NCBI GenBank assembly: GCA_963693365.1
Contig: CAVNZM010000002.1
Location: 16,091,615 to 16,155,614 of the forward strand
Reading direction: 5' to 3'
Length of the DNA stretch: 64,000 nt
Source: Amoebidium appalachense
Taxonomy: Eukaryota > Protista > Ichthyosporea
Below the pieces are notes generated by a model that saw only the letters and a list, made by a program, of their open reading frames with translations, had not been told where the DNA came from and searched no databases. The position numbers and the translations under genes were made by a program. Positions 1 through 64,000 of this stretch are shown here, in pieces (position 1 is the first letter of the stretch; each line of letters opens with the position of its first letter).

Positions 1-100
1 GGTGGTGGTGGTGGTGTTTTTTTTTTTTTTCCTTTTCTTTTGTTTTTTTTGGGGGGGGGGGTTGTCTGTGTAAAAGGGGGGGGGAGGGGGGTTTGGGTGT

Positions 101-131
<31 letters not shown>

Positions 132-135
132 GGGG

Positions 136-280
136 TTTTGAATGCGTCAAAAAGTACGAAGTACACAAGAACAAACGGATAACACGATGCAGAATGCAAG
201 CCATACATAAAGAGTATGCATAATAAGCAGAGGGGGGGGGGGGGTTTGAATGCGGAACACAGTACGAAGTACGCATAGAC
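136..280 (-). mobile_element. Two short poly(C)-associated element 3' fragments (B at 136-231; A at 245-280)
   Basis: G-run + TTTGAATGCG...GTACGAAGTAC... + G-run; reverse complements of the ends at 51998 and 50873. Confidence 0.72.
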
Positions 281-1846
281 GGGGGGGAGAATGTCAACAG
301 CATGGATTGTTGTTCAATTCACTTGTACGTAGTGTCTCAACGGCAACACACTGACATGCGCCTGGAGGGACATCCCCTCCCTGGGTTGCATGCAGTTTGT
401 CAAGCAGGCATGTGCAACGATCATGTTTCAGTCTAGCTTCTGCACGTGGTTGGACATACATACACACCCACACACATTCACACCTATACTATGTATGTAC
501 ACACACAGACGGGTAGGTGCGCACACATCTTTTTTTTTTTTAATATCGAATAATATATAGACATACGCACATGTACAAGCATGCACATACGAATACCCGC
601 ACACACACACTTTATACTAATGCATACACACATCTTTATGGCATCTAACATGATGTTTCCATACAGGGATTGGTTCTTCGTGTGCACACCCTCGTCAAGT
701 TATCCGAGTCTAAATTGGACGGCACGTGTGACTCGGACACATGCTCATAAAACTACACAATCTTTTTCATTTACTAAGTTTCTCAACTAAATGATAGCTT
801 GACACAACTTGAATGTGTATGTTATGGTGGCCCGGGAATCGTACACACGTAAACAATTTACACTTTCTCTTATCTTTTATTTGACACATGCACACATGTG
901 CATCCTTCTCAGTCATTCGTATGATCACATCATCACCCACAGCTGTGCACTAGTAATCGTGTAACACGTGCCGTGTCTTTTCATATGCACACTTGAATCC
1001 TCGGCAAATTTGCTCATATCTAATCTACCCAATAGCGGTTTGTGGTCATACGTCAACACAGTGAAGGTAACCTTTCTCTTAATTATTGCTGTAGTGGGTG
1101 GTAGTCTACAATAGCGGGAAACGGGAAGCTATGCTTATGACTTCTTTCTGAAACTTACCTTTTGGTTTCTTCTTCATTTCTTTAAAGGCGAGTGGGGAAG
1201 GGACCAGGAGAGCGGAGGAAAAGTGTAAGGGGAAGGGCGGGAAACCCGCATGTACAGTACCAATAGTATGAATGCTTAAAGATTATGTGTTGGATTTAAA
1301 ACAGTGACACGTGCGCCTGCTCAAGCAAAACGTATGAGATACAAAAGCAGTGTGTACATAGATGTAGCTTAGTGCGAAATTGGGATTGTGAATAAACGAT
1401 ACCAAAAAAAACTTGCCGCTAGTGTAAGACCAGCACCGTGCCATGTCCCCCCCCCCCCTCCCCCCAACACACACACACACACACGTGTTAAACGGCAGGG
1501 TGAAATGTGTGTGCACGTGTGTGGGCGGGCGGAAACTATGAAAAGATCGTGTATCACCCCACCCCATCCCCATACCACCGTTACCACACACGCACGTACA
1601 CGCACGCGCGCACACCGGTCCCACCACTACAAAAAAGAGAACGAAGTAAGGTTCGGAAGGGAGAAATAAAAAAAAGGACCGAAGGTTTAAACATGCATCA
1701 AAAAGCGAGAGGACAACTTAAAATCTTTGAACTGTCCGGTGCAGGTGTTGTCTTGAGTGCATTTGAGCTTTCGCACCAAAAACCACCTCAGGCAGCTAAT
1801 AACAACCACATCACTTTATGTGCAACGTGTGTGAAGAAGGCATGCG

Positions 1847-2480
<634 letters not shown>

Positions 2481-3174
2481 GATCTCCCACTACTATACAG
2501 TCACGGTGCGTGAATAACCTGAGATGTCTTTTAGCAGGAAATAGAAAACTACATGTGTGACAGAGAAAGCCAGGAGGGTAACAAGGCTGCCAACAGCAAC
2601 TAAGGTGGGCTAGTATATTTAGGACGATGAACGTGGTGTCTTTGATGGTGTCAGAGGAAGACTCAGAACTATCAACCAGGTTTCAGAGAGAAAGAGAGTA
2701 GAAAACGAGAGCCCCATCAAAAAAAATACACCTATGTAAGAAACGTAAACGCTCATTGAACACCCTTTTTTTCCTGAGTTTTCGACTGCTTTCCCCTGAA
2801 GCTCCTGACTGCCGGTCGTCAGAGGTCACCAACTTGAATTCTCTGTAATCGGGTCAAAATCGGGTCAGAACTTTTTTTGACGATTCGAAGCAAGCCTCAA
2901 GATCGTCATTTGCAGGCGGGGTTCAACCTTTCGGGTCACTGCAAAAGCGATCCGAGTCAGCGAGTTTTGTGGTTGGTCACATACCCGCAGGCCCGAAGCC
3001 TTCCTCGGACCCCAGCTCAGCTGTTAGCACTCACGCAGTGCACGACACACCGAACACACGTGAAAGTAGAGCCCATGTTCTGTTTCCTGTAGGGTTGCCC
3101 TAGTAAAGTTTTCATGGTTTCCCAAGGGTATTCGCCCAGAGCGAGAAGCAAACGAGTGCTGTTTGCGACGGTGC

Positions 3175-18261
<15,087 letters not shown>

Positions 18262-18775
18262 GGGTCGTTGGTGGATATTCAAAAGATTCTACCCGTGTTG
18301 GTTTGTGGGGGTTTTTTCGGTAGTGTGTGCAGGTGAAAAAATATACGCAAATTCAGTGGAGGAGTAATGTTCTAGCCCTGATGGTTGTTGATTGATTTGG
18401 TGGCCATCTGTGAAACCCCTGCCTGGTTGATTATTTATCATTGTGTGTGTAGTTGTGATTTTTTCGCACACATGTAGTGAAGGTTTTTTTTGTTTTTGCT
18501 TATGTCCACACACTTACCAGTATGTGTGGGATGCATGAAAGACGGGTGTGAATGTCTGTATGGTTTGTGTTTTCTTTCGTATGTCATGTTTGAATGGTTT
18601 TGCCATAATTGAGGGTTGTGGCTGGGGCGGGGCTGTAAGCAAAACGTTGATTGTAGGCTGCATCGTAGGTGACGGGATTAGCAGGAAGGAAGAACACACG
18701 GATGTGCTAAGCGTAAAAAGGAAATCGAAAAAAAAGATGAATAGGCGTGTGGGTGGGTGGGTGTGGAAAGGAGAA

Positions 18776-18817
<42 letters not shown>

Positions 18818-19247
18818 GCGCAAAGGGCATACCGGCTTATGCTATCACTTCTCTAATTGGTTTACACGGTCTATATTTTTTCTCTAATTGCTGTACAATA
18901 TTAAAGTTCAACGGTAAATATGGTCCATTTCCCTCTTTTGGCGGGGGTCTGTGTATTTGGGGCGATATGTGAATATGTTTCCCTCGTGCCCACGAGGGTA
19001 TTTCCGCCCAGCTGCTATTGCGTGCAGGTCACGTGATTGCTGTATGCCTTATGATTGGCTGATAAATATAGTACTGTGCATAAGCAAGCTCACTTGCGCT
19101 GCCGTGTGATATCACTGGAGCATGATTGATACCGTAATCGTCCCATATATATGATGCTGGGCCAGTGTGCCAGCCTGTACACATGCCAAGTGTGCGTGCG
19201 AGATTTGGGGTACAGGCAGCTGCAGCTGTGTGTGTGCGACTGTGCGC

Positions 19248-19282
<35 letters not shown>

Positions 19283-20308
19283 GCGCGCGCCTGTGAGGTT
19301 GGTGGGGAAATCAGATCCCGGGTGTGCCACGCCATTATACATCTACTACTATATTCGATGCATAAGGCAGCCGAGTGTATATACGTACTTGTACACGTAC
19401 ATGCATGTGCAAGTGCATTTCAAGTTGGCCAGTTGGTGTTGCAATTGTTGTTGAATTCATGCCCTGATCAGCTCTGCATATCGTACACAGGGAATCTATA
19501 TTACTGTCACAGTGGACAACGGTATGTCTTCAGCAGTACTAGTTAACGTTGGTTGCTGAAACGTTCGTATACTATACTGGTTGTTTCTATGCGTGTGGGT
19601 ACAAAGATTCCCTGTAAAAACCATATGCATGAATTTCAAGTATTTTTGCTAACCCTAAAGCCCTATTACCAACGTCTGGACCTTTTATGCTGAATTCCGG
19701 AATTTGACCGGGCTAGTGCCAACTTTGAAGACACTAAAATGCCATGAAATGAATACTATTAGGGCTAATGTTTTGATAAACATTGTTATATACATGCATA
19801 AGAACATAATGGAGCAAAAAAATTGCTTCTACTCAGAAAAAATTTGTAGAAACTATTGTCTCAAAAGGCCCCCGCAACGTACGTACGTGTCGGGGTTTGG
19901 AATTATTACACAAGACAATACGATCTGCGTCAAGTTTAATGCAGACGTTGCAAAAAAAGATGCGACAACACCACATTTCCAGTACTAATTCACAGCCCTC
20001 TGAAAAAAAGGGGGCCGTGACTAAATACATGGCTAATTACAACCATGTATGAATGCAAAGCACATGTTAATGAGTAAAACCGGTTAACATTTTTTAACAA
20101 ATTTAACTATGACTGGCGGATTAAACAGGTTGTCTCTGTGTTTTAAATGCTCGATTGTTTATCTGTTTTGTTGACCAATGGCAAAAGAGATAAGCCACTA
20201 TGGATACATCACCGAATGTTCCTAAAATCTGTTAATGAAAGCCAATGAAAACCACAACACGTGCCACGCGGCCAACGCCCCAACCACACCATACCCCCCG
20301 CGCAAGTG

Positions 20309-20698
20309 CGACATCGAAATGTGATGGGAATGTGAATTTGAACACGGATGAAAGTCGGATGGGGGACGGATGGTCACAGCTTTCGTTGACAAGAAATATG
20401 CTTTGGACAAGGAAAAGACTCAGGACGCCAGGTCCCGGAAGGAAGCCCCATTTAAATCGTGATGTTTATTGATCTGGTGGCTGGGGTGACTCTACCATTC
20501 GACATCGAAATGTGATGGGAATATGAATTTGAACACGGATGAAAGTCGGATGGGACGACGGATGGTCACAGCTTTCGTTGACAAGAAATATGTTTTGGAC
20601 AAGGAAAAGACTCAGGACGCCAGGTCCCGGAAGCCCCATTTACATCGTGATGTTTATTGATCTGGGGGGCTTCGGACAATCCGTGTCTGGGGTGACTC
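20309..20698. repeat. Tandem duplication with ~191-bp period
   Basis: CGACATCGAAATGTGATGGGAAT... starts at 20309 and again at 20500. Confidence 0.9.
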
Positions 20699-20942
20699 AA
20701 TGTATTATCTACGTCACACAAGGGAAAGAAACGGTTTTTCCCTGGCCCTTCAAGTTCACCTTGGTTACGGTACTTGGTTTTCTTATGTCTCTTAAAAATT
20801 GCACTCTCCCTACCGCCTATCAGGCTGGGACATTAAACAATAAAGAGAATGGAAACGATCTTTTGACTGCACCCTTCACCTTTATACATGCTGTATTGTG
20901 GCATTGCTGTTCTTCTGTTTTTTGGAAATTGCACAAAGAGGA

Positions 20943-21016
20943 GCCGCTGTGGCCGAGCGGGTAAGCTCCTCGCCTCCGACGCGGGAGGCACCTGGTTCGA
21001 ATCCCGGGATGTAGCG
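20943..21016 (+). ncRNA. tRNA-derived Pol III module (tRNA-Arg(CCG)-like pseudogene or SINE head)
   Basis: A box TGGCCGAGCGG, B box GGTTCGAATCC, anticodon arm CTCGC-CTCCGAC-GCGGG. The acceptor stem does not pair properly, so it is not a functional tRNA. Confidence 0.65.
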
Positions 21017-21112
21017 CATTGGGGATCGGATGCCCTGATGGGACTCGCCTGGGTGCAGAACTATGGCAATGGCCCTCTAAGCTAACTCCAACCGGGGTAG
21101 TCAAGGATCGGT

Positions 21113-22544
21113 GTCATGTGCTGAGCTGAATCGTTACGGCATTAGTTTGCTTCTATATTTTGTGTTTTGGTGAGTGAATTTCGGGGGTGTAGCTTGTCGT
21201 GACAGGTACCGGGACCGTGAGAGGGATGAGGGCAGAGGCCGAGGGGACCGGCGGCGGTCACCCTCCCCACGGCGCTTCGCCTACCAGCCCTACCAGCCAC
21301 GGCCACTGTTAACGGGATGATGGGCCAGGCTAGCGTCGTCGGGCGGGACAGCAAGAGCCGGCGCCAGACTCTTTTCCAGGCACCTGCGACAACTGCAAGG
21401 AGCGGGGGCACACATACGCGTGGTGTAAACAGGCCCGTCGTGGGGGACGTCGGTGACTGTGGTGCAGGTATGAAGGTTTTATTAGGGGGTAGGTCGTCTC
21501 TTGCAATGGGTTGTTGTTGTTGTATGGGAGTTGTCTGGTGTTATTTTTCGGCAAGTTTTCTACTGGTGCCTGGCGTTTTCGACGTGTGTATGAGTCCTGT
21601 GTTCAACTTGGCGACGTGTGTGGTTAGGGTCAGTGGAATTATTATAGAAAGTCCTGGCAAGCTGCTGTCTGGGAGCTCGGCCCTCTGACGAGGGGGCTGG
21701 GGGGGGGGGTCGAGGTGTAGTCATGGCAGTGGCACTGCCAGGCCCTCTGGGACTGTTGTGAACCCCCGTCGTCGAAGGGCCTGGTGCTGAGGCCCCTTGG
21801 AGTGGCTGCCCTGGGCCTACCAGTGGTGTTGAGGCCCTTTGGAGTGGCTGCCCGTAGTGTTGTTGAGTAGTGTTGTGGTGCCCAGTGCAGCAGTATGCCT
21901 TAGACACACCGCAGCCTGAGCCTGGGTACTAAGGGCACGGTTGGGGCGGAGGCATTTCCCAAACCACCGGGACCTACGTAGTAGGAGTCTTTGTCGGGTA
22001 GAGGAATGGCCAGCAAGAGAGTCTGGAGGAGTAGGTCACATGAGTCTGGAGGTGTTCGTCACGGCATGTTTGGTTTTGCTAGGAATTCTTTGTGGATGGA
22101 GCATGCCGAGTGTAGTTGTATGTGTTGTATGGATGGCGTCTGGTATCATGTCTGTTGCTAATAGGTTCCACTCGATATAACATTGTGCCAGGGGCATGGG
22201 GTTTTGGGTGCAGGTTGTGGACGGGGGCAGAGGTGCATTTACAGGCAACGTCAGTGGCGGTTCATATCCTTGTTTTGGGGTTGGGTTGGGTACTAACCAT
22301 GGTGGGGTGGTGCATGGATGCATGTATAATATTATGTTTTATGTTATATGTTAAGTGTTGCTTCCTGCATGGGTACTAGCGGTAGTTGTAGTCGCTCAGC
22401 ACAAAGCTTTATTTTGTTTTTAGGTAGTTTTTACTGAGGTGGAACTCAGTTATTTTCTGTGCGAGGGGGGAGTTGTCATGTGCTGAGCTGAATCGTATTA
22501 CTTTTGCTTCTATATTTTGTGTTTTGGTGAGTGAATTTCGGGGG
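21113..22544. repeat. ~70-bp direct repeats (21113-21186 and 22475-22544) flanking a 1.3-kb segment
   Basis: GTCATGTGCTGAGCTGAATCGT...TTGCTTCTATATTTTGTGTTTTGGTGAGTGAATTTCGGGG occurs twice. Confidence 0.85.
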
Positions 22545-25019
22545 TTTTCTTGCATAGTGATTCCGGGGTCTAGGTGGAGTATGGGGACATCATTCAGTGG
22601 TATGGGGAGAATCTGATGCAGCGGCGGCTGATTGTTTGGTGCGCGCGTGCACTATGGCATGCTCCATGCCTCTGCGTACTCTTCGACATGTTATATGTTG
22701 TATTGCTTCTTGCTGTGTGCTTGGCGAGACCCATGACCCGACGCCACCTTTCTCGCATACTTCGATCCTACAGCTCCCTACAACACCACACTTAACCGTG
22801 CTGACGCAGAGGCCGCTGCCCGGGCCTCTTGGCAACGCGGGGTGCTTTCAAGAATGGCCAACGCCCACGCAATAATTGCGGGCTGTCAAGGCAGCCACAC
22901 TTTACCCGGCACACGACAGCCGGGTCAAAACAGCAGCTGAGGTGCGTGCCTACTGGGAGGCTCAGCACGTGCAGGTCTTCAGCAAGCCCTACGACCCCAC
23001 CGCCGCACCAGCCAACTCCCAGTAAGCATGCTCTCCTTTCTTTTCTGGAATGCTCGTAGTCTAAATAAGGGTAAAGCACAGTCTTCTTTCGTTATCCCAA
23101 CAGGAGTTCCCGTTTATTGTTGTCGCAGAAACGTGCCAGTGGTGGCGAGACCACGCCACACTTCGTCGGTCTGGACGGCTCGTGGGCGAGTCTACTCAGC
23201 CTGTGGGCCACAAGCCTCACTCTGGCATAGTGTTCATCGCCGCCTCCCACTTTGTTAACCACTGTTCAGTTATAGCACGTACAATACACACACTCACCAT
23301 CTCAGTTTGTGGCGATATATGCACTTTTGTTTATTTTACACCTAGCCTTCCACTGCTAGCACTTACACACGAACGTAACACCAATGCCCCACATAACCCC
23401 ACAGTAGTGTTAGGAGACTTTAGTAGCCCGCTAGTTACCACACCACACCCCACTGGACATAGTACACGGCCACCCACAGGCCCTACTTAAACCCAACAAC
23501 CCACGCACGCCAACCTTTCACACTTTTGTTACAGCCTTACACCTTACTCTTCCATCTGTAGTACAAGAACACCGCACGGACTGGGGGGCAGCCTCTGGTC
23601 CTTGCACCTTACACGTACACCACAACCTACACCCACCACCGTCAGACCACCTACCTATAGTCTTTCGCACTACACTTAGCCTTTCTACGCCGTCACCACA
23701 ACACATTTACAGACTTAGTAACGTACGCGAACTTAAAAGCCAGCGCGGCCAAGCAGACACTCGCTTCTTTTTCCAGACGGTGCAACCGAGTCTATTATCG
23801 CTTGTGCGTGATGGACGCCAAACCCCGCTACGCACCAACCAGACCTTCATCGATAGCGTCTGGTCTACAGTACGAGAAACCTTGTGGGACATAGGTGAAT
23901 ATGCCTGTTTAGGTGCCCAAGTTTACCCACAAGCACGAACTACACACACTCGCGGCCCTAGGCCTCGAGCGGAGGCTGCCTTACGTAAGCCTCTACCGTA
24001 TCACATGTTATTGGGTAATATTCGGAAGATTGATCGCGGCGATCATTCGATTCGAATGACGGCCGACCCGTCATCCGACCCGGAAACTGCAACCGATTCC
24101 TTTTACGGCACCCTGTTTAACCGTAACCCGACATGTACGGCCACGGACCTGGGGCAGGCGCCCCCTCCTGTTTTTGTTCCACCCTCCGACACACAACCAC
24201 CACCCCCACACACGGCATGGCCAGCGGGGCCGGCTGAGTTTGGGGCTGAACTGGGGGAACTTTTTACCCCAGATGCGGTATGGCAGTTAGTATCCCGTTA
24301 CCCGTCCCGCAAAGCGTGCGGGCCGGACGGCATCCCTATGGCACTACTTAAGGTACTCATCCCACCCCGACCCGAGAAAGACGAAAAGCGTGGCCCGCCG
24401 CGACAGATCTTACATGTATTCTTAGCGAATTGTTTAGCTGGTATTCTGATGTTGGTAAAGTGCCCTCGGAGTGGCTAGCCACCATAGTGTTTCCCATCAA
24501 GAAAACGGTTGCACGGGGTCCCATTCACGAATTTCGCCCTATCACCCTTACGTCCGTTTTTCGCCGATTATTCGAAAGTGGCCTTTTACAGGCCTTTTCC
24601 CGTAACCCCACCCTTAAGCAGGCTTCCCAGCTGAGCCCTCTTCAGGCGGCGTTTCGGCATCGACACTCATGTTACGCACAAATCCTCACTCTACATAATG
24701 CAACTCAAAGTGATACCGAGCACCTCGTATTTATCGATTTTAAGAACGCGTACGACACGGTCGACCTCCCTCGCCTGTGGGCCAAGTTGGCCATTCGCGG
24801 TGTCCCATTCCAAATGGGTCGGCTACTGGAAGCTATGTTTACGTTTACACGCGGACGAGCGGTGGTTAATGGGCGGCTATCCCCAGGGTTTACCCGCACG
24901 CGCGGGGTACTTCAAGGGTCCCTGCTAAGCCCTCTTCTTTTCAACCTGTATATTGATGATTTAGCCGACGCTCTTTCTGCGGCACAAATTGACGGGGGGT
25001 TGCCATCCCAGGCTCCCCC

Positions 25020-26468
25020 TGTTGGAAGTAGAGTCCGCTGTGACTAGGGTCGTCGTGGCGCGCTTGGGCGCTGACCCGTTTTTTACTGCTTTCAGTGTGT
25101 TAACTCCATGACTGAACTCCATGACTTTACTCCATGTCTTTACTCCATGACTGAACTCCATGACTGAACTCCATGTCTGAACTCCATGACTGAACTCCAT
25201 GACTGAACTCCATGACTGAACTCCATGACTGAACTCCATGACTTAACTCCATGACTTAACTCCATGACTGAACTCCATGACTGAACTCCATGTCTTTACT
25301 CCATGACTGAACTCCATGTCTGCACCTGGCAGAGACGTGGCTTATATACCCGTGGGGCAGCAGTCTGGAATGTAATCCGGATGCCAGGCGCTAATCGGAT
25401 TGGTTACTTTCATTTAGATATCTCTGGGACCAGTGAACCAATCGTTTGCAGTCAAAACACAATTGGCAACATTCCTCAACTATGCAGATGTGCATGTGGT
25501 GATCGAGTGTCAGCATGTGTCTATGTACACGGAACCAATTGTAAAGCTAACATACACATATAGTGGAGTGAGCGTAAGTCTGCACTCCAACACCCCTACC
25601 CAATTGGAGAAGTGTACACACCACTAGAGAAGAGAGAGTGAGTGTGGCTGCTTGCAGGGTAGACCGGGGTGTGCATTCCACTGTGGTGCGTGCCCCGCCA
25701 ATGAAGTGGAATACTTGACGTTGATGTCGCAGGCTGCTGCGGATGGAGTTTGTGGAAGCGAAAGTCTCTACTTCACGGAAATACGCTCGCGGGTGTAGGG
25801 TACAGCCTAGAAGTCGGTTTCTGGGCTCCTCCGTTCAAGGCGTCGTAGGGGACGTGAAGTTAGAGGCCGCGGTGTCGTGTCTGGGCCCATAACCCTGTTG
25901 GAAGTAGAGTCCGCTGTGACTAGGGTCGTCGTGGCGCGCTTGGGCGCTGACCCGTTTTTTACTGCTTTCAGTGTGTTAACTCCATGACTGAACTCCATGA
26001 CTTTACTCCATGTCTTTACTCCATGACTGAACTCCATGACTGAACTCCATGTCTGAACTCCATGACTGAACTCCATGACTGAACTCCATGACTGAACTCC
26101 ATGACTGAACTCCATGACTTAACTCCATGACTTAACTCCATGACTGAACTCCATGACTGAACTCCATGTCTTTACTCCATGACTGAACTCCATGTCTGCA
26201 CCTGGCAGAGACGTGGCTTATATACCCGTGGGGCAGCAGTCTGGAATGTAATCCGGATGCCAGGCGCTAATCGGATTGGTTACTTTCATTTAGATATCTC
26301 TGGGACCAGTGAACCAATCGTTTGCAGTCAAAACACAATTGGCAACATTCCTCAACTATGCAGATGTGCATGTGGTGATCGAGTGTCAGCATGTGTCTAT
26401 GTACACGGAACCAATTGTAAAGCTAACATACACATATAGTGGAGTGAGCGTAAGTCTGCACTCCAACA
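25020..26468 (-). mobile_element. Non-autonomous copia-type LTR element (TRIM-like): two 573-bp LTRs and a 303-bp non-coding interior
   Basis: LTRs 25020-25592 and 25896-26468 (TGTTGGA...TCCAACA) look identical. 5-bp TSD CCCCC at 25015-19 and 26469-73; removing the element restores the RT frame A-P-P-A-L-F-F-A-D. PBS at 25881-25895, PPT GGGTAGGGG beside the minus-strand 3' LTR, TATATAA in the LTR on the minus strand. Confidence 0.93.
25098..25318. repeat. 17 x 13-bp tandem array (ACTGAACTCCATG and variants) inside the LTR; second copy at 25974-26194
   Basis: Visible directly; same variant order in both LTRs. Confidence 0.92.
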
Positions 26469-27910
26469 CCCCCCGCCCTCTTTTTTGCCGACAATATTGT
26501 GCTTATGTCATCCGATCCTATCGAACTACGGCAATACATTCGTGTGGTTGAACATTGGTGCCAGCGCAACGATTATGAAGGTTAATGTCAAAAAGTGTGC
26601 CCTTTTATCAAAATCGATACCGGCATGGGACGACGTTTGTATTTTCGGCAGTCCCCTCCCTCGCCCAATCGAATACAAGTATTTGGGGATTCCGGTGGAC
26701 GAATGGGGCATATGTTTCAAAGTTTAACGGATGATCGACCGTCGGGTGGGAGTGCAGGCAGGTGTCTTCGGTTATTTAGGGATGTGTATCTTTCTACAGT
26801 AACTCTTTCTCATACTGTCCACCTATACAATCGTCTTAGTATATTTCGCACATATATTCGCCCTTTGTCTGAATACGGGTTGCCCTTACTAGCTATGGCA
26901 CCCCCTGATACTGTTACTAATGTCCTCTTGAAATCATTAGATGATTTCCACTACACAACAGTTACTTGTTGTACGTTTCTCACTGGTCTTTCCACACCTA
27001 TCCCTAGACGCCTTTTTGATTCTCTCTACGCACTCACACCACCATCACAACGCGTACACGAATTAGTCCTTAAATTTCACGAGCACATCACCCGCCTGTC
27101 CGCTTGTGCCCCGGACCACCCGCTCTTCCGGCTACACGCATCCCCGCCGGACTCGCCCCTCTACCTCTTCCCTTCCCCATCGTCTCTGCCCATTGCCGAG
27201 CATTATGTGGAATGGCTGGCGACCCCACCGGAGGTACGGCTAGATCATAGTGTGAATATGAATAGTTTCAAGTCTATGACTGATAGATATCTTTTTACTC
27301 TACGTGTTGAGTCCCTTCTGGTGTTAGGACCGCAAAAACACCAACTACTAGTAGCCTATATCATGGCGGATACGGTTAGAGAGTCTCGTTCATACATAGA
27401 TTCGTTTATTCGTAATGTGGTGTGGTGTAAAAACGCAAAGATGATTATGGCTTGGCGGTGTAATCGGTTTCTGGTGTCTCCTGCTCGTATGTGTAATATG
27501 TGTGGGGGGCGGTTTACTCGCGGCTGCATATAGGATCCTATATCTATCAATAAGTGCAACCTGTTAGCTAACATATTAGAACCGGAGGTTATTGGCGGTT
27601 TTATTCTCGTTTCTTCCTCTCTTCCTCAATATATCCGTTTTAAGATGACTATCCTAGATCACCTTATTAATGCTGCACAGTATGATATTGTGATCCGGTG
27701 CCTTAACTTTCTTTCGGAGCTACCGATGCTAGCCTCTGCTTAGTCCATAATATGTAATAGGGGTGTCAGATACTACGATGGCGCTCATTGTTGCCTAGCA
27801 TGTACATATGTCACTGGCTGCATTTGATTGGCTGTGCTGGAAAGCGCAGTAGGCCGTCGAATGTGGCTGGGCCTCCGGCAGTGTCCACGCAATAAAAAGT
27901 GTATAAACCC

Positions 27911-29263
27911 CGTGGACACTGCCGGAGGCCCAGCCACATTCGACGGCCTACCGCGTTTTCCAGCGCAGCCAATCAAATGCAGCCAGTGAAATATGTACAT
28001 GCTAGGCAACAATGAGGCGTGGACACTGCCGGAGGCCCAGCCACATTCGACGGCCTACTGCGCTTTCCAGCACAGCCAATCAAATGCAGCCAGTGACATA
28101 TGTACATGCTAGGCAACAATGAGGGCCATCGTAGTATCTGACACCCCTATTACATATTATGGACTAAGCAGAGGCTAGCATCGGTAGCTCCAAAAGAAAG
28201 TTAAGGCACCGGATCACAATATCATACTGTGCAGCATTAATAAGGTGAATCAGATCTAGGATAGTCATCTTAAAACGGATATATTGAGGAAGAGAGGAAG
28301 AAAAGAGAATAAAACCGCCAATAACCTCCGGTTCTAATACATCAGCTAACAGGTTGCATTTATTGATGGATATGCAGCCGCGAGTAAACCGCCCCCCACA
28401 CATATTACACATACGAGCAGGAGACACCAGAAACCGATTACACCGCCAAGCCATAATCATCTTTGCGTTTTTACACCACACCACATTACGAATAAACGAA
28501 TCTATGTATGAACGAGACTCTCTAACCGTATCCGCCATATAGGCTACTAGTAGTTGGTGTTTTTGCGGTCCTAACACCGGAAGGGACTCAACTCGTAGAG
28601 TAAAAAGATATCTATCAGCCATAGACTTGAAACTATTCATATTCACACTATGATCTAGCCGTACCTCCGGTGGGGTCGCCAGCCATTCCACATAACGCTC
28701 GGCAATGGGCAGAGACGATGGGGAAGGGAAGAGGTAGAGGGGCGAGTCCGGCGGGGATGCGTGTAGCCGGAAGAGCGGGTCACCGTGGTCCGGGGCACAA
28801 GCGGACAGGCGGGTGATGTGCTCGTGAAATTTAAGGACTAATTCGTGTACGCGTTGTGATGGTGGTGTGAGTGCCTAGAGAGAATCAAAAAGGCGTCTAG
28901 GGATAGGTGTGGAAAGACCAGTGAGAAACGTACAACAAGTTGTGTAGTGGAAATCATCTATTGATTTGAGGACATTAGTAACAGTATCAGGGGTTGCCAT
29001 AGCTAGTAAGGGCAACCCGTATTCAGACAAAGGGCGAATATATGTGCGAAATATACTAAGACGATTGTATAGGTGGACAGTATGAGAAAGAGTAGCAAGA
29101 TACACATCCCTAAATAACCGAAGACACCTGCCTGCACTCTCCACCCGACGGTCGATCGTCCGTTTGAAACATATGCCCCATTCGTCCACCGGAATCCCCA
29201 AATACTTGTATTCGATTGGGCGAGGGAGGGGACTGCCGAAAATACAAACGTCGTCCAATGCCG
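27911..29263 (-). mobile_element. 5'-truncated second copy of the same LINE, inverted, with a tandemly duplicated ~105-bp 3' terminus
   Basis: Reverse complement of ~26621-27889 with scattered differences. Flanked by GCAATAAAAAGTGTRTAAACCCC at 27889-27911 and 29271-29293 (TSD, one mismatch). Confidence 0.9.
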
Positions 29264-30311
29264 ACGCAATGCAATAAAAAGTGTGTAAACCCCATGACTA
29301 ATGTATGATTCGATTGGTTGGTAATGTTTAGATATACTTTTTTATTGGCATCTTTGCGGCTCAGCCGCCCCGTGCACATGGCATTCATCATACTCGAGGC
29401 AAAAATTACCACTCCACTGGTTTGTCATATGTACATAACGTCACCACATTCCAAAGTGAACCTATAGTCATCAGAAAAGGGAATATATGATTCGTGTAGT
29501 TCTGGTGTCGTGCATATGCTTGTCGCAATTGATGTCGGGCATGTGTGAATTCGAAGTCTTGGTAAGGGTGTGGTTGGTCTTCCAGATATGTGTGTGTGTG
29601 TGTGAATGACTATGTGGGTGGGTGTCTGTCATTGTATGGTTTTATGTGCCTTACAGTCACTGTGGATGCAAGTGTCGGTGTGCACCCGATAATCATTCCT
29701 TTGTATCATATTCAGAGTGGTAAGGCTCTAGGACTCATACATGCATCTATACCAACGGAATAAAAGTACAGCTACACCTTGACATTGAAAAGTGATACAA
29801 ACAGTGTGTGTGGCACGCATGGGCAACCAAGGAATCGATGTGCAGGGGTTACCGTAGTTCGTGTGCAGGAATGAAGGGTACTCCCTTGCTTTCACACACA
29901 AATACAACCAAAATTTGTTTTCATATAGACACTCATTCGGAAACCCATTCTCAATATGTTTAAAAAATTCCTAACGCACATCAACCACATACATTCTTAA
30001 AACAAGAATCCGATCACAAAAAGACATCAATATAGACAGGCGCAGAGTGTTTTATGACGAACCAAGCCATTCATAACCCATACCTCACGCAACGAACACA
30101 CTCCATTATCCCAAATGCCCCACAAAACCCAAAAAACAAAACTTAGGCTTTCCGAGAGTTGGTGTAACAAACAAAAGGGGAGAATGGCACGGGGGAAAAC
30201 ATGAAACGGCTAGTGGGGAAACGGCCGGAAGAATAAGGCTTCAAAAATACTCGAAGAGATGAGCGGGAAAAAAAATGGAAAAACGGGACTGCATCACAGG
30301 GATGCATGGCC

Positions 30312-43643
<13,332 letters not shown>

Positions 43644-44518
43644 GTTGTCCTGGTTGCAGAAAGGCTCGAAGCCCCGATTTCAGGGCGACGAGCCAATGGC
43701 CAGAGAATGAGTGGTAAGTGGATCAAGAACTGAAACGGCCAAAGAAATATCTACAGTAGTAAAGCCCTACTGTCCTGACTACAAGCAGGTGACTTGGTTG
43801 GAGGAAGGATTTCTTAGGACCACATCACTTGACACGTGCACACGTGAGTGACCTCCTTTTCGCCAATGCTTCGGCGCACACCAGAAAGATGCACGCTCTT
43901 AGGTGCACCCTTCAGTTACTTCAAAGTACAAGCCCTATATTCCCTAATAATGTGTCACTTCTGACCCAAAGAATTGTGTGAAATGAACATGCACACGTGA
44001 ACGAAAAACGGGGCCCGGGCCGCTGCTGAGGAGAGGAAAGGGAACCCAGCCAGTCTCCCTTGAGAGGCTCTGAGTGTGCAAATGTACAAGATTTGGCAGG
44101 TTTTCAAAAACATCGAGGCGTTTGATTGGTGAAATAACAATTATAGAACGTAATTTAAGAAATTCGCAATGGGATGTATGCATTTTCATGCCAAATTCGC
44201 TACGGTCCGCTGCCCTGCAGCCATGGCCCAAGACCCTCAGACGTGAAAGGGGAGAGAGAGGGAGAGAGAGGGAGAAGTGTTTTCTCTAAACACAACGGCT
44301 AGTAATAGGAAAAGGCAGTGTTTTGTTTTCTGTTATACGCCTTGGTAATCTCTAGATCTCAATATAAAATCTCGAAGAAAAAACGAACGACAAACGACCA
44401 CAGCTCCTTAGATCTTATCTTGCCGGCCAAAACAACTGGCACGGGTACCAAGTTCTTTTTCTCGCTTTTCCTTCACACTGCTGAATTTTTTTATCTGAAC
44501 TTTCTATTATTCACCAGG
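43644..44518. promoter_or_regulatory. Probable bidirectional promoter between CMTR1 and the GST gene
   Basis: Divergent start codons 875 bp apart; microsatellite-free; CCAAT/ATTGG and CACGTG motifs present. Confidence 0.4.
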
Positions 44519-49993
<5,475 letters not shown>

Positions 49994-50178
49994 GGTGAGT
50001 TGCTGCCCGTGCCACAAACACAAACAAAGACAAAAAGAACAACAGCAGCACACACACTAACACAAAAACAACACTCACACGATCACACGCGCGCGCACAC
50101 ACATACACACACACACACACATTCTCTTTCTCTCTCCCCTCTCTCTCTCTTTCTCCCTCCCCACTTTCTCTCTCTCTT

Positions 50179-50221
<43 letters not shown>

Positions 50222-50272
50222 CCCTCCCTCTCTCTCCCTCCCCCCCTCCCCCCCCCCCCCCCCCCCTTCCCC

Positions 50273-50418
50273 TTGGGCCCTCCCTGAGGATGGGCCCTGC
50301 TTATGACGCATACTGTGCGCATGGATGATGTTGCATACTTGAATGTTTGCCTTTGCATGTGTCCTGCACCATGCTTCTCATCATGTATGCGTACCTCGTA
50401 CCGTGTTCCGCATTCAAA
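50273..50418 (+). mobile_element. Poly(C)-associated element, subfamily A, truncated copy
   Basis: TTGGGCCCTCCCTGAGGATGGG...CCGCATTCAAA with C-runs on both sides. Confidence 0.75.
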
Positions 50419-50425
50419 CCCCCCC

Positions 50426-50873
50426 AGTCTTCTTTCAGAGGTGTCCTTTCAGGACAGACCACTGTGTGGAGGCCGCTTTACTTCCATGCAACCGGGCATG
50501 GTTGCTCTGTGTCGTGCATCTGTAAGCACATACACAATTTTCGCTGCACTGCATTAGTTTGCACACACATCTTCACCGTTTTGCTCACCTTGCTTGCATA
50601 AGCAACCCTGCTCGTCTTTGATCAAGGCGGGTTGACCCTCCCAAGTTCAGTTGATGCTGCTGCTGTCTGAGTTGGAGAGTCGTATATACGCGGGCTAAGG
50701 GGTCGAAACTCAGACGCAATTGATGACTTGGGCCCTCCCTGAGGATGGGCCCTGCTTATGACGCATACTGTGCGCATGGATGATGTTGCATACTTGAATC
50801 TTTGCCTTTGCATGTGTCCTGCACCATGCTTCTCGTCGTGTATGCGTACTTCGTACCGTGTTCCGCATTCAAA
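50426..50873 (+). mobile_element. Poly(C)-associated retroelement fragment, subfamily A, long copy
   Basis: 3' ~145 nt nearly identical to 50273-50418, 45663-45810 and inverted 30786-30914. Ends GCATTCAAA+CCCCC. 5' limit uncertain. Confidence 0.72.
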
Positions 50874-51163
50874 CCCCCCTTCCCCTCCTCCTTCCCCTCC
50901 CATTTTCTCTGCACACTCAACAGGTCTTAACCAGCTCTGCACATCGTTAGTCACAATCTTCTCTCATATATGAGAGAATGATCGTATTGGTACGATTTGT
51001 CTAATATCTGACGATTCTGCAGCATCCCTAAGACCCCCCTCCCCACTCCCCCCCCCTCCCCCCCCCCCCCCCCTTTTTTTCTCTCTCTATCTCTTTTTTT
51101 TTTGGCACCTGTTGTTTTGCTTGTCATTTGTTGTTCTGGTTGATTACCTGTAAACTTCGCTTA

Positions 51164-51198
<35 letters not shown>

Positions 51199-51339
51199 TG
51201 TGCGGGGTTGCACACACCGGTGTCTACTTTTCTTCCTACTGTTTTTCTCTCCACACACTTCATCTGTCCACTTCTGCATACCCCCTCTCATAGCTATAGA
51301 CACACTTCACACATTGCGTTACGCGCACGCATGCACACA

Positions 51340-51998
51340 CCGCTCTGTTGGCGACAGCTCCCTTGGAACCCATGCGGCATGTTACCCGCCGGCGTAACAT
51401 AACTCGGACTATCGATTTGGCTTTTTTCAAGCCCAAAGCAATGGGTGATACCATATTTCCGGCTGACATCCGGGGGCATAGCTTTCCGTTCGAAGACGTT
51501 AAAGTTCCACCCTAGTAAGCGTGTTACTTCCCTGCCGCGTGGGTCAAATCTCATATTTTCCCCTCTGATTGCGAATTCTGCGGCCTTCGGGACTTAATTC
51601 TTTTTAGCTGGTGTAGTATGTTAGCCAGGGAAGTATCGACTTAGGTAGCGACGGGGGGGCTTCCTAGAAGCCCCGTCTCCTGAGTTCCTGTCTATATTTT
51701 TCTTGCTTCTGCTTACTGCTGCAACTTTAACCCCCGGCCTTTCCCACTGCCCTTGCCTGCATAAGCAACCCTGCTCGTCTCTGATCAAGACGGGTGACCT
51801 ACCCATGTTCAAGTGAAACAGTATCTGAGTTGGGTTTCGTTAACGAGGTGAATAGGTCGAAACTCGGGTACTGTGGATGACGTGGGCCCCCACTGAGGAT
51901 GGGCTCTGCTATATTGCATACTCTTTATGTATGGCTTGCATTCTGCATCGTGTTATCCGTTTGTTGTTGTGTACTTCGTACTTTTTGACGCATTCAAA
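51340..51998 (+). mobile_element. Poly(C)-associated retroelement fragment, subfamily B, longest copy (possible ORF tail plus structured 3' region)
   Basis: Ends GTACTTCGTAC...GCATTCAAA followed by a C-run. Its 3' ~95 nt match 136-231 in inverted orientation. Shares the structured domain with 50596-50760. 5' limit approximate. Confidence 0.7.
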
Positions 51999-52067
51999 CC
52001 CCCCTCCCGCCCCCCCTCTCTGCTCTGTCTCTCCCTCTCTTCCCCCCTTCCTCTCCCTGTCTCTCTG

Positions 52068-52105
<38 letters not shown>

Positions 52106-53232
52106 AGATAAAATGCAGACATCGGCTTAGTACCATTTACATAGAAATATAGGTTTCACGATGTGCCCAATCTGATCGAGCCAATCCACAGTGGGCACGT
52201 GTTGGGGGTGCGGCAATCGGCGCCATTTTGCTCCTGCGATTGCTGAGGGGGGGTGGGGCACCCGTACCGGGACCAAGTGCACCAATTATGATCACATTCC
52301 CGAACCTGCGTGTGTGATCCCTTCACTTGGCCGTCTCCTCTGTTGCCTTCTAGGAAGATTTCTTCTTCTTCTTCTTCTCTCTCTTTTTCGTCTCTCTCTC
52401 TCTCTCTCTCCTTCTTTTCTCCCTTTTTATTTTTATTTTATTTTGGGGGGGGGGGGGGGGGGGGGGGGGATTTTTGCGCTGTCTATGAATTTCAACACAT
52501 ACGAGTGTAAGCAATATTAGTATGGTGACTTCTTATATTGCCAGCACGTAAAGGTGCCGCAGTGTTAAGTTATTATTTCAGGATTAGTATTACTTTGTGA
52601 ATACTTTGGCTACATACGACGACAGGATACTTCTGCAGCCTCCACTCGACACACGAACTTTGAATGCTCGACAAGCTGTGGCCATGTGTAAATGAAATTT
52701 CCAACCCAACATATGCAATTGCGATTGCCAAGTGTCTCGTCCGGCAGCTAGCTAGCCCCCCGGGCCCTAGCTAACTAACTAGTTACTGTATGTGCCACCC
52801 CCCTTCCCCTCCCTCCCTCCCTCCCCCCCCCCCCCCCCCCCCCTCGTCCCCAATCCCCTCCTGCTTTTCCGACGCTTCCCCTCGAGATCATGTACATCCG
52901 CCATGGCCACCCCGTCCCCACTCCCATCACTTGGCCCCTATCCCTTTGCAATTGGTCACTGTGCTGCCACCACCACGTGCACGCCCGTACTCCAATATCA
53001 CCCTTGACTGTCATTCCAGTCAACTTGGCGCGGCCGTACTAAAAGCCTCGCGATCGGTGTGTTACAACTTACACTGTATAAAACAATAAAAAAAAGGGTA
53101 AGAATATGCATGTACATGACCATCAACTGCAGATACACCGATACAGAATATTCGTACGTGGGCCCAGCCTGATACATATGCATGTGAGGCCGGTGGGGAT
53201 ACGTAGTGAGGTTGCACCAGGTGAGCTGCTCC

Positions 53233-53266
<34 letters not shown>

Positions 53267-54574
53267 CCCCCCCCCCCTCCCCCCACCCCACCCCCCTCCC
53301 AAAACCGCCCCATTCCCCATTGATGTTGTAACCGTTATAGCATACATAGATATGATCAGATGCAACGGCAGCCGCCCGGCAGGCATACTGTTGCGGCCCA
53401 GGCGACAAACCGTTGCTGTGCCGGCTTGTGAGTGGCTCGTTTCGCACCATTGTTGCTCACGCATTTCTGATTGGTTGTCTGAAATTGATCCCTGTGGGTC
53501 CAGAGTGTCTCCCAATACCTCTTTGCCTCCTAAAGATCATGAGGGTCCGTCGATGAAGCCAGGCGGAGCATTTCTAGTAACAAGGCCAAGTAAAGCATAT
53601 ATTTTTGGCCTGAAACCAGCAAAAGGCACAAATTAGAAACTAAGTTTAACATAAGCGCTGCTTGTTTGTAATGTTTCCTCTTTCCCTCTATATTAGAGAT
53701 GCAAGTCACGTGCAAATAGTGAAAAGTTTTGTTGGCGGGGGTTTTTAACGGTAGGCTTAAATTTCGTTGGTTAGTTTTTATTCTTTAGCAGACATTTAGA
53801 ATTACCTTGTTTTGCGCCCCATCATATAGAAGGTGCTGGGTGATTGCTGTTATCGAGATCCAACCAATCAAGTCGCTTTCGTGTAGATTCAGATCTATTG
53901 TCGCTTCATCTTCACTGCATGCACCACCTTCTCTAACCAGTCTACACTTGTACGTTTTGCACACAGTGTAGTACAGACTTGCACATACGAAGAACATTCA
54001 GAACTAAAGGAGAAGGACATAACCAAAAGAAAGGAATACACTTTTTAGAAACTTTGCATTAGATACTACTTTATCCTCGCATCATTTCAAGCATCGCTAC
54101 ACTTCACATTCTACCTAACGATCACTTGTTCTGCTCGTGCATTTGGCAAGACTTAAGTCTTCAAGCTCAACCAAGACAAGGAAACACGAGCACACATATC
54201 CCTTCTTCACGTTCTAAACACTGTTCTATCGATCACACAGATTCCAATTTTACTGATCACTTCGCCCACAACATGTTCCATAACTCTGCACAGAGAATTA
54301 CTCTTAGCCTTCCTCCTCAATGAAACTATCCACACCCACCCATTTCTAAACAGAATTTGCATCCAACTCAAGCACTTTTCCGTTTGAGCTACCCCTTTTC
54401 ACGTAAAAATCGAAAGAAACAAGAGCTAGAAAGTGTCGTTAAGAATGTCGTCATCAGAAATGCAAAAGTTCAATCACATCCAGCCCCAGTCAGGGGTAAA
54501 ACGCCCTGGGGTTGTGGAACCAACCGTTGCACCGGAGCAGCCCAAATTCGACCCCGAAGGCACCATCCGGCAAA

Positions 54575-55162
54575 ATGGACAAGCAGTGGGACACAAATTT
54601 CCGCCAATGGGTCAAAAACCAGGAAAATGCAGAATGTTCTGGGCAGCATCTAGCAGGGATGTTGAAAGAATTTGACCTAAACAGAGCGGCTTGGGGCGTT
54701 AGATGGATAGTGTCCAACCCCAGCTGGCACATCAACAACATCGGCACCCTCCTCTGCACGGCCACTGCCACCTGGCCCATTAAGCAACGCGCACATCTTG
54801 CAAATCTTGTCTCAAACGACTGGCCTCTCTCCCCATACACCACCCGCCTAGTGTATCACATGATCGATCGCATGCAATATGAAGATGCCGTCGAGTTTGC
54901 CACATGGATTACCGAAACGTGGACCATCGACTCGGCGCTCCAGCTACTAGCAGAACTCAGCGTGCTGTATCAGTGGGACACAAAGTTGTTTGGTGCCATT
55001 GCGCTGCGTTTTGCATGGAATCTGAAGCGCTGTCGCAAGTTGACCCCGCTTGATCTCCAACACATTCACACGTTTTGCAGTGAGGCACACAGTGGAAAAC
55101 TGAAGGGGACGTGGTTGAAACCCGGTGCTACCACGTATGAGGAATCGCAGGCAAATGGGTAA
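54575..55162 (+). CDS. Unknown Trp-rich, probably helical protein (single exon, or last exon of a larger gene)
   Basis: Uninterrupted complex-sequence ORF (MDKQWDTNFRQW...EESQANG*) with no microsatellites. An in-frame TAA at 54497 bounds it upstream. No family recognised. Confidence 0.55.
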   Translation: MDKQWDTNFRQWVKNQENAECSGQHLAGMLKEFDLNRAAWGVRWIVSNPSWHINNIGTLLCTATATWPIKQRAHLANLVSNDWPLSPYTTRLVYHMIDRMQYEDAVEFATWITETWTIDSALQLLAELSVLYQWDTKLFGAIALRFAWNLKRCRKLTPLDLQHIHTFCSEAHSGKLKGTWLKPGATTYEESQANG

Positions 55163-55406
55163 TGTGGAAGGAAACATGGAGGCGCACTCTGTGCAACATG
55201 AACCTATGGAGATGGATGCATGAGTTTACAGCCATGATTTTAGAGGACCACACTCGAGATTTAGTGATGGCGATGTTCCATGGTGTGATTTAAAGACCTA
55301 GCGAAAGCGAAAGGACCAATTGGTCTGCCACAATAACTAGAGCTTGATCTGCTTCTTCTGAGTGCAAAGTTCTTTTACCACAAATGTTAATAGACATACG
55401 GCATGT

Positions 55407-55466
<60 letters not shown>

Positions 55467-56069
55467 CTCACTCACTCACTCACTCACTCACGCACACATA
55501 CACACACACACACCACTCATTTACTCACTCATATGCATGTACCTGACACACGCTCTACACACACTTACGCAGCCCTACCATTTACCGCTGCACACACACC
55601 GGGAGAAAGGTAATAGACTAGACCACCATTTTGCTCTAAAGCTCCCATACAACAACACAGCACACAATCATAGTAGTTGAAAAGTAAGACCTCTGACTTG
55701 AAGTCCGAATTCCGATCATGACATGCAACGAATATGGAAAATCACGAACGATATTTCGATGCTATCTGTCCCTCAAACATGCTGTTACAACCGTTTGATT
55801 GTATATGTACCACTTTTTGTTAAGTTTTTGAGTTTTGCTGGGTTTGCGATTTTCTGCTTCATTGCCTTCTTTCTACTGTATATTTGGTTGTAGGGACTCT
55901 TGCCCACTGAGCAGCTGCGAATGAATGAACGACACCAGGCAGCCGCCCCTGAATATTTTCGTTTCAACTGGTTCTTGAAGATCTAGTGCCTCATTGATAA
56001 TGCCGTAAGAATAAATATGAAACCCCAAACATATGTCACCCGTCTGCAAGACTTGTTCGAACCACCCCC

Positions 56070-56110
<41 letters not shown>

Positions 56111-56821
56111 CCAAAAAAAAAAAAAAAAAAAAAACGGATCCCCCAACCTCCACCCCCACTCCCACCCCACCCCTTTCCCAATCCGCATCCCCAACCCCCT
56201 CGTCACTCGCTCCTCTATGTATGCCTGTTTGCAATGTTTGAAATTTACTCAGCTGGGCGGGGGGGGGGGGGGGGGGGGGGGGGGATTCAATGGAGCATGG
56301 CTGGTCTGCCTTGTGTGTACATGTATGTGTTGCTGCATGCAAGTGTGTGCTGGCATCCACAGGCGTACATTTATGGAAACAGTTGTGCATAGTATTCTAC
56401 CTTTGCGTTATGAACAATTGCAAACCAACTTTACACGAATTAACTGCATACGGAGCAACAGATCTGACCGGATGGCTGGGACATGTATTGTTTGGAGTTG
56501 GGCATATACACTGTGGTTCGTTTCTAAAACTTTTGAAGTAGTACCCTCGGTATTCAACAATAGAAGATGGGCTCCCGTATTGTAAAGTTATAAGGGTACG
56601 GCCACATGTGAAAACAGGCATACAATGTATACATAACATGGTCCGGCAGCAGCAGGTGTTGTTTGTACGTACATGTTCAGGAGGGTTGATATTGCAGTCT
56701 TATGGTAAATTCCCGTCTACTGTCTTGATACATCCGAGGCTTTCATGCGCCCACCCGATAATCACAAATGTGCAGCCCTATCTGGACGACGACCCCCCCC
56801 CCCCCCCCCCTCCCCCCCTCC

Positions 56822-56854
<33 letters not shown>

Positions 56855-57054
56855 ACCACCACCACCACCACACCAACAACAAACAAAAAAAAACTTCGTT
56901 CACCATCAACCCATCACCCCCCCCCCCCCCCCACCACCACCACCACCCCCTCCCCCCCCTCACCCCACCCCCTTTCCCGCCGGGATGTTTCCGGTTCAAA
57001 AACTCATTTCAATACATAGGTGGATCCAGATAAACATGACTCATCTCACATTAT

Positions 57055-58452
57055 TCACTTCAGCCACTCTGCCTCGTGCACCCCCAGTGGTCCAGGGGGA
57101 ACCAACTCCACCCCAGCCATTCCCTCTACGTGCCCTTGGTGCTTTACCCTTTTCAGTGTCCCAAACCCACTCTCTACCGTCTCCATATACTCCTCAAAAT
57201 CTGTTACACTTAGGGGCGTCTGCACGGGCTCTTCAACCACTCCCAAAGACCACAAGAACTCAGCCATAGCAGCAAGCGAAGTGCTAATCGTCGCAATTTT
57301 TCCGTTCTTCTCCCTTTCCGTGATTGCACTCATGACCGCAGCAGCAAGAAGATGTCCTGTTGCGTGATCCAATGCCTGGACAGGGAGGGCCACGGGTGCT
57401 TGTTTTGCGTAAACTCGCATTCCATATTCGGCAATTCCGGTCGACATCTGCACCAAACTGTCAAACCCCCTTCTGCATTTCCATTCACCCGTCCACCCGT
57501 ACGCGTTAAGCCGTGCCACTATGAGGTTGGGCTGGTGCTCTCTGAGTGTCTCAACACTCAAACCGAGCTTGGACATTGCATCTCCCCTGTAGCCAACCAC
57601 CAACACGTCCGCCTCCGAAACCAGCTGCATAAACTTATCTCTCCCTCGGGGTGTTTTAAGGTCCAAATATGCTCGCCGTTTTCCTGCGGACGTTTCCGGA
57701 AGGGCTGCGGGGACGTCTGCAAAGTTGGGGGGGTCTATACGGAGGATATCGGCGCCGTATGCTCCTAGGGCACGTGTGCACACCGGGCCAGCAATGACAC
57801 GTGTCAGGTCAAGGACGCGGACCCCCCCCAGCGGCAGTGAATTTTCACCCAACCAAGGATGGGCCCTTCTGCTGTTTTGCGCCTGGTGGTAGGATGTATG
57901 AACGAGTGGCTCCGTGCAGGCGGCTTGCCCTACGACACTATCCAGCCATTCCTTTCTGGTATGCATCACTGCGGCACAACCACCCTCCCTCACCACCGCA
58001 CTTTCTAGTGCTTCTGATAACCACATGCTCACTGCTTTCTCCACTTCTCGTTTATCCGGCCCCACACCTAAAACACGCAAAACGGCATTGCGATGTGCTT
58101 CGTAGTTTGTGTGCAGCCGTATCCACCCAACATCTGTTTTGTAGTTTCCAGCGATGGGATCCCACAATTCCGGAACATTCCAACCTATACCGGAATTTAG
58201 TCTCTCACCGTGGAAGGCCGCCACACAACCCAACCTGTCTACAGTAGCCTTAGGAAGCTCTTGCTTATTTCTTTGCGCAAAAATTTCTGCTGCAGCCAAA
58301 GCTGTGGCCCCGACAACACCTACACACAGTTCGGAGAGGTGAAACGGGCCCATGGGTGGTGGTGGCTGGATGCCGGTCACTATAAGGCAGGAGAGGAGGG
58401 AGGGATTCCCTCCTACCGCTGCCCATACCTGTTTGAGGGCTTTGGCTTCCAT
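57055..58452 (-). CDS. CoA-transferase family III (CaiB/BaiF), 465 aa, intronless
   Basis: Motifs PLGGVRVLDLTRVIAGPVCTRALGAYGADILRID, GKRRAYLDLK, ADVLVVGYR, GFDSLVQ (catalytic Asp) and QALDHATG. Confidence 0.93.
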   Translation of the reverse strand: MEAKALKQVWAAVGGNPSLLSCLIVTGIQPPPPMGPFHLSELCVGVVGATALAAAEIFAQRNKQELPKATVDRLGCVAAFHGERLNSGIGWNVPELWDPIAGNYKTDVGWIRLHTNYEAHRNAVLRVLGVGPDKREVEKAVSMWLSEALESAVVREGGCAAVMHTRKEWLDSVVGQAACTEPLVHTSYHQAQNSRRAHPWLGENSLPLGGVRVLDLTRVIAGPVCTRALGAYGADILRIDPPNFADVPAALPETSAGKRRAYLDLKTPRGRDKFMQLVSEADVLVVGYRGDAMSKLGLSVETLREHQPNLIVARLNAYGWTGEWKCRRGFDSLVQMSTGIAEYGMRVYAKQAPVALPVQALDHATGHLLAAAVMSAITEREKNGKIATISTSLAAMAEFLWSLGVVEEPVQTPLSVTDFEEYMETVESGFGTLKRVKHQGHVEGMAGVELVPPGPLGVHEAEWLK

Positions 58453-59754
58453 GCTCCATGGACTTTGTGGAATGACTTGAAAGATGCACGAATAACGGAA
58501 TAACTGACTCTGATTAGATGTTGATACTGATATTGGTTCGAGAACTATAAGTCTTCAAATAATTCGACGTGTACCTGCCGGAGCTGCGAGTTTTTTTCGC
58601 TCACGTTTTGGGTGGCATTTGTGGCACCAAGGCCTCCGTTTTTGTGTGCCGAGCCGAACGGCCTAGCGCCGGTACCGGCGGTGTCACGGGTTTGCTTGGA
58701 AGTTGGAACATCGCGCTCTAGAAAATATGCATAAGCATAATATCCAATCATCGAGCTGCACTTAAACACCAATCACAACAAGCTAGATCTAATTGACTTG
58801 CATTCCTCAGATCTCGGCACTGTAGCCCTACTCCCGGGAAGCGGGCAAGCGGCTGCCCGGCGTCGCACCGTGCGCACGCGTTCGACCACAACTGCTCCAT
58901 AACTGAACAGAAACCTTTCAAAATATTCTATAAGGCCAGCATAATAATCCATGGGGCTAGCACATAGATTTATTTCATATCAGTCGTAGTACTGTACCGC
59001 GGTAAGGTAAAACACATTCCAATGTAAATGCCTTTGAACCGAGGCGCCGTTTTATTGGTGTAGCGCGCATCAACCCTATCTATCATATGCTATTTTTAGT
59101 GTTTACAACTTGAACAGCCACGAGGCTTCATTGACAGCCACGGGCGTCTGTCAGTGCTCACGAATTCAACAGCAAAACTGTTTGTAAAAGAAGCACTGTT
59201 TGAGATGTTTGCTTGACTTGTGGTCAAAGCTTTGTGATTTTGGGTAAACAATCGCCCTCCGGAAAAGTGCTATAGCTGCTTTTTGTGTAAGACATCTCGG
59301 GAAATACATGGTTAGAATCTTTGGTGAGATGCGTATAGTTTGAGTAATTTTCTTTCAAAGACACAAGAGCATTCGTCCCCATCGCACGGCAGATGGTGTA
59401 GGATAGTCTGAGGTGGCAGTTGGCATAGGGTCAAGTGGTTGCATTGTCTTTCTTTTCATACAAAGTCAAACTAGTTTTGGCCATGCGGCTTAGTTGACAA
59501 ACAGCAACATCCTGGCTTTAGAGCATACTTATTCTGACTGCATCCGAAAAAGCGTGCCCACAGCGCAATTTTCTGCTGTGTTCTCGCCACCATCACCGCC
59601 GTAGGCCGTGTCACAGCAATTACACACAAGTAGGTTATATCATATATTATACAGATACTGAGGAAATAGCATCCACAAAGCTCCTATGCACATAAATTTC
59701 CAAAATCGGTCAAAAGGCCACTCATCAGCCAGCAATCACGCATAAGATCTGCAG

Positions 59755-59921
59755 ACTAGAGAATGGAAAAATGCAGATCGGGGGAGAAACAATGATTCCG
59801 ATGCCGAGGATCCAGTCAACAAGGAGATTGATAAGTACGGCAACTACCACAAGCTGGATAGGAAGGTGGGTGAGTGTAGTCGGTTGGCGAGGGGTGGGGG
59901 AAGGGGGTCGAGGGGCGGGCG

Positions 59922-59955
<34 letters not shown>

Positions 59956-60935
59956 TTGGTGGAAGATGTGCAAGAGGATATGAGTTGGGTAGGAGTGAGG
60001 TGCAGCACAGAGGGTGTAACAAGTGTTAAAGCGCGATTATGTGCATTCCAAGAAAGGCAAAAAGAATGAAGCGTGAAAGATGGCATTCAAAGAAAGGAAA
60101 AAGAATTGGGACAGCGGCGACTGGGGTAGAGGGAAGTTGAGTGTTGTTTTGCCTGGACGAATTTTCAGGTCGGCTTGCTTGCCGTGCATTTATAATCAAT
60201 ATAATTATAAAATGGCTGACTTCGAAACCTAAACAGTCACATCCTCCCAATTCTTACATTTCCATGTTTCCAAGATAAACAGAACATGGTTCTATTTGCG
60301 GGGTTTCCAGGGTGTCCATATAGGGTATCCGACTCAGTTGTCGTATTTGCACTATATTCAAAGCGCCAGGCTGTTAGAAAAAAATAGCTCAATCTAGTGG
60401 AGACCAGTGTAGATGCACAAATTGAAATAAAAGCCCCAGCCAGTTCCCACCCAACTATATGAACTCCCATTCTGTCCCACACCACCAACCTCATTGCCAT
60501 CAACACTCTTTAGAAGTAGCCAGCACCCCACCCCACTTCTTCTCTTCCCCTCAGGCATATGCAACACCCATTTCCTAAACCTCCAACCCTGACCCCCCCC
60601 AGCCCAACCACCACCACCATTACCACTGTCATCACCACGACGCCTTTCCCTTCGACCTTATAACCCAAACCCACCGCCAACACCATCAATTTAAAAGTCA
60701 ACATTCCCTCTCAAGAAATCCAAAGCTCCAAGTAACCCATCACCATTAACCATTTAATACCATCAGTTCCAGAACAAGTATTCACCTATGATCGATGAGG
60801 CCTGGTATGCCTATGACGAGTCCACGGGCATAGAGTGCATCTGGAACACTATCCGCCTGCGTGGCTTTGAGCCCGAGCACAAGCAGGCACTGCTGGACAG
60901 GCTGGCCATCCTCACAACTATAGACCACAAGTATT

Positions 60936-60982
<47 letters not shown>

Positions 60983-62118
60983 GAATAAATACATAAATAG
61001 TGGAGAGGGGGGAGGGGGGGGGGGCTGAGCAGATAGGGGGATCTTGTTCATGATATGATGTTAAAGAAAGCTGTCAAACTCAGGATATTTGAAAAATGCC
61101 GACAAGCAACCATGCATGGATAAAGAAATAATTAAAGAACACACACACAAACACACTATGGAAAACACACACACACACACACACACACACTCTCTCTCTC
61201 TCTCTCCCCCCCCTCCCTCTCCCACTCTCCCTCTTCCCCTCCCCCTTCCCTCTGTCACTCTCTCTCTCCTTCCCTCTCCCACTCCACCCCCCCCCCTTCT
61301 CTTCCCTCCCCCCGCTCTCCCTCTCTCACGCTCTCCCTCTTTCCCCCTCCCCCCCCCCCTCTCTCTATCTCTCTCTCTCTCTCTCTCTCCCCCCTCTCTC
61401 CCCGCCTCTCTCTTTCTCTCCCTCCCTCTCTCTCTTTCTCTCTCGTTCTCTCTCTCCCTCTCTCTCTCTCCCCCACCCCCCCCCCCCCCCCCCCCTCTCT
61501 CTCTCTCTCTTTCTCTCTACCCCCCCCCTCTCTCTCCCTCCCTCCCGCTCTCTCTAAACCCCCCCCCCCCTTCTCCCCCCCCCCCTCTCTCCCTGCCCCC
61601 CCCTCTCATTCATACTCACACTCACACACGCACACACACACACACACGCACACACACACACATTCTTACCCACTCCGTCACACGCAGCAATCTATGCCTT
61701 TTCAAAGCATACTGGGTGACTGCCGATCGAGATGATCCCGGGCAAGAGCTAGTGAGCTTTACTACCGAGGTTTTCACCTCGGGCACACTGAGGGGATATC
61801 TGAGGCAAAACATGAAGACAAAAACGGCCGTGCAGCCAAAACTGTGGAAAAGGTGGTGCCGCCAGATGCTGTCGGGTATGTGACATGAGTGATTTTCGAA
61901 GTTTTCCGGCGTAATCGGGTTTGGATTTTTGGGTTTGGGCGCTAATAAAAGGTTTGTAAACTCGTTTGTCGGTGTATTAGTATATGCCTTTGTTTGTTGA
62001 CGGATGCCCTCGTCATACATCTCTCCTTCCCTTCCTTCCTCCTTCCCCCTCTCTCTCTCCCTCTCTCGCCCTATCTCTCTCTCTCCCTCCCCCTCCCCCT
62101 CTCCCTCTCCCTCTTCTT

Positions 62119-62165
<47 letters not shown>

Positions 62166-63138
62166 CCCCCCCCCCCCCCCCCCCCCCCCCTTTTTTTTTT
62201 TGGGGGGGGGGGGGGGGGGGTAAATTCTATATCCTTTTTCTTGCTATTTCAACATAACGGTTTTTTGCTGTTTCTAAATGGAAATCGTGGCCATGGAGGT
62301 CTGGAGAGATGGAAGGCTGCAGAGTATGGAGACCAAGCGGGAGTGTATGTTTGGTTGTGTGGGGGGAGAGAGATTTATATAAGTCATTGTTCATTTGAGA
62401 CAGGCGGGGGCCGATGAATGGGTAGGGGTGTGGGTGAGTGGGTGGGTGGGTGGGTGGGTGGGTGGGTGGTTGTTGTGTGTGTGTGTGTGTGCTTGTGTTT
62501 GTGTGGTGTCGTGCTAGTTGTGTCTGACAAGTACTGCAGGTCTGCGCTGCCTGCACGCCAGGGGTCTTAGCCATTGCAATTTGGGCCTGGACACGGTGTG
62601 GGTGCAACATAATGGCCTGGTACCATGCCTTTCCCCATGCCGTCCTACCCTCCTTACTGCCCTCGAACCTATGATACTTATGTGGAGACCTTAAAGCAAG
62701 AACGGAACATATATACCTAACCTACACACTAATAGGTTAATCAATTATAAACCCCCATTCGCTGATATTGGGCAGGCCTCAGGGGTGGCTGGATCGGGCA
62801 TTTGAGGAGGAGTTTAGTGGGTTGTGGGTGTTGGTGTTGGTCCTGTTTTTTTTTGGTTTTTTTTTGTTTTGTTTTTTTTGAGCGGTAAGTGGAGAGGGGG
62901 AAGGGGGGGGGGGGGGGGGGGGGGGGGTCTGGATTCCTCTTTTTTTTGGTTTTTTTTTTGTTTTTTTTAATACTCACTGAAGAATCTCACCTCAGCTCAA
63001 GATAGCCGATCTATCGCGGGGCCACATCAAGCCACTGCGGCGCACAGCCACGCTGCCCCTGTATGCCCCCGAGGTGCACGACATGCTCGATTCTGATTGG
63101 CTGCCCGTGTCCGCGGATGTCTTTGCCTTTGGCCTAAT
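59755..63138 (+). CDS. NRBP/MADM-like pseudokinase (WNK-related), partial: first exon unresolved and gene probably continues past the window
   Basis: Exons ~59755-59865, 60773-60930, 61688-61875, 62540-62619, 62996-63138. AYDESTGIECIWN, FTTEVFTSGTLRGYL, WKRWCRQMLSGL, HCNLGLDTVWVQHNGLLKIAD, YAPE and DVFAFG match the NRBP pattern (HGNLTCDTIFIQHNGLIKIG). HRD and DFG are degenerate. Confidence 0.8.
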
Positions 63139-63181
63139 GTATCAACAACATCCCTTTCCCCCCCCCCCCCCCCCCCCCTGC

Positions 63182-63216
<35 letters not shown>

Positions 63217-63363
63217 TCCCCCCCCCCTCTTTCTCCATTCAAAGCACAAGAGACACACACACACACACATACACACAAGCATGCACAGGCACGCACGCGC
63301 ACGCGTTCACACACACGTGCGCGCACACACACACACACACATACTCACACTCCTGCTCACGCG

Positions 63364-63437
<74 letters not shown>

Positions 63438-63647
63438 TGCACACGGCGCATATATATTGCCTTTGCTTCACCCCCATCATAGGGTGACCTGCCTTTCTTT
63501 CCCCCCCTCACCCCCCCCCCTCCCCCCTTCCTGCAGGCCATGGGCATCTGGTATGCTTTAGTCCGATGTCCGCTGTCCATTCACACACACACACACACAC
63601 ACACACATGCAGGAAAATGTGGGGCAGGCACCGGGGCTGTAGGGTGG

Positions 63648-63722
<75 letters not shown>

Positions 63723-64000
63723 CAAAGAACTGCACGGATGTGGGAGTGGTGTGTGAGTGGCTGCATGGTTGTGTTGTGGACAGTCATCCATCTCATGAGC
63801 ATCGGGTGCATTACGTAAGTGCGCTTCCATGTTTGGACGTGTTCTGTGTTTTACTCTTGTTTGTTATGCGTATTTTTTTTTTCGTTCTGTCTCTCTTTCT
63901 TTCTACCCCCTCCCCCTCCTACCCCCGTCTCCCCCCCCCCCTCCCCGCACCCTCTAACGGATGCTCCCCCCCCCCCCCCTCCTCCCCCCCCCCCCCCCCC

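Follow-up and report, generated by a model that had tools for sequence, protein, structure and literature searches.

Two repeat subfamilies share a pseudoknotted fold near their 3' ends

The window analysed here is a 64-kb stretch of Amoebidium appalachense DNA containing two repeat subfamilies, A and B, in two full and eight 5'-truncated copies on both strands (Table 1). A protein encoded near the repeats shows 96% identity to an Amoebidium parasiticum protein in EukProt. Repeats of both subfamilies terminate in TTCAAAC plus a run of C and carry a pseudoknotted RNA fold near the 3' end. A C-run of at least six directly follows all seven of the 3' ends detected by BLAST, against a background of 4% of positions, and the carrier ends are placed in C-runs and microsatellites. 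Both subfamilies are very abundant, with 22,604 contigs of run X1 and 10,255 of run X5 placed on the 1751-nt stretch that holds A and B. Runs X18 and X20 each supply a one-piece A and a B-type contig bridging the core, and run X15 a one-piece A and two B-type pieces. The tandem junction 50424/50425 is spanned by a contig (X13 record 9); the partial copy upstream of this junction carries the CUGAGGA block only, so that a ribozyme cannot form from it alone. Depth over the B element is high from 51204, and a single 552-nt contig spans 51205-51722.

Table 1. Positions in the window of the candidate ribozymes, their parts and the repeats that carry them
Feature	Coordinates	Strand	Remarks
Ribozyme A (candidate), whole fold	50597..50760	+	outer stem 50597-50604 / 50753-50760
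A P1b	50606-50608 / 50747-50749	+	
A hairpin P2	50611..50631	+	directly 5' of G10.1; part of the core-splitting insertion
A stem II	50634..50639 / 50699-50704	+	G10.1 = 50634; C11.1 = 50704
A stem 'I'	50640..50646 / 50726-50732	+	continued 50647-50653 / 50717-50723
A block S	50665..50677	+	stem III strand 50665-50672 (partner 50708-50715); GUU 50671-50673
A predicted cut	50673/50674	+	by analogy
A stem I	50674-50677 / 50735-50738	+	
A block G	50699..50715	+	stem II 3' strand, GAAA 50705-50708, stem III 3' strand
A half-block C1	50735..50746	+	stem I 3' strand, CUGAGGA 50739-50745, extra U 50746
Ribozyme B (candidate), whole fold	51760..51914	+	
B P2	51774-51794	+	
B stem II	51796-51801 / 51853-51858	+	
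B stem 'I'	51802-51808 / 51880-51886	+	
B stem III	51819-51830 / 51862-51873	+	
B GUU; predicted cut	51829-51831; 51831/51832	+	cut by analogy
B stem I	51832-51834 / 51890-51892	+	
B core boxes	51859-51862; 51893-51899	+	GAAA; CUGAGGA
Subfamily A unit	50425..50880	+	~455 nt; ends in C-run; no ORF seen
Partial upstream copy of A 3' end	50272..50424	+	97% identity over 153 nt to 50727-50879; partial tandem, pseudo-LTR-like
Subfamily B element	51204..52004	+	at least 800 nt; 5' end uncertain (contig depth); ends in C-run
5'-truncated A copy	45663..45822	+	
Truncated B, then head-to-tail truncated A	30772..31063	-	B 31063-30927; A 30915-30772; C-run joint
Truncated A, then truncated B	127..281	-	A 281-233; B 232-127; C-run joint

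In their 5' truncation, partial tandem arrangement and 3' ends in poly-C, the A and B carriers behave like Penelope-like elements. No ORF with an N-terminal GIY-YIG domain, CxC motif and reverse transcriptase was seen in the 64-kb window, nor was an autonomous partner for A and B found there. The LINE at 23065-27890 (RVT_1) was ruled out as that partner by its different 3' end. The region 23065-29263 is a broken LINE-like element whose 3' part has a 580-nt direct and a 1.27-kb inverted duplication. A 71-aa frame of B had no homologue among 12 candidates, leaving the idea that the 5' part of B is a reverse-transcriptase tail unsupported. A tRNA-derived SINE was likewise set aside, as ARAGORN found 0 genes in 50200-52100, a search that a decayed head could escape. 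A non-LTR retrozyme would be expected to have at least two tandem type-I units; each locus here holds one complete core, which is not type-I.

The 5' ends of the truncated copies fall at several places. Three A copies (50272, 45663 and 30915) start within 1-2 nt of the equivalent of 50727, in the 3' strand of stem 'I'. Stalling of reverse transcriptase where the units join may account for this shared start, or the three copies may form a mini-family of their own, 150 nt long. Other 5' starts lie at 51871 and 51904 in the window, and there are joints to 50706 and 50733.

The fold contains a complete hammerhead core in non-circular order

The original prediction described a set of conserved helices in the two full copies, including a crossing pair that forms a pseudoknot, and all of them were located where it had placed them. 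It left the fold in an unknown class. Because the inner stem ends in U-A beside GAAA, we recognise it as stem III of a hammerhead, in which GUU is the cut triplet; the crossing helix, whose first pair beside GAAA is G-C, is stem II. The core boxes CUGAnGA and GAAA are present in both A and B, as is an NUH triplet with A15.1-U16.1 closing a stem III of 8 bp in A and 12 bp in B. Stem II (6 bp in each) opens with a G-C pair at R10.1-Y11.1 before GAAA. Stem I and the GUU cut site had been absent from the earlier description. Stem I abuts H17 and C3 and has 4 bp in A; in the window copy of B its first pair is a G.A mismatch beside the cut site, caused by an A at 51892 where ~99% of family depth, in four of four runs, has the C that gives G-C.

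In both copies the strands run in the order stem II 5' strand, cut-site block, GAAA block, CUGAGGA block. This is the cyclic order S-G-C of the non-circularly permuted hammerheads of Eckert et al. 2023, so the earlier statement that the order of the pieces fits neither hammerhead nor HDV no longer applies to the hammerhead. As in type-SGC, stems I and II are held together at their distal ends by stem 'I'. The departure lies in block C, which is uninterrupted in type-SGC/CSG and here is split after A9. In place of a link from A9 to 10.1 that is direct or made through 1-2 nt, the outer stem and P2 intervene, and the best-supported stem II strand lies upstream. After A9 come a U and a helix running to the 5' end, and P2 precedes the stem II 5' strand, so the chain ends enter between A9 and G10.1. 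P2 has 7 bp in A and B with one U-G/U-A change, the family majority being A at 50627. In both subfamilies, self-complementary words occur in the P2 loop and in the loop of the hairpin within the S-to-G linker (50618-50624, 50681-50690, 51782-51787 and 51838-51845), making kissing dimers possible.

An Rfam comparison proposed with the prediction was run on the window and returned 0 matches at gathering score; nine matches with E up to 10 included no ribozyme, and neither fold matched the Rfam hammerhead models (types I-III). The lack of an Rfam match does not by itself imply a new ribozyme class, and with its full core of CUGAGGA, GAAA, GUU triplet and stems I, II and III the fold is, on the evidence of its motifs, not one. 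The ribozyme reading offered earlier is likely. Pistol, twister, hatchet, hairpin and VS ribozymes, compared through their layouts, gave no fit. We propose, with a probability of roughly 0.72, a hammerhead in non-circular permutation in which two helices, inserted after A9, divide the CUGAnGA block. On the same proposal, the transcript of the Penelope-like carrier is likely cut by it after GUU, at 50673 in A and 51831 in B.

Core residues are invariant while the stems change

In their alignment A and B agree at 126 of the 177 columns. For the 41 named pairs, pairing holds in 80 of 81 cells of these two rows, and five pairs have changed on both sides and three on one; as the structure was derived from the same two sequences, this count is biased and serves as description only. 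The family majority repairs the single broken pair, which belongs to the window copy of B. Double changes are present in stems I, II, III and 'I': stem I is A-U in A and G-C in B at the changed pair, and the 7-bp stem 'I' has one double change, from A-U to U-G. A and B agree at every one of the 17 positions of the hammerhead core, compared with 54 of 95 elsewhere in 50634-50745, and the GAAA-to-CUGA spacing is equal. In the flanking stems, A/B identity exceeds what pairing requires. In the survey of variable positions just 5 of 186 reached the 2% level of variation, which makes the lack of variants in the core weak support.

For the crossing pair, the helix predicted earlier is present, and its covariation holds in part. 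At position 50639 an A makes up 29% of summed contig depth in X1, 11% in X5, 62% in X14 and 42% in X2, and it is also the base in the single contigs from X13, X15, X18 and X20; no entry for the partner, 50699, stands among the variant rows listed. The distal pair of stem II is therefore weak evidence, and only one of the two stem II double changes is robust. A possible third subfamily is suggested by stem II strands GACTC/GAGTC at loose ends, 50636 (X15 record 4) and 50722 (X2), in separate, unlinked records; the pair would be a further compensatory change in stem II.

Two other helices of the earlier description changed on closer comparison. The outer stem, said to be imperfect in B, is so in the window copy; the missing T is present in the B copy at 232-127 and in loose ends of four of four runs. 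The GCCC..CTGAGGAT-GGGC hairpin occurs in the minimum-energy fold of A, and covariation favours the stem I pairing in its place: position 50736, U in A and C in B, keeps its pair with 50676 A or 51834 G, and the same U-to-C change would break a hairpin pair with the invariant A9.

An order-free hammerhead descriptor was run on 20,000 dinucleotide shuffles per copy. At the observed stringency 0/20,000 shuffles of A matched, and 3/20,000 at loose settings; for B, with one mismatch allowed, 11/20,000 matched. The window copy of B fails the strict descriptor because of the A at 51892. With both core words fixed, 0/10,000 shuffles of either copy matched at the observed stringency, and 106/10,000 (A) and 301/10,000 (B) did so at loose settings. 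Nested folding energy is unremarkable (z of -1.36 for A and -0.43 for B), and freeing the core strands costs 9.6 kcal/mol in A and 3.9 in B relative to the nested minimum, with pseudoknot helices uncounted. Core invariance, double changes and shuffle tests bear out the original view that two retroelement subfamilies carry a selected pseudoknotted RNA fold.

The split layout recurs in Naiad 3' ends

Elements of the Naiad and Chlamys groups have partial tandems, 5' truncation and a tail of 30-40 bp at one end, and they favour microsatellites for insertion, with a (C)n bias in Chlamys; canonical hammerheads are reported absent from them in the available portions of Craig et al. 2021 (PMC8557442). 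The same portions list Naiads from animals, with a preference for (TA)n, and tag some Naiad records 'HHR_core' or 'HHR_half_core'. We compared by eye the last ~400-450 nt of 51 of the 54 Naiad records in its supplement. Eight of the 51 ends have the split layout with different stem sequences, and these come from five independent animal lineages: a ctenophore (Bfor), corals (Amil, Aacu and Anas, near-identical), an acanthocephalan (Plae), a crustacean (EuTe) and octopuses (Obim and Ovul, near-identical). In each, as judged by eye, P2 lies 0-1 nt before G10.1, stem II has 6 bp (one mismatch in Aacu) and 1-2 nt follow A9. By the same inspection, stem II cannot be built from the sequence that comes after CUGAnGA in any of the five lineages, which settles the ambiguity of stem II in copy A.

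A further eight Naiads, all nematode (Ppac, by position, Parc, Nbra 1-3, Hcon, Hpol and Asuum), appear by eye to carry type CSG in its intact form, stem 'I' included; in Hpol the triplet is GUU. No such motif set was visible in the final ~400-450 nt of the remaining 35 of these 51 ends; Naiad_Esco is a near match with an ambiguous stem II and was left out of the count. Hammerhead-free ends among these supplement records often share other conserved motifs, as seen by eye. One of them, in the Naiads Movir1, Chem4, Mley and several bivalves, we take to be twister-like. A second is shared by Naiads of oysters, hemichordates and Chem1-2 in the same portion of the records. Judging from these motifs, the Naiad 3' position may hold interchangeable ribozymes.

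The carriers of A and B resemble Naiads in the split layout (8 of the 51 ends), partial tandems, 5' truncation and microsatellite insertion, as far as the accessible records go, and differ in having an ichthyosporean host, a (C)n target and no ORF found. With Chlamys and non-autonomous derivatives such as MRC1, in the material available, they share the (C)n bias and short non-coding tandem derivatives, and four of the five (C)n-annotated Chlamys ends shown close with AAC and a C-run like A and B. In spite of these similar ends, no hammerhead core was visible by eye in the last ~380 nt of 14 chlorophyte Chlamys 3' ends, out of ~49 records.

Pattern scans for further relatives gave 95 viral loci and at least 117 metagenome loci. 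BLAST of A and B against the 212 loci listed gave 0 matches, as did a two-sequence covariance model in 52 of these 212. The best-scoring loci were rejected: one (L126) lies inside a long ORF and two (L212 and L016) do not have the layout.

Comparison with known hammerheads

According to the portions of Eckert et al. 2023 (PMC10085705) available, SGC, CSG and GCS examples cleave in vitro at 0.004-0.19 per min, stem 'I' joining stems I and II is required for cleavage, and block C is assumed to tolerate an insertion of 1-2 nt at most. Their SGC sequences come from metatranscriptome-derived contigs and their CSG sequences from metagenome DNA only. Against the examples in those portions, A and B share the cyclic block order, the full core and stem 'I', whose exact SGC site is occupied by the CCCAAGT/ACTTGGG helix of A. 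Unlike them, A and B have block C split after A9 by two helices and all three linkers closed; a hairpin occupies their S-to-G linker, of 21 or 18 nt compared with ~3 nt there, and they reside in a eukaryotic genome.

Penelope hammerheads conserve an extra nucleotide at the 9/10.1 position, as described in the accessible text of PMC4209133 and bioRxiv 10.64898/2026.07.22.740005, and a viroid hammerhead in the available material likewise has one. By analogy, 9/10.1 is a tolerant position of the hammerhead core. A and B resemble canonical Penelope-like elements and non-LTR retrozymes, as presented in these sources, in a hammerhead within the terminal repeat, an extra nucleotide after A9 and a G10.1-C11.1 pair; canonical elements and retrozymes are also proposed to cut tandem transcripts (PMC4209133; bioRxiv 10.64898/2026.07.22.740005, in part). 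The type-I hammerheads described there have the classical strand order and a minimal helix III needing dimers, whereas A and B are non-circular with a stem III of 8-12 bp.

We found no description of a hammerhead split after A9, of a permuted hammerhead in Naiads or of Penelope-like elements in Amoebidium in literature consulted mostly outside subscription journals. The split after A9 goes without mention in the accessible portions of PMC2632901, PMC6155905, PMC10162972, PMC3088659, PMC13725137, PMC11300833 and PMC8370743.

Predicted cleavage and alternative readings

By established hammerhead chemistry, the three strands would assemble the usual core despite the opening at A9/G10.1, and the predicted cut after GUU would leave 2',3'-cyclic phosphate and 5'-OH ends. 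More tentatively, by analogy with Penelope biology, cuts in successive head-to-tail units might yield unit-length RNA, perhaps circularised. An unseen reverse transcriptase of the Naiad/Chlamys clade would then copy the released RNA into poly-C tracts. Folding models indicate that a hairpin hiding CUGAGGA in A competes with the active fold and could slow or regulate the predicted cleavage. Several features weigh against the proposal: freeing the core strands is costly in energy, stem I has just 3-4 bp, the window copy of B is damaged, and no autonomous element was found in the window. The assumed limit of 1-2 nt for insertions into block C, and the lack of a visible core in the 14 Chlamys ends, count against it as well.

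The alternative that fares best, which we nevertheless consider unlikely, is that the hammerhead-derived fold has been retained chiefly so that the element's reverse transcriptase can bind or prime on it, and is cut rarely or not at all in cells. None of the eight truncated window copies starts at the predicted cut, while three start at stem 'I', and the identity of the flanking stems beyond pairing needs points the same way. In an anole Penelope element, hammerhead cleavage needed protein and was dispensable for insertion in vitro, hammerhead mutants being without effect on that insertion. Against this, the catalytic nucleotides are invariant between A and B and, by eye in the accessible Naiad records, across five animal lineages with differing stems, a pattern that fits selection on catalysis better than selection on a scaffold.

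We regard it as improbable that the fold is an ordinary hammerhead of type SGC, its block C uninterrupted, in which stem II would form through the strand at 50748-50753 after a 2-nt insertion and the upstream strand would be a decoy or switch. In A the two strands are close, the downstream one giving 6 bp at -8.1 kcal/mol and the upstream one -8.7, and insertions of 1-2 nt are allowed after A9 in the available portions of PMC10085705. In B, however, the downstream strand gives 4 bp at -2.2 against -6.7 upstream; the double changes track the upstream strand, stem 'I' is in register with that strand only, and the downstream partner is missing, by eye in the accessible records, in the five Naiad lineages.

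Less probable still is that the fold belongs to an undescribed class of ribozyme or is a variant of the HDV kind, with a cut perhaps near 50727. The lack of an Rfam match and the three A copies starting within 1-2 nt of 50727 would suit such a reading, but the complete hammerhead core accounts for the invariant residues and other 5' starts exist. The HDV layout has the P1 5' strand first, P3/L3 and the P1.1 nested double pseudoknot. Neither fold has this P1-first order, P3/L3 or the nested double pseudoknot with P1.1; the would-be P1 5' strand lies downstream, and an HDV reading of the pieces noted in the original prediction fails on these grounds and on the absent Rfam match. Chance pairing in two related repeats, for which one could cite the two full window copies only, the z-scores that are not significant and a structure fitted to the same sequences, is negligible given the shuffle tests and the recurrence of the layout in unrelated Naiad sequences.

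On a wider reading of the split hammerhead, its layout, shared by an ichthyosporean and, by eye, five animal lineages, would either predate animals or have crossed between them. We lean slightly towards this reading, in which a hammerhead opened through its catalytic core still cuts, and in which the split form is the hidden ribozyme of Penelope-like elements with a front endonuclease. If true, this would overturn the view printed in the available portions of PMC8557442 that Naiad/Chlamys elements have no hammerheads, and the assumption, in those of PMC10085705, of an uninterruptible CUGAnGA block. Non-circularly permuted hammerheads, until now almost only environmental sequence in the sources at hand, would gain a high-copy genomic home, with a unicellular relative of animals as host and (C)n as target. 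Standard Rfam searches miss the split layout, so genomic ribozyme counts are likely too low. A defined predicted cut site also makes the role of Penelope ribozymes testable.

Surroundings of the A and B repeats

At the head-to-tail junction the C-run is followed by sequences resembling splice acceptors (50425-50452 and 50518-50530), which recall the intron across the pseudo-LTR boundary of Chlamys-3_cRei in the accessible part of PMC8557442. Just upstream of A, an exon-like stretch identified by eye (49865-50000) ends in GTGAGT, so A and B probably lie in the sense strand within an intron of a host gene, whose pre-mRNA would be severed by cleavage there. On the minus strand at 57055-58554, an intronless ORF of CoA-transferase family III, of possible bacterial origin, lies within an intron-rich region.
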